Assembly (NCBI GenBank): GCA_963737905.1
Contig: CAVTUQ010000038.1
Span: 32,001-96,000 of the forward strand
DNA from: an uncultured delta proteobacterium
Lineage (GTDB): Bacteria; Desulfobacterota; Binatia; UBA9968
Direction of reading: 5' to 3'
Length of the DNA: 64,000 bases
Below are positions 1 to 64,000 of this stretch, piece after piece. The number at the start of each line of letters is the position of its first letter. Position 1 is the first letter of the stretch. A program made the position numbers and the translations under genes. The notes under the pieces were generated by a model that searched no databases, was not told where the DNA came from, and was given only the letters and a program-made list of their open reading frames with translations.

Positions 1-2
1 GT

Positions 3-713
3 GAATCCCAGGTTCTCGAATGGGTCGAGCGCGAGCGACCCGATGTCGTTTGCCTGCAAGAGCTCAAATCGACCGTGGCCCAGGTGCCGTCCTCGCTATG
101 CGAGCTGCAGGGATACCGATGCTATTGGCACGGCGCGCGGGCCTATTCAGGAGTCGGCCTCCACATCAGGCGGGACGCGTTTCTGGAGGAACCGCGCTTC
201 GTGCACCCACCGTTCGACTATGAGACCCGTATCGTGACCGCACAGATGGGCGATCTGAGCTTCGTCTCCGTCTACGTTCCCAACGGCGGCAAAGATTTTC
301 CTGCCAAAATGCAATTTCTGGGCGAGATGGAGCGTTACGTTGCGGAGCTTCATGCGAACGGCCGGCGACTCGTTCTCTGTGGAGACATCAATATTGCCCG
401 CACCGAGCGTGACGTTCATCCGAAGGAACGCAACCCCGCGCTCGTGGGTCAGCGGCCGGAGGAGAGAGAGATACTCGAGCGCATTTTGGCTCAGGGACTC
501 GTAGATGTGGGGCGCGCGCTGGACCCCGATAACGAGAATCTTTTCACCTGGTGGGCACCCTGGCGTAACATGCGTCAGCGCAATATCGGCTGGCGGCTCG
601 ATTACGTTCTGGCGACCGAATCTTTCGCTTCGAAGGCGGCGCAGTGTTCGGTCTATCGTGAAATTGGAACCAGCGACCATGCGCCCGTAGTGGCCGTATT
701 CGACGTGAATTGA
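3..713 (+). CDS. xth: Exodeoxyribonuclease III (AP endonuclease), 5'-truncated by the window edge
   Basis: Frame is open from nt 3 (ESQVLEWVERERPDVVCLQELK...). Motifs CLQELK, YSGV, YVPNG, GDINIA, GWRLDY, SDHAPV. Confidence 0.95.
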   Translation, partial: ESQVLEWVERERPDVVCLQELKSTVAQVPSSLCELQGYRCYWHGARAYSGVGLHIRRDAFLEEPRFVHPPFDYETRIVTAQMGDLSFVSVYVPNGGKDFPAKMQFLGEMERYVAELHANGRRLVLCGDINIARTERDVHPKERNPALVGQRPEEREILERILAQGLVDVGRALDPDNENLFTWWAPWRNMRQRNIGWRLDYVLATESFASKAAQCSVYREIGTSDHAPVVAVFDVN

Positions 714-741
714 CTGGGAGGCTCCCCGTGCGAGTACCGTC

Positions 742-1401
742 ATGAAGAAATCACGTTCACAATCGTCCGATCTCAGTAAATTCGGCAGGCTCGCCGAATA
801 TAACCGGCGGCGGCGCTTCGATGTAACCCCGGAACCCGCTGGCAAGATGGGACGAGCGAAAAAAAAGAAACTGGAATTTGTTGTCCAGAAACACCGTGCA
901 AGCAGTCTCCACTACGATTTTCGCCTGGAGCACGACGGTGTCATGCTTTCCTGGGCAGTTCCGAAGGGCCCGTCCCTCGATCCCGCAAACAAGCGCTTTG
1001 CCATGCAGACCGAGAACCACCCCATCGAGTACAACCGATTCGAAGGCGTCATCCCGGAAGGAGAGTATGGCGGCGGGACCGTCATGATCTGGGATCGTGG
1101 CACGTGGGAGCCCGAAGTGGAAGATGTCGATCGCGCGCTGGCGAAAGGCGATCTCAAATTCGCGCTCCACGGCCAAAAACTCCGCGGCTCATGGGTGCTT
1201 GTGCGGATGCGAGAACGACAATGGCTTTTGATCAAGCACCGCGACAAAGTAGCTTCAAGCATCGACGTCACCGCCGCCAGGCCACGCTCGGCGGTCTCCC
1301 GCCGAACTCTGGCGGGCATCGCCCGCAGCGCCGGCGCCAGCCCGCGGCAGTTAGCGCTAGCCAAGGAAGCCGATGCTTCGTCGACCGGCCCGGCTGGCTA
1401 G
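742..1401 (+). CDS. Stand-alone LigD 3'-phosphoesterase domain protein
   Basis: Y..RRRFDVTPEP, FVVQKHRASSLHYDFRLE, SWAVPKGPS, EYGGGTVMIWDRGTW. No polymerase or ligase domain. Confidence 0.9.
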   Translation: MKKSRSQSSDLSKFGRLAEYNRRRRFDVTPEPAGKMGRAKKKKLEFVVQKHRASSLHYDFRLEHDGVMLSWAVPKGPSLDPANKRFAMQTENHPIEYNRFEGVIPEGEYGGGTVMIWDRGTWEPEVEDVDRALAKGDLKFALHGQKLRGSWVLVRMRERQWLLIKHRDKVASSIDVTAARPRSAVSRRTLAGIARSAGASPRQLALAKEADASSTGPAG

Positions 1402-1520
1402 ATTGCTATCGTCGAGTTTGGGCCGCTCCTAAACCGCGTCACGGATCAATTCGAAGTACACAACGTGGTGGAAAACTCCACCCCATGTACACCGCGGCCG
1501 TAAAAAGACTCCGTTAGAAC

Positions 1521-3083
1521 ATGGCCAATATTTTCAAACAACCGTGTGATGAGGGCGTAGTCTTATCGAGCCCTGCCGCTATTCCGTGCACACGGGAAGC
1601 CGAGCCGTGGATCCTGGCTGCGACTATACTGGGATCGAGCATGGCTTTCATTGATGGGACAGCCGTCAATGTGGCTCTGCCGGCGTTGCAAGGGGGCTTT
1701 CAGGCAACGGTTTTGGACGTGCAATGGGTCGTTGAGTCGTATTCGCTGTTTCTCGCCGCACTGCTTTTGGTCGGCGGTGCAATGGGCGATCGCTTTGGCA
1801 GGCGGCTGGTCTTCTGCTGGGGCGTTGCTTTATTCGCCGCGGCATCCATTGTATGTGGGCTAGCGGATACCGTCGGTCAACTGATCATCGCGCGCGGGAT
1901 GCAAGGAGTGGGTGGGGCGCTGCTTCTGCCAGGAAGCCTCGCCATCATTAGCGAATCATTTGATGAAGAGAGGCGGGGGCAGGCCATCGGTACTTGGTCG
2001 GCGTTCACGGCCATTACCGCAGGCATCGGTCCAGTCATGGGCGGCTGGCTGATTGAGCATATCTCCTGGCGCGCGGTATTTTTTATCAATGTGCCTCTGG
2101 CGCTTGTGGTGCTGGCAATCTCTTTTTTGCGCGTGCCAGAGAGCCGGGATGGCGGTGAAAGCAAAAGCTTGGACTGGCTGGGCTCAGGGCTTGGCACACT
2201 GGCCCTGGGAACGCTGGTCTACGGTCTGATCGAATCATCACGCTTCGGCTTCGGTCATCCGCTCGTGATCAGCACCCTGGTTGTTGGCGTGCTCTCGCTG
2301 GCAATCTTTCTGCTGGTCGAGGCGCATGCCCGTAACGCGATGCTGCCGCTGACATTGTTTCGTTCGCGTGATTTTAGCGGTGCCAATTTAATGACTTTCT
2401 TTCTATACACGGCGCTGGGTGGAAGTCTTTTCTTTGTTCCGCTCAACCTGATTCAGGTTCAAGGGTATTCGGCGACAGCGGCGGGTGCCGCCTGGATCCC
2501 CTTTATTCTCATCTTGTTTTTTCTCTCACGCTGGGCCGGGGGGCTCGTGCAAAAGCACGGTGCGAAATTGCCGCTGGTAGTCGGCCCGACCATTGCGGCT
2601 TTAGGGTATGGATTGTTTACAATCCTAGGCATCGGCGGCAGTTACTGGACCACTTTCTTTCCGCCGGTGGTGGTGCTGGGTTTAGGGATGGCGGTGAGCG
2701 TCGCGCCCTTAACGACAACGGTCATGAACGCGGTGCCGAAAAATAGGGCGGGCATCGCCTCCGGTATCAACAATGCGGTTTCACGTATCGGCGGTCTCCT
2801 TGGCATTGCGGTGCTAGGCATCGTGGTTCTGCATGCTTTCAACCGTGGGCTAGATCAGCGTTTGGCTCGGCTGGATATAACTCCAGAAGTGCGTCGCTCC
2901 GTCGATGAGCAACGCGTCCGGCTTGCTGGCGCGGAACTACCTCCCGGTATAGACGATCAGACACAGTTGGCGCTGAGGCAAGCGATCGATGAATCATTCG
3001 TTGTCGGGTTTCGAGTCGTAATGATGACGGCTGTTGCGCTAGCGCTGGTCAGCGCGATGTGCGCATTGATAATGATCGGATAG
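1521..3083 (+). CDS. MFS transporter, DHA2 (14-TM) family
   Basis: ILGSSMAFIDGTAVNVALP, GDRFGRR motif A, many hydrophobic helices. Confidence 0.9.
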   Translation: MANIFKQPCDEGVVLSSPAAIPCTREAEPWILAATILGSSMAFIDGTAVNVALPALQGGFQATVLDVQWVVESYSLFLAALLLVGGAMGDRFGRRLVFCWGVALFAAASIVCGLADTVGQLIIARGMQGVGGALLLPGSLAIISESFDEERRGQAIGTWSAFTAITAGIGPVMGGWLIEHISWRAVFFINVPLALVVLAISFLRVPESRDGGESKSLDWLGSGLGTLALGTLVYGLIESSRFGFGHPLVISTLVVGVLSLAIFLLVEAHARNAMLPLTLFRSRDFSGANLMTFFLYTALGGSLFFVPLNLIQVQGYSATAAGAAWIPFILILFFLSRWAGGLVQKHGAKLPLVVGPTIAALGYGLFTILGIGGSYWTTFFPPVVVLGLGMAVSVAPLTTTVMNAVPKNRAGIASGINNAVSRIGGLLGIAVLGIVVLHAFNRGLDQRLARLDITPEVRRSVDEQRVRLAGAELPPGIDDQTQLALRQAIDESFVVGFRVVMMTAVALALVSAMCALIMIG

Positions 3084-3225
3084 ATCGGTAGATAACGCCG
3101 CAGCTCTGCGCAAAACCCTCGCACAATTCTGTCGTCATGGATTTCTCTTTTTTTCCTCCTTCACTACGACAACTCTGCAAAAACGACGAGCAAACCGTCG
3201 TTTTCGCCCGCGGCATAAATCATGC

Positions 3226-4932
3226 GTGAAAGAACTGTCGATGTGCCCGCGAAGCTATCGCCTGATTTTTAGCCTGGCTTTCTGTTTCGTTCTCTACTCT
3301 TCGATTTCGGCCAACGCCCAGAATCCTGCGGTCACGGTCAACGTCGATGCCAATGCGAATCGCCATCCTATCAATCCGAACATTTACGGGATTGCCCATG
3401 CGACGACGGCGCAATTGAACGACCTGAACAGCCCGCTCAACCGCAACGGCGGCAATAACACCACGCGGTACAACTGGCAACTCAATGCCGACAACCGCGG
3501 CAACGATTGGTATTACCAGAGCATCGGGGAGGGCAGCGCGACTGCCGGGGAGCGGGGCGATACGTTTTTCACGAACGCACGGGCAGCCAATGCCCAGGCC
3601 ATGCTTACCATCCCCATGATCGACTGGGTGGCAAAACTCGGCTCCAATCGCGGCAAGCTGGCGAGTTTTTCTATCGCCAAATATGGACCGCAAACCGGCA
3701 ACGACTGGCAATGGTTTCCCGATGCCGGGAATGGCATTTTGACGAACGGCCAATATGTCACGGGCAATGATGCGAACGATGCCAACGAGCCATCGAATTC
3801 GCTCTTTCAGCAAGGCTGGGTGCAGCACCTGGTCAGCCGCTGGGGCACGAGCGCCAGCGGTGGGTTGCGGTATTATATCCTCGATAACGAGCCGAGCATC
3901 TGGCACGGGACTCATCGCGATGTCCACCCGACGGGCGCGACCATGGACGAGATCAAAAACAAGATTCTCGACTACGCCGGGAAGATCAAAGCAGTGGATC
4001 CTTCGTCGCTCGTGGTTGGACCCGAGGAGTGGGGTTGGAGCGGATACCTATTCAGCGGTTACGATCAGCAGTATGGGAGCACCCACGGGTGGAGCTCTCT
4101 TCCTGATCGCAACAATCATGGCGGAGCTGATTATTTACCGTGGCTCCTCGATCAGCTGCGCCAGAACAACATAGCGACGGGAAAGCGCCTGCTGGATATC
4201 TTTACGGTGCACTACTATCCGCAGAGCGGTGAATTCGGCAACGATGTCTCGAGCAACATGCAGCTACGGCGCAACCGCTCGACCCGTTCGCTATGGGACC
4301 CTAACTATGTTGATGAATCTTGGATCAACGATCGAGTCCGGTTGATTCCACGCCTGAGAACCTGGGTGAATACTTATTACCCGGGCACGCTCACCGGTGT
4401 TACCGAATATAACTGGGGCGCGGAGAGCCACATCAACGGGGCTACGGCACAGGCTGACATCCTGGGGATTTTTGGACGCGAAGGACTGGACATGGCGGCT
4501 CGCTGGACCACGCCGGCGTCGAACACGCCGACGTACAAAGCGATGAAGATGTATCGCAACTACGACGGCAACAAGTCCACTTTCGGTGATACCAGTGTCG
4601 CCGCCGCAATGTCCAATCCCGATACCGTCGCCGCCTTTGCAGCCCAACGTGCGACGGATGGAGCTCTGACGGTGATCGTTATTAGTAAGTATCTATCGGG
4701 GAATACAGCGGTGACTATCAATCTCGCCAATTTCGCGCACAATGGCACGGCGCAGGTCTGGCAGCTGACGGCGGCGAATAGCATCAATCGCCTCGCGGAT
4801 ACCGGCTCTAGTGGCAATAACTTCGTAGTCACGCTGCCGCCTCAGAGCATTACTCTGTTGGTGGTTGCCAAGAACTCAAATGTGCCGAGCCTGCCCAACG
4901 CGCCGAGCAATGTGACCGTCACGACAGAATGA
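3226..4932 (+). CDS. Secreted glycoside hydrolase family 44 (endoglucanase/xyloglucanase)
   Basis: Signal peptide ending ANA-Q; GGNNTTRYNW, catalytic LDNEP and TEYNWG, VHYYPQ. Confidence 0.85.
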   Translation: MKELSMCPRSYRLIFSLAFCFVLYSSISANAQNPAVTVNVDANANRHPINPNIYGIAHATTAQLNDLNSPLNRNGGNNTTRYNWQLNADNRGNDWYYQSIGEGSATAGERGDTFFTNARAANAQAMLTIPMIDWVAKLGSNRGKLASFSIAKYGPQTGNDWQWFPDAGNGILTNGQYVTGNDANDANEPSNSLFQQGWVQHLVSRWGTSASGGLRYYILDNEPSIWHGTHRDVHPTGATMDEIKNKILDYAGKIKAVDPSSLVVGPEEWGWSGYLFSGYDQQYGSTHGWSSLPDRNNHGGADYLPWLLDQLRQNNIATGKRLLDIFTVHYYPQSGEFGNDVSSNMQLRRNRSTRSLWDPNYVDESWINDRVRLIPRLRTWVNTYYPGTLTGVTEYNWGAESHINGATAQADILGIFGREGLDMAARWTTPASNTPTYKAMKMYRNYDGNKSTFGDTSVAAAMSNPDTVAAFAAQRATDGALTVIVISKYLSGNTAVTINLANFAHNGTAQVWQLTAANSINRLADTGSSGNNFVVTLPPQSITLLVVAKNSNVPSLPNAPSNVTVTTE

Positions 4933-5093
4933 GTCGGCCGGTTTAGTTTAGTCTCTCCTTCGCCGGTGAGAACCACTAACGTCGCTTGACAAAATTTCCG
5001 CAACGGCGCGATAGTGTGCAGCAGTTCTTCAAAAATCGTCGCAGCGCAGTGATTCTGCCAACGCGGGGTCATCACGAAACGTCAGGAGGCATT

Positions 5094-5777
5094 ATGGCGA
5101 TCAGTCATCTCACATTGCGACAAGCGGTCGTCGATGGAGCAAATTTTCTCGTAAGGGTGGGGGCGATCTCTATGAGCCACCACGGTAACTTCAGCGTGCG
5201 TGTGCCCAACACCGACACGATCCTGTTAACCGCCACCAGCTCCTTCGATAATCTGAAACCCGAGAGCTTGGCGCTCCTCGATCTTGAAGGCCGGCTTTTG
5301 GAAGGGGAGATCAATCCGACCAACGCGGAGATCGTGCATATGCACGCTGTGGTTTACAAGCAACGGCCTGAGACGGGGGCCGTGGTCCATACCCACTCGA
5401 CCTATGCGACGAGCTTCGCGCTGGCGAGCCGCTCCATCGGTTGCTCGTACGAGGCGCTCGTGCGCTCGGAAATGATCGACGGCGTGCCCCTGGCGCGCTA
5501 TGGGCCGCGCGGTTCCGCTGCGTCAGTCGATAACATCGCCGTGGCTCTGTCCAACGCGAAGAACACCAAGGCAGTGCTGCTGGAAAATCACGGCGTGCTG
5601 GCTTTTGGCGCGGATCCCGCCGCCGCGGCGCGGGCCAATCTCATCGTGGAGGAGGCAGCTCAGATGGCTATCTATGCCGAGGTTTTGGGAGGCGCGAAAC
5701 CCATACCGTCTGAGATGCTGAGAGCAACGGTTGGTCGTAGAGACGAATTTGCTCGGGCGGGTACTCAGCGGGCGTGA
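5094..5777 (+). CDS. Class II aldolase/adducin family protein
   Basis: GNFSVR, EIVHMH, VVHTHS, LLENHG; GGAGG RBS before ATG 5094. Confidence 0.85.
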   Translation: MAISHLTLRQAVVDGANFLVRVGAISMSHHGNFSVRVPNTDTILLTATSSFDNLKPESLALLDLEGRLLEGEINPTNAEIVHMHAVVYKQRPETGAVVHTHSTYATSFALASRSIGCSYEALVRSEMIDGVPLARYGPRGSAASVDNIAVALSNAKNTKAVLLENHGVLAFGADPAAAARANLIVEEAAQMAIYAEVLGGAKPIPSEMLRATVGRRDEFARAGTQRA

Positions 5778-5881
5778 TACGAGCGAGCGCACGGTATCAT
5801 ACCGTGCAGGATTTGATCTTCAGTGGGCGGCTGCCATGCGATCCGATGAAGCCAGGCGAGAACCGACAATGATGTCTCTTC

Positions 5882-6139
5882 TTAGTGGTACACTCGAGAC
5901 AGTCTGATTGCCTTTTCGATCTGCGGCACAGCTTGTGGGGAAAGATTCGCGGCAAGAGTGCGAAGCATTCTTGCATGAAACTTATCGCAAAGGATCTCGA
6001 TCATCTTGGACCCTGCGCCTGCTTTGGTGGGGTAAGTAACGACGCCATTTTTGAGGACGCCGTACAAAGGAGACTTCTCGGAAACCCCACTTAGCAGGCG
6101 ATCATAGTGTTCAGGTGAAATCTCAAGCAGTATCTTCAT
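5882..6139 (-). CDS. Small hypothetical protein
   Basis: 85-aa ORF with an ATG start filling an intergenic gap; protein-like composition. Confidence 0.55.
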   Translation of the reverse strand: MKILLEISPEHYDRLLSGVSEKSPLYGVLKNGVVTYPTKAGAGSKMIEILCDKFHARMLRTLAANLSPQAVPQIEKAIRLSRVYH

Positions 6140-6356
6140 CCGCCAACTTTAAGTTATTCCGTCGATGGAAATCAAGGGATAAAGATGGCATTTTGGGCCG
6201 CGTTCGTGGAAAAAATTGCAATCAGTGGTTGGTGATCGTTTGGTTAAAACGCCTATCTATTTTGTAGACACGAAAGTGGGGGGAATGATCGAAGTCGCAC
6301 TCTATCGCGGCGGCGGGCCGCGTTTCATGCGAGCTTTTCGAGGTTCGTTTAGGGCG

Positions 6357-7403
6357 CTAATCAGCGAGCAGTTTTTTCACCCGGTCAGTGACCTCTCGAG
6401 GCTGATCCATAATCTCCCTCAGTAGAGCTTGGAGGTCTTCGCCGGTTGACGGATCCATATCCATTCGGCCTTTATTGGCCTCCGCTATCAGCTCAGGATC
6501 TCTCATAGCCTTTGCGTAGGCCTCGCGCAGAACCCTTACTCGATCCGCTGGAGTTCCGGGAGCAGCAACCATGGGGCGACCAAAGTCTCCGGCGGCCAGG
6601 ATGACACGTGTCAGCCGGCGCCCCACATCGGGAGTTTTGTATTGATCCATCAATTCGAAAAGCGTAGGCGTATCTGCCAATCTCGGGTCCCGTTTTGGAC
6701 CGCCTTGAAGGATATGGCGGTCAAAACCATTCTTGTGCCAAGTATCAAACGGTTCGCGGCCGAAGTGGGGTGGAATGTCCATGCCCCGGCATACGATCTC
6801 GCCGCGTTCCACGGCCACATCGATCTCACTGCCGCCTGGATAACCGGTCACCGTCTGGAGCTTGGCCTTTAAATTTTCTTCCATAAGTTTGGCCAAGAGA
6901 TAGCCGGTGCTGGCGGTTCCCGTTGCCCCACACTTGGGCGGCTCACTCGCCTTGATGATATCGCCGATAGATTTATAGGGCGAGTCCGCTCGAAAATAGA
7001 GCATGACCGGAGCTTTTTCCTGGGTGCCGATCCATTCGAATTTGCGCACATCGAATTGGACTTCTTTCCGTTCTACGAGTTGATCCAGATACAGGCTGTT
7101 GATCGGTACGAGCAACGTCAATCCATCTCCCTTGGAAACGTTGTAGACATAGTTCGCTGCAATCACAGAGCTGGCTCCCGGCATATTCTGCACGATGATC
7201 TCCGGATTACCCGGGATATATTTCGGCATATAGCGGGCAAGCAGGCGCGCCCAGCGGTCATAAAAACCTCCGGGCGTAAAACCCACTACGATACGAATGG
7301 TTTTGCCCTGATAGAAGGCTTGCGCTTGGGCGTTTGCTGCGGGCTCGCCGGCGAGGGAGATGACGAGCACAGCGATCAGGATCGACAAACCTCTTTGCCA
7401 CAT
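6357..7403 (-). CDS. Tripartite tricarboxylate transporter substrate-binding protein (TctC/Bug family)
   Basis: Signal peptide; IRIVVGFTPGGFYD, IVQNMPGA, GYPGGSEIDVAVERGE, APGTP. Confidence 0.9.
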   Translation of the reverse strand: MWQRGLSILIAVLVISLAGEPAANAQAQAFYQGKTIRIVVGFTPGGFYDRWARLLARYMPKYIPGNPEIIVQNMPGASSVIAANYVYNVSKGDGLTLLVPINSLYLDQLVERKEVQFDVRKFEWIGTQEKAPVMLYFRADSPYKSIGDIIKASEPPKCGATGTASTGYLLAKLMEENLKAKLQTVTGYPGGSEIDVAVERGEIVCRGMDIPPHFGREPFDTWHKNGFDRHILQGGPKRDPRLADTPTLFELMDQYKTPDVGRRLTRVILAAGDFGRPMVAAPGTPADRVRVLREAYAKAMRDPELIAEANKGRMDMDPSTGEDLQALLREIMDQPREVTDRVKKLLAD

Positions 7404-7539
7404 AACGGTCTCCTTGCGAGTTGTTCAGGGCTTCTTACAACAGCCCGTGATCAGAACGCAACGGCCCAAAAAAATCCGAAGTCGGAAGCCCCAGCCCATC
7501 GAAATTTTCGATTTGTCGTCGCTGTTGTGGTTCCCTGAT

Positions 7540-8115
7540 TCAATCCTCGATATACTCCGGCACAGCTTGCTTTTTAGCGACCGCGCCCGCCATGTTGGCA
7601 AGTCTGACCGGGCTGGGTCGTCGCTGCGCCATTTTCGATTGGAATCTCCACCGAACGATTCCCTCCGCGTCGAGGAGGTACGTCGTTGCGTGCACCATCG
7701 GACCGCTCCAGTGATGCTCGCGAGCCGCTCCGACTTTTTCGCTCAATGTACACTCGGGATCGCTGATGAGCCGCAACGGAAAGACGCTCTTGGGATCTTG
7801 CCAAAAAGCGTCGTGTGCCTTGTGAGCGATCTGATCGAATTGGGCATCGCGAATAATCCGTTCGCGGAGTTGCCGGCCATTTTCCGCTGATTGCGGGCTA
7901 ATCCCGAAGATGGCGACGTTGTGTTCCCTGAATCTTTCGTACTCATAGATAAAGGCCGCGACCTGGGCCCGACACCAAGGTCACCATTGTCCCCGGTAGA
8001 AGAAAACGATGGAGGCCGGCGCCTTATTAAAGACCGATGGAAACTCGATCGCATCTCCATCGATATCCCGCAGGGTTACGGCGGGAAATTTTGCTCCGAT
8101 ATCTAAAAGTGCCAT
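7540..8115 (-). CDS. AhpC/TSA peroxiredoxin-like selenoprotein (UxxC), 191 aa, in-frame TGA at 7983-7981
   Basis: Manual translation: MALLDIGAKFPAVTLRDIDG...IVFFYRGQW-TGA-PWCRAQV...VAIFGISPQ...LISDP...TYLLDAEGIVRW. One frame throughout; AAAGGAAG RBS; SECIS-like hairpin after the TGA. Confidence 0.9.
7953..7970 (-). promoter_or_regulatory. Candidate bacterial SECIS element
   Basis: GGGCCCAGGUCGCGGCCU starts 11 nt after UGA. GGCC/GGCC stem; apical CAGGUC resembles the E. coli fdhF SECIS loop. Confidence 0.7.
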
Positions 8116-8425
8116 TGTTTCTTCCTTTCACTCAGTCCGCCGTTGAGATTTGAGGCACGAGCTCTTCTCTTCATCATTTTCTGACCAGGAGACCCAGCCG
8201 CAACGCATTGAGGTTAAAATAGGGCAGGGCAAGCACGGACGTCAAGCCAGATTCGCAGGAGTTCCAATGCGATAGTTAAAAATAAAGCACCTAACCCCCG
8301 CCGGTTCATCGGCAATCACCCGCTTCAGAAAGCCTGGATTGATGACAAATACCTTGTGTCCGACGGGTTCCACCCTTCTTCAGCCAGGAATTGACAAGGA
8401 AAAATATTATGATATTGGATAGCTC

Positions 8426-8761
8426 ATGGTTTTAGCTCGAAAGAATGCAGTGGTTGGTTTTAAAATAGTTTTATTTTTAGTTTTTGCCATTTTCGCTCTG
8501 TCGCTGCAGTTTGAACCTAACGGGTTTCCCGTATCGACCGGGATTTTTTCCGTCAAGCAGATCAATCTAACAACGGTTTTGCCGCAGCAAAAATCCAGGG
8601 TCGAACTTGCTTCAATCGCCGACGCGAAAAATCAAAGCCCAAAACTTAAGCCGTATTTTTTGCGGATTGATTACAAGCAAAACCTTTTGGTCTGGCCCGT
8701 CGTGGCCGGTAATCTAACCCGCTCACCGCCATACATCGCTCCTTTCCAGTCGCTTTCATAA
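8426..8761 (+). CDS. Small membrane/secreted protein with a near-C-terminal RSPP motif (possible arrest/leader peptide)
   Basis: N-terminal hydrophobic segment KIVLFLVFAIFALSL; C-terminal NLTRSPP; TTGACA at 8391 upstream. Confidence 0.5.
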   Translation: MVLARKNAVVGFKIVLFLVFAIFALSLQFEPNGFPVSTGIFSVKQINLTTVLPQQKSRVELASIADAKNQSPKLKPYFLRIDYKQNLLVWPVVAGNLTRSPPYIAPFQSLS

Positions 8762-8879
8762 ACATAGCTTTCCGGCGGCTTGGTTTTTTCCGATAGCCCG
8801 CGCGGGAGGTCTACCCCACGCTTATTTGTGCGGCGGGAACCTCACACGCGTTTGAAAGATCGGGAACGCATCAGGCAAT

Positions 8880-9380
8880 TTGCCTTTATTCAAAACACGA
8901 CAGGCGTGTGGCACTTTGGATCAATGGACCGCATATAGTGGACAGGAATTTCAAGGGGGTGCAATCGTGCTTCGTCGAAGTGAACTAAGCTTAGAAGAAC
9001 ATGGAAATTCTTTGCTCCAACTGGATCATCTTATGCCGAGTCAGTTCTCTGACACGTTGCGCAGGAATACTTATCTAGAGCCGGAGAGGGTGCTTATGCT
9101 TGCGGTTCTGGAAGACGCAATCTACTGCGTGCAGAAGCACGCGACATGCGCACGAGGAAGAAACCGGAGATTGTTTGATGAGACGATCAATTGGGTGCGA
9201 GCGGAAAATGATGAGTGGTTCTTTTCGTTCGAGAACGTGTGCGACACGGTCGGTTTGAATGCCAGCCGTCTCCGTCACAGCTTGCTCGAAATGGTCGCCG
9301 GCAGATATCCGGTCAAGCGGATCACTTTATACTCACCGGCGCATGGTCATCGATCCGGAGAGCTTCGAGCCAGAGGATAG
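8880..9380 (+). CDS. Conserved hypothetical protein (true start probably later, e.g. GTG 8967)
   Basis: PERVLMLAVLEDAIYC...W...FSFENVCDTVGL resembles a recurrent small uncharacterised family. Confidence 0.65.
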   Translation: MPLFKTRQACGTLDQWTAYSGQEFQGGAIVLRRSELSLEEHGNSLLQLDHLMPSQFSDTLRRNTYLEPERVLMLAVLEDAIYCVQKHATCARGRNRRLFDETINWVRAENDEWFFSFENVCDTVGLNASRLRHSLLEMVAGRYPVKRITLYSPAHGHRSGELRARG

Positions 9381-9411
9381 ATGGCGCGCCGGTTGAAGTT
9401 TACAGGCCGGC

Positions 9412-11343
9412 TTGGTTGGGGCATCGGCACGCGCCCAACTCCATGAGCATATAGTGACGCCTTTCGCTCCCATCCGCTACCTCGAAGGTTATCTGCCGAT
9501 TGAAGACCACGGTTTGATCGGTGACGGTACCACGGCTGCGCTGATTGGCCGTGATGGAGCGATCGCGTGGCTGTGCGTTCCACGGTTCGATTCGGCTCCT
9601 TTGTTCTGCCGAATTCTGGATTTCAAACGCGGCGGCGCTTTCACTCTGGCGCCCAAGGGTTTGAGTGAATCCCGCCAATTTTACGAACCCGATACGGGAG
9701 TGCTGGTCACTGAGATGCGCTGCCCGTCGGGAGTCGTTCGTTTGACCGACGCGTTGTCACTGCGCTCCGGAGCAGATCTGAGCGAGGACGTTCCAGCGGG
9801 CCGATCTGAACTGGCGCGCTCGGCGCGGGTGGTGGAAGGTCGCGTGCGCCTAAGGATCGAGATCGAGCCCAGGGGTGGCGCGCGCGTGGGCGCTCATGGG
9901 GAAGGGTTTCGGTTACGTTGTCCGTCGCGTCCCGACGTTGAGCTGCACCTTCATGCCAAGGGTCCCCGACCCGTGCCAAGTTTGAAGGATCTGATTGAGC
10001 TAAACGCCGGCGAGCGATTCGAATTGACCCTGCGGTGGGGCGCTCGGCTTTCCAGTCATAGCTATATTTTCCCGGAAGAGCTGCTGCGCGAAACCATCGA
10101 GGCGTGGCATCGTTGGATGCGCCAGTTCCATTATGAAGGCCCCGAAGAAGCGCTTGTGCGCCGGTCGGCGATCACCCTTAAGCTCCTCGATTATACTCCC
10201 AACGGAGCGATTGTAGCGGCGCCGACTTCGTCGCTTCCCGAAGTGATCGGCGGTTCGCGCAACTGGGATTATCGCTATGCATGGATTCGTGATGCCGCAT
10301 TTTCCGTCTACGCGCTGCGGCGCATCGGCTTTAACCAGGAAGCGGACCGTTTTCTCGGTTGGGTTCTCGACGCTGTCGAGCGGGGAGGAGCACCGAAGGT
10401 GCTTTATGATTTGGATGGACAGCAGCCCCGGCCCGAGCGGATAGATCCGGAACTCGAAGGTTATCGACGTTCTGCTCCCGTCCGCTGGGGTAATGCGGCG
10501 GTAGAGCAATTGCAGCATGATGTCTATGGAGAGATTCTCGACTGCGCGTATCAATGGGGCGCTCATGGAGGCGCAATCGACAGTGTCTTATGGCAAAGGC
10601 TGAGAACGCTCGCCGAAGGCTCGCGGCTGGCATGGAGCAAACCGGATCATGGCATCTGGGAGGTTCGCACAGCGGCCAGGCCGTTTACCTATTCTGCGGC
10701 GCTCTGCCAGGTGGCGCTGGATCGGGGCGCGCGCCTGGCCGAGCGCTTCAGCCTGCCGGGAGACGTCAAAGTTTGGCAAGCGGCATCGAATCAAATTCGC
10801 AACGCGATCCTTAACGAAGCTTGGGACGAGTGTCTGCAATCTCTGACCGAACATCTCGGCGGCGGCAAGCTCGACGCAAGTTTGCTGTCGTTGCCGATTC
10901 GCCGGGTCATCCCCGCGACACATCCCAGGATGGTCGCCACCGCGTCCGCTATTGCGAGCGGGTTGAGCGCAGGCAAGGGGCTGCTGTACCGCTATCTGCC
11001 CGAGGAGTCGCCGGACGGACTCCCCGGGCATGACGGCGCATTCCTGCTATGCAGTTTTTGGTTGGTCGATAATCTAGCCCACCAGGGCCGGTTGGATGAG
11101 GCGTTGGCGCTGTACGGCTCGCTGTGCGCTCGCACCGGCTCGTTGGGATTGCTTCCTGAAGAAATCGATCCCGGCAGCGGGGCTTTTCTCGGCAACTATC
11201 CACAGGCATTCAGCCATATCGGAGTCATTTCGAGCGGCGTTCACCTTGCTCGACTGATGAAGAAAGCGACTGCGGAGATGCGGTGGGCTCCACAGGGCCT
11301 CAATAAAGCGCTTGCTGGCGGCCAAAATGTGCGCGCCCAGTAA
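9412..11343 (+). CDS. Glycoside hydrolase family 15 (trehalase/glucoamylase-like)
   Basis: IEDHGLIGD, AAPTSSLPE, RNWDYRYAWIRD, GIWEVR, LLPEEID, GNYPQAFSH. Confidence 0.92.
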   Translation: MVGASARAQLHEHIVTPFAPIRYLEGYLPIEDHGLIGDGTTAALIGRDGAIAWLCVPRFDSAPLFCRILDFKRGGAFTLAPKGLSESRQFYEPDTGVLVTEMRCPSGVVRLTDALSLRSGADLSEDVPAGRSELARSARVVEGRVRLRIEIEPRGGARVGAHGEGFRLRCPSRPDVELHLHAKGPRPVPSLKDLIELNAGERFELTLRWGARLSSHSYIFPEELLRETIEAWHRWMRQFHYEGPEEALVRRSAITLKLLDYTPNGAIVAAPTSSLPEVIGGSRNWDYRYAWIRDAAFSVYALRRIGFNQEADRFLGWVLDAVERGGAPKVLYDLDGQQPRPERIDPELEGYRRSAPVRWGNAAVEQLQHDVYGEILDCAYQWGAHGGAIDSVLWQRLRTLAEGSRLAWSKPDHGIWEVRTAARPFTYSAALCQVALDRGARLAERFSLPGDVKVWQAASNQIRNAILNEAWDECLQSLTEHLGGGKLDASLLSLPIRRVIPATHPRMVATASAIASGLSAGKGLLYRYLPEESPDGLPGHDGAFLLCSFWLVDNLAHQGRLDEALALYGSLCARTGSLGLLPEEIDPGSGAFLGNYPQAFSHIGVISSGVHLARLMKKATAEMRWAPQGLNKALAGGQNVRAQ

Positions 11344-11364
11344 ACATAGCCTCCAGGAGGAACA

Positions 11365-12513
11365 ATGCACTCGCTAATTAATGATTACGCGGCGGGACTA
11401 TTGGACGCTCATGAGAATCCATGCCTTTCGCTCTACCAACCTACTCATAGGTGCTATCCGGAAAATCAGCAGGACCCGATCCGCTTTCGCAACCTGGTAA
11501 AATCGATGGAGCAATCGTTGCGACAGAAATGTACGGCGCGCGCAGTGGAAGCGCTTCTCGATCCCTTTCTGGCTCTGGCCGATGATCGCGACTTTTGGAA
11601 TCACACGCTTGACGGCTTGGCTGTTTTGGCTGCACCCGGATTGTTCCGAGTCTACCGGCTACAGAGGCTGGTCCCGGAGTTGGTTGTGGTGGCCGACACC
11701 TTCCATATCAAGCCGCTGATGCGCATCCTTCAGTCCGCCGATAGATATCAAGTCCTTGGTTTGAACCGGCGGGAGATCCAGCTCTACGAGGGCAATCGTG
11801 ATGTCCTTGATGAGATCGAGCTGGCGCAAGAGGTGCCGCGGACTATAACCGACGCGCTCGGCGAGGAGTTGACCGAGCCGCACTTGACGGTCGCTTCCTA
11901 TGGTAAGGGCGCCGGCGGGCCGCCGATGCGCCATGGCCACGGCTCAAAGAAGGATGAAGTCGATATTGACTCCGAGCGATTCTTCCGTGCCGTCGATCGC
12001 GCGATTCTTGAGCATCATTCGCGACTGTCAGGCCTGCCCCTGATTTTGGCCGCGCTGCCGCAATACCACAATCTGTTTCGCCAGGTGAGCCAGAATCCCT
12101 TTCTGATGGCCGACGGAATCGACATTCATCCGGACGCCCTGCCAGGCGATGCGCTCCGCCACCGCGCCTGGCGGGTTGTCGAGCCTCAGTATCTTGCACG
12201 GCTCGCGGGTCTGGTTGAGGAATTTGGCAGAGCAAAATCCAAGGGACTCGGCTCTGATGAACTGGCGCCGGTCGCCGAGGCCACCGTTACCGGGCGGGTT
12301 GCGACTCTGCTGATCGAAGCTGACCGTCACATCCCCGGACGGATCGACTACGGCTCCGGGCGGATTGAGCACGGCGATCTTGCACACCCGGAAGTTGACG
12401 ACGTGCTCGACGACCTTGGAGAACTGGTCCTCAAGAAGGGCGGCCAAATCGTGATCGTCTCAGCCGAGCGCATGCCAACTGAGACCGGAATCGCCGCGAT
12501 CTATCGGTTTTGA
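11365..12513 (+). CDS. Bacterial archaeo-eukaryotic release factor-like protein (baeRF3-type)
   Basis: CLSLYQPTH, DPIRFRNL, GLAVLAAP, FHIKPL, PLILAA, C-terminal GIAAIYRF; AGGAGG RBS. Confidence 0.75.
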   Translation: MHSLINDYAAGLLDAHENPCLSLYQPTHRCYPENQQDPIRFRNLVKSMEQSLRQKCTARAVEALLDPFLALADDRDFWNHTLDGLAVLAAPGLFRVYRLQRLVPELVVVADTFHIKPLMRILQSADRYQVLGLNRREIQLYEGNRDVLDEIELAQEVPRTITDALGEELTEPHLTVASYGKGAGGPPMRHGHGSKKDEVDIDSERFFRAVDRAILEHHSRLSGLPLILAALPQYHNLFRQVSQNPFLMADGIDIHPDALPGDALRHRAWRVVEPQYLARLAGLVEEFGRAKSKGLGSDELAPVAEATVTGRVATLLIEADRHIPGRIDYGSGRIEHGDLAHPEVDDVLDDLGELVLKKGGQIVIVSAERMPTETGIAAIYRF

Positions 12514-12661
12514 GCTGCAGTCATTCGTTGAGGAAATATCGATTTCATTAAAAGCATAGCTAGAGTCTGGATGTCGCGGCGGCTACGCGTCTCATGAACT
12601 CGGCGAGGAGCGTTTTCTCGATGAGATCGAACGTAAAGCTCTTCGTCGGAGATCAGCCCAC

Positions 12662-12761
12662 AGGGTATTGTCATTATACCCTACAACTCCGCGGTCATAG
12701 ATAAACCCAGCCAGAAAAACCCATGGAAACGAGCTGGATTGCTATTGTATGGACATACAAT
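12662..12761. promoter_or_regulatory. Two inverted repeats upstream of nfeD (putative operators)
   Basis: AGGGTAT-N7-ATACCCT at 12662-12682 and ATTGTAT-GGAC-ATACAAT at 12744-12761. Confidence 0.4.
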
Positions 12762-12850
12762 CGGAAGTGGAGTACGGCTAGCCGGGGAACCTTTGCATGT
12801 CCGTGGATCAAGCGATTTATGACGGCCCTAATCGCACGGGCGCCGTAAGA

Positions 12851-14187
12851 ATGGCGCTGCTTGGTTTCGTGTTTTTGACCACTGTGGTCCTGAGCGGACC
12901 TTCCTTCGCTCAGAAAACTCAGTGGTTTATGTCGCGCCCATCGAGGGCATGATCGATTTGGGTCTTGCGCCGTTCGTTGATCGCGTTCTGCGCGAGGCCA
13001 CCGATGCCGGCGCAGCGGCGGTTATTCTCGAAATCAATACCTTCGGTGGAAGGGTGGACGCGGCGGTTCTCATACGCGACGCCCTGCTCAACGCCAAGGT
13101 TCCGACCGTGGCGTTCGTCAATAAGCGGGCGATTTCCGCCGGCGCTCTTATTGCGCTCGCCGCGGAGAAGATCCTCATGGGCGACGGGGGCACGATCGGC
13201 GCCGCAACTCCGGTGCAAGCCGGACAGCCCGGCGGCCCGGCGCGACCGGTGGAGGAAAAAACCGTTTCCTACGTGAGAAAAGAGTTTCGCGCCACCGCAG
13301 AAGCGCGCAAGCGGCCTCCGCTTGTCGCCGAAGCCATGGTGGACGCGGACGTGGAGATCCCCGGTCTCATTCAAAAAGGAAAACTTTTGACCCTTACCAC
13401 CGATGAGGCCCTGAAGCATAAGGTGGCGGATTTCCGCGCCGACACAATCGAGGGGGTGCTGAAGCAGTTGGGTCTTGCGGGGGGCGAGTTGCGGCGCGCG
13501 TTTCCCAACTGGGCAGAGAATCTTGTCCGCTTTCTCACCCATCCCATTGTCAGTTCTCTTCTCATCACCATCGGCATGCTTGGGATCATCCTGGAAATGC
13601 GCACGCCCGGTTTTGGTGTTCCTGGAGTTCTCGGAATTTCGAGTATCGCGTTTTTCTTCTGGGGGCACTGGCTGGTCCAGCTCGCCGGCTGGGAGGAGAT
13701 GCTGCTGGTGGGTTCGGGCCTGGTCCTCTTAGCTGTGGAGATCTTTGTCACTCCTGGTTTTGGTCTTGCCGGAGTCCTCGGCATTGCGGCGCTTCTTTCA
13801 GGCCTGAGCCTTAGCCTCATCGGCGGCGGCGCCACCTGGGATTTCATCCTCAAAGCGGTGGGTCGGGTAATTTTTTCTCTGCTGCTGGCAGTGGTTGGAA
13901 GTCTAGTCCTGCTGCGCTTTCTACCGCGCCTGCCGTTTGGCAAGCGGCTGATTTTGGAGACCGGCCTTGCCGCGGGAGGAAGGGTACGCTTCGTCACCGG
14001 AGACGGACAAGCAGTGGCTGGGTAAAGGCGGTACAGTGGTTTCGCCGCTGCGCCCGTCCGGTATTGCAGATGTCGAAGGCGAACGAGTGGATGTTGTCTC
14101 CGATGGGGAATTCATTGAGGCGGGTGCGCAGATTGTGGTAAGTCGCGTCGATGCAACCGCATCGTTGTGCGGCGCCAGCGCGCGTAG
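12851..14187 (+). CDS. nfeD: NfeD family membrane-bound serine protease (ClpP-class), split by three 1-nt frameshifts (~12920, ~13978, ~14153)
   Basis: Signal peptide from ATG 12851; INTFGG, AISAGALIA, KLLTLT, TM domain; C-terminal LRPSGIA...RVDVVSDGEFI OB domain lies in the next frame. Confidence 0.85.
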
Positions 14188-14203
14188 CAGAAAGGGGTGA
14201 AAA

Positions 14204-15183
14204 ATGTTCGGAGCTGAGACCGGCATAGCGGGAGGCTTCGCGTTGCTAGTGCTGCTGTTGGTGGGGTTGGTTTTTATCTTGTATCTGGTCCCCCTCCCGC
14301 TCTGGATTGCTGCCTGGGCATCGGGCGCGTATGTGGGGCTCTTCACGCTCATCGGAATGCGCCTGCGCCGAGTGCCCCCCGGCACAGTAGTCACGGCGCG
14401 GATCAGTGCGGTCAAAGCGGGGCTGGATATTCCGCTTAACGATCTGGAGGCGCACTACCTGGCGGGGGGAAACGTTGTCAGGCTGGTCAACGCCATGATC
14501 TCGGCAGACAAGGCCAACATCGCTTTGCCCTTCAAACGAGCCGCTGCCATCGATCTGGCCGGGCGGGATGTTCTCGAAGCGGTGAAGATGTCGGTCATCC
14601 CGAAGGTGATCGAAACGCCGAAAATCGCCGCGGTGGCGAAAGACGGAATCCAGCTCATCGCGGTCTCTCGCGTGACTGTTCGCACCAACATCGACCGGTT
14701 GGTGGGCGGCGCAGGCGAGGAGACGGTCATTGCGCGGGTGGGCGAGGGCATGGTGAGCACCATCGGATCGGCCGCCACACACAAGGCTGTACTGGAAAAT
14801 CCCGATCATATCTCAAAAAATATCCTGAGCAAAGGACTGGATGCAGGAACGGCTACGAGATTCTCTCTATCGACATCGCCGATGTGGACGTGGGTCAGAA
14901 CATCGGCGCGAAGTTGCAAATCGACCAAGCCGATGCCGACAAGCAGATCGCTCAGGCCAAAGCCGAGGAGCGGCGGGCGATGGCAGTCGCTCTGGAACAG
15001 GAAATGCGGGCGCGTGTGGTCGAGGCCGAGGCGGAAGTCCCGCGCGCCATGGCCGAGGCGTTTCGACAGGGCAACCTCGGAATCATGGACTACTATAAAA
15101 TGAAAAACGTGCAGGCGGACACGGCCATGCGCGACGCGATCGCCGAGACGGGAGACGAGCCGACTCCAAGCCAGAGGCGATAG
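14204..15183 (+). CDS. floA: Flotillin-like protein FloA (YqfA), one frameshift near 14853
   Basis: [43 protein letters not shown]; continues IDIADVDVG...[12 protein letters not shown] in the shifted frame. Confidence 0.9.
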
Positions 15184-15191
15184 GAGGAGAG

Positions 15192-15551
15192 TTGAAGAAC
15201 GTTACCGTCGAACAACTCCTTCTTCTGATTATTTTTGTTTTGTTGCCGCTGCTCAATTGGCTGTTGCGCCGATTAGGCCAGCGCCGTGAACGCCAACATC
15301 CGCTACCGCCCTATATGCCCGAACCGCGCCAACGGGTGAGCGAGCCACGTTCCCGAGCGCCGCAGCCTGCACGAGATCGAATTCAGGCCCGGGAAGCGCC
15401 GCCGGCGCCCGTCGCAGTTCGACGTCGCAGAATTTCCAGAAGCTCGTTTTTCCGTACCAGAGCCGAGATGCGCCGGGCGATAATTCTCATGACGATTGTG
15501 GGACCTTGCCGCGCTTCGGATCCGATAAGGGAGAATGATCCATACAGGTAG
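15192..15551 (+). CDS. Hypothetical membrane-anchored protein, third gene of the nfeD-floA operon (YqfB-like)
   Basis: AGGAG RBS; N-terminal TM, Pro/Arg-rich linker, C-terminal RRAIIL.TIVGP.RA. Confidence 0.65.
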   Translation: MKNVTVEQLLLLIIFVLLPLLNWLLRRLGQRRERQHPLPPYMPEPRQRVSEPRSRAPQPARDRIQAREAPPAPVAVRRRRISRSSFFRTRAEMRRAIILMTIVGPCRASDPIRENDPYR

Positions 15552-15566
15552 CCTTCCCAGCCTCCA

Positions 15567-16195
15567 CTACGCAAGATCCTTTCCGACAATGCCGCCTGAA
15601 ACAATGAACTTGAAGGCGTCCTCGACTGAGAAATCCAGGTCGACAACATCTTCGGGGGAGACGATGACCAGGTAGCCTGAGGTGGGATTGGGGGTCGTCG
15701 GAACAAACACCGAGAGCACTCTGTTTCCCGGCACGAGATTGAGATTATCAGCACGCTCGGTCGCGACCAAGCCTATACTCCAGAGACCCTGGCGAGGGTA
15801 CTGCAGGAGAACCACGCGCTGAAAGCTGCGGCTGGGTCCTGGAAAGTTTCGATCATTTGTTTAGCGCTGCTATAAATTGTCTTCACCAGCGGCAATCTCA
15901 GGAGCAATACTTCAAAGGCTGCTAGCAGCCGCTGCCCCAGGATATTGGTTCCGACCAGGCCCAGCAAAAAGATTACGGCGAGGGAAAGCAGAAAGTTGAC
16001 AGCGAGCACCAGAGGGTAGGCCAGATCTTCCAGCCCAAAGAGTCGCAACAAGCCGGTCACCAGCGGCGCCCCGACACAGGTAAAAATGTTAACCAAGAAA
16101 GCAATCAGAACGTAGGTGATGAACAGGGGCAGAAGAATCAACAGCCCTGCGATTAATGTCCGCCGAATAAAGTGAGGCCTTTTGTCATCCGGCAT
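15567..16195 (-). CDS. DUF502 family membrane protein, frameshift near 15838
   Basis: LIAGLLILLPL, RLPLVKTIYSSAKQ; the second frame has VLLQYPRQG, VFVPTTPNPTSG, FIVSGG. Confidence 0.85.
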
Positions 16196-16390
16196 CCGTA
16201 ATTTTCTCCGCTGCGTATCTCTGCTAAGTACGGCAAAGCAAGCCGGTTGAGTCGCTTGACGCCGTGAGATACTGATCGCCTTCGTGCAAAAACATTATCC
16301 CGACAGCCTGCCCAGAGTCAGGGCCGAACTAGAATCTCGTGGAGACAAGAATCCATTATGAACCGCAGCCGCTTTCTCCTCGGGTTAGTT

Positions 16391-16808
16391 TTACTTCGAA
16401 GGAAGCCTGTTCGCCATCTCGTTAAAAGCCTTTTTCCCAATTCCCTGAAGAAAGCTCAGAAACGGCTCGGGCTTGGCGCTCTTCGCTTGCGGCATCGGCG
16501 GCGCTGGCAAACCGCGCGAAGGCTCTATCCTATGAGCAAGTGGCAAAGTGCCATTCTTTCTTCCTTTCACTCAGCACGCCGTTGCGGCCAGGGCCTGCGT
16601 TGCCACTGCCCACCGCGTAAAAAAACCGGGTCCACGTCGAGTCCGTGCTTTTGAACAACCATTCTTCTTTAGCCACCCAAATATGGCTCTGCGTGAAAGC
16701 CAAGGAAGGATAGACCAAGCTGATTTTCTTAGCCTCCTGGCTGACGACGGAAGCGGTTGGACTTAAAAAAGCAGAACCAGAGCAAGGATCAGCGCGCTCT
16801 TTAAACAT
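16391..16808 (-). pseudogene. Internally deleted ABC (SsuA/NMT1-like) substrate-binding protein remnant
   Basis: N-terminal pieces (signal peptide, HIWVAKEE..F.KHGLDVDPVFLRGG..ATQALA) and a C-terminal piece (PQAKSAKPEPF) remain; most of the gene is missing and several frameshifts are present. Confidence 0.7.
16545..16584. repeat. 40-bp direct repeat of 8106-8145 (37/40 identical)
   Basis: aaagtgccattCtttcttcctttcactcagCAcgccgttg versus aaagtgccattGtttcttcctttcactcagTCcgccgttg. Confidence 0.9.
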
Positions 16809-16810
16809 CG

Positions 16811-18169
16811 TTATCCCATTAGCAGCTGGCACAATGGGCGGATATCTTTCAAAGTTTCCAGCCGGTCCAAGTCATCCAAGACGCGGTTTGTCTCGCTTTC
16901 GCTGAGAGTTTGGCGCGCGCAATCCGTAAATTTGCCTTTGAGCTCGTCTGCGGTCATCGGATCTTCGGGACCTCCCTTTGAATGCTGGACTTCACGCGAA
17001 TAGGTCTGACCGTTTTTCAAGCGCAGCGTTACTCTACAAGGCCGGCTTCCCAGGTTGTGGGACGGAAGATTGTTGTCCAGCCTCATTTGGACTCTTTCGG
17101 CCAGTTTCAACACATGCGGGTCCCTGACGGCTGATTCGGTGAAAGCGTCGATAAAGACTCGGCCGTCGATCATCGCCCGGGCCAAAAGATAGGGCATGCA
17201 GAACTTCCCTTGAATTCCGGTTTGAGGAATTTTGAAAACGATTCTGTCAAAGGTGTGGCGCATGACATCGACATCGATGGACTCAACCATCTCGGGTGTG
17301 ATGCCATGTTTCGCCCGGAAGTCCAGTACCGTGTCGATGGCTTGATGCGTCAGACCGCCGCAAGGATAGGGTTTTATTCTGATGCCATCACTCTCCAGTG
17401 CGTAAGACCGTCCTAGTTCTTCTACAGCCTCGTTATGGATGGTCGTTCCGCCATGAAACACGTTGTAGAAGCCCATCCCCGCTTCGATCGCTTGTGCGTT
17501 TGCGGTGTAACCGGATTGCGCGAGTTTCGCCGCCAGGACGCCGTTTCTCGCGCCGAGGCCCACATGCAAGGGTTTGGTCATGGTGCCGAAGTTGCCCACG
17601 ATCCCGCTGGCCATGGAGGCCGCGATCCCTAACGCCATCTCGATTTGAGAAGCACTGAGTCCGAGGAGCTTCGCGCATCCGGCCGCGGCCCCAAAAGATC
17701 CCAAAGTGCTCGGGGCATGCCAAGCGTCATGCTTGCTGTCGCGCAGTGAGTAAGCGAGTTTTCCTGTGACTTCGAATCCTGTCGTATAGGCCTCGAGAAT
17801 CTGGCGGCCGCTGGTGCTCAGGGATTCACCCAAGGCGAAAACAGCCGGGATGATAGGAGCCGTCGGCTGGCCCATAAGCGTAAAACTGTGATCGAAGTCC
17901 ATGGCATGGGCGGCGGTGCCGTTGGCAAACGCCGCCTGCAACGCGGAAGATCTAAATCCCTGACCGATGACCGTGGCTTCCTCCTTCGCGCCTTCCTGGC
18001 GGGCGATTTCAGCGCAGATTTTGGCGTCCTCTTCCTTACTGCCCGCCAGCGCGACTCCAAGGCAGTCCCGCACCGCGATCTTCGCCGTCTCTACAGCCTT
18101 CAGGGGGATCCTCTCATACTTGGTATCAACTACGAACTTAGCAATCTTTTTGGTTACGTCCATAAACAC
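16811..18169 (-). CDS. MmgE/PrpD family protein
   Basis: DCLGVALAGS, ANGTAAHAMDFD, GTMTKPLHVG, IKPYPCG, GKFCMPY. Confidence 0.9.
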   Translation of the reverse strand: MFMDVTKKIAKFVVDTKYERIPLKAVETAKIAVRDCLGVALAGSKEEDAKICAEIARQEGAKEEATVIGQGFRSSALQAAFANGTAAHAMDFDHSFTLMGQPTAPIIPAVFALGESLSTSGRQILEAYTTGFEVTGKLAYSLRDSKHDAWHAPSTLGSFGAAAGCAKLLGLSASQIEMALGIAASMASGIVGNFGTMTKPLHVGLGARNGVLAAKLAQSGYTANAQAIEAGMGFYNVFHGGTTIHNEAVEELGRSYALESDGIRIKPYPCGGLTHQAIDTVLDFRAKHGITPEMVESIDVDVMRHTFDRIVFKIPQTGIQGKFCMPYLLARAMIDGRVFIDAFTESAVRDPHVLKLAERVQMRLDNNLPSHNLGSRPCRVTLRLKNGQTYSREVQHSKGGPEDPMTADELKGKFTDCARQTLSESETNRVLDDLDRLETLKDIRPLCQLLMG

Positions 18170-18297
18170 CTCTCTCTTCGAAACGTGTTAACGAGTTAAT
18201 GTGAAGGCCAATCGACGATTCCATGTTACATCTCAGAGCGAAGAACCGAAGTCAGTTTTGAGAATAGCCTTCTGAACCTGAAAAAGTAGACGGTCGG

Positions 18298-18681
18298 TCA
18301 GTTAGGCTTCTTGTATCTTGCCGTTGGAACGATTTCGGCGACGGTACCGCCGGGAGCTCGGAATTTGACCGGCACCACGCCCGGGTCGCTGATAATTTCG
18401 CAGCCCAGTTTGCCGATCTCCGCCACTGACTGGTCGAAATCCTCGACCTCAATCGCAAAGTGGTGAATGCACGGCCCCGATCCTGCGGCCAATGATTCCG
18501 CGGACTCTTCGCTGTCATATTTAATGAGTGCCAGGTCGATGGCACCGTCGCTCAGGTGACGCGATGTATGGTCTCTGACCTTGCTGGTTTCGACGGGCTG
18601 GAAACCAAATACTTTCTCGTAGAACTGGCTGCTCTTTTCCAAATCATCCACTTTTAGCGCAATATGAACGATGCGTGCCAT
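18298..18681 (-). CDS. VOC/glyoxalase family protein
   Basis: HIALKVDDLEKSSQFYEKVFG, HHFAIEVED; AGGAGG RBS before ATG 18681. Confidence 0.85.
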   Translation of the reverse strand: MARIVHIALKVDDLEKSSQFYEKVFGFQPVETSKVRDHTSRHLSDGAIDLALIKYDSEESAESLAAGSGPCIHHFAIEVEDFDQSVAEIGKLGCEIISDPGVVPVKFRAPGGTVAEIVPTARYKKPN

Positions 18682-18854
18682 GTTTCCTCCTTTAGTTTTT
18701 TCCAGAGGTTTCTCGAATTTATGTCGCTCTAGAAATCGCAGCGTCGGGAGAGTCGAATGCATCTCTTCTATCAAGACCTGGGCAAAGGATGTCAAATCCC
18801 TCACGCGGCTCAGTCGTCGGAACTAACAGAGGCTGACGTACCGAGTATCAATGT

Positions 18855-19196
18855 TTAAAAAGTTACGACTCGCTTCTCGCTTGATAGACGCTTGAGCCCC
18901 CATTCATGCAACCCATCGATGATCGGCTTCAGGGTTTTCCCCGAAGCGGTCAGTGAATATTCCACCTTCGGCGGCACCTCCGGATAGATTCTCCGAGCAA
19001 TAATCCCGTCGCTTTCAAGCTCCCGCAGGTGCTGGGCGAGCATCTTTTCCGATATGCCGCTCAAGCGGCGGCGCAACTCGCTAAAGCGGCTCGCGCCGGA
19101 GAGCAGCTCGCGTAAAATCAAAAGCTTCCATTTCCCGCCGATAATCCCGAGGGTGGTTTCCGCCGGACAACGGGTGTCTTTTTTTCCACGCGCCAT
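18855..19196 (-). CDS. HxlR family winged-HTH transcriptional regulator
   Basis: CPAE..L.IIGGKWK, RFSEL, LRELE.DG, PPKVEYSLT. Confidence 0.92.
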   Translation of the reverse strand: MARGKKDTRCPAETTLGIIGGKWKLLILRELLSGASRFSELRRRLSGISEKMLAQHLRELESDGIIARRIYPEVPPKVEYSLTASGKTLKPIIDGLHEWGLKRLSSEKRVVTF

Positions 19197-19349
19197 ACTT
19201 ACCTTGAGGTTAGACCATTACTTCAAAGTGTGTACTTTACAAGTTCAAAGACGTGGTTACACTGTTTTTAACGTCCTGCGCAAGAGAATCTCACTGCGGG
19301 ATTCCGGGGCACAAGGTATTGGAGTTTGGAGAGCAAGAAGGAGGCCGTC

Positions 19350-20207
19350 ATGAAGTCATTACCAAGACGCATCGAGAAAATCATTGAGCCGCAGGCAGTC
19401 GTAGAAGGGGCGGGCGTTAGGCTCAAAAGAAGCATCGGAACGCAAACTCTGGATTATCTCGATCCGTTTCTTTTGTTAGATCACTTTGCTTCCACGGATC
19501 GGCGCGACTACGAGGCCGGATTCCCCTTGCATCCTCATCGCGGCATTGAAACCGTGACGTATATTCTTTCTGGCGCCGTGCGCCACAAGGACACACTGGG
19601 CAATGCCGGAAGTATCGGCTCCGGCGACGTTCAATGGATGACGGCCGGTCGCGGTATCATGCATGAGGAAATGCCTCAGGTGCGCCCCGAGGGCATCGCG
19701 GGGTTTCAGTTGTGGGTTAATTTGCCGGCACATCTTAAAATGACCGTGCCGAAGTATCAAAATATTCTCGCCGCTGAAGTCCCCGAGATCAAAAGAGAAG
19801 ACGGTACCCTGATTCGGGTGATCACCGGGGAAGTCGACGGCACGCAGGGTCCCGTGAGCGGAATTGCGGCAAATCCGACGTATATGGATGTCTCCATCCC
19901 GCCGCACAGTAGGTTCACTCAGGTCATTGCCAGCGGCAACACGGCGTTCGCCTACCTGTTCCAGGGTGAGGCGAAATTTTTCGGCAGTGAGGACGAGAAA
20001 AAAGTTCTGATTCAGTCTCCCAAGCTGGTGGTTTGGGGCGACGGCGACTTCGTTGACATACTCACCAACGAAAACTCCGCGCGCTTCTTGCTGGTCTCCG
20101 GCAAACCATTGAACGAACCGGTGGCGCGCTACGGTCCTTTCGTCATGAACACGCGGGAAGAGATCGAGCAGGCGCTGCGCGATCTGCGCCAAGGGACCTT
20201 CGTATAG
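19350..20207 (+). CDS. Pirin family protein
   Basis: DPFLLLDH, HPHRGIETVTY, QWMTAGRGIMHEE, YGPFVMN; divergent from the HxlR gene. Confidence 0.93.
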   Translation: MKSLPRRIEKIIEPQAVVEGAGVRLKRSIGTQTLDYLDPFLLLDHFASTDRRDYEAGFPLHPHRGIETVTYILSGAVRHKDTLGNAGSIGSGDVQWMTAGRGIMHEEMPQVRPEGIAGFQLWVNLPAHLKMTVPKYQNILAAEVPEIKREDGTLIRVITGEVDGTQGPVSGIAANPTYMDVSIPPHSRFTQVIASGNTAFAYLFQGEAKFFGSEDEKKVLIQSPKLVVWGDGDFVDILTNENSARFLLVSGKPLNEPVARYGPFVMNTREEIEQALRDLRQGTFV

Positions 20208-20316
20208 GCGACGACGCTACGGTCGCCGAGAGCTTGCCCGGCTTGGCAGAAGTGTGGTACGCATCTCGTTAGCTCCAATGAAGAGTCTCTCTGCCAAAGA
20301 ATAGGAGGAATGAATT

Positions 20317-20565
20317 ATGAGTATAATCGGGTGGATCATATTCGGTTTGATTGTTGGAATCATCGCCAAATTTCTTATGCCGGGCCGCGACCCCGGCGGA
20401 TTTATCATTACAACTCTACTCGGTATTGCCGGTGCTCTCGTGGGTGGATTCCTGGGTCGCTTTTTGGGGCTCTATGGCGAAGGGGATCAGGCTGGATACA
20501 TTATGGCAGTCGTGGGATCGATCGTCTTGCTTTTGATTTATCGCATGGCGTCGCGCCACGCATGA
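20317..20565 (+). CDS. GlsB/YeaQ/YmgE family stress-response membrane protein
   Basis: IIGWIIFGLIVGIIAKFLMPG...LGIAGALVGG; GGAGG RBS. Confidence 0.9.
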   Translation: MSIIGWIIFGLIVGIIAKFLMPGRDPGGFIITTLLGIAGALVGGFLGRFLGLYGEGDQAGYIMAVVGSIVLLLIYRMASRHA

Positions 20566-20598
20566 TTTCGACGCAATTTTTCCACTGCAAGAGGGGAG

Positions 20599-21348
20599 TT
20601 ACGGCTGTTTTATCAAACCGTTTAGCGGAGTCTGTGATACCTCGACCTTGCCGTGTACACATAGTCGAACAACGTTAACAGTCCCGGCGTACTCCGGCGA
20701 ACCCGAATAATAGGCGCTCACGTCGCCATTTCCTACCGGCGTCGCCTGATTCCAATGCCCAAGGGCGATATAATCGGAGCCGGTTGCAATCAGTTCTTCG
20801 CGATGAATGAGCCAAGAGCCGATCAACCGGTTCGGGTCCCTTGCTTCGTCGACATAATGACCGTGGGCGGCGGCGAGCTGCCATCGGGTGGATCGCGGCC
20901 TTGGATCCGCGAGCGGCGACATGTCGGCATAGTCGAGATGGGCCCGCCCCCAGATCTCGAGTTCAAATTCGGAAAAAGTCACGGCTCCATCGACATTGAG
21001 TCCTAAGATTCGGACATTCGGAATATTGGCGAGTCCGCCTCTTCGATACACTGAGTCAGGAGTGAGCGGGTCATGGTTTCCGGGGAGAATGACAATGGAA
21101 TTCCGGTAGTCGCGCATCATTTGAGCGGCGCGCTCCAGCAATTCGAGAGGTTGGCGATGATTGTCGAATGTATCCCCCGCTAACAGGACAACGTCAGCAC
21201 GTACCGCCTTTGCCGTAGCCAAAACCTTAGGAAGCACTGCAAGAGAATCGGAGTTGCTGAAGCTGTCATCTACGCCGAGGTGCAGATCCGAGCTGTGAAC
21301 GATAACCGCTTCTGGGTAAGGAGTCATGGTCAATGGATCCCGGAGCAA
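20599..21348 (-). CDS. Calcineurin-like metallophosphoesterase, SbcD/Mre11-like nuclease domain only
   Basis: SDLHLG, AGDTFD, PGNHD, AHG, YIALGHW, YSGSPE. Confidence 0.85.
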   Translation of the reverse strand: MLRDPLTMTPYPEAVIVHSSDLHLGVDDSFSNSDSLAVLPKVLATAKAVRADVVLLAGDTFDNHRQPLELLERAAQMMRDYRNSIVILPGNHDPLTPDSVYRRGGLANIPNVRILGLNVDGAVTFSEFELEIWGRAHLDYADMSPLADPRPRSTRWQLAAAHGHYVDEARDPNRLIGSWLIHREELIATGSDYIALGHWNQATPVGNGDVSAYYSGSPEYAGTVNVVRLCVHGKVEVSQTPLNGLIKQP

Positions 21349-21402
21349 GTGGGCTTAAGCTAGCAAATGTGCCCACAAAAGGAAAGCCGAACTAAGAAAC
21401 AG

Positions 21403-21432
21403 AAAAGGGCCGTTGGGAACGGCCCTTTTTTT
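21403..21432. terminator. Rho-independent terminator (bidirectional)
   Basis: aaaagggccgtt-ggg-aacggccc-ttttttt, a perfect hairpin flanked by A and T tracts. Confidence 0.8.
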
Positions 21433-21473
21433 CGAGCCTTGGCGGGAAAGAGCTCGAAAAGCCCTGTGGCGAA

Positions 21474-21770
21474 TTATTTGGTCTTCGTCTTAGTGGCGGC
21501 TTTCGTTTTTCCGGCGTCTTTGACTTCGACGCTGGACGCGGTCATCTTGTAATGGACAGTAACCTTGGAGCCTTTCTTGAGTTCGCCGTCAACTTTAGTG
21601 TTTTTATCGCGGCCGATCTCCCATTTCTCTTTGCCCTTCTCAACAGTAATCATATCATCGGCTACGTCGAGAACAGGGCCGGTAACTTGATAGTCCTTGG
21701 GTCCGGCAGCGATGGCTACCGAAGTCAGTAAGAAAACAGCCGCAAACATGCTCAGAATACGCTGCGTCAT
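21474..21770 (-). CDS. Small secreted OB-fold-like protein
   Basis: Signal peptide (AIA-A), YQVTGPV...KGSKVTVHY; AGGAGG RBS. Confidence 0.75.
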   Translation of the reverse strand: MTQRILSMFAAVFLLTSVAIAAGPKDYQVTGPVLDVADDMITVEKGKEKWEIGRDKNTKVDGELKKGSKVTVHYKMTASSVEVKDAGKTKAATKTKTK

Positions 21771-22142
21771 AAATCCTCCTTTAAAAAAATTGATTTTCCC
21801 TGGCAAAGAATCGTCCCGCCTGTCCACCACGACCCGATTGCTTGGTTCTTGAAAATTTGGCCGAACGCTGCCGATGCTACTTCAAATGGGGTCCTATTTA
21901 CAAACACGAATTTCTGCAAATTAAATTAGGTACGGTTCTTTAACGCTGAAGGGAGTGAATCTGTTGAGATCGGATTTTGTACCGCCCTCCGCTCGACACC
22001 ATGCCTCGTTCGTTCCTGATGCCTTAGACATGTGAAGTTTGGCTTTAATTCACGCTGCGCCTGGTTTATATATTAACTACTTGATTTTATCGACTATTTT
22101 CTAAGCGCTGCAAAGGACTGAGTTATTGATAAATAAAGGAGG

Positions 22143-23600
22143 GTGCCTATGCCAGAAGGGCTGCCCATCGCAAAAGGAAACCTAGATCACCTGTTACTGC
22201 CGCGAATGGTCAATCGCCACGGTCTCATTGCCGGTGCCACCGGAACAGGAAAGACCGTCACCTTGCGGATCATCGCGGAGAATCTAAGCCGTATCGGAGT
22301 TCCGGTTTTCATGGCTGACGTGAAGGGAGACCTATCGGGCATCGCCCATCCAGGGCAAGAGAGCCCAAAAATCGCGGAACGTGTCTCAAAGCTCGGAGTC
22401 GAGAACTTCCAGTACGCGGGCTACCCGACCGTTTTTTGGGATCTTTACGGCCAGCAGGGCCATCCCGTGCGGACGACTATTTCTGACATGGGGCCCCTGC
22501 TGATGGCGCGGTTACTCAATCTCAATGAAACGCAAAGCGGGGTACTGACTCTGGCTTTTAAGATTGCCGACGACAATGGTCTCTTGCTTCTCGATCTCAA
22601 AGACCTGCGCGCGATGCTGCAGCATGTCGGCGACAACGCGGCTCAATTCAAAACCCAATACGGCAACGTCTCGACGGCCAGCATCGGCGCTATCCAGCGC
22701 GCGTTGTTGGCGCTCGAAGAGCAGGGAGCGGATAACTTCTTTGGCGAACCAGCGCTCGATCTCGACGACATGATGCAGACGGATACGAAGGGACGCGGTG
22801 TCGTCAACATTCTCGTCGCCGATAAACTCATCAATGCGCCTAAACTCTACGCCACGTTCCTGCTTTGGATGCTGGCCGAGCTCTTCGAGCGCTTGCCGGA
22901 GGTCGGCGATCCGGAGAAACCCAAGCTGGTGTTCTTTTTCGATGAAGCGCACTTGCTTTTCGACGATGCGCCCAAAGCTTTGCTGGAAAAAATTGAACAG
23001 GTGGTGAGGTTAATCCGTTCCAAGGGAATCGGCGTTTATTTCGTCACGCAAAACCCGCTCGACGTGCCGGATGTGGTTCTTGGACAGCTGGGCAACCGCG
23101 TACAGCACGCACTCCGCGCCTTCACGCCGCGTGATCAGAAGGCCGTCAAAGCGGCGGCGCAAACGTTCCGACAGAATCCAAAACTTGATGTCGAAGCGGC
23201 CATCACTGAGCTCGGTGTCGGCGAAGCGCTGGTTTCGTTCCTCGACGAGAAGGGACGGCCGAGTATCGTTGACCGCGCGTTGATCTATCCGCCGCAAAGC
23301 CAACTGCCGCCGCTCTCACCGGCGGAGCGCGAGAACATCATCAAACAGTCGAGCATCTTCGGCCATTACGAAAAAGTCGTCGATCGGGAATCAGCCTACG
23401 AAATGTTGAAGGGGCGTGCGCCGCAAGCAGAGAAATCGACAACACCAGCAGGAAAGACCTGGCAGTCGGAAGTCGCAGGCACTCTCAGTGCTGTAGGCAA
23501 AAGCGCGGCGCGCGCTATGGGAACTCAGGTCGGGCGGGAGATCATGCGCGGCGTTTTAGGGTCGATATTTGGAAGCACTACGACACGGCGAAGGCGTTAG
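22143..23600 (+). CDS. HerA-like P-loop ATPase, DUF853/YjgR family
   Basis: [51 protein letters not shown]. Confidence 0.92.
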
Positions 23601-23626
23601 CTGCATGTTGTCTCGCGGTTGTACGT

Positions 23627-24799
23627 TTACGGTCGCTCCAGTGATAGCGACTCGTAGGTTGTGTCCCCGCGAACAGCATATACGGGAACCAGCGCTTGTC
23701 GCGCCTGAATCGTTCCTTTTTGAGAATCCACGGCTTTCCACTCGCGCTCTTCGAGGCGCAAAACAGAAATATCAGCAGGGCAACCGACGCGGATAAAACC
23801 AAGTTCGGCGCTTCGGCCCAGGAGCTTGGCTGCATTCACCGTTGCCATCTCGACCACTTGGTTCAACGAAAACCCGAGAGCCATCAACTTAGCCATCGTT
23901 GTCGGCAAATCGTAGACAGGACCCGCTCGGTTACCTCGGTGGCCGTCGGTGGAGACGCCGTCCGGGAAAAGTTCTTGATCGAGAACTTTTCGCGCGACGT
24001 CGAAATTTAGATTGTGCAGTCCGTGGCCCACGTCCATAAGGACGCCGGACTCCTTGGCATCGCGCACCTGCGGCCAGAGCTTGCCGTTCGGATCCAGCAA
24101 CCCGCCAGGGTGAGCAGTAAACATATGGGTTACGATATCTCCCTCCCGCAAATATTTGAGCACGTCGCCGATCGGGGGCGGTGTTGCGTCTTTGGTCCAG
24201 CTCTCGCCGATATGGACCAGGAGCGGGATCTTCAGGTTGTCGCCGAGCTTTCGTGCCCGTGCTAGCGGTGTCAGCCCTTCTCCGCCCAGCGCCCCGCCGG
24301 TGGCCATGATCTTGATGCCGACGATGATGTCGCGATTGGCGTCCACAGCTTTTTCGATCTTATCTTCGTCGATCAGGCGCGGGTCGGCGAGGATGCTATA
24401 ACCCGGCCCGGTCACGCCGCCCAACGTGGAAAGATTGACGTAGTTGAGCACCCGTGTCTTGGCGTTTTTCGTGACGTAATTGCGAAACACTTGAAGGAGA
24501 CTATGGCCTGCGCTGCCGGCGTCCACGACCGTCGTAACCCCGGAACCGACGCCAAAAATATCGGGGTCCACACCGAAAGCGCCGAGACCGTTCATCAAAT
24601 GCAGATGAACATCGATTAGGCCCGGCGTCACAATGCAATCTTTGACGTCAACAACTGTCGCGCCTTCGGCCTTGAGATCCGCTCCAATGGCCTCCACAAC
24701 GCCGTCGCGGACATGAATGTCCTGCTCTCTGTCTAGGCCGCTGGCGGGGTCGAGGAGCCGGCCACGTTTGAGGATGAAGTTTCTTGATTGCCTATCCAT
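23627..24799 (-). CDS. Amidohydrolase/deacetylase family metallohydrolase (dihydroorotase-like)
   Basis: PGLIDVHLH, GVTTVVDAGSAG, IVGIK, DIVTH, DVGHG, VSTD. Confidence 0.85.
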   Translation of the reverse strand: MDRQSRNFILKRGRLLDPASGLDREQDIHVRDGVVEAIGADLKAEGATVVDVKDCIVTPGLIDVHLHLMNGLGAFGVDPDIFGVGSGVTTVVDAGSAGHSLLQVFRNYVTKNAKTRVLNYVNLSTLGGVTGPGYSILADPRLIDEDKIEKAVDANRDIIVGIKIMATGGALGGEGLTPLARARKLGDNLKIPLLVHIGESWTKDATPPPIGDVLKYLREGDIVTHMFTAHPGGLLDPNGKLWPQVRDAKESGVLMDVGHGLHNLNFDVARKVLDQELFPDGVSTDGHRGNRAGPVYDLPTTMAKLMALGFSLNQVVEMATVNAAKLLGRSAELGFIRVGCPADISVLRLEEREWKAVDSQKGTIQARQALVPVYAVRGDTTYESLSLERP

Positions 24800-24883
24800 G
24801 TTCGTATTCCCAATAACTTGACTTGCTCAAGGTGTGCAAAGCCTAGGTCGACGGGCGGTGTGACCCATTTGTTTGATCAGCAG

Positions 24884-26146
24884 CTACCCCAGAGTCCGCT
24901 TCCCGACCCATTTCTGAAGTACCTCTGGCACTGCCACAGTCCCGTCAGCCCGCTGATTTTGTTCCAGGATTGCGGGGAGTAGCCGGCTCGTTGCCAGCCC
25001 AGATGCATTCAGCGTGTGCAGATATTCCGGTCGTCCAGTGCTGCCGCGGCGAAAGCGAATACTACCGCGGCGTGCCTGATAATCCCTAGCATTGGAAGCC
25101 GAGCTCACCTCCTTGAATTCGTGCATGCTCGGTATCCATATTTCGATATCGTAAGTTCTAGCCATCGAAGCGCTCGTGTCCCCCGCTGCCAGTTTGCTCA
25201 CTCGATGATAGAGTCCCAATCCCTCAACCAATTTTTGTGCTTTGCCAACCAGTTCCTCAAAGGCCGAGTCCGATTCCTCCGGCCTTGTGAAGGCAAACAT
25301 CTCCACTTTGTTGAATTGATGTCCCCGGACACTGCCTCTCTCCTCCGTACGATAGCTTCCAGCCTCCCGCCGGTAACAAGGGGTGTAAGCAAAATATCGC
25401 TTCGGCAGTTCGTCCTCGCTCAAAATTTCGTCCCGGTGGAGGTTTATGATCGCGGTTTCGGCTGTCGGTAAAAGGAAGCTATCCTGACCCTTCAAGTGAA
25501 ACACGTCGTCAGCGAATTTGGGAAACTGGCCGGCTGTGTAGCCGCACTGATCGGTAAGAATGTGCGGCGGCAATATAAACTCGTAACCATCCGAGAGGTG
25601 TGTCTCGACGAAGTAATTAAGCAAGGCCCATTCGAGACGCGCGCCATCGCCGCGATATAACCAATATCCGCTTCCCCCGAGTTTCACGCCGCGCTCATAA
25701 TCTATTAGCCCGAGGTTCGTAGCCAACGCCACGTGATCCTCAGGTTTGAAGTCAAACTTCGGCTCTGTGCCCCAGACCGTCAATACTTGGTTACACTCCT
25801 TGCCCCCGGCAGGAACGTCCGGATCTGGGATATTCGGGAGTGCCTCCAGAAAAGACCGAATCCTTCCCTCTATGTCTTCGAGCGACCCCTCCAGCTCTTT
25901 AATCTTGCGCGACAGCTCTTTCATTTGCGCCTGGAGCTCAGTCGTATCTTCTTTTCTTTGCTTCATCGCGCCGATACGAGATGAAGTGCTGTTCCGCGTC
26001 TCGCGCAGGGTATCAATTTCGGTAATCAGGGATCGCCGATCCCGGTCCCAGGACAGGAGATCGTGAAAATCGACTTCGTCCATCCGCTTGAGCAAGGACT
26101 GACGGACTTCTTCGGGCCTTTCGCGGATCGATCGAATGTCTAGCAT
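24884..26146 (-). CDS. serS: Seryl-tRNA synthetase
   Basis: N-terminal coiled coil, LPTAET, CYRREAG, HQFNKVE, EVSSASN..DYQARR, TLNASGLA. Confidence 0.97.
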   Translation of the reverse strand: MLDIRSIRERPEEVRQSLLKRMDEVDFHDLLSWDRDRRSLITEIDTLRETRNSTSSRIGAMKQRKEDTTELQAQMKELSRKIKELEGSLEDIEGRIRSFLEALPNIPDPDVPAGGKECNQVLTVWGTEPKFDFKPEDHVALATNLGLIDYERGVKLGGSGYWLYRGDGARLEWALLNYFVETHLSDGYEFILPPHILTDQCGYTAGQFPKFADDVFHLKGQDSFLLPTAETAIINLHRDEILSEDELPKRYFAYTPCYRREAGSYRTEERGSVRGHQFNKVEMFAFTRPEESDSAFEELVGKAQKLVEGLGLYHRVSKLAAGDTSASMARTYDIEIWIPSMHEFKEVSSASNARDYQARRGSIRFRRGSTGRPEYLHTLNASGLATSRLLPAILEQNQRADGTVAVPEVLQKWVGKRTLG

Positions 26147-26343
26147 GCTGGTCTTTCCCTTTACTTTTTCAGTCGTGGGAAATAGTGGATCATCACATCT
26201 GCCTGCACCATTTCCAACGCAAAACCGCCGTGTGACTTAGCATTCACATACGGAATCGCTGTTGATACGAATGCTGTTTGTGACATGGTTCACTTGCGTC
26301 TTATTACCGGATGTAATGCGGCGACACGAACTTTATAGCAACT

Positions 26344-27096
26344 TTACCTCTTGCACACGAAATATAACCGGTTCGATTTACCGGATGGTTTCCCGCCTAG
26401 GACATCAATTACTTTAACGTTAGTGAATTGTTTTTGAAGCGCGTCTCTTACCTGCTCCACAGGAAAGGAGATTTGCTTGAGATCCTCCTCGAAGAGTTTG
26501 TACCTGCTACCGCTCTGATGTTCAAAGACCTTAACGTTCCAATTAGCGATACTCCGCCCGCCATCGGTGACTTTTACAAGCTCCAAGTTCTGGCCAAATT
26601 TACTCACCCACGTCGGCGCGTTTATCAGACGTTCCAGCTTCGGTTCGGTATTGATATCGAAAAGAAACAACCCATCCTCTTCAAGATGTCGCGCAGCGTT
26701 GCCGAATATTTTCTTCCAATCAGCAAACCTTAACACGTGGTTGATGGAGTCGAACACACAAATGATCACATCAAACTGTCTCCCAAAGTCGAAATTGATC
26801 ATGTCCTTGCGATAGAACCGCACGTGAGGCAACTTCTTGCGGGCGATCGCAAGCATCTGGTGCGATAGGTCGAGCCCGACCACGTCATAGTATTTCGCAA
26901 GAAACTTGAGAATAGCGCCGGTGCCGCAGGCTAGCTCCAACAGTGTTCTTGCCTTGGGCCTGTGCTGACGGATGAGGCGGTGAATGTAGGCTGCCATCTC
27001 CCTCCTATCTCCCATGGCGGCGTCATAGAATCTGGCTAATTTCTCGTGATTTTTCGTTGACGATTGTTTGGCTGAGGCCGAGATCTTCACTAACAC
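26344..27096 (-). CDS. Class I SAM-dependent methyltransferase
   Basis: LLELACGTG, GLDLS..ML, FDVIICVFDSINH. Confidence 0.9.
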   Translation of the reverse strand: MLVKISASAKQSSTKNHEKLARFYDAAMGDRREMAAYIHRLIRQHRPKARTLLELACGTGAILKFLAKYYDVVGLDLSHQMLAIARKKLPHVRFYRKDMINFDFGRQFDVIICVFDSINHVLRFADWKKIFGNAARHLEEDGLFLFDINTEPKLERLINAPTWVSKFGQNLELVKVTDGGRSIANWNVKVFEHQSGSRYKLFEEDLKQISFPVEQVRDALQKQFTNVKVIDVLGGKPSGKSNRLYFVCKR

Positions 27097-27109
27097 CCGG
27101 AGCCTCTTC

Positions 27110-28315
27110 TCAGTCGTCGAGCAGCCGGAGCGCCACGGCCGCGTGAAGAGCTATGCCAACGGCCATTGCATCCTCGTTTAGAATCATCTGGGGCGAGTGA
27201 ACATCTGCGACGGGACCCTGCCCCTCAGGCTGCGCTCCCAGAAAGGCCATGGCACCGGGGACACGCTGTAGGATATAGGAAAAATCTTCGCTGGGCATGA
27301 TGGGCGTCGGCAACAGTAGGAAATGATCTTTGCCCAATAGGTTCCGGCTTACCTCACCGACCGCCGTGACAACGCCGGGGTCGTTGACGACAGGAGGATA
27401 ACCAGGCTCTACGATGACTTCCGCTTCCGCTCCATGTGCGGAGGCAATGTTCGCTGCGAGTTCCCGGACCGCGCTGAATAGTTGTAAACGCGTCTCTTCC
27501 GATACTGCTCTAATCGTCCCTGTCAAAGTCGCCGCCTCCGGGATCGCGCCTAAGTCATGTGATCCGGCCTGAATAGCCGTGACTGTAACCACCGCGGGCT
27601 CGAAGGCCTTGACGCGCCGGGTGACATAGGTCTGCAGCGCAATTACGACTTCCGAGGCGATCGGAATCGGATCAACAGCATGGTGAGGCTCAGCTGGATG
27701 TCCGGCGCGCCCTTTGATAACGATCCTGAACGTGCCTGCCCCGGCCATGGTAGGTCCGGGTCGGCTAAAGACCGCGCCGCTCGGCTGCCTTGGTGTGATG
27801 TGAATAGCGAATGCGGCGTCAGGAGCGCCGTAGCGGTCGAGCAAACCTTCCTCGATCATGAGTCGTGCTCCGGCGTATCCCTCTTCTCCAGGTTGAAATG
27901 CGAAGATGACTTTGCCGACGATGTGGTCTCGATGCATGGCGAGCAGACGCGCGGCGCCAACGAGCATTGCCGTGTGAGCATCGTGACCGCACGCATGCAT
28001 CGCTCCGTCGATTTCAGAAGCGTAATCGAGACCCGTCGCTTCCAGGAGTTTCAGTGCATCCATGTCGCCCCGGAGCAGCACCGTGCGTCCGGGCGCACAA
28101 CCCTCGAGAAGGGCGATAACGGACGACAGTTGTTTTCCCGTTGCGATTTGGAGATTTAGGCCACCAAGCGCATCGATAATCGCACTTTGCGTGTGCGGGA
28201 GTGTGAGGCCTATCTCCGGACGCCGGTGGATCCGACGCCGAAGCTGGATCACATCGGGAAGAATTCTTTGTGCTTCATGGAGAAGAAGTTTAGGATCGTC
28301 CGACATTTCACTCAT
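27110..28315 (-). CDS. M20 family amidohydrolase
   Basis: RGDMDAL, MHACGHDAH, FQPGEEG, SEDFS. Confidence 0.93.
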   Translation of the reverse strand: MSEMSDDPKLLLHEAQRILPDVIQLRRRIHRRPEIGLTLPHTQSAIIDALGGLNLQIATGKQLSSVIALLEGCAPGRTVLLRGDMDALKLLEATGLDYASEIDGAMHACGHDAHTAMLVGAARLLAMHRDHIVGKVIFAFQPGEEGYAGARLMIEEGLLDRYGAPDAAFAIHITPRQPSGAVFSRPGPTMAGAGTFRIVIKGRAGHPAEPHHAVDPIPIASEVVIALQTYVTRRVKAFEPAVVTVTAIQAGSHDLGAIPEAATLTGTIRAVSEETRLQLFSAVRELAANIASAHGAEAEVIVEPGYPPVVNDPGVVTAVGEVSRNLLGKDHFLLLPTPIMPSEDFSYILQRVPGAMAFLGAQPEGQGPVADVHSPQMILNEDAMAVGIALHAAVALRLLDD

Positions 28316-28405
28316 CGCGTATCAACTTTGAATAAACATCCTCGTACTTCAGAAGCGTGATGTGGTCAATTTGATTTCACTGGCCTCTCGCGACCACTCA
28401 CACTC

Positions 28406-29167
28406 TTAGGAATTCAAAATCTGTAGTACCTGAGGATGCAGCGCCTTATTTGCCGCGACACAGGAATTGCCTTGGGATGCGTCGGTCCCAGACCATGTCG
28501 TAATCACGCCGTTTGCCCCTTGTATGACGGGAACCAACGGCAGGATATCCCATGGCTTCATCATGGGATCGAGCATGATGTCCGCCCCGCCGGAGGCAAC
28601 CAACAAATAGCCGTAACAATCCCCCCACGTGCGAAACAAGCGCGTCCGCCTCACCAGTTCTTCGAAGCCGTTTCTTTTATGGTTCCCGATATTTGCAATA
28701 TCGGTTGTTAGAAGCATTGCTTCGGATAAATGATCGATCTCTCGCAGCCGCACGATCCGACCGTTTATCGTGGTCTCCGTATTATTCCCGATACACAACT
28801 GACTGAGCACAGGATGGTGAATGGCGCCCAAAATGGGTGTCCCGCCGTGGAGCAGGCCAATCAGAGTTCCGAATAGCGGGCACCCTCTGGCAAATGAGAT
28901 AGTCCCGTCTATGGGATCCAGTGTCCAGACAAATTCCGCTGAGGCATTCTCTGGCCCAAATTCCTCGCCGAGAATTCCATGCTGCGGATACCTCTTCCGG
29001 ATCAGGTCGCGCATCACAGCTTCAGCCTGTCGATCGGCCTGAGTGACGAGGGTTTGGTCTTCCTTGATTTCTATCGCGAGGTCAGCTCTAGCAAAATAGG
29101 GTTTGATGACCTTGCCGCTTTTTTCCGCCAGTGTACAGATGAACTCAGTAAATTCTTTCGTTTGCAA
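28406..29167 (-). CDS. Inositol monophosphatase family protein (HisN-like histidinol-phosphatase)
   Basis: VTQADR, LGEEFG, WTLDPIDGT, GDCYGY, PWD. Confidence 0.85.
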   Translation of the reverse strand: MQTKEFTEFICTLAEKSGKVIKPYFARADLAIEIKEDQTLVTQADRQAEAVMRDLIRKRYPQHGILGEEFGPENASAEFVWTLDPIDGTISFARGCPLFGTLIGLLHGGTPILGAIHHPVLSQLCIGNNTETTINGRIVRLREIDHLSEAMLLTTDIANIGNHKRNGFEELVRRTRLFRTWGDCYGYLLVASGGADIMLDPMMKPWDILPLVPVIQGANGVITTWSGTDASQGNSCVAANKALHPQVLQILNS

Positions 29168-29278
29168 AAGGAAGCCCCAGAAAAATCCTGATGGCGGCAG
29201 GCCAAGCGAAAGGCAGCCTCAGTGCGGCATCTGGCTCCCCATACTTTCGCGGGACAGTGTTTCTGCCCGGATCGGGAG

Positions 29279-29995
29279 TCAATTTCGACGGCCGCCAAGC
29301 ACCCTTAGAAGCATCAGAAACAAGTTAATGAAGTTAAGATAGAGAGAGAGGGCACCGACGACGGCATACGAACCCACGCGGTCTTCCGGCACCGTCACGG
29401 CCATCTGTTTGAGGCGCTGTGCGTCCCACGCCGTCAATCCTGTGAACACGATCACGCCGATAACGGTGATAAGGAATTGCAGAGCATCGTTGTGCCAGAA
29501 CATCCCGACGATCGAGGCGAGTATAAGACCGATCAATCCCATGAAAAAGAATTGCCCGGCGCCGGCCAGGCTGCGCTCGGTTGTCGAGCCATAGAGGGCC
29601 ATCGCACCGAACATGCCGGCGGTTACCAGGAAGGTGGTCCCAATGGACTCTCCCGTATAGAGTAAGAGGATGAAAGAGAAGATCACGCCATTCAACGCGG
29701 CGTAGACAAGGAAGAGCGTCATCGCCACGTTCGGCGCGAGCGTCTGAACCCTGGCCGAAAGATAGAAGACGAGACCAAGTTGCGCCAGGATTAGACCGAA
29801 ATAAAGCAATTGATTGGAGAAGATGTGCTGAACAAGCGCCGGCGAGCCCGCCACCGTAGACGCGACGACTGCGGTGACCGCAAGGCCGGCAAACATCCAG
29901 CCGTAGACTTTCCGAAGAAAGGCAGTAACACGCTCGGCCGAGGCCTCGGCCGTTGTCGGAAATGCCGAAGATGATCGCATATCAAACTGTGCCAT
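29279..29995 (-). CDS. Bax inhibitor-1/YccA family membrane protein
   Basis: VYGWMFAGL, GLTAWDAQRLK, GALSLYLNFINLFL. Confidence 0.92.
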   Translation of the reverse strand: MAQFDMRSSSAFPTTAEASAERVTAFLRKVYGWMFAGLAVTAVVASTVAGSPALVQHIFSNQLLYFGLILAQLGLVFYLSARVQTLAPNVAMTLFLVYAALNGVIFSFILLLYTGESIGTTFLVTAGMFGAMALYGSTTERSLAGAGQFFFMGLIGLILASIVGMFWHNDALQFLITVIGVIVFTGLTAWDAQRLKQMAVTVPEDRVGSYAVVGALSLYLNFINLFLMLLRVLGGRRN

Positions 29996-30148
29996 CTCAA
30001 ACCCTCCTTTTTGAAGGTGCAATGTACCCTACGTTGCACTCAACCAAGGAACGAACAACCGATATGAAAGATGCCTAGCACAGGATCACTGCTGGAACAA
30101 GCATGGCGTCCAACTCCACCTCTGCGAGCTCTCACGGGACGAGGTGTG

Positions 30149-31321
30149 TCATGTCGTATAGTAAGCGTTTTCCTTTATGTAGCCCTCCGTCAGATCGCAG
30201 CCCCAAACACGGGCAGAAGCTTTGCCGATGCTGAGGTCAACACTGATCATGACTTCGGACTGGCCGAGATATTTTCGCAATTCTTCGAGGTCGCAATCCA
30301 CAGGCGAGCCTTTTTTGAAAACATGGGTGTCGCCGAAACGAATCGTTACCTTGCGAGGCTCAATGCTCGGGTCAAAACTCTTCCCCACCGCCATGATCAC
30401 GCGGCCCCAATTCGGATCGCAGCCGTAGACGGCAGTCTTTACGAGCGGCGAATTAACCACCAACTTGGCGATACGTTTCGCTTGCGCGGTAGTCTTTGCA
30501 CTGTTGACGTCGACCGTGATGAGCTTGGTAGCGCCTTCGCCGCTTCGGGCAATCTCCCGCGTCAGATATTCGCTCACTTTGAGGAGCGCAGCTTCGAACT
30601 CACGCTGATTTACGGCGCCGGCAAGACCGTTCGCCATCAGAACGACGGTGTCGCTTGTGCTCGTGTCGGTGTCGATGCTCACGGCGTTGAAGGTTCGGTC
30701 AACGACTCGTTTGAGCATCGGACTCAACGACATAGCAGGTAGTTCTGCATCCGTCATGAGGTAGACAAGCATCGTCGCCATATTGGGTTCGATCATCCCG
30801 GCACCCTTGGCTATGCCTGCGATCGTCGCCGGGCCGACTTGACAAGAAAAGTATTTCGGATATTTGTCGGTGGTCATGATCGCTTCGGCAGCGAGCTTCA
30901 AATTGTTTGGCTTGAGCTCGCTTCGAATTTCCTTTAACCCAGCGCGGATTTTTTCCATCGGCAGCGGCCGACCGATAACCCCCGTAGAAAATGGCAGGAC
31001 GTCGTAGGGGCTGATGCCCAACTCCTTGCCCGCAATGCGGCAGGTCTCAATTGCGTTGTCGAGCCCCAGCTTTCCCATCGCCACGTTGGCGTTCTTGCTG
31101 TTGATCACCAGCGCCTGCACGTAACCATTGGCGATATGCTTCCGTCCAATGATGACCGGCGCGCCGGGGAAACGGTTTTTGGTAAACATCGCCGCCGCGC
31201 GAGCGCGCACGGTGGAATAGACAACGGCGAGATCGAGCGTATCGTCTTTGATGCCGACGTTTTTGGCTAGAGACAGAAAGCCTTGAGGGTGATAAGATTG
31301 GACTGATGATGTCTGCTCCAT
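30149..31321 (-). CDS. argJ: Glutamate N-acetyltransferase (ornithine acetyltransferase)
   Basis: STGVIG, IMTTD, KGAGMIEPNMATML, DTSTSD, GEGATK, DPNWGR, GCDLT. Confidence 0.95.
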   Translation of the reverse strand: MEQTSSVQSYHPQGFLSLAKNVGIKDDTLDLAVVYSTVRARAAAMFTKNRFPGAPVIIGRKHIANGYVQALVINSKNANVAMGKLGLDNAIETCRIAGKELGISPYDVLPFSTGVIGRPLPMEKIRAGLKEIRSELKPNNLKLAAEAIMTTDKYPKYFSCQVGPATIAGIAKGAGMIEPNMATMLVYLMTDAELPAMSLSPMLKRVVDRTFNAVSIDTDTSTSDTVVLMANGLAGAVNQREFEAALLKVSEYLTREIARSGEGATKLITVDVNSAKTTAQAKRIAKLVVNSPLVKTAVYGCDPNWGRVIMAVGKSFDPSIEPRKVTIRFGDTHVFKKGSPVDCDLEELRKYLGQSEVMISVDLSIGKASARVWGCDLTEGYIKENAYYTT

Positions 31322-31422
31322 TTTCTTCTTGTACTCCAAAACGGATGATGGTTTGTTTGGATATTAGCACATACCGAGAGGCTAGCGGTTTAGTCACCTA
31401 AGCAATTGCTTGCATAGCTATG

Positions 31423-31886
31423 CTAAACTCCCCACGCCTTCCAGCCTGGGGGCAGGTCCTTTCCCATAAGCCGCGCATAGAGGATCCACTGTCCGTGATG
31501 GAGAGTCTCGTGCGCAAGCATGCGCATCAGGTGTTGAAAGACGCCGGCCATTTCATCTCCCCACTCGATGGTCGCATTCCAATCCACTCGCTCCACAGCC
31601 TGCACCAATTCTCGGTCCAGTGCTCGTAGATAAGCTTTTAACGCATTTTTGGAACAACCGCCTCGATAGCGCTTGTTTTTGTAGTCGAACCTGATCTTTT
31701 TACTATTCAAAGCTTCCTGGAAGCACTCCTGAAGACGGCCGACGTGGCGGAATTGCTTCCAGAAGGGCCCAACATCTGGACCGGGAATTTCGGCCTAACT
31801 CATCATCGGTGAGCGAGTCGAGAAGCTCAAGGGTTAGTCCCGCGCGTAAATTTCCATTCAGTTTTAAAGAGATCCAAGTCGGTCAT
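31423..31886 (-). CDS. DinB family protein, two apparent +1 frameshifts
   Basis: MTDLDLFKTEWKFTRG / LTLELLDSLTDDEL / PFWKQFRHVG...MLAHETLHHGQWILYARLMG. Confidence 0.65.
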
Positions 31887-32589
31887 TTGTCTTCCCGCGC
31901 TTAGCCTTTACCAGCTGCAACACCTCGACCAAACTTGCGATCGTGGCTCCCTGCCATTCCCTGGCTTCTTGATGCAACCGGCCATCATTTTTTTGTGACG
32001 GCGTCCGAATTAGCACCGGGTGCAACCCGACCTTACCAGCAGCGGTCAATTCGTAATCTTCTCCATCGGCGATGTAGAGGCAAGTTTCAGGCATGACGCC
32101 GAGGCGCTCGCAAGCGAGATGATAAATCCGGGAGTCCGGTTTTTTAAGGCGTTCTCGGCTAGAAAAAATTGCTGTATCAAATAAATCAGCAAAAGCTGTT
32201 TCCTGCCAGAGAATCGGGATTTCGATGGAACAATTGCTGAGGAGGCCTATTTTATAACCCTGGTTCTTCAGTTCGCTGGGCGTATTGATGGCATGCGGCC
32301 TGGGTTGCAGCGCCTTTCGGATGTATTGCATGCGAATCTCAACTGTTCTCTCAATCTGTTCCGCTTGCGGGCTCGCTTTCATGGCGTCGCAAACATATTC
32401 GATATTGGCTTCCACACTGTCGAAGACACCGATAATTCGCATCTTCGCCGTTTGCCCCCAAAACTGCATAAATTGCTCATAGGGCACGCTAAGGGCCGCG
32501 GCCATCTCCTGATGCATATGGCCTACCGAGGATCCAAAGTCATCCACCAATGTCCCAAATAAATCGAAAAAGACCGCCTTAAATTTCAT
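31864..32589 (-). CDS. HAD family hydrolase
   Basis: FFDLFGTL, LLSN, KKPD.RIY, YIADG. Confidence 0.88.
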   Translation of the reverse strand: MKFKAVFFDLFGTLVDDFGSSVGHMHQEMAAALSVPYEQFMQFWGQTAKMRIIGVFDSVEANIEYVCDAMKASPQAEQIERTVEIRMQYIRKALQPRPHAINTPSELKNQGYKIGLLSNCSIEIPILWQETAFADLFDTAIFSSRERLKKPDSRIYHLACERLGVMPETCLYIADGEDYELTAAGKVGLHPVLIRTPSQKNDGRLHQEAREWQGATIASLVEVLQLVKAKRGKTNDRLGSL

Positions 32590-32604
32590 GTGACTTGCCG
32601 ATCG

Positions 32605-33994
32605 TCAAGGTCGCTCCGCGCGCGCCGCCTTAATCTTTGGTCCGTTCGGCGTATCTTCGATTTCGTATCCAGCCTGCCTCACTTGCTCACGCAAGGCATC
32701 CGCATCCTTCCACTGTTTTGAAGTGCGTGCCTTCTCGCGCTCTGCCACAAGAGCCATTATCTCCGGCGGTATGACCGCCTCTTCCGGTTGCCATTCTGCT
32801 AATCGCAGTCCCAATACTCGGTCAAACTGTAATAACGTGGCCTTTTTCGTTGCAGGGGACAAATCGTCTTTCACCAACTCCCACACTACTGCCAGTGCGC
32901 GCGGCATGTTCAAGTCTTCGTTGATCTGCTCTTTAAATCGATTCACGTAGGTCAGATCACCTTCACCGGGCTGTCCCCAGTCATGCGTTGCCGTCCGTAA
33001 GCGTTGCAACGCTGTGGCGGCTGCATCGAGCGCCTCCCAGGTAAAGCTCAGCTTTGCTCGATAATGAGCGCCCAGGCAAAAGTACCGATATGCCAGCGGA
33101 TCATATCCCTGATCGATCAAGGTCTGCGTGCGCAAAAAGTCCCTGGCTGATTTCGCCATCTTCGTTTGCTCGAAAAGCAAAAAATGACCATGCATCCAGA
33201 AGTTGGCGAGACGCGTGCCGTGGCAGGCTTCGGTCTGGGCGATTTCATTCGTGTGATGAACCGGACACATGATCTTCACCGCCGCAATGAATGTCAAAAA
33301 AAGTACCCAGGTATTTAGCTGACATAGCCGAACATTCAATGTGCCATCCGGGAAAGCCGACGCCCCATGGGCTATCCCATTCCATCTGGCGCTTTTGATC
33401 AGGCGGACTAAATTTCCACAGAGCAAAGTCTGTCGAGTTGCGCTTTTCTCCCTTGTCAACGCGCGCTCCGGCACGCAGGCCGCTGGTATCCAGCCGGGCG
33501 AGGTGCCCATAGCCGGGGAGATGGGATGTGTCAAAATAGATCCCGTCGGATGTGCGATAAGTGAAGCCCTTTGATTCGATGCACCGGATCATTTCGATCT
33601 GCTCTGGAATGTGATGGGTCGCCCTGGACCAAATCGTCGGTTCAAGAATATTGAGCCGCGTCAAATCTTTCTTGAACTCCAGGGTGTAATAGTCGGCAAT
33701 TTCCCACGCGGATTTTCCAGCGCGGCGAGCGCCCACCTCCATTTTATCCTCGCCGGTATCCGCGTCCGATACCAGGTGGCCCACATCGGTAATGTTCATT
33801 ACATGCTTGACTTTGTAGCCGTTGAATTCGAGTACCCGACGAAGGATATCTTCAAAAACATAGGTGCGCAGATTGCCGATATGCGCGTAATCGTAAACGG
33901 TCGGACCACAGGCATAGATGCGGACTTCGGCGGGATCGAGAGGTTCAAAATCACGCAGGCTGCGCGTGTATGTGTCAAATAATCGTAGGGTCAT
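32605..33994 (-). CDS. cysS: Cysteinyl-tRNA synthetase, one frameshift near 33268
   Basis: [34 protein letters not shown] / [28 protein letters not shown]. Confidence 0.95.
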
Positions 33995-34038
33995 AAGTCG
34001 CTCATCTCATTGCCACTAGACCACCGGGATTTAGAAGC

Positions 34039-35976
34039 TTATGCTTGAAGGTTCTCTATGTTCACCGGCTCTACAGAATCGGCCAATTTAAAACCAAAGA
34101 CCTTCGAGTAGAAATACAACTCCGCTTCAAGGACCCGCTTGATATTCTCTGCTTTTCGAAAACCGTGCTGCTCGCCCTCGAAAGTGAGGTAAGCGACGGG
34201 TAGCTTCTTAGCGCGCATGGCCTCAACCATCTTCTCCGCTTGATTGGGCGGAACAACTTTGTCCTCTAACCCTTGGAAGAGAATCATCGGACAAGACAGG
34301 CGGTCAGTGAAATGAATCGGCGATCGTTCCACGTAGAGATCACGCCGTTCCGGGTAAGGGCCGATCAGGGTGTCGAGATAGCGCGACTCGAACTTATGGG
34401 TGTCTTTTGCCAGAGCTTCCAAATCACTGATCCCATAGTGGCTGGCGCCGGCTTTGAAAGTGTCACGGAAGGTCAGCGCACAGAGTGTCGTGTAGCCACC
34501 CGCGCTTCCGCCACGAATCGCCAAGCGATTGCCGTCAACAAATCCACGCTCGACAAGATAGCGCGCGCCATTGACGCAGTCATCGACATCGACGATACCC
34601 CACTTACCCTTGAGCCGTTCTCGGTATTCACGCCCGTAGCCCGAGCTGCCGCCGTAATTTACGTCGAGTACGGCGATCCCGCGGCTAGTCCAGTATTGGA
34701 TTGAATACTTCAGTGATGCGGAGCTCGACGAGGTCGGCCCGCCGTGGCTCATGACTACCAGCGGCGGTTTTTCGTTCGCCGGCGCGGCGTAATCCCGATT
34801 CCGCGGCGGATAGAAATGGCCATGAGCGGTAAGACCGCCCTCCGTTGGAAACTCAATGGCTCGGGGATTGGTGAGGTATCCGGCATCGACAACTCTTTCT
34901 CGTGATCTCCGTAACACCTCCAGCTCTCTCGTAGCCAAATTTAGTGAGACGATTGACGTCGGCTCAGTCGATGACGCGCCGATGAAAACGACGCGGTCAT
35001 CAGTGGCATGGACTTGAGAGATCGCGGTGAAGGGAAGTTCGATGTCATCGAGCACTCTGGTTAAGGTGTCCAGTGTAGCCAGGTAATCACGGCCGTTTTT
35101 AGTGTAGCTGCAGACGATCCGTCTGGCGGATGCAAATCCGTAAAGGGCAGAGGAAAAGACCCACTGAGGCTGGCCAAACTCGGCATCCATTGGACATAGG
35201 GGTTCGACTTTTTCATCTCGCCACCGGTAAATGTTCCACCACCCCGAGCGGTCAGAACCAAAGTACAGGGTGCCGTCCGGCGACCATTCCGGCTGGAAAA
35301 TGGATTCATTGACACCGCCGGCGACTCGCACCGCTTCGACTATCGATCCGTTTCCGGTTAATTTGCCCACCCAAAGCTCCGTCCCATCCCACGGCATATT
35401 GGGATGGTTCCAGATCAGCCAAGCCAGCCGCGCGCCATCTGGACTAAGGCGTGGCGAGGAGTAAAAATCATTTCCTGAGACCAGTATCCGTCCTGCGTTT
35501 TCTACCTGGAGGTCGATGCTCACCAGAGTATTGATCGCCTCCCCGTGACCGGTATGGTCCTCGCGTACGCAGAAAAAAAGATTTCGCCGGCGGTCGATCA
35601 CCGCGTCGGCATAACGCATGTCTGCAGCTGGGGTCAAAGTCTTAGGTTCCGACCCCGGCTGTTGAACATAGAGACGCTGGTCGGCGAAATTCGAGAAGAC
35701 AATGGTCCCGTCTGAAACGGAGTAGTCGCCGCCGCCGTATTCGTGCACACGCGTGCGGGCATTGAAGCCGACGGGCGGCGTCATGTCCGTCACCCGTCCA
35801 TCCGGCGAACGGCAAACAATGACCTTTCTCCCGCCTTCTTGAGATCGCCGCTCGATCCAATAGATATCGCCGTCGTCAAGCTTTACCTGTTCAAGTCCAA
35901 CTTCGCCCGCCGCGACGATGTCGGCGGTAATCGGCGACTTCCAGGATCCGTAAGCGGCCACATTTGGATATGCCAT
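34039..35976 (-). CDS. S9 family prolyl oligopeptidase/acylaminoacyl peptidase
   Basis: [31 protein letters not shown]. Confidence 0.93.
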
Positions 35977-35997
35977 ACGCCGTTTCAGAGTTCCTTT

Positions 35998-38631
35998 CTA
36001 AGGAGCGGTCGTTTCTTGCGTCGCTAAGGCCGCATTCACTTTGAATTGTCCCTCCGGGATAAGCTCCTCAGTTAGCACGGCGGAGGGGGCGTTGGTCACC
36101 GATAACAGATCGCCCAAGACGGAGCGAATGGCGTCCAGTGTTTTTGCCGAACCGGTGATCTTTAGCTCGCGCAACGGAGTTTTGACGCTCACCTTGGCTT
36201 CACTTTTGATTCTACGCACTTCAAAAAGCACTTTCACTGCTGCCCCGTATGGATCTTCCTCCAACGGAAGGCCTACGTCCGCGAGTTCGTCCATCGTTGG
36301 CCACGAGGCAATGTGAATCGACTGTTCTCTGCCATGCGAGGTGGCAAACAGCCAGCTCCACACTTCTTCCGTAATGAAGGGTAGATAGGGAGCGAACAGC
36401 CGCAACTGTACTGACAGCACAATTTTGAGCGTCGCCAAGGCCGAACGTTTGCCCGGTGTCGATTCAGCGCTGTAGGCGCGAACCTTGACGAGCTCGAGAT
36501 AGTTGTCACACAGGTCGGACCAGAAAAAATCTTCAATGACCTGAAGCGCACCGGCGAACTCGAAAGTCTCGAATTCCTTCCCGGCTCTACGCACCGTCTC
36601 CCGCAGGCGCTCGATAAAGCTCTGATCAAGGGGCTCGGTAATATCTCTCGGATTCAGCGACATCAGATCTTGGCCCAAGAGATGACCCGCGACGAATTTA
36701 GCGGCATTGAAGAGTTTGATCCCCAAGCGTTTCCCATTGCTGAAGACGGCTTCGTCATACGCGGTGTCGACTCCGAGACGGGCGCGCGCGGCCCAGTAGC
36801 GCACGGCATCGCTGGAATACCGCTCCAACAGATGGTTGGGTGTGATGACGTTACCGCGGCTCTTCGACATTTTCTTGCGGTCCGGATCGAGGATCCACCC
36901 ACTGATAACGATGTTGTGCCAGGGTACGGTTTGCTCATGGAGATAGGCTTTGACGATTGTATAGAACGCCCAGGTCCGGATGATCTCGTGGCTTTGCGGA
37001 CGGATATCCATGGGAAACAGTTTGCGGTGCCGCTCGGGATCGTCGGCCCAATGACTTGCAATCTGCGGGGTCAACGAACTCGTGGCCCAGGTATCCATGA
37101 CATCGGGATCGCCGATGAAGCCGTTGGCTTGGCCACGTGTCGCCTCCGCGAATCCAGGTGCAGGCTGGGCGAGCGGATCCACTGGAAGTTGGCTCAGGTC
37201 CGGTAAGATGGGTTGATCGTAGCGGGGTTGCCCCCGCTCATCCAATCGATACCAGACTGGAAATGGCACGCCGAAGTAGCGCTGCCGGCTGATGCTCCAA
37301 TCCTGATTGAGTCCTTCGACCCAGTTTTCATAGCGCGATCGCATGAACGACGGGTGCCACTGGATACGCGCACCTTGCTCGAGTAGAGCTTTTTTCTTGT
37401 CCAATAACCTGACAAACCACTGGCGCGTGGAGATGAATTCGAGCGGTCGCTCGCCCTTCTCGTAAAATTTTACGGCATGCTCGATACGCTGAGGCTCTTG
37501 GGTCAATGGCGGGCCGAGTCCTGGAAGAGCGCTGCCTCTTTCCTCGCGGAGAAGATCAGTGATGGCCTTCCTCGCTTGCTGGACGTGTTTCCCTTGCAAC
37601 CCCTCGTAGAACGCGTTGGCCGCATCTGGATCGAGGCTTTCCCATCCTGGGGAGCCGAACTGCAGGGGTATAAGCCGGCCGTCTTTGCCGATAATTTGTC
37701 GCAGCGGCAGATCGAACTGTCGCCACCACTCCACGTCGGTGGCATCACCGAAGGTGCACACCATGAGAATGCCGGTGCCTTTTTCGATACTTGCGCGCTC
37801 ATCGGCAAGGATCGGTACCGGAACGCGGAAGAGTGGTGTAACGGCGTTTTTGCCGAAGAGCGCCTGATACCGCTGGTCGTCCGGATGAGCCACAACAGCG
37901 ACGCAGGCAGCTAATAACTCGGGCCGCGTTGTCGCGACGACAAACGAACCGCCGCCTTCGACACCGAAGCGGATATGATGGAATGCCCCTGTGAGCGGCC
38001 GATCTTCGACCTCCGCCTGCGCGACCGCAGTTTGAAAATCCACATCCCATAGAGTCGGCGCTTCGGTGGCGTAGGCGTGTCCCTCTGCGAGCAGCTTTAA
38101 GAAGCTGAGCTGAGACGTCCTTCGGCAATGATCGTCAATCGTTGCATACTCTTGCTCCCAATCGATCGACAGTCCGAGTTGCTGCCACAGCTCCTGGAAA
38201 GCTTGCTCGTCGATTTGCGTGAGCTGCCGGCAGAGCTCGATGAAGTTGGGCCGGCTGATCATTTCGGGAGGTTCCTTTGGGTTACTTCGGGGTTTGAAAT
38301 TTGGCACGTAAGGGAGGTAGGGATCGCAGCGAACGTTGAAGAAGTTCTGCACCCGCCGTTCGGTGGGCAAACCGTTGTCATCCCACCCCATGGGGTAGAA
38401 GATATTCATTCCCGCCATGCGACGCTGGCGCACGATCAAATCCTGATGGGTGTAGCTGAACACGTGGCCGACATGGAGGGAACCGCTTACGGTCGGCGGC
38501 GGAGAGTCCACAACGAAAGACTCGGCCCGAGGGCGCGCCGGATCCCAGCGATAAATTCCCATTTCCTGCCATCGAGTGCGCCATTTGCTCTCGACTTCTT
38601 TGGGCACGTATTGTTTCGGCAGTTGGATCAT
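35998..38631 (-). CDS. valS: Valyl-tRNA synthetase (short type-2 form)
   Basis: PPTVSGSLHVGH, GWDDNGLPTE, DWSISRQR, DTWATSS, KMSKS. Confidence 0.95.
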   Translation of the reverse strand: MIQLPKQYVPKEVESKWRTRWQEMGIYRWDPARPRAESFVVDSPPPTVSGSLHVGHVFSYTHQDLIVRQRRMAGMNIFYPMGWDDNGLPTERRVQNFFNVRCDPYLPYVPNFKPRSNPKEPPEMISRPNFIELCRQLTQIDEQAFQELWQQLGLSIDWEQEYATIDDHCRRTSQLSFLKLLAEGHAYATEAPTLWDVDFQTAVAQAEVEDRPLTGAFHHIRFGVEGGGSFVVATTRPELLAACVAVVAHPDDQRYQALFGKNAVTPLFRVPVPILADERASIEKGTGILMVCTFGDATDVEWWRQFDLPLRQIIGKDGRLIPLQFGSPGWESLDPDAANAFYEGLQGKHVQQARKAITDLLREERGSALPGLGPPLTQEPQRIEHAVKFYEKGERPLEFISTRQWFVRLLDKKKALLEQGARIQWHPSFMRSRYENWVEGLNQDWSISRQRYFGVPFPVWYRLDERGQPRYDQPILPDLSQLPVDPLAQPAPGFAEATRGQANGFIGDPDVMDTWATSSLTPQIASHWADDPERHRKLFPMDIRPQSHEIIRTWAFYTIVKAYLHEQTVPWHNIVISGWILDPDRKKMSKSRGNVITPNHLLERYSSDAVRYWAARARLGVDTAYDEAVFSNGKRLGIKLFNAAKFVAGHLLGQDLMSLNPRDITEPLDQSFIERLRETVRRAGKEFETFEFAGALQVIEDFFWSDLCDNYLELVKVRAYSAESTPGKRSALATLKIVLSVQLRLFAPYLPFITEEVWSWLFATSHGREQSIHIASWPTMDELADVGLPLEEDPYGAAVKVLFEVRRIKSEAKVSVKTPLRELKITGSAKTLDAIRSVLGDLLSVTNAPSAVLTEELIPEGQFKVNAALATQETTAP

Positions 38632-38740
38632 GAAATATCCTCAAACCAATATTAACCGCTCAGGGGCGCTGTTGGCTAGTAGCGATATGGAGACGACGAA
38701 AGTAGTTCAGTCGAGAGCTCAACGGACAAAAATGCGAAAC

Positions 38741-39892
38741 CTATGCTTGTTGGCTTGCGGTGAGTCTCAGCAATTGCCGCGCATTTCCATGCAGCATAGC
38801 GGCTCGTTCCGCATCCGTGCAAGTCATCTGTTGGATCTTTTCGGCCGCCATCGAGTCGCCGAGATCGTAAGGATAATCAGTTCCGACCATTACGTGATCT
38901 GCGCCGACCATCCGCTTTAAGTATTCGACGGTTTCAATTCGATAGACCAAATTGTCGAAGTAGAGGTTCTTTAGATATTTGCTGGGTGGTTGCGCGGCGG
39001 GAAGGGGACGGCGTTCAAGGCTCCTCGCAAAGTTATTGTCGAACCGACCCAGATGATAAGGAAAAAAGCCGCCGCCGTGCAGCAGCGCGAGCTTCAAGTT
39101 TGGAAAGCGATCGAACACGCCGCTGTAGATCATGTAACCCACCGACAGGGTCGTATCGGCGGGATTGCCGCAGACCGTGCGCAGCCCAAAGCCGCCCATT
39201 TTTTCATCGCCCGCAATCCACTCCGGATGCATGATCATCAAGACGTCGAGCTCCTGGGCCTTCGCCCAGAACGGATCGAAGTCTTGATTGTCGTAGTATT
39301 TGCCGACGACGTTGGAAGCGATGGTCACTCCGGACATCTTAAGGTCGCGAATGGCGTGATCCAGGACGCGGGCGGCGCGCGGTGGATCCTGGAGCGGCAC
39401 GGTTGCGATACCGGTGAAGCGGGTGGGATGGCGTTTGACCAAATTTTGAATTGCCTCGTTATAGAGTTTACACCAGGATTCACCGCGCTGGCCGTCGAGC
39501 TCGTAGCCCACGGCACTGGTTTGAACTTCGACGGTGGCGATGGCGATATTTCCCTGATTCATGATCTCCATGCGCTTTTCGACTTCCACGAGACGCGGAT
39601 CCAAGCTGAGCCGGTTACCCTTGGGGAAACGTATCGCGCCATTCGCTTGCCGGCTGTCCTTGGGCGGGATGAATTCAATGCCCAGCGCCTTCCCGTGGTT
39701 CTTAATCTCTGTGAATAGCTCGGGGGCAAAATAGTGATGGTGGATATCGATGGCACGCTCTGCGCTCGCCGCGCCGTTTCGAGCGCCGTTCATCGAAGCG
39801 CAACCGGACAAGAGCCCGGTTGAAACTACAGCGGTTTTACTCGCAAACTTTAGAAAGTCGCGTCTGGAAATTGTCAACAACTCTTTGTCCAT
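38741..39892 (-). CDS. Amidohydrolase-2 (ACMSD-like) protein with a Tat/lipoprotein signal
   Basis: SRRDFLK and LLSGC; IDIHHH, MHP, HGGG..PY..GR, GTDYPY. Confidence 0.85.
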   Translation of the reverse strand: MDKELLTISRRDFLKFASKTAVVSTGLLSGCASMNGARNGAASAERAIDIHHHYFAPELFTEIKNHGKALGIEFIPPKDSRQANGAIRFPKGNRLSLDPRLVEVEKRMEIMNQGNIAIATVEVQTSAVGYELDGQRGESWCKLYNEAIQNLVKRHPTRFTGIATVPLQDPPRAARVLDHAIRDLKMSGVTIASNVVGKYYDNQDFDPFWAKAQELDVLMIMHPEWIAGDEKMGGFGLRTVCGNPADTTLSVGYMIYSGVFDRFPNLKLALLHGGGFFPYHLGRFDNNFARSLERRPLPAAQPPSKYLKNLYFDNLVYRIETVEYLKRMVGADHVMVGTDYPYDLGDSMAAEKIQQMTCTDAERAAMLHGNARQLLRLTASQQA

Positions 39893-40076
39893 GGCGTACC
39901 TCCTGTCCGGGTTTTGGAAACGTTAGTATCAAGAATGATGTCAATTGCAAGGGATTTCTGTTTGAGATTGTCGGCGCTGGATTAGCTTGCTCATTCAATC
40001 CTGTCAATGGTAGCATTCTCAGAGATTTTGCTTGAACGAATAAGTGGAGTGATTTCTTCGCCCGCTGAGGAATGCG

Positions 40077-42028
40077 ATGTCTGAATTTCAATTTGGTGGC
40101 GATGTCGTTTGGCGGCCGAGCGATGAGCTCGTCGCAGGGAGCCGGTTAAAAAAATTCATGGAGGGGCATGGCATCGCGAGCCTCGAAGAATTGCAGCGGC
40201 GCTCCACGGAGGACATCGAATGGTTCTGGACCGCCGTGCTCCGAGAGCTTGGAATTGAATTTTACGAGCCCTACGAGCGGATTCTCGATACCTCACGCGG
40301 CATTGCCTGGTCACGCTGGTGCTGCGGCGGAAAAATGAACATCGTCCATAACTGTCTGGAGAAATGGAAAGGGACGCCGGTTGCGCGTCGCGAGGCGATC
40401 CGTTGGGAAGGAGAAAATGGCGAGACTCGTACTCTCACCTACGAAGAACTGATCACGAGGTTTGCCGTTTGGCTGAACGCGCTCCAAGCGCTCGGCATGG
40501 AGAAAGGGGGATGTGGCGGCGCTCTTCATGCCCATGATGCCTGAGACCGTCGCAGCATTGTTTGCTGTGATCAAACTCGGCGGGATCATTCTTCCGTTGT
40601 TTTCCGGCTATGGCGCTGCGGCGGTGGCCGAACGCTTGCGCGACAGCGAGGCAAAGTTTCTGTTTACCGTCGATGGATTTTACCGGAGAGGTCAGCATGT
40701 ACTCCTAAAATCTGTTGCCGACGAGGCTGTTTCTGCTTCATCGGTCCAGCATGTCCTTGTTCTTAAGCGGCTTGGGATTTCGATTCCGTGGACTCCGGGC
40801 CGCGACTTGTGGTGGCATGAGGTAGTCGGGCGACAGAGCGAGGAAGCAGAAACGGAACGAACCGACGCTGAAGATCCCATGATGCTCATTTACACCTCGG
40901 GGACGACCGGCCGGCCTAAGGGCGCCGTTCACACCCACTGTGGGTTTCCGATCAAGGCCGCCCAGGACATGCTGCTTGGCTTCGATGTTCGACAAGAAGA
41001 CGTTCTTTACTGGGTGACGGACATGGGATGGATGATGGGGCCGTGGGAGGTTTTCGGCACAACCCTGCTCGGTGCGACAATGGTTCTTTACGAGGGTGCT
41101 TTGGATTTTCCCGGACCGGATCGTTTGTGGTCGCTCGTCGAGCGCCATCGGGTGAGCATTCTCGGCGTCTCGCCGACGTTGATTCGGAGTCTGATGCGTC
41201 ACGGAATCGGCCCGGCGGAGCAGCATGATCTTTCAAGCTTGCGCATCCTCGGCTCCACGGGCGAGCCTTGGAATCCCGACCCGTGGCTCTGGTATTTCCA
41301 CACCGCCGGTAAAGGACGCCTCCCGATTATCAACTATTCCGGCGGTACTGAGACTTCGGGGGGCCTGGTCATGGGGAACGTTCTCACGCCGCTCAAGCCT
41401 TGCGCTTTTTCGGGACCGGTACCCGGTATCGCTGCCGATGTTGTAGATGAGGAAGGGCTTTCTGTGCGAGGCCAGGTTGGTGAGCTCGTTGTCCGCAAGC
41501 CATGGATCGGTATGACGCGCGGGCTTCTGGAAAGATCCGGAGCGTTATTTTCAAACCTACTGGAGCCGGTTCCCCGATGTTTGGGTTCACGGCGATTGGG
41601 CTGCGGTCGATGAAGATGGCCTCTGGTACATTCTGGGTCGCTCGGACGACACGATCAAAGTCGCCGGAAAGCGACTCGGCCCCGCCGAAGTTGAGTCCGT
41701 GCTCGTCGGCCACCCGGCTGTGAGCGAAGCAGCGGCCATCGGCGTCCCTGATCCGCTCAAAGGCGAGGCTCTGGTTTGCTTCTGCGTCTTGAAGCCGGAA
41801 AGTAAGGCGAGCGAAAAGCTGCGCGAAGAATTGCGCGCGATGGTGGCCGAGCAACTTGGCAAGCCGCTCAAGCCGGAAGTCTTGAAGTTTATCGACGATC
41901 TGCCGAAGACGCGCAACGCCAAGATCATGCGGCGTATCATCCGGGCGAGTTACCTGGACCAGGACCCGGGAGATCTCTCTGCGCTAGAAAATCCGCAGAG
42001 CGTGGAGGCTGTGCGCAATGCAATATAG
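40077..42028 (+). CDS. Acetyl-CoA synthetase-like AMP-dependent ligase, several frameshifts
   Basis: [50 protein letters not shown] across frames. Confidence 0.88.
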
Positions 42029-42075
42029 CGTCCTGTCTCGGAAGTTCATTAACGGATTCCTAGACCGGTTGTATC

Positions 42076-42146
42076 GTCATGCCCGCGAAAGCGGGCATCC
42101 AGAATTCTTTGAAATTCCTGGATTCCGGCTCGCGCTAAGCGCGGGC
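42076..42146. repeat. REP-like palindromic element
   Basis: gtcATGCCCGC-gaaa-GCGGGCATccag...ctggattccggctcgcgc, a GNRA-capped hairpin of the GTCATTCCCGCGAAAGCGGGAATCC type. Confidence 0.75.
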
Positions 42147-42265
42147 TGACATCTGGATACCCGAGTGGGCGGTATTTGTCGGGAGAAATAGATGTCGGCA
42201 GAAAAGATTGACAAAGCGCAGCTTGTTAAAAGATATTGTTCCAGGCTGGCCGCGCCTTGCCGAAC

Positions 42266-42961
42266 TCATCGAACTAGCCCGTTGGTTGAGCGACCCCGGC
42301 TCGTCTTGATTCTTTCATAAAACCTAATGTCTTCAGCTAAATAGTCATGAAGGATGGATATTAGCTGGTCGTTTGCCCCTATTGCATCTACTTCCGATTG
42401 GTAGTCTGGACACTTGTTGAAGTTTTCCCTAGATTCAGCGACGGGAAACGAGAATAGCTGAGAGAGTGCCCGCATATCCTCTGCAAAACTGTCCAGGAAT
42501 CCTATAAAGTCAAATTGATTCATGTCTACGCCGCCAAAATAAGTCCGCGAGAGGAGATATCTGATTGTGGGCAAGCGGATGAAATCGGGTAAAGTCAAAT
42601 GATTGTCACGCACGTAACGGAACAAACCGTGCCCCTTGTCAAAAGTTTTCCAAAAGTAATAAATCGAAATTACGTTATCTACCGGATGCCTTAAGAAAGT
42701 AATTTTCTTAGCGCATCTTACAAACTCATATTTCGAGGGGTGGAAATGACCGTGGATGACCTTCACGCCCGGTGGCCAACCGACCCCGCGCGCCTTTCGG
42801 CGACACCCTTCAGGGTCCAAGCTGTAATGGCTGCACGGGTCTGCCGGGTCATCTAGATAGTCCTGATAGACCGCGTCTTTACCGTAAGCCATGACGAGGG
42901 ATTGAAGGAGTGAACTACCACCCGCCTTCGGAAAATGGACTGAAATTATTTCTACTCGCAC
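42266..42961 (-). CDS. Sulfotransferase family protein
   Basis: 5'-PSB motif HFPKAGGSS; HGHF; 3'-PB motif TFLRHPVDNVISIYYF. Confidence 0.8.
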   Translation of the reverse strand: MRVEIISVHFPKAGGSSLLQSLVMAYGKDAVYQDYLDDPADPCSHYSLDPEGCRRKARGVGWPPGVKVIHGHFHPSKYEFVRCAKKITFLRHPVDNVISIYYFWKTFDKGHGLFRYVRDNHLTLPDFIRLPTIRYLLSRTYFGGVDMNQFDFIGFLDSFAEDMRALSQLFSFPVAESRENFNKCPDYQSEVDAIGANDQLISILHDYLAEDIRFYERIKTSRGRSTNGLVR

Positions 42962-43695
42962 CCTATCGTTCCTTTCCTACCACAAATCTCGTCAACGGCC
43001 CTTCGCAGGGTTACGATTAAACAGAACGAAGCCTCAATTGTCTCTGATGAGCAACCGTTGTGCCAGTCGAGAATCGTAACCTGGGCGGTTGACTCCTCAG
43101 CAAATTCAAAACTATACGCCGTCTCCAAGAACGAGCGGAGGGAAATTGGTCTCGAACGGAGTGTTCAAACAGATACGGTGCGTGTGGAAAAAGACACCTC
43201 TCCCATGCTCAAAGTAATCGAGGACAGTTGGATTCTCCATTTGCCTTGCCAAAAAGGCCCTCGGCCTCCTAACCATCGGCCTGAGGACGTACCTTTCCGG
43301 AAAGTCGGTGTCGCGGATCATCACAGATGTCGCAGCACTGGTTGCCCATGGGACGTCGAACAGGCCACTTCAGGGGACACGGGTTCACGGTGCTCGCCCA
43401 GTCGCTGAGCGGAAGCGTTAGCCGCCTGATTCATTTTGTAGCATATGGGGAGCAATGTAGTTTGAGATCATTGGGGGAAATCGAGGGTGTCGAACCGATC
43501 GCTATTTGGGGATCGATTCGGGATATTGCGCGGCAAGGGAAACGCTACGGGACTGGTTGTTGGCCGAAAACTGAAGGGGATGCTAGGTTCGTCTAACGAA
43601 ATAGCACCCTCAATCGAGCTGGGAAACACCGGTACGAGGCTCACGGGATCGGGAAAGTAAAAATTTAAAATCAAGGAATTTTTGGACTGGCGCAC

Positions 43696-43836
43696 ATGCA
43701 GCAGCCCAAAAAACAGTTTGCGATCTGCGTTGGGAACGAAGGGGCTGAAGATCTAGAGACCAGGAAGATTTACCAGATTCTTCCCCATACGCGCACCAAG
43801 ATGGGTGGATTCCGGCTCCCGCTAGCCCGACTGTGA
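43696..43836 (+). pseudogene. Truncated small conserved hypothetical protein, cut at a REP element
   Basis: MQQPKKQFAICVGNEGAEDLETRKIYQILP, then runs into the REP palindrome. Confidence 0.4.
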
Positions 43837-43853
43837 TCGGGTTGGCCGGAATC
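43806..43853. repeat. REP-like palindrome, direct-repeat partner of 42119-42137
   Basis: gattccggc...gccggaatc inverted repeat; tggattccggctcccgcta matches 42119-42137 at 18/19. Confidence 0.7.
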
Positions 43854-44918
43854 AGGCTGAATTATTCAACTGATTTTGAGGAATCCAGAAAAAGCCGTGA
43901 CTGGACACTCCGATGGAAACCATTCGGAGTGACAACGTTGGGCAGGCAGTCCGATTGGGGGTATCCAGTGCCGACATTCTTTGCCGTTTTCCTCGCTATT
44001 TTTATTTTTCAGGACTTGGCGCATGCGGCAGATAGGATCAGGATTGGATTTGCTCCAGGAGCCAGTTCTACCCCTTTCCCGCTAGCGCAGAAGAAAGGAT
44101 TCATGAAAGAGGAAGGATTTGAAGCCGAGATCATTCGGATGTCTAGCACAGTGGCAGCGGTAGCGCTGGCCAGCGGCGAAGCCGACTATGTTACCGGCAT
44201 GAGTGCTATACGGGGAGCGATCCAAGGGCTGCCGCTTAAAGTCATTGCTTCCTATATACAAGGTAGCTCACAGACACTCGTGGCCCGTGGTGATCTCAAA
44301 TCCGTGAGAGAGCTGAAGGGAAAAACAGTTGTGATCGGGACTCCTGGGGGTAGTCCTGATCGCCATGCGCGGCTAATGCTCAAGCATTTTGGCCTAGAGC
44401 CGGATAAAGACGTAAAGTTCGCTTCGGGAGGTCTTACCGAAGGCCGTCTTGCTCGTCTGCAGCAGGGGTTAATCGATGCAACGGTAGTCCCGGTCCCCCT
44501 CGATCTTCAGGCAAGGAAGTTGGGATTAAACGTCCTTGCGCGGGCCTATGAGATATTCACCTACCCCGAGGGCGGTCTGATAACTACGACAAAGAAAATC
44601 AGAGAGAAGCCCGACGAGGTTAAGCGAGTTATCAAAGCAGGTATTAAGGCCAGCCGCTATATCAGGACAAATCGCGACGGGACGATTCAGTTTCTGATGG
44701 AGTGGCAGAGGATCGATAGGGATATAGCCACTGGGACATACGAGTATTTATCGAAAGCCATTAATTACGATGGAAGCCTGTCAGAAAGCGGCTTTCGCCT
44801 GATAATCGAGGAGATTAAAGAGCTAGCCAAGGTAAACCGCGAGGTTGCCTTAGGTGACGTTGCGGATCTTTCGATTCTCAGAGAGGCGCAGAAGGAGCTT
44901 GGGATTAAGGAGAATTAA
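43833..44918 (+). CDS. ABC substrate-binding protein, SsuA/NMT1-like (true start probably ~43968)
   Basis: Signal peptide AHA-A; IRIG, KKGFMKEEGFE, ELKGK, GLEPDKDV. Confidence 0.85.
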   Translation: MIGLAGIRLNYSTDFEESRKSRDWTLRWKPFGVTTLGRQSDWGYPVPTFFAVFLAIFIFQDLAHAADRIRIGFAPGASSTPFPLAQKKGFMKEEGFEAEIIRMSSTVAAVALASGEADYVTGMSAIRGAIQGLPLKVIASYIQGSSQTLVARGDLKSVRELKGKTVVIGTPGGSPDRHARLMLKHFGLEPDKDVKFASGGLTEGRLARLQQGLIDATVVPVPLDLQARKLGLNVLARAYEIFTYPEGGLITTTKKIREKPDEVKRVIKAGIKASRYIRTNRDGTIQFLMEWQRIDRDIATGTYEYLSKAINYDGSLSESGFRLIIEEIKELAKVNREVALGDVADLSILREAQKELGIKEN

Positions 44919-45008
44919 GTCTTTCTCATCTCGTTGCGCAAGTCTACGGTCTCTGCGTCACCCGCTGTGGCACGGTAATGACGGTGAAAGATGGCGGCTT
45001 CACCCATT

Positions 45009-45809
45009 CTAGATGAACTCCCGAATCGCTTTGTGTGCCGCATCGGGATTTGTCGCCAGGTAATGATGACCCTCCCCCGGTAGCACTACGAGCTTGGCAT
45101 TGGGAATTTCTCGCGCGAGCTCGTGGGCAGCGTGCCAGTGAGTTTTATCCGTCGCGCCGTGTTTTTCGTCGTCACCAACGAGCACGAGCGTGGGGACCCG
45201 GATCTCCTTCAAGCGCTCCGTGTGGTCATGTTCCTGGCGCGCCAGCACAAAGTGAAGATAGTTCTCCAGCGGCGCGATGCCGGACATCCTGACCTGGAGA
45301 AACTTTTCGATCAGATCGGGATGGGCCGCTACGAATTCTCTAGTCCATCCCGTTTCAATCGTGTGCTGACGAATGTAGGCCTCGAAACCCAAGCGAACCA
45401 TGTCGCGGCACATGGCAAGAGGAATACCTTTTGCTCCCGGATGAGAAGAGCCGCTGGAGGCAAGGATAAGTTGCTTAACCTTGTTCGGATGATCCAGGGC
45501 TAGCAGTTGAGCGACCACGCCACCCATGGAATGCCCGCAGACGACCGCTTGTTCCGCGTCCAGATGATCGAGGATCGTCGCGGCGTCATCGGTGAACATT
45601 TTGATTGAATATTTCTGCACCGCTTTGCTTGATTTGCCGGTGCCGCGGTAGTCAAAGACAATGACTTTGTGGTCCTGAGAGAACTCACGCACTTGATGAA
45701 ACTTCCAGGCTTGGTGATCGAGACCGGTTACACTACAGAAGAGAAATGGCGGGCCGTCGCCGTGGACTTCGTAATACATCTCGGCGTCTTGAACTTTTAG
45801 GTGAGGCAT
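45009..45809 (-). CDS. Alpha/beta fold hydrolase
   Basis: DYRGTGKS, GHSMGG nucleophile elbow, PTLVLVG, GHH. Confidence 0.9.
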   Translation of the reverse strand: MPHLKVQDAEMYYEVHGDGPPFLFCSVTGLDHQAWKFHQVREFSQDHKVIVFDYRGTGKSSKAVQKYSIKMFTDDAATILDHLDAEQAVVCGHSMGGVVAQLLALDHPNKVKQLILASSGSSHPGAKGIPLAMCRDMVRLGFEAYIRQHTIETGWTREFVAAHPDLIEKFLQVRMSGIAPLENYLHFVLARQEHDHTERLKEIRVPTLVLVGDDEKHGATDKTHWHAAHELAREIPNAKLVVLPGEGHHYLATNPDAAHKAIREFI

Positions 45810-45885
45810 GGTTTTTACCCTCCGGGTTTATTTCTGCTGGCACGCTTTTCTTCGAGGGACGCAAACGGTTTGCGGTCGACACTGC

Positions 45886-46932
45886 CTATTTGACGCTTAC
45901 ACCTTGCGCGGCGTAGGCCCGGTCGATGAAGCCGCTTTCATCGAGCTTACGCATGATGCGATTATCGATCACATCTTCGACTTTGATCTCACCGACTTTC
46001 GGAGTTCGGAGCTTCAACATTCGCTGCACGTTGCGCAGGCCTTCCAAAGAAGCAAATGGTTTGCGATCGACGCCAACCAGCAGATCCTGATATCCGTCCT
46101 CTGCGCCTGCGGCGTCCGTTCTGAGCCGACGCGCCAGTGTTTTAAGGACGGACGGTTTATTTTTGGGAGCAAGAGCAAAGGCGAGGGCTTCAATCTCCGC
46201 CTTTAAGTAACTCTCGACAATGTCCGGTCGCTGTTGTAGGAACGTGTGCGGCGCGATCATAGCCTGGCCGACGATGCGTTGGTTCAAATCCGAATATTCG
46301 CCGAGGACCGTGAACCCTTTCTGCTTGAGTCGCCGGCTGAATACCCCATCGAGCACCGCGGCGTCGACAATTCCCGTTTCAACGGCTTGGACTTGGACAC
46401 TTTGATCGCCGACGACTTGCAACAAAATCTTATCGCGTTGTGGCTCCAGCCCGAAGTGTTCAAGCCAGAGCAGCGCGCCCATCCAGGTCGTGCCCCCTAT
46501 GCTCGTAAGGCCGAATGTTTTGCCGCGCAAATCCTCGGCGCGTTTAATGCTGGGCCGCGCGATCAGGTCATAGGTGTTATGGCTGGAAAAAGTGGCCACG
46601 AGTTTAAAATCGTAACCGCCGCCAACGGCTGCGAGCATTGCGCTCCCGCCGCTGCGGCCGAGCTGCATGTCACCCGACGCGAGACCGGCCACCAACGTCG
46701 GCGCGCCGCGCAGATAAACTGGTTGGGCGTCGAGGCCGTATTTGGCAAAGAGCCCTTGCTCTTCGGCGATCCAAAGAGCGGAGATGCGAGCATTCAACGC
46801 GGCGTAGCCAACGATCAACTTGAAAGGCGCGGAGGCGGCGTAGGAAGGAGCGTCACAGGTCACGAGGATAAAAGCAGTAACGATGCATCCCAAAATCCAA
46901 CTCATGGCTACCCTCATGGATGAATGAATCAT
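45886..46932 (-). CDS. ABC substrate-binding protein, SsuA/NMT1-like
   Basis: Signal peptide; LWIAEEQGLFAKYGL, DLRGK, LDESGFID. Confidence 0.88.
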   Translation of the reverse strand: MIHSSMRVAMSWILGCIVTAFILVTCDAPSYAASAPFKLIVGYAALNARISALWIAEEQGLFAKYGLDAQPVYLRGAPTLVAGLASGDMQLGRSGGSAMLAAVGGGYDFKLVATFSSHNTYDLIARPSIKRAEDLRGKTFGLTSIGGTTWMGALLWLEHFGLEPQRDKILLQVVGDQSVQVQAVETGIVDAAVLDGVFSRRLKQKGFTVLGEYSDLNQRIVGQAMIAPHTFLQQRPDIVESYLKAEIEALAFALAPKNKPSVLKTLARRLRTDAAGAEDGYQDLLVGVDRKPFASLEGLRNVQRMLKLRTPKVGEIKVEDVIDNRIMRKLDESGFIDRAYAAQGVSVK

Positions 46933-47066
46933 TACTCTACCCCGTTCTCAGCATAGATCCGGCCAATATAACCGCAGCGTGATCGTTCAGGCTGGGACAA
47001 AAAATTAAGGTCAAAAAGATAAACGAGAGTCTCATGGTATGACTTGGAAACATAATACGGCAAATG

Positions 47067-47907
47067 TCAACTGTCGAACTGCGCCAGCCACTGATAGATG
47101 ATCTCGACAATCTCCGCCGTGTGCTTATTGTAAAAATGATTGCCTCCGTCGACCAGCTTATAGATTGAGTTGGCACCCGCGGCAGCGACCAGCTCTTCGC
47201 GCGTATTCATGAAAAAACTTGGGCTCGGCGCTGCCGACGATGGCGAGCAAGGGGCAGCCGAGCCGCTTTGCGTAGGGACGGCAATCGTTGCGATCGTCTT
47301 TGCCGTATTTGTCCAAATGTGTACGGGCGGTAAAGATTCCCGGTGTGGCACCCACGGCGACGGACAATAACTCTTCACCCCTGCTCTCAGCGACCATAGT
47401 TTCAGCTCTTTCTATGGTTTCGCGAAACCCGGGCTGCCGGGAAATCCGCTCGGAATAGAATTGCTTTGGGGCGGAGCAAGACACGATGCTGACCACGTCC
47501 GCACGTTGGCGCGTGCCCTGGTAGATGATCGATTTGATAGCTCCCAAACTATGGCCGATGAGCACGAAGCGGCGATAGCCTTGCTTTTCGAGGTAATTCA
47601 AAGCCCCGTCAAAATCGAATAAGCAGTCGTCAAGATTTTCGTAAGCCGACCCGCCGAATTTAGTTAGATTGCCGACGCGGGCAATCCAGTCGTGGCCGCG
47701 GGTATTGATCACAAAGCAATGGTAGCGGCGTTGCGCCAGCTCCTGCCCGAAACTCGCCAACGGCGGCAAATAAAAATTCATCGCTACGCCGTGAACAAAC
47801 ACCAGTGCAAGATCCGAGCGTTCCTCTGGCGGCGTGAAGAGCAGGCCGTGGAGTCTCTCGTTGTCGGCGGTTTTGAAACTACAGAGTTGCGTGTGGATGC
47901 TCATCAA
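47067..47907 (-). CDS. Alpha/beta hydrolase (DUF1749-like), frameshift near 47198
   Basis: VHG, NTRGHD, GHSLG; C-terminal GGNHFY lies in the second frame. Confidence 0.75.
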
Positions 47908-47935
47908 TGGTTTTTGCTCATTTCGTCTTGCGCTA

Positions 47936-48970
47936 TTATTTTATTCCGTACTCGGCATAGAGGCGATCGAAGAAGCCGCTGTCATCGATTTTCTTCAAGA
48001 CGCTTGAATCGACGAGGTTTTCTACTTTGACATCGCCGATGCGGGGATTTTGGCTTTTCATGAGACGCTGCAGGATTTTGAGCCCATCCATCGAAACGTA
48101 GGGTTTGCGGTATTCTTCCAGGCGGATCAAGGTGAAAACATCTTGATAGGCGCCCTCCGCGGCGGAAAGATCGCTTAGCTTGAATTGTTTGCTAATGGTC
48201 TCTAGCACGGCGGGTTTGTTCTTGGGCCCCGTGATAAATACCATGCTTTCGATAAGGGCCTTGAGTACGCTCTCTAGAGTGTCGGTGTTTTGCTGGAGAT
48301 AAGGTTTTTCCACGAGGACGGTCATCCCCACGGAAGGTAGCCTTGTTTGCTCACACCGCCCCAGGACCACGAATCCCTTCTCGGCCAACCGGCGGCTCAA
48401 AAAACCCGGGACGACGGTGGCGTCGATGCGGCCGGTTTCAAGGGCCTGGCTTAGAATCGTCACATCACCAATGACGATCATCTGAATATTGTCACGCTTT
48501 TCATCCATACCAAAGTGCTCGAGCCAAACCGTAGCCGTTTTCCACACGCCGCCGCCAATGCTCTGGATGCCGAAGCGCTTGCCGCGCAAATCTTTCGGAC
48601 TATTGATTCCCGGTCGGGCGACGAGATCTAGGTTTTCTCGGCTGCTCAAGCTGGCTACCATCTGTAACTCTTTGCCGCCCACCGCCGCGGCGAGGGCTGT
48701 CGTTGCGCCGCCGTAGGCGATTTGGGTATCGCCTGATGCGAGAGTGGCAATCTGCGCCGGGTTGCCGCGCACCCAGACGACTTTGGATTTAATGCCGTAT
48801 TTGCCAAAGAAGTTTTGACGTTGGGCAACCCAGAGGGGGATTGCCGACGTGCTCATGCTTGCATGGGTGATGATGACTTCGGCCGGAGCGGCGAACAGCT
48901 CGGCTCTAGCGGTCAAGACCAAAACGATCGAAAGCAAGCTTGCGCGCACCATCCTGACAGCTCGCTTCAT
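47936..48970 (-). CDS. ABC substrate-binding protein, SsuA/NMT1-like
   Basis: Signal peptide; PLWVA...FFGKYGI, DLRGKRFG, IDDSGFFD. Confidence 0.88.
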   Translation of the reverse strand: MKRAVRMVRASLLSIVLVLTARAELFAAPAEVIITHASMSTSAIPLWVAQRQNFFGKYGIKSKVVWVRGNPAQIATLASGDTQIAYGGATTALAAAVGGKELQMVASLSSRENLDLVARPGINSPKDLRGKRFGIQSIGGGVWKTATVWLEHFGMDEKRDNIQMIVIGDVTILSQALETGRIDATVVPGFLSRRLAEKGFVVLGRCEQTRLPSVGMTVLVEKPYLQQNTDTLESVLKALIESMVFITGPKNKPAVLETISKQFKLSDLSAAEGAYQDVFTLIRLEEYRKPYVSMDGLKILQRLMKSQNPRIGDVKVENLVDSSVLKKIDDSGFFDRLYAEYGIK

Positions 48971-49104
48971 GGGTCACCTCCGACGTTTGTTGGGCAAGTT
49001 ACCGAACCGGTTAAGGATTTGGAGAATATAGCCGCAATCGATTTGTTCCGGCAACATAAAAAATGAGGGTTGTGTGGCGTGTAGGCTCGGGGGCGTCTCG
49101 GTTC

Positions 49105-49133
49105 TTGACATTTCTAATCAACTTACTTAGGAT
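49105..49133 (+). promoter_or_regulatory. Sigma70 promoter of the Rrf2-sulfite reductase operon
   Basis: TTGACA-N17-TAGGAT, 28 nt upstream of ATG 49162. Confidence 0.7.
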
Positions 49134-49161
49134 CGGTTACCTAGTAAAGGCACGACGACTT

Positions 49162-49596
49162 ATGAAGGTCAGTTCAAAAGGCCATTACGGATTACTTGCT
49201 CTAGCCGAGCTTGTCGACAATTACAAACTTCGGCGGGCCGTACAGGTGAAGGAAATCGCCAAGAACCAGCAGATACCCCCCGAGTACCTGGGGCAGATTA
49301 TGGTCTTGTTGAAGCGGGGGCGGCTCGTTCACGGCTCACGCGGGCCTGCGGGGGGTTATATACTCGCCCGTCCTCCGGAGACGATTACGGTTAGAGAGGT
49401 GTTGCATGTGCTCGAGGGGCCGTTGGTGGGGATCGATCTACGGCCGGGCACACATGGCAGGGGAATGTCTCCGGTGACCCAGCGGTTGGTCGAGACCTGG
49501 GCACGAGGCGTCAAAGCGATGGAGAACATTCTCGACGAAATGACCTTGGCTGAGTTGTGTAAACCGGAACCGGCGGCGCTGATGTACTACATTTGA
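49162..49596 (+). CDS. Rrf2 family regulator, CymR-like
   Basis: KGHYGL.AL, YLGQIM..L, SRGPAGGY.LAR; lacks the IscR Cys triad; ends in LMYYI. Confidence 0.88.
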   Translation: MKVSSKGHYGLLALAELVDNYKLRRAVQVKEIAKNQQIPPEYLGQIMVLLKRGRLVHGSRGPAGGYILARPPETITVREVLHVLEGPLVGIDLRPGTHGRGMSPVTQRLVETWARGVKAMENILDEMTLAELCKPEPAALMYYI

Positions 49597-49676
49597 AAAA
49601 TTTTTGGCGGTATTTCTGACTAAATAAATTTGAAAAGTCAGGTTCAAGCCAAACTCTGAGTCAAAGGAGATAGGCC

Positions 49677-51971
49677 GTGGAAAAAAGCCCTACCTGGAAA
49701 GAAAAGGTCGCCGAGAAAATACCGCCGGAACTGGCGCGGGAGATCGACATCTTCGAGCAACAAATGGAGCTCCGAAAGCAGGGGAAGATCGACGAAAAGG
49801 TCTTTGCCGAGACTCGCTTGCGGCGCGGCATCTATGGGCAGCGTTATGATAATGGACAGCGGCACGACGGCAAACGCATCCAGAAGCTCAAACTTCCAGC
49901 GGACGTTATCAAGGGACCGGATACACTATGGGACGCGCCGGGCATGATGCGCATCAAGATTCCGTTTGGCGGGCTCAATCCGGAACAACTGGAGGTTCTC
50001 GCGGAGCTGTCGGAGGAATATGCGGATGGTGTCTCCCATGTGACTACCCGCCAGGACATTCAATTTCATTTCGTCCACATTGACGACACGCCTTCGTTGA
50101 TGCGCCGTCTCGCGGCTGTTGGAATCACGACGCGGGAAGCCTGCGGCAACGTGGTCCGTAACGTGACGGCTTGCCCCTTGGCGGGCATCTGCCGCGACGA
50201 AACCTTTGACACGACGCCTTATGCCAAAGCCTGCTCAAGGTTCTTGCTGGGGCACCCCGATACACAGGACTTTGGCCGCAAGTTTAAAATCGCCTTCTCG
50301 GGTTGCCAGCAGCATCCCTGCGGTCTGGTGACCATGCATGACATGGGCGCCATCGCCAAGACGAGAATCGTCGACGGCAAGGAAAAGCGCGGCTTCGCGG
50401 TTTACGTCGGCGGCGGTCTCGGCTCAGTCCCGTACAAGGCGAAGTTGTTCGATGAATTTCTGCCTGAAGAAGAGCTCTTGCCGATATCCCAGGCTATCTC
50501 GCGGGTGTTCGCGCGTTTGGGTGAAAAACGGAATCGCGCCCGGGCACGGGTGAAGTTTCTCATCGCGAATCTTGGCATCGATGAGTTTCGCAAGCTCGTT
50601 CTGGCAGAGCGCCAAAAGCTGGCCAATGATCGACGCTGGACGGCCCACCTGGCATCGGTTAATGACCAAACGGAAGAGCCGCTTAAACCCGGAGTAAGCT
50701 TGAACGGCAGCGAACGGCCGGAAGGTTTCGATGCCTGGTACGCCACCAATGTATACAGGCAAAGGCAACCCGGATATGTAGCCGCCACGGTAACCTTGCC
50801 GTTGGGTGATGCCAGCGCCGACCAATTGCGGGCGCTCGCCGACATCGCCCGGCGTTTCGTTAAAGATACGATACGCACCACAGTGGAGCAAAACATTCTC
50901 TTCCGTTGGGTAAGCGAGGCGGACCTGCCGGAGTTTTACCGAGCGATCAAAGCCATCGGTCTCGGCGCGCCGGACGCGGCTACTATCGTAGACGTCACGG
51001 CCTGCCCGGGCACGGATACCTGCAAATTGGGAATCGCGTCGTCCCGCGGTCTCGCACGGGAGTTGCGCTATCGATTGGGCGAGAAGAGCTTGCAGCTCGA
51101 TGAAGCGGTGAAGAATCTGCGCATCAAAGTCAGCGGCTGCTTCAATTCCTGCGGCCAGCATCACATCGCCGACATTGGCTTTTACGGCATCAACCGCAAC
51201 GTGAAAGGATTTCAGGTGCCCCATTTCCAGGTGATTCTCGGCGGAAAGTTTCATGACAACGCCGGTGAGTATGGTGTTCCCATTGGCGCCGTTCCGTCCA
51301 AGCGGATACCGGAGGCGGTGCTATCGATCACTGAGTACTATGTGCGCAAGCGTCTGAAGGACGAACGCTTCCAGGATTTCGTCCGGCGCATCGGCAAAAA
51401 AGAGATCAAAGACTTGTTGGAGGATTTGACCAAAATTCCCGACCACGACGTGGATCGCGCCTACTACAGCGATTGGGGCGACCCCCGGGAGTTCACTCTA
51501 GCGGACATGGGAATCGGTGAGTGCGCCGGCGAGGTGGTGAGCCAGGCTGAGTTTACTCTGGCTGCCAGCGAACGCGAGTTGTTCGAGGCGCAGTTGCTCT
51601 TGGATGGCGGTCGGCCAGAAGAGGCCGCGAAAACGGCGTATGCTTCTATGGTGCGCGCTGCGCAAGGGTTGGTCAAGGCGCAAGATCCCGCCATTTCAGA
51701 AGATGAAAATCAAATTCTCGCCGAGTTCACCAGACGCTTTTACGAAACGCAGCTCTTCTGGGACAAGTATGCCGGCGGAAAATTCGCCGAGTACATGTTC
51801 AAGGCCAAGGAATTTGTCGGGGCGGGCAAGGCCGTGGATGCCGATCGCGCCGTACAATTGGTGCAGGAAGCGCAGTTGTTCATCGACGCGGCGCATGATT
51901 GTCACAACAAGCTGCGCGGCGGCGTGGCGAACGGAGTGAAGTTGGATAACGTTGCGCAACCCAGCGCTTAG
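49677..51971 (+). CDS. Nitrite/sulfite reductase hemoprotein with a C-terminal HEPN-like extension
   Basis: TTRQDIQ, RKFKIAFSGC, siroheme/4Fe-4S ligands CPGTDTC and GCFNSCGQH; helical C-terminal domain. Confidence 0.9.
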   Translation: MEKSPTWKEKVAEKIPPELAREIDIFEQQMELRKQGKIDEKVFAETRLRRGIYGQRYDNGQRHDGKRIQKLKLPADVIKGPDTLWDAPGMMRIKIPFGGLNPEQLEVLAELSEEYADGVSHVTTRQDIQFHFVHIDDTPSLMRRLAAVGITTREACGNVVRNVTACPLAGICRDETFDTTPYAKACSRFLLGHPDTQDFGRKFKIAFSGCQQHPCGLVTMHDMGAIAKTRIVDGKEKRGFAVYVGGGLGSVPYKAKLFDEFLPEEELLPISQAISRVFARLGEKRNRARARVKFLIANLGIDEFRKLVLAERQKLANDRRWTAHLASVNDQTEEPLKPGVSLNGSERPEGFDAWYATNVYRQRQPGYVAATVTLPLGDASADQLRALADIARRFVKDTIRTTVEQNILFRWVSEADLPEFYRAIKAIGLGAPDAATIVDVTACPGTDTCKLGIASSRGLARELRYRLGEKSLQLDEAVKNLRIKVSGCFNSCGQHHIADIGFYGINRNVKGFQVPHFQVILGGKFHDNAGEYGVPIGAVPSKRIPEAVLSITEYYVRKRLKDERFQDFVRRIGKKEIKDLLEDLTKIPDHDVDRAYYSDWGDPREFTLADMGIGECAGEVVSQAEFTLAASERELFEAQLLLDGGRPEEAAKTAYASMVRAAQGLVKAQDPAISEDENQILAEFTRRFYETQLFWDKYAGGKFAEYMFKAKEFVGAGKAVDADRAVQLVQEAQLFIDAAHDCHNKLRGGVANGVKLDNVAQPSA

Positions 51972-51986
51972 TTCGTTTTCAAAACA

Positions 51987-52565
51987 ATGGAACTGCAAAA
52001 GATCAACGTAAAGGTTTTTACCGCGGAGCCCAACAAGGTTTCGTTGACGGACTTTATCGATGTCTTTCACGGCTGGATTCAAGCCACAGACGGCGTCTAC
52101 CACGACGTTGCCGACTACAGCCATATGCAGGCCGGTCCGGGGGTCATCTTGGTGGCCGAGGACGCCAACGTCGGTATCGACGAGACCGGCGATCGGCGCG
52201 GGCTTCTCTATAGTCAAAAAAGTAAACTTAGCGGGTCGAACCTGGAGAAATTGAGCACCGTATTGCGGTCTGCTTTGGAAAATTGCCGGCGGTTGGAGCA
52301 AGAGCCGGCGCTGGACGGCAAATTGAGATTTGCGGGGAATCAAGTGGAGATTTCGGTCAATGACCGTTTGCTTGCGCCGAATATTAGCGAGACTTTTGAG
52401 GAGCTCCGGCCCGAAATTGATTTCTTGGCGCGGCGCCTCTATTCCAGTACGAATTTTACTTTGCGCCAGAACCGGCAAGATCCAAGACATCGGTTGAACG
52501 TGATCCTTAGCACACCGTTGTCATTTGAAACGAAAACATTGTTGAACAATCTACAAGCGATTTAG
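51987..52565 (+). CDS. Conserved hypothetical protein linked to the sulfite reductase
   Basis: FHGWIQ...DVADYSH..GPG...NDRLLAPN; 15 nt after the reductase stop. Confidence 0.75.
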
Positions 52566-52572
52566 CAGAGCA

Positions 52573-52791
52573 ATGAACCTCGCGAGGAGCTACGACGACG
52601 TGTGGGATTACATACGAAAAAACAATGTCCCTTACAATCGCCTTCATAAACAAGGCTATCCCAGCATCGGCTGCGCTCCCTGCACGCGGGCGGTGAACCC
52701 AGGAGAGGATCTCCGTGCGGGCCGCTGGTGGTGGGAAAATCCGGATACCAAAGAGTGCGGGCTGCACGTGAGCGCGGAAGCGAAGGTCTAA
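52573..52791 (+). pseudogene. cysH: APS/PAPS reductase remnant (C-terminal ~65 aa only)
   Basis: [27 protein letters not shown]...RAGRWWWE...KECGLH; the N-terminal nucleotide-binding part is absent. Confidence 0.88.
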
Positions 52792-52795
52792 AAGC

Positions 52796-53425
52796 GTGGG
52801 TTACTATCCCGTTTTTCTCGAAATGAAACAGCGTCGTTGCGTTGTCATCGGCGGCGGAAGAGTCGCAGAAAGAAAAGTCGAAGGACTCGTGGCCGCCGGA
52901 GCACGCGTGACTATTATCAGCCCGGCGATTACGGAGGGACTACGGCGTTTGCTCACGCAAGGCGCGATCCGCCACTTGGCGCGCGAACAACGCTCAGGCG
53001 ATCTGGCGGGTTACGAGCTGGCCTTTGTCGCCATGGATGATCCGGAGTTGAATGTAGCGGCGTGCAGGGAGGCGCGCTCGCGATACGTTTGGGTGAATAG
53101 CGCAGACGACCCGGCGCAATGTGATTTTATCTTGCCGGCGGTGATTCGGCGCGGCGACCTAGCGGTGGCACTTTCGACCGGCGGCGTGAGTCCAGCAGTG
53201 ACTCGCGCCATCCGCGAGGAGCTCGACGAGTACCTGACGGCGGACTACGCCGGGTTTGTTCAGATAGCAGGCGAGGTGCGCAGAGAGCTGCGGGCAAGGT
53301 CCGTTTTTCCAGATGCGAGCGCATGGAACCGGGCGCTGCAGGGAGACTTCCGTCGCTTGGTTAAGGAGGGACAACCAGGGCAAGCGAAAGAGCTTTTGCT
53401 GGAAACGTTAGGAGCCAAACCATGA
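52796..53425 (+). CDS. Precorrin-2 dehydrogenase/sirohydrochlorin ferrochelatase (CysG N-terminal type)
   Basis: YYPVFL, VIGGGRVAERK, VNSADDP..CDF..PA, STGGVSP. Confidence 0.92.
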   Translation: MGYYPVFLEMKQRRCVVIGGGRVAERKVEGLVAAGARVTIISPAITEGLRRLLTQGAIRHLAREQRSGDLAGYELAFVAMDDPELNVAACREARSRYVWVNSADDPAQCDFILPAVIRRGDLAVALSTGGVSPAVTRAIREELDEYLTADYAGFVQIAGEVRRELRARSVFPDASAWNRALQGDFRRLVKEGQPGQAKELLLETLGAKP

Positions 53426-54219
53426 GGACGGGCAAAGTCTATCTCGTCGGCGCGGGGCCGGGGGATCCGGGCCTGATCACGGTCCGCGGGTTGCAGTTGC
53501 TGCACAGCGCTCAGGTGATCGTTTACGATCAGTTGGTGAACCCTGCGCTCCTTGAAGAGACGCCGTCCACGGCCATCAGGATTTTTGTCGGCAAGCAAGC
53601 CGGACGCCATTGTATCGCTCAGGAAGAAATCAACCAGATACTCATCGACCATGCCCGGCTGGGTCACGAGGTTGTGCGACTCAAGGGCGGCGATCCTTTC
53701 GTTTTTGGTCGCGGCGGGGAAGAGGCGGAGGCGCTGTCTGATGCAGGGATCTGCTTTGAAATCGTCCCAGGTGTCAGCTCTGCGGTTGCGGTGCCGGCCT
53801 ACGCCGGTATTCCGATGACTCACAGAAAGTTCGCGTCGTCTTTCGCCGTAGTGACGGGACATGAAGCGCATAAGGGGAAATCCGCCGTGGACTGGGGCAA
53901 GCTGGCCACAGCGGTGGACACGCTCGTTATCTTAATGGGGCTGCACAATCTGCCGGCCATCGTGGCCAGGCTCATCACTCACGGCCGGTCGCCGGAAACT
54001 CCTGCAGCGGTCATTCGACGGGGAACCACCTCTGAGCAAGAAACGGTGATCGGGACCCTCGCGGATATCGTGGAGAAGAGCGCGTCGCTCGAGGCGCCAG
54101 CGTTGATCGTTATCGGTGAAGTGGTTGAGCTGAGAAACCAACTCGACTGGTTCTCTCCCGACACGGATTCTCCAGAGGAAACATGGTCGTCGGGCGAAGA
54201 AGAATTCATCGGCATCTAA
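53422..54219 (+). CDS. cobA: Uroporphyrinogen-III C-methyltransferase
   Basis: LVGAGPGDPGLIT, RLKGGDPFVFGRGGEE, VPGVSS. Confidence 0.95.
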   Translation: MRTGKVYLVGAGPGDPGLITVRGLQLLHSAQVIVYDQLVNPALLEETPSTAIRIFVGKQAGRHCIAQEEINQILIDHARLGHEVVRLKGGDPFVFGRGGEEAEALSDAGICFEIVPGVSSAVAVPAYAGIPMTHRKFASSFAVVTGHEAHKGKSAVDWGKLATAVDTLVILMGLHNLPAIVARLITHGRSPETPAAVIRRGTTSEQETVIGTLADIVEKSASLEAPALIVIGEVVELRNQLDWFSPDTDSPEETWSSGEEEFIGI

Positions 54220-54342
54220 TATTTTGATTAGGCATCGTTATGGAAACAACTTTCAACTTTGATTCAAACAGATATACACCGCGGGCACTGGGATTCAGGA
54301 TGAAGTCACGCCTCCCGGCCACCGAGTTTAGCCGCCCCGGCG

Positions 54343-54510
54343 ATGGCTCACCTGGAGGCGCTGGAGAGCGAATTCGACATTGCCCGAGTCGATGTCAAAG
54401 CACAGCAACCCTTTGTCATTGACAGCTACGCGCGCAACCGCTCCACGGGGAGTTTTATCGTCATCGACGAGAATACCCATAGCACCGTCGCTGCCGGCAT
54501 GATCGTTTAG
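54343..54510 (+). pseudogene. cysD'-'cysN deletion scar (in-frame fusion of the CysD N-terminus to the CysN C-terminus)
   Basis: MAHLEALESE (CysD-like start) joined to DIARV...DSYARNRSTGSFIVIDENTHSTVAAGMIV* (CysN end). Confidence 0.82.
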
Positions 54511-54542
54511 CGGTGTCCTCAGGAAGCCGCGGTAGGTCATGA

Positions 54543-55418
54543 GTGCCCTTTAGAATGGCTGTCGCCATGGAAACGAACTCCCGAACCGGCCTGCAAGGAC
54601 TTAGAATTATTTCTTTTGAAAGCCGTCGCGCAAAAGAGATGGCGGAGTTGATTCGCCGTCACGGTGGTGAGCCCATCGTCGCGCCGTCCATGCGCGAGGT
54701 GCCTCTCGCCGAAAACAACGCTCCATTAGAGCTTTTCCAAAAAATAGAAGCCAGACAGATCGATTTGGTTGTCCTGCTCACCGGAGTCGGCACGCGAACC
54801 ATGGTGGATGCGCTCGCCATTCACTATTCACGGGAACGGATCGCGTCGCTGCTCGGTAGCGTGACCCTTCTGGCTCGGGGACCGAAGCCAGTTGCGGCGC
54901 TGAAAGAGCTGGAGTTGCAGCCGGCGTTTACGGCGCCGGAGCCCAATACTTGGAAAGAAGTGCTCGCGGTTCTGGATTCCAATGTCCCGCTCAAGGGAAA
55001 GCGCATCGCCGTTCAAGAATACGGCATTACCAATCAGGAGCTACTCTCCGGACTAGAGGCGCGTGGCGCCGAAATATTGCGGGTGCCGGTGTATCGCTGG
55101 GCGTTGCCGGAGAATATCGCTCCCCTACAAGCCGCCATCCGCGAGATCGTAGAAGCTCAAGCCGATGTCGTCGTCTTTACGAGCGCGACCCAAGTGGAAA
55201 ACGTCTTCCAATTGGCACAACAAGATGGATTGGACGCCAAGCTGTCCAAAGCCTTGGTACAACCTTTAGTCGTTTCCATCGGCCCAGTGTGCAGTGAGGC
55301 TCTAGCACGCTTCGGCCTCAAGCCCGACTTCGAACCTCGGCATCCCAAGATGGGCTTTATGATCGGTGAATTGGCGGCCTCGGCGCAGAAGCTGTTGAAT
55401 GCGAAGCGCCAAAATTAG
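54543..55418 (+). CDS. hemD: Uroporphyrinogen-III synthase
   Basis: ESRRAKEM, LTGVG, ARGPKP, VYRWALP, FTSATQV, SIGPVC. Confidence 0.88.
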   Translation: MPFRMAVAMETNSRTGLQGLRIISFESRRAKEMAELIRRHGGEPIVAPSMREVPLAENNAPLELFQKIEARQIDLVVLLTGVGTRTMVDALAIHYSRERIASLLGSVTLLARGPKPVAALKELELQPAFTAPEPNTWKEVLAVLDSNVPLKGKRIAVQEYGITNQELLSGLEARGAEILRVPVYRWALPENIAPLQAAIREIVEAQADVVVFTSATQVENVFQLAQQDGLDAKLSKALVQPLVVSIGPVCSEALARFGLKPDFEPRHPKMGFMIGELAASAQKLLNAKRQN

Positions 55419-55546
55419 ACGCCCGATCACTGTCGCTCTCCTTCATCTATCGACTGAAATCCGCGACCCAATCCATGAAAAAGCTTGACTGGCGGAACGT
55501 TTGCAAATATGTGTCTGCCTGATCACCCAGGTAAATTGGAGCCATC

Positions 55547-57202
55547 ATGCGTGTTGCAGACGCGGTTGTTGATATCTTCAGGTCGGAGGGAGTTAAATTC
55601 GTCGCTGCCTTGCCGGGAGACGACATACTCCCGTTGTTCGACGCTTTCCACGAAAAGAACGATATCCCATTGATTCTCACGCGCCACGAACAGGCCACGG
55701 TCTTCATGGCCGATGGCTACGCTCGGAGCTGCGGCGAGCCAGGCGTGGCGATGGTGACCAAAGGGCCGGGGCGATGCAATGCCATGACAGCTATTGTCAA
55801 TGCTTTCACGGACTGCGTGCCTCTTGTCGTTATCTTCGGTCACAGCTCTCGAAAGCAACTCGCCAAAGGGATGCTGCAAGAAGTACCGTACCTCGATACG
55901 TTCCAAACCGTGGCGAAATGGACGTTCAGCATTCCTTCGCCGGAGCGCGTGCCGGAGGTATTTCGCCGCGCCTTTACCTTGGCGCGCTCAGGTCGCCCGG
56001 GGCCGGTGATCATCGAGATCCCGCAGGACATCAGCATGGCGCAGGCCGACATCCCTCCTTATACCCGGACCCGCCGCGTGCGCTTCGGTCCCGATCCTTA
56101 TGACATCGACAAATTGCTTGAGCTGATGCGCGAGTCGATGCGGCCCCTGATATACGTGGGACGCGGGGCACTCTGGTCAGGTGCGACGGAGGATCTCGTC
56201 AGGGTTGCCGAAGCGTTCGCGCTTCCAGTGATGGCGACGCTTCCTGCCAAGGGTGCCATGCCCGAGGACCATCCCTTATGTCTCGGCCTCGGCGGTTACC
56301 CGCGCGCAGTTTACAGCACGGGGCAGTCAAAGAAATTCGCCGAGGAGGCGGATCTGGTCATTGCTTTGGGTTGCAGTTTTCGGCAGCACGCGACTTCCAA
56401 TTGGCTGCCTAAGCCGGCCCACGCGAAGCTCGTCCAAGTGGACATCGATCCGGCCGAACTGCACAAGAATTACGCCGCGGACCTGGTCATGCTTTCCGAT
56501 CTCAAACTCTTCTTGCAAGCGCTGCTCCAACAAGGCACTCAAAAACTGGGCGGGTGGCGCAAAGGGATGAACAGAGTCGTGGCCGAAGAAATTAGCGAGC
56601 TCAAAAAGCAATGGATGGATTCCTGGAGCCAACGGCTGACTTCCGATGAAGTTCCCATAAATCCCTACCGCGCGTGTTGGGAACTGACCAACTGCCTCGA
56701 TCGCCGCAATTCGATTCTCTTGCACGACGCCGGCGTCACGCGCGCCTACGTCTCGCACCATTATGAAGCGCTGTTTCCTAATGGCTTTATCGGCTTCGGC
56801 GGCACCAGCGCTATGGGCTGGTCCACGCCCGCGGCCATGGGCGCGAAACTGGCCCATCCAGATAAGACCGTCCTCAATGTCACGGGTGATGGCTCCTTCG
56901 GTTTGACCGGCATGGAGATCGAGACTGCAGCGCGTAACGACATCCGGACTCTGACGGTAATCTTGAACAACCAAAGTCTCGGTGCCAGCCGGGAGACGCT
57001 TCACGAGCGTTTTAAGGGACACGAAATCGGCATCTCGCTCAGAGGCGATTACGCGGCGGTGGCGCGAGCGCTTGGCGCTTATGGCGAGCGGGTCGAGCAG
57101 CCGCATGATTTGCGGCCGGCTTTAGGCCGCGCACTCGCGCACCCCGGGCCGGCATTGTTGGAGGTTGGCGTGAAACCGTTGGAACCGAGACCGTGGAGGT
57201 AG
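55547..57202 (+). CDS. Thiamine pyrophosphate-dependent enzyme (acetolactate synthase-like superfamily)
   Basis: TRHEQ...MADGYAR, GPG, GRPGPV, GDGS-X24-NN. Confidence 0.9.
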   Translation: MRVADAVVDIFRSEGVKFVAALPGDDILPLFDAFHEKNDIPLILTRHEQATVFMADGYARSCGEPGVAMVTKGPGRCNAMTAIVNAFTDCVPLVVIFGHSSRKQLAKGMLQEVPYLDTFQTVAKWTFSIPSPERVPEVFRRAFTLARSGRPGPVIIEIPQDISMAQADIPPYTRTRRVRFGPDPYDIDKLLELMRESMRPLIYVGRGALWSGATEDLVRVAEAFALPVMATLPAKGAMPEDHPLCLGLGGYPRAVYSTGQSKKFAEEADLVIALGCSFRQHATSNWLPKPAHAKLVQVDIDPAELHKNYAADLVMLSDLKLFLQALLQQGTQKLGGWRKGMNRVVAEEISELKKQWMDSWSQRLTSDEVPINPYRACWELTNCLDRRNSILLHDAGVTRAYVSHHYEALFPNGFIGFGGTSAMGWSTPAAMGAKLAHPDKTVLNVTGDGSFGLTGMEIETAARNDIRTLTVILNNQSLGASRETLHERFKGHEIGISLRGDYAAVARALGAYGERVEQPHDLRPALGRALAHPGPALLEVGVKPLEPRPWR

Positions 57203-57244
57203 GGGGATACGAACACTAGCACGTGGATTTGGGGGAACTTTGAC

Positions 57245-58486
57245 ATGCTTTACAATCGCGATCGTTTATTCGCGCTAATGGATAAATACGATTTGGCAGG
57301 CGTCGTCGCGGCGACGCCGGAGAACGTCTATTATTTGAGCGGCCACGCTTCGTGGAGCCAGAACGGCTACCGCTATGGCGGCTCGCAGGTCTATGTGGTT
57401 TTCCCGCACGACACTGCGCAATCGCCGGCGTTACTTATTCCCGGCGGCGACGTCGGCTATGCGGCCTTGGATGAAGTGTGGCTCAGGGAAGTCTACACTT
57501 ACGGGCGCCCGCGCAAGCACCACGTTTCCGACATGGAGAAGTTATCTTTAGAAGAAAGACGCACGGTGGAAATCACCCAAGGGGAACCTAAAGGGCCGAC
57601 GGCGGAGAAAGCGCTTGCCCAGTTGATCAAAGACAAAGGCATGGGCCGAGGTCGGATCGGCATGGACCACTTCGGGATTCCTCTGACGATCTACGAAACG
57701 ATTCGATCGTTTCTGCCGGAAGCCAAGCTGCAACCGGCATCGAGTTTTTTCCGCTATGTGCGCATGATCAAAACGCCCGGCGAAATTCAGAGGTTGCGGG
57801 AGTCGGCCGAGCTCAACGAACAAGCGATCAATACTATGCTGAGGGCCGCGAAACCCGGGGTGAGAGAGAGCGAGCTTGCCGGGATCTACAAAGCTGAGAT
57901 AGCAAGAGCCGGCGGGCAGGTTTACTGGATGCATATGGCCGTCAGCCGCGGCGGCAACTTTCCCGCCATCAAAGATAAAATTTTGCAGGAGGGCGATATC
58001 TTCCGCGTCGACATGGGTTGCTCCATCAATGGCTACCATGCGGACGTTTGCAAATCCGGCTGTGTAGGAGCGGAACCGACCGATGAGCATCGCAAGCGTT
58101 ACGACGCCGTTCAGGCGGGGGTGCTGAGATCGGTGGAAGCGCTCAAACCCGGAGCGCGACCGCAAGATCTCTACGAAACCATGGTTCAGGGAGTGCGCGC
58201 GGCGGGAATTCCGAACTATTCAAATTTCTTCCTGGGGCACACTATCGGTCTCGAAGCGAGAGAATTTCCGTTCTTGATCGGGCCTGCAGAGGAAGTGAAT
58301 GATCCATTCCTGCCCAACACGACCAACATTCCTATGGAGCCCGGCATGACGGTTAACCTGGAAGCCTCCAGTCACGAAGTCGGTTGGGGCACTGTGCAAG
58401 TCGAATACACGTTGGCAGTAACGAACAATGGCCACGAACATCTGATCAAGCCGGACCAGAAATTGTTCACCTTGCCGTTACGCTGA
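57245..58486 (+). CDS. M24 (Xaa-Pro peptidase/creatinase-like) family protein
   Basis: PENVYYLSG, RMIKT..EI, DMG....GYHAD, GHTIGLE. Confidence 0.85.
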   Translation: MLYNRDRLFALMDKYDLAGVVAATPENVYYLSGHASWSQNGYRYGGSQVYVVFPHDTAQSPALLIPGGDVGYAALDEVWLREVYTYGRPRKHHVSDMEKLSLEERRTVEITQGEPKGPTAEKALAQLIKDKGMGRGRIGMDHFGIPLTIYETIRSFLPEAKLQPASSFFRYVRMIKTPGEIQRLRESAELNEQAINTMLRAAKPGVRESELAGIYKAEIARAGGQVYWMHMAVSRGGNFPAIKDKILQEGDIFRVDMGCSINGYHADVCKSGCVGAEPTDEHRKRYDAVQAGVLRSVEALKPGARPQDLYETMVQGVRAAGIPNYSNFFLGHTIGLEAREFPFLIGPAEEVNDPFLPNTTNIPMEPGMTVNLEASSHEVGWGTVQVEYTLAVTNNGHEHLIKPDQKLFTLPLR

Positions 58487-58490
58487 CTAG

Positions 58491-58574
58491 GGTCGGTGGG
58501 GTCGCCGCGAGGCGCGGCACCTGCTCCGACACCAACGAAAGCCTGCTCCGAATAGATGGCCAGGGACGCCATCT
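58491..58574. other. Tandem hairpins after the M24 gene (terminator/REP-like)
   Basis: gccgcg-agg-cgcggc and agatggc-cagggac-gccatct; cctgctccga occurs twice. Confidence 0.3.
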
Positions 58575-58680
58575 CGTACTTATCCAACTTTTCTTGCGCC
58601 AGCAGGTTGATTCTTGCGCATAGCTTGATAAAGATTCTCAGAACCAGTTTATTGCAGCCACAAGAGGGGAGGGTGCTACG

Positions 58681-59340
58681 ATGAGAGCAAGTATTTTTTC
58701 AATGGGTGCAATTGTACTCACCGCGTGCCTAGTTACCACTGCCGCGCACGCCGATATGCAAGATGACATCAACCAGGCTGTTTCGGTTCTTGATCACTTC
58801 CAGGCGATCCCTGAATCAGCAATTCCGGATGTGATCCTGCGCGAGGCGAAAGGCCTGGCAATCCTTACTGTCACAAAAGCTGGATTCGTCTTCAGTGGCA
58901 GAGGCGGGACCGGCATTGTCGTTGCGCGAACGGAGAAGGGTTGGAGCGGTCCCTCGGCAATCGGCGCGGGAGGGATGGGATTCGGCTTTCAGGCTGGGGC
59001 TCAAGTCTCTGAGCTCGTGTTTGTCCTCAACACTCCTGATGCCGTCGTCGCGTTCGCGAAAGGGGGTAACGTCACCCTCGGGGGCGCCATGAGCTTAGCG
59101 ACGGGTCCCGTGGGACGTGACCTCGAAGGCAGCATGACCCTGGGGGCGGTTATATATACTTATAGCCGAAGCCAAGGATTATTCGCCGGCGTTTCCTTGG
59201 AGGGTACGGTAGTCTACACCCGGGACGAGGCCAACGCGGAATTTTACGGTAAACCGGTCCAGTCAAGAGAGATTCTCTCGGGCAGCATAGCGCCGCCGGC
59301 CGGTGCAGAGAAGTTGCTAAAGTTTCTCTCCAAATACTGA
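58681..59340 (+). CDS. Secreted lipid-binding SYLF (Ysc84-like) domain protein
   Basis: Signal peptide; KAGFVFSGRGG.G, WSGPSA, GFQAGAQ, YSRSQGLFAGVSLEG. Confidence 0.9.
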   Translation: MRASIFSMGAIVLTACLVTTAAHADMQDDINQAVSVLDHFQAIPESAIPDVILREAKGLAILTVTKAGFVFSGRGGTGIVVARTEKGWSGPSAIGAGGMGFGFQAGAQVSELVFVLNTPDAVVAFAKGGNVTLGGAMSLATGPVGRDLEGSMTLGAVIYTYSRSQGLFAGVSLEGTVVYTRDEANAEFYGKPVQSREILSGSIAPPAGAEKLLKFLSKY

Positions 59341-59347
59341 GCGCAGC

Positions 59348-59785
59348 TCAGAATCCCATTCTGGATTTCTGGTTTTCATACAAGACCTTCATCAGCTCGG
59401 CGCACTCCGATGTGGACATGAGCTTCTGCCATGACGGCAGATTGTTACCTACTCGGTCGGTGAGAACCGCGTAATCGTTAAGGACTGTCATGAGAATTTC
59501 TCTTACCGGACCATTTCTCAGTTCTGGCTCATTGACAAGTTTTTTGTACAATGCCTCATCGAGAACATGAGCGTCAAAAGTTTTACCGCCGCCGCTTCGA
59601 ATCTGAAAATCATACTGTGAGAGTAACTGCTCCAATCCGTTTACGTATCCCAACACAAAGATTTCTCGAATATCCTTGTCTGATGCCATCCATTGTCGGC
59701 CCGTGATTTCTGTCATAGTCTGAGCCGAAGCTGAGGCTGCCCACGCTAAAAATGCGGCGGGCACGATAAGGTTTCTAATCTTCAT
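59348..59785 (-). CDS. Secreted hypothetical protein
   Basis: GGAGGGAG RBS; signal peptide ending ASA-Q. Confidence 0.6.
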   Translation of the reverse strand: MKIRNLIVPAAFLAWAASASAQTMTEITGRQWMASDKDIREIFVLGYVNGLEQLLSQYDFQIRSGGGKTFDAHVLDEALYKKLVNEPELRNGPVREILMTVLNDYAVLTDRVGNNLPSWQKLMSTSECAELMKVLYENQKSRMGF

Positions 59786-60169
59786 GCGACTCTCCCTCCG
59801 GCTTGTGATAAGAGCATCGGATGTGCCATTAGGCAGAACCGGCAAATATGGAGTATGACGGACGGTTCAAGAACTAGCGGTAAACTCCGCTGTGAGGTGG
59901 TAGAGGTAGAACTGCCTTCTGTTGGCTATCCGGGTGCGTTTTAGCCCGACGGTTCCCACTTAGGTGATGGCGGGGAGCTTACGCGGAGTTTGATTGTTGA
60001 CAGTACGCTCTACGCACGATAGCTTCGCGTTGCTCGTAACACGCGAGTCCCATAACGTGGCTCTTTGGCGTCTATTAGGTACTCTTGCGTACCCTTGTGA
60101 TGAAATGGCCCGAGGGGTGACGGAAAGTATTCTGGCGGTCAGAGGCTACTTCTGAAAGGAAGGTCTACC

Positions 60170-61054
60170 ATGGCGACTATCCACGATATTGTGCAGGTCG
60201 GGGTCGGCGTGCCGGATCGCGAAAGATTCGAGAAATTTGCGCGTGACATGCTGGGATTTCCTGTCGCCAGATCGCCGGACGAAAAGGTCACCTATGTGAG
60301 GCCGGATCACTATCAGCATCGCATTGCAGCAAGTGCGGCTTCGGAACCGGTTCTGCGCTATATCGGATTTGACGTCGGAGGGCCTGAAGAGCTTGCCGAG
60401 TGGGAGACGAAGCTCACAGCCGAAGGGATCGATTGGCGCCCCAGCACTCCGGAAGAGTGTGTCGAACGACATTTGACCGATTTTATCGAATTCAAGGACC
60501 CCGATGGACACCGTCTAGCTTTGTCGTATGGCTTTGAGGTCGACAAAGAGCCGGTGCACTATACCCGTGATCTCAGGGTTCTCCGCTTGGGCCACGTGCT
60601 GCTAACGGTAAAGGATACCCAGCGAACGCATGATTTTTACACCGGTGTGTTGGGCTTTCGTCTGAGTGATTGGGTAATCGTGGACGACAGCGTTCGTTTG
60701 TGCTTCTTGCGCTGTAACGCCCGCCATCACAGTATGGCTTTCGCTCCATGCATGCCAGGCAAGTCTCCGAGGCTGCAGCACGTCATGCTCGAAGTGGAAT
60801 CGCTCGATGATGTGATGCGCTCCTATCACTTCCTGCGCATCCACAAGGCACCCATCGGTATGGGACCCGGCCGGCACATCAACTGTCAGACCGTCCATGT
60901 TTATGTCCAAACTCCTGGCGGATTTGCCGTGGAGTTTGGCTGGGGCCACCGCCGTCTCGACGACGTCCTACACCAGCCGGTCGTCTATCCCCCGGGCAGT
61001 CCCATCGATATCTGGGGAGGGGACATCCAGAGCCCGGAATTCGAGCTTGGATAG
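60170..61054 (+). CDS. Two-domain extradiol ring-cleavage dioxygenase (VOC, BphC-like)
   Basis: LGHVLL, FYTGVLGFRLSD, FLRCNARHHS, GRH...YVQTPGGFAVEFG. Confidence 0.9.
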   Translation: MATIHDIVQVGVGVPDRERFEKFARDMLGFPVARSPDEKVTYVRPDHYQHRIAASAASEPVLRYIGFDVGGPEELAEWETKLTAEGIDWRPSTPEECVERHLTDFIEFKDPDGHRLALSYGFEVDKEPVHYTRDLRVLRLGHVLLTVKDTQRTHDFYTGVLGFRLSDWVIVDDSVRLCFLRCNARHHSMAFAPCMPGKSPRLQHVMLEVESLDDVMRSYHFLRIHKAPIGMGPGRHINCQTVHVYVQTPGGFAVEFGWGHRRLDDVLHQPVVYPPGSPIDIWGGDIQSPEFELG

Positions 61055-61089
61055 CACCGCACCCTTCATCATGAACTAGGGAGGAAACG

Positions 61090-62085
61090 ATGAAAACGAT
61101 TCGCTTACTGGGCCTTCTGATTCTCGCTGGCATTCTTATTTCGCCGGCATCCGTGTTCGCGCAGAAAACCGTCGTCGCCTGGACTGCCGTTAGCGCGCTC
61201 AATTCTCCGTATTGGGTCATGAAAGAGGCCGGCTTCTTTAAGCAAGAAGACCTGGACGTAGATTTGATTTATATTCCCAGCTCGGCGACGGTAGCGCAGG
61301 CGATGCTGGCGGGAGAAGTCGCGGTCTCGGCGGCCAATAGCCAAGTCGTAACGGACAGCGGGCTTCAGGGCGGGGATCTTGTGTCGATGGGGGCGATTGT
61401 CAACGTCGTGGCCTTCTATGTCATGGCGGTTCCGGAAATCAAACGCATCGAAGACCTCAAGGGGAAACCCGTCGGTGTAACCCGCTTTGGCGCTTCCACT
61501 GACTTTGGGATAAGGATGCTATTGTCCAAGTATGGACTCGTGGCGGGTCGTGACGTCCCGATACTTCAGATCGGCGGGATGCCGGAGATCGCCAGTGCGC
61601 TCTCAAAGCGGTCGATCTATGCGGCGCCGATGTCATATCCGATGGCTTACGTGGCCGAGCAAGCCGGCGTAAAGATGCTCGCCAATCTCGCGAAGGAAGA
61701 TATTCCGTTCATGCACGTCGGGCTCACCACGACGCGCAAGTTTCTCCGAGAAAATAGAAGCCGTGCCAAAGCGATCCTGCGCGCCTATGGACGCGCGGTT
61801 CATTTCATGCACACCAAGAAGGAAGAAACCAAATCCATCTTCGCCCGCTACACCAAGGTCACTGATCCGGGAATGTTGGAAGGCAGCCTCCAGTACGCCT
61901 ACGACTTTGTCGAGAAAGTCCCTCTGGTGAAGGCCAAAGCTTTTCAGGTGACTCTAGAACAAATTGCCCTGAAGAACCCCAAAGCCAAGCAAGCCAAACC
62001 GGAGGAGTTTTTTGACAATAGCCTTGTGCAGGAACTTGTAAACGAAGGGTTTTTCACGTCGCTTTGGGGGAAAAATCCGTTGTGA
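61090..62085 (+). CDS. ABC substrate-binding protein, SsuA/NMT1-like
   Basis: Signal peptide; WVMKEAGFFK, DLKGKPVGVTRFGAST, PKAKQAKPEEFFD. Confidence 0.88.
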   Translation: MKTIRLLGLLILAGILISPASVFAQKTVVAWTAVSALNSPYWVMKEAGFFKQEDLDVDLIYIPSSATVAQAMLAGEVAVSAANSQVVTDSGLQGGDLVSMGAIVNVVAFYVMAVPEIKRIEDLKGKPVGVTRFGASTDFGIRMLLSKYGLVAGRDVPILQIGGMPEIASALSKRSIYAAPMSYPMAYVAEQAGVKMLANLAKEDIPFMHVGLTTTRKFLRENRSRAKAILRAYGRAVHFMHTKKEETKSIFARYTKVTDPGMLEGSLQYAYDFVEKVPLVKAKAFQVTLEQIALKNPKAKQAKPEEFFDNSLVQELVNEGFFTSLWGKNPL

Positions 62086-62129
62086 GATAAGGCCAAGCGG
62101 CCGGGTCACTAAGCAGAAAGGATCAGGTC

Positions 62130-62672
62130 ATGGGACGCTTGCCAGATGTCGATGAAGGCAAACTCTCTTCGGAGCAGCGACGAATTTACGAGCAAATAAT
62201 GGGCGCCCGTGGCCATATGCGCGGCCCCTTCGCGGTTTGGTTGCGCAACGCTGAGCTCTGCGAAAACACGCTCAAGTTGCAGGAAATGTTTGCTTCACGA
62301 GTGAACGTTGAACGAAGGTTGCTCGAGTTGATGATCCTGATTTCGGCGCGGCTGGCCAGCGCGAAATATGCCTGGTTCATACACGAGCCCCACGCGATTA
62401 AGTTCGGCATCTCACCCGATATCGTCCAAGCCATCCGCGAAGGTCGCACGCCGGAATTCACCTGCGAGGACGAGCGCCTCGTCTATGACATCACCCAGGA
62501 ACTCAGCACCACCCGGTCGCTATCTGAGACAAATTACCATCGCGGCATGGCGATCCTCGGGGAACAGCGAATGGTCGAGCTCGTCAGCGCGATCGGCTTT
62601 TACGTAATGGTTGCGATGACACTAAATGCATTCGCCGTTTCGGTTCCCGAAGGCAAGGAACCATGGGCTTAA
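62130..62672 (+). CDS. Carboxymuconolactone decarboxylase (AhpD-like) family protein
   Basis: RGPFAVWL, ELMIL..AR....YAW..H, VELVSAIGFY...AMTLNAF. Confidence 0.85.
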   Translation: MGRLPDVDEGKLSSEQRRIYEQIMGARGHMRGPFAVWLRNAELCENTLKLQEMFASRVNVERRLLELMILISARLASAKYAWFIHEPHAIKFGISPDIVQAIREGRTPEFTCEDERLVYDITQELSTTRSLSETNYHRGMAILGEQRMVELVSAIGFYVMVAMTLNAFAVSVPEGKEPWA

Positions 62673-62731
62673 GAACGCAATGGTTCAAGTGGGCCCGCGT
62701 GGCATGACGCCGCAGCCTTACCGCACGCGAC

Positions 62732-63973
62732 ATGCCGCAGAACAACAAGTCGAGTCGTTCTCCCTTCCGCCATCGAGACTTTCGTATTTTCTGGACGGGC
62801 TCGTTTTTTTCCAGCATCGGCACCCAATTCACCACGGTGGCGATGGCGTGGCAAATTTACGAATTGACCAACTCACCCTTTCAAATCGGTCTGCTTGGAT
62901 TGGCGCGCGCTCTGCCGCAGATTTTTCTATTGTTGTTCGCCGGACTCCTCGCTGACGCCGTCAACCGTCGCAAACTCATGATATGCACGCAGACGGGACT
63001 CTTCTGGGTCTCGGCGACCTTGGCTATGCTCACCTACTCAGGCATAGCCTCGCCGCAACTGCTTTACATCGCGACGATGTTGCTCGCGCTGTTCAGCTCA
63101 TTGGAGCAGCCTTCGCGCCAATCCCTTATCCCCAACCTGGTGCCGCGCGAGGATCTGGCGCAAGCGCTCGCGCTCCAGGGCACCCAGCGCTATGTGCCGA
63201 TGATCGCCGGGCCGTCGCTGGCGGGCATTGTATTGGCCTTTTTCGGTCCGGCCGCTTGTTACACCATCGACGCTCTGTCGTGGCTCGCGATGCTGCTGGC
63301 CTTGCTGCTCTTAAGAACCAAGATCTCCCAGGGCGGTGGTATGCGGGCGGTTTCGCTCCGGTCCCTTAAAGAAGGGATCGGTTTTGTGTGGGGACATGGG
63401 ATCATTCTGCCGTTGATGCTGTTGGATTTCGGGGCGACTTTCTTCGGCAACGTTCGCGGGCTATTGCCGATATTCGCGCGCGATATTCTATTCGTCGGCC
63501 CCACAGGACTCGGCGCGCTTTATGCCGCCAGAGCCGTGGGCTCGGTCTGCGCGGCCGCGGCCATGAGTCTTCGCGGCCCGGTGCGGCGCAGCGGCCTGTG
63601 GGTATTTATCGGTGTCGCTATTTACGGGGTTGCGACGGTTTTATTCGCCTATTCCGGCATGTTTTGGTTTTCCGTATTGATGCTCACTTTGACCGGCGTT
63701 GGAGATACGATCAGCTCGATCCTTCGCGGCACCATCAACCAGTTGCAGACTCCGGACGAGTTGCGCGGCAGGATGTCCTCCATCAATGGCATTTTTACCA
63801 TGAGCGGCCCGCAGCTAGGCCAATTCGAAATCGGAATCATCGCCGCCTGGCTAGGCAGCGAGATGGCGGCGCTGACCGGAGGGCTCGCGTGCTTGGCCAT
63901 TCTAGTCACCGTTTCTGCTATTTTCCCTTACGTAGGTCGCTTCCGGATTCACGCCGAGTTCGCTCCCGAGTGA
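62732..63973 (+). CDS. MFS transporter (EntS/DUF894-like)
   Basis: FRIFWTG, AGLLADAVNRRK, QLQTPDELRGR, 12 TM segments. Confidence 0.88.
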   Translation: MPQNNKSSRSPFRHRDFRIFWTGSFFSSIGTQFTTVAMAWQIYELTNSPFQIGLLGLARALPQIFLLLFAGLLADAVNRRKLMICTQTGLFWVSATLAMLTYSGIASPQLLYIATMLLALFSSLEQPSRQSLIPNLVPREDLAQALALQGTQRYVPMIAGPSLAGIVLAFFGPAACYTIDALSWLAMLLALLLLRTKISQGGGMRAVSLRSLKEGIGFVWGHGIILPLMLLDFGATFFGNVRGLLPIFARDILFVGPTGLGALYAARAVGSVCAAAAMSLRGPVRRSGLWVFIGVAIYGVATVLFAYSGMFWFSVLMLTLTGVGDTISSILRGTINQLQTPDELRGRMSSINGIFTMSGPQLGQFEIGIIAAWLGSEMAALTGGLACLAILVTVSAIFPYVGRFRIHAEFAPE

Positions 63974-64000
63974 TCAACAGGAGTTCCTGCCACTAATCGC

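Follow-up and report, generated by a model that had tools for sequence, protein, structure and literature searches.

The window, i.e. the whole 64,000-nucleotide stretch of DNA analysed here, carries on its minus strand a predicted selenoprotein gene (7540..8115, −) composed of 191 codons and a stop. The reading frame starts with an ATG at 8115, passes through a TGA at codon 45 (7983-7981) within the sequence FYRGQW-U-PWC, and ends with a terminal TGA at 7542-7540. In a plain list of open reading frames the gene is split into two pieces, a 44-aa N-terminal one (7981-8115) and a 78-aa C-terminal one (7540-7776). The first-pass annotation, made from the sequence alone, had recognized that only the last 78 aa appeared in the open reading frame track and had joined both parts into one frame with a single internal TGA; reading of the frame gave the same result.

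The ribosome-binding region and an in-frame upstream stop (8118..8130, −) were read directly from the sequence. The motif AGGAAG is placed approximately 8 nt 5′ of ATG 8115, in agreement with the good ribosome-binding site reported earlier, and a TGA is located in frame 12 nt 5′ of the same ATG, so a start codon further upstream is impossible. A promoter-like site (TTGACG, 18 nt, TATTTT; 8216..8245, −) was distinguished by its match to the consensus; two such sites were seen against 1.0 expected in shuffled sequences, which makes this signal weak. The gene is situated, as previously noted, just upstream of a TctC gene (6357-7403, −), whose product is a predicted TctC-family receptor (Pfam, 4.1e-13). 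A terminator-like hairpin followed by a T-run (7476..7494, −) lies between the selenoprotein stop and the TctC gene and suggests that the redoxin gene is monocistronic, although this signal is weak as well (two hairpins of this kind seen, 1.6 expected).

The 191-aa product matches the Pfam family AhpC-TSA (3.7e-20, 72.5 bits, cut-off 26) over residues 6-156, i.e. on both sides of the TGA, and shows a weaker match to the Pfam family Redoxin. None of the NCBIfam models matched this product at its own cut-off. The protein has no signal peptide.

Conservation of the in-frame TGA and of the flanking coding sequence

The gene is present in 37 of the 123 genomes available for the same order. The in-frame TGA (7981..7983, −), corresponding to U45 in the motif W-U-P-W-C, was found in 40 of the 41 matching places within these genomes, the remaining one being a C-terminal fragment that stops short of codon 45. 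In all 31 orthologous loci that were extracted, U-P-W-C-R-A-Q-V with TGA at the same aligned position was retained, and because the codon and its flanks recur in every one of them, they represent more than a chance arrangement. Two of these loci (L052 and L064) and some of the tallied genomes are flagged as unpublished; the conclusions are unchanged without them. No match at 1e-25 was obtained in 400 other genomes of the phylum, an evenly drawn set representing 255 genera.

When about 185,000 species genomes were scanned for the pattern, 43 loci were revealed, 29 of them close and 14 distant. The close loci (42-88% identity) originate from metagenome-assembled genomes titled Candidatus Binatia or bearing older labels, e.g. 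“Deltaproteobacteria bacterium”, and have TGA without exception (29/29). The distant loci, all from Bacteroidota (22-34% identity), have TGC or TGT at the aligned codon in 13 cases and GAT in one. Cysteine-containing homologues aligned at the TGA, which the first-pass annotation had proposed to look for, therefore exist, while tryptophan, named there as the residue that would speak against selenocysteine, is encoded by none of them (TGG, 0/14). Cysteine also stands under selenocysteine in four full-length relatives, with the motif WCPxC in P0049, P0059 and P0067 and WCPxS in P0046. A metagenomic fragment of the short-insert subgroup described below (P0040) reads WCPWCRAQV.

A sequencing or assembly error replacing TGC or TGT at codon 45 has a practically negligible probability. 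No point in support of such an error was found, and the same codon is present in 31 independently assembled loci and in contigs from four separate studies that cover the codon in question; among the differences listed for these contigs none falls at 7928-8022. The TGC or TGT reading at 7981-7983 that had been considered earlier as a possible objection was not encountered in them.

The codon-position pattern was determined by pairwise nucleotide comparison of 29 intact orthologs covering 18 genera, i.e. without L026 (frameshift) and L027 (second TGA and an extended C-terminus). Within codons 1-44 the differences are distributed over codon positions 1, 2 and 3 as 24, 19 and 57%, and in the segments downstream of the TGA 53-60% of them fall on position 3. 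The corresponding distribution for the 45 nt 5′ of the start is 33/33/34. The 44 codons that precede the TGA show the evolutionary pattern of coding sequence.

These results bear on the view, implied by public annotation, that the TGA is a true stop and that the gene is split or decaying, so that its products would be a peptide of 44 aa and perhaps, separately, a C-terminal fragment. Database entries are indeed all fragments (105-128 aa) or N-terminal stubs. In a word-indexed search of 5.8 billion proteins, 34 of 35 matches were 105-128 aa long and the best of them covered the C-terminal 55-66% of the query; the 35th, P0036 (230 aa), matched just 22% of it. A HMMER search of 1.84 billion representatives yielded, below 1e-18, C-terminal pieces, N-terminal stubs reaching residues 44-47 and one 91-aa fragment. 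Some of the fragments belonging to this clade are named “peroxiredoxin”. Decayed copies also occur in relatives: L035 has a TAG inside the hairpin discussed below, L036 has lost the motif and L037 contains extra stops. However, both halves of the gene are equally constrained by codon position, in one frame, in the 29 intact orthologs, and in every case the stop is a TGA located at the catalytic position. The database fragments begin at V67, which serves as an internal start elsewhere but is encoded in this genome by GTC, not a start codon. Moreover, according to the structural model, a C-terminal fragment would be devoid of strands 1-3 and of the active site of the fold. A true stop is in our opinion highly improbable, and the occurrence of fragments only is explained by gene callers, which stop at an internal TGA that is kept family-wide.

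A reassigned genetic code was ruled out, since TGA ends 206 of the 515 long frames on three contigs of the genome and is the commonest stop there; it also terminates the redoxin gene. The TGA at codon 45 is almost certainly a selenocysteine codon.

A conserved hairpin downstream of the UGA

A predicted SECIS-type hairpin (7953..7970, −) occupies positions +11..+28 after the UGA. It is composed of a 5-bp stem, with the arms GGGCC (+11..+15) and GGCCU (+24..+28), and an 8-nt loop, CAGGUCGC, which includes GGU; the loop of the orthologs reads CAGGUSRC. The first-pass annotation had indicated a hairpin beginning 11 nt downstream with CAGGUC at +16..+21, and this element proved to be kept across the orthologs, although it is not the minimum free energy (MFE) fold of the single sequence. 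The RNAalifold consensus of the orthologs predicted the same hairpin independently. In the alignment 99.3% of 140 cells are paired, and shifting the 3′ partners by 1-3 columns lowers this value to 23.6-78.6%.

Covariation within the stem is limited to one compensatory swap (L027, in which both changes are synonymous), accompanied by one mismatch (L024). It was equalled by 35 of 500 shuffles and is thus weak. The signal is for the most part one of invariance, and this overlaps the invariant peptide R-A-Q-V-A/T-A. The third codon positions within the stem (+12, +15, +24 and +27) and the loop G at +18 are nearly fixed, while positions +3 and +9 of the spacer are free to vary, as is +21 within the long-insert group. 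In codons 49-54 the synonymous-codon identity reaches 0.91, compared with 0.48 gene-wide, which places this segment first among 176 six-codon windows. With the rest of the gene serving as control, this constraint on synonymous sites is a stronger argument for the hairpin than the covariation.

RNAfold applied to the single sequence gave a different MFE fold with the UGA inside a stem (z = -0.67; 40 of 200 shuffles were as good). This fold was rejected as a conserved element: 81.8% of its cells are paired, and of the 28 distinct sequences, 23 lack one of its pairs and 25 another. The +11..+28 hairpin is singled out only by comparative analysis. An Rfam scan of 7400-8300 at E ≤ 10 returned a chance miRNA-like match and no SECIS family.

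The SECIS element of Escherichia coli fdhF is described as a 17-nt upper stem-loop, located 11 nt from the UGA, with a bulged U17 and the loop nucleotides G23/U24; the bulged U is required by E. coli SelB (PMC8659212). Both elements are small stem-loops that follow the UGA closely and are part of the coding region. The stem begins at +11 here and at +12 in fdhF, and the hairpins measure 18 and 17 nt, respectively. With a 10-nt spacer preceding the 18-nt hairpin, GGU is found at positions 21-23 when numbering starts at the U of the UGA, i.e. one nucleotide nearer to the UGA than G23/U24 of fdhF. Unlike the fdhF element, the hairpin has no bulged U on its 5′ arm, since none of the 28 distinct sequences shows a bulge in the paired GGGCC. 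Nor is there conservation of the 40-nt extended lower helix, as the alternative fold described above, which pairs the UGA, is not retained. The earlier designation “fdhF-like” thus holds for the position and the GGU loop but not for the bulged U; it is fair for the architecture and not for the contacts with SelB.

Genes for selenocysteine decoding in the host genome

Genes for selA (606.9 bits), selB (409.8 bits) and selD (381.4 bits), all scoring far above the curated cut-offs, form one cluster on contig C29 of the assembly. The selD gene has one in-frame TGA of its own. The fourth gene, selC, encoding tRNA-Sec, was not found. A search for all four genes, proposed in the first-pass annotation, was therefore successful for selA, selB and selD but not for selC; the lack of Sec machinery that it had named as contrary evidence was not observed, as three of the four genes are present.

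The assembly, which is 87.5% complete with 6.7% contamination, was searched for tRNA-Sec in several ways. The best Rfam matches were leucine and serine tRNAs (the top one, 46.6 bits, being a tRNA-Leu), and there was no tRNA-Sec among the 44 tRNAs predicted by ARAGORN. Lowered ARAGORN thresholds produced noise only, with one candidate among 222 calls (ps90) and many among 5,536 (ps80). A nhmmer profile built from the nearly identical tRNA-Sec genes of seven relatives, one of which is from an unpublished genome, had no match in the assembly. In the same-genus genome G002 tRNA-Sec is present, and the spot syntenic with the flank of its selC falls within contig C10 rather than at the end of a contig, and contains nothing similar to tRNA-Sec. 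In some lineages selC is embedded in selB (PMC13188914). This arrangement was rejected for the present group: among the selC loci of the seven relatives a SelB match was identified only in L048, at the far end of the locus, on the strand opposite to selC and approximately 1.3 kb away from it, and the selA-selB-selD region of G000 contains no tRNA.

At the level of the order, selA was detected in 110 of the 123 genomes and tRNA-Sec in 89 (51 of the 58 high-quality ones). Comparison of the genome lists by hand indicated that tRNA-Sec is present in 28 of the 37 gene-bearing genomes; the nine without it are 67-93% complete. The order as a whole appears, from its gene content, to decode selenocysteine. 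The missing tRNA-Sec gene, which is the main weak point, is taken as a loss during assembly or binning; at 87.5% completeness its absence is not proven.

This gap, together with a hairpin devoid of the bulged U known from fdhF (PMC8659212), is what can be said in favour of read-through without selenium. According to such an explanation, a standard residue would be inserted at the UGA, through low-level suppression or by a near-cognate tRNA for Trp or Cys, and the hairpin would merely slow the ribosome or release factor 2. Against it stand the intact selA, selB and Sec-type selD of this genome, the presence of tRNA-Sec in the same genus and in most gene-bearing genomes, and the use of TGA as the commonest stop codon. 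The strict retention of TGA, and not TGC, TGT or TGG, in 31 of 31 loci would be hard to explain with a Cys- or Trp-containing product. We consider selenium-free read-through very unlikely. The segment 7540-8115 is, with high probability, a genuine unannotated selenoprotein gene in which the UGA at codon 45 would be read as selenocysteine. The central proposal of the first-pass annotation, i.e. a hidden AhpC/TSA-like selenoprotein with selenocysteine as the first residue of a CxxC-type motif and a SECIS hairpin, has accordingly gained comparative, structural and genomic support.

Predicted protein, paralogs and family placement

An AlphaFold2 model built with a 15-sequence alignment (pLDDT 85.9, pTM 0.86) has Bcp4 (PDB 3hjp) as its closest solved fold, with a TM score of 0.89 on the target. 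A sequence-profile search retrieved 3hjp first (1.9e-18), then 2cx3, 2ywn and, further, ResA, so the fold agrees with the profile search in placing BCP/PrxQ-type peroxiredoxins nearest. For the four structures of this type (3hjp, 3drn, 2cx3 and 2ywn) the values range from 1.9e-18 to 2.4e-16 and TM scores from 0.82 to 0.89 on the target, but the sequence identity is just 17-21%.

Profile alignment to PDB 2cx3/3hjp placed Cys48 (codon at 7972..7974, −), the second residue of the UxxC centre, in a near-invariant column aligned with the peroxidatic Cys of BCP-type peroxiredoxins (motif PxxxT/SxxC; FSPVC in 2cx3). The Thr/Ser that precedes this Cys by three residues in peroxiredoxins (T/SxxC) is replaced by Sec in the WUPWCRAQV clade and by Cys in its relatives. 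The column of the catalytic Arg (the Arg of AKRAVFIV in 2cx3) is occupied by Ala142 in this protein, a long-insert form, and by Pro in the short-insert form and in the relatives. Since Sec and Ala take the places of the Thr/Ser and the Arg of the peroxiredoxin triad, the protein is not a canonical peroxiredoxin; a thiol:disulfide oxidoreductase or an atypical peroxidase is more likely, as judged from the alignment. The model is consistent with a thioredoxin-style UxxC centre on a peroxiredoxin scaffold. We take PRX_like2 (CDD cd02970; eukaryotic PRXL2/SelU) to be a comparable case, presumably with a FYRGxWCPxC-type motif whose second Cys is the peroxidatic Cys of peroxiredoxins and with the rest of the triad missing. 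The selenoprotein form of cd02970 is listed with UxxS (PMC13188914, Table 1), in contrast to UxxC here.

Selenocysteine insertion, the contact of SelB with the hairpin, the substrate and the reductant are all steps that we infer, and they could be combined as follows. As the ribosome reaches the UGA, SelB-GTP with Sec-tRNA(Sec) would bind the hairpin 11 nt downstream, with its 5-bp G+C stem and GGU loop, and selenocysteine would be delivered at codon 45 in place of termination. The product would be a cytoplasmic 191-residue redox protein of the peroxiredoxin fold, in which helix 1 would bear at its N-terminus a UxxC redox centre of the thioredoxin type, made up of U45 and C48. By analogy with the family, the chemistry would most likely involve attack of the U45 selenolate on a disulfide or peroxide substrate, resolution of the intermediate by C48 to a selenenylsulfide, and regeneration of the UxxC centre by a cellular thiol reductant.

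The alignment distinguished an insert, RIIRDAQFDQIAHKAHDAFWQDPKS, at approximately residues 87-111 (7783..7857, −), between helix 2 and the next strand. It stands before FPLRLISDP and is about 23 aa longer than the corresponding part of the insert-free relatives P0049 and P0067, which corroborates the insert of roughly 25 aa before LISDP reported earlier. In the model the insert is formed by two short helices together with the C-terminal portion of helix 77-93, and confidence is lower here (pLDDT 61-67 for residues 91-110). The insert is not specific to Sec forms, because the Cys-containing P0046 and P0059, similarly to the short-insert paralog, carry about 13 extra residues before FPLRLISDP. 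It is a variable region of the wider Cys-containing family and does not mark out the Sec forms.

Two paralogous forms of the gene could be distinguished, a short-insert form (25 loci) and a long-insert form (six loci, including the one described here), whose insert is about 9 aa longer; the two coexist in genomes G486 and G033. In 20 of the 25 short-insert loci the gene is preceded on the same strand by one for a molybdenum-cofactor-binding hydroxylase subunit, and in 11 of 25 an OsmC-like gene lies between the two. Neither of these genes was found at the six long-insert loci. The TctC neighbour is shared with the same-genus genome alone (two of the six long-insert loci). TctC was rejected as a functional partner, as the adjacency is lost beyond the genus and a terminator-like hairpin separates the genes; the link is incidental.

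Kryukov and Gladyshev reportedly predicted, in 2004, a selenoprotein family of Prx-like thiol:disulfide oxidoreductases, which is defined by pfam00578 and a UxxC or UxxU motif. Selenoprotein families are told apart by their domain and Sec motif (PMC9312934, PMC13188914), and the same reviews name WP_010940744.1 as the representative of this one. The GOS survey lists 225 “Prx-like 1” selenoproteins with pfam00578 and UxxC (PMC2398784, Table 2). The gene product shares with this family pfam00578, a UxxC motif with Sec first, a predicted redox role and widespread Cys homologs. By this rule, with PF00578 and UxxC, it belongs to the family. The earlier statement that Prx-like selenoproteins exist is thus in accordance with the published family (PMC9312934, PMC13188914), and the gene brings no new mechanism: the decoding is textbook and the family is known. 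It is of value for annotation and for what it adds to the selenoproteome of an uncultured lineage. It is also a clear case of systematic mis-annotation, with the active-site half invisible to protein-based surveys.

The suggestion that the insert-bearing subfamily is undescribed was upheld in part. PF00578 with UxxC is a known family, but no NCBIfam model reaches its cut-off, the databases hold fragments only, and a full-text literature search found no report on Binatota selenocysteine or Binatia selenoproteins, with one match in a reference list; supplements may list members. The 22 sequencing runs that contain the sequence include no listed RNA run and are uninformative on expression.

Within the Prx-like thiol:disulfide oxidoreductase family the present clade differs in having an insert of 13-23 aa, in having been found within a single order and in being almost uniformly Sec-containing. 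In most such families Sec forms are greatly outnumbered by Cys homologs (PMC1794560), and compared with this pattern a stably Sec-containing clade is mildly unusual. It provides a thiol-oxidoreductase clade with Sec, not Cys, as the stable state. We tentatively propose, as a possibility that we ourselves regard as rather doubtful, that the WUPWCRAQV proteins may constitute a distinct Sec-dependent Prx-like subfamily of one order, with Sec kept in 18 or more genera of Binatia, largely from soil and freshwater, and with essentially no reversion to Cys. Its two paralogs might have different jobs, the short-insert form being tied to the molybdenum hydroxylase and the OsmC-like peroxidase, and the helical insert of the long-insert form perhaps recognizing a new substrate or partner. 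If true, such retention would be unusual for thiol-oxidoreductase selenoproteins, in which Cys forms normally dominate.

The gene adds to the evidence of a selenoprotein-rich uncultured lineage. At least four more UxxC redoxin candidates were identified in the same genome, beside the Sec-type selD described above, and the protein shares just 25-30% identity with its other UxxC redoxin paralogs there.

Selenocysteine machinery of the source genome

The genome from which the window derives (G000) carries selA, selB and selD in a single cluster (C29:70925-75696, minus strand), and its selD has an in-frame TGA of its own, in the context AAG-U-AAKLG. No tRNA gene was found within or beside this cluster, and tRNA-Sec was not found anywhere in the whole G000 assembly. 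The tRNA-Sec gene (selC) is near-identical among three families of the order; in the same-genus genome G002 it lies at C86:4094-4188 (locus L049). The flank of the G002 gene maps within G000 contig C10, near 106.7 kb, where synteny between the two genomes stops exactly at the tRNA position.

Further TGA-bearing redoxin genes

Outside the window, G000 contains four additional AhpC/TSA-like genes with an in-frame TGA, three on the plus strand (C4:122344-122793, C4:133982-134230 and C44:26388-26642) and one on the minus strand (C39:105294-105506). Their TGA codons are placed in the motif YRGxW-U-xx-C (UPFC, UPYC, UPYC and UGKC), each followed 3′ by a small hairpin of its own, and the predicted proteins share 25-30% identity with the candidate selenoprotein of the window. 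As TGA-bearing redoxin paralogs of a similar kind are also present in many relatives, this Binatia lineage looks rich in selenoproteins.

Genomic context of the two paralogous forms

Within the window, no convincing ORF could be distinguished in the approximately 750 nt (8130-8880) upstream of the long-insert gene at 7540-8115. Between this region and a GH15/trehalase-like gene (9412-11343) there is an ORF of 166 aa with no Pfam match (8880-9380, plus strand).

The short-insert paralog is the last gene of a conserved same-strand cluster (L029:1-1413 and 24 other loci). Upstream of it, 20 of the 25 loci carry a gene for a Mo-cofactor-binding hydroxylase subunit (Pfam MoCoBD_2); in 11 of the 25, the two genes are separated by one of OsmC-like type. 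This conserved arrangement suggests that the short-insert paralog has a peroxide- or redox-protection role alongside a molybdenum oxidoreductase.

Cysteine-containing, decayed and divergent copies

P0040 (WCPWCRAQV, short-insert type), a metagenomic fragment of 91 aa from one contig of 3157 nt, is the sole member of the clade seen with Cys in place of Sec. Decayed copies were identified in three genomes: L035/L097 (G022) has a TAG within the hairpin region (UPWCRA*VT), L036 (G014) has lost the whole UPWC motif through deletion, and L037 (G025) contains additional TGA/TAG stops. Gene loss seems to proceed via decay and not via Sec-to-Cys replacement.

Besides the TGA of its UPWC motif, the long-insert copy L027 (G027:C2:322601-323173) carries another in frame at codon 30, a position that is not conserved, and may represent either a decaying copy or one with a second recoding site. 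It also shows the changes Y40F and R41C, a C-terminal extension of 45 aa, and the sole compensatory change found in the hairpin.
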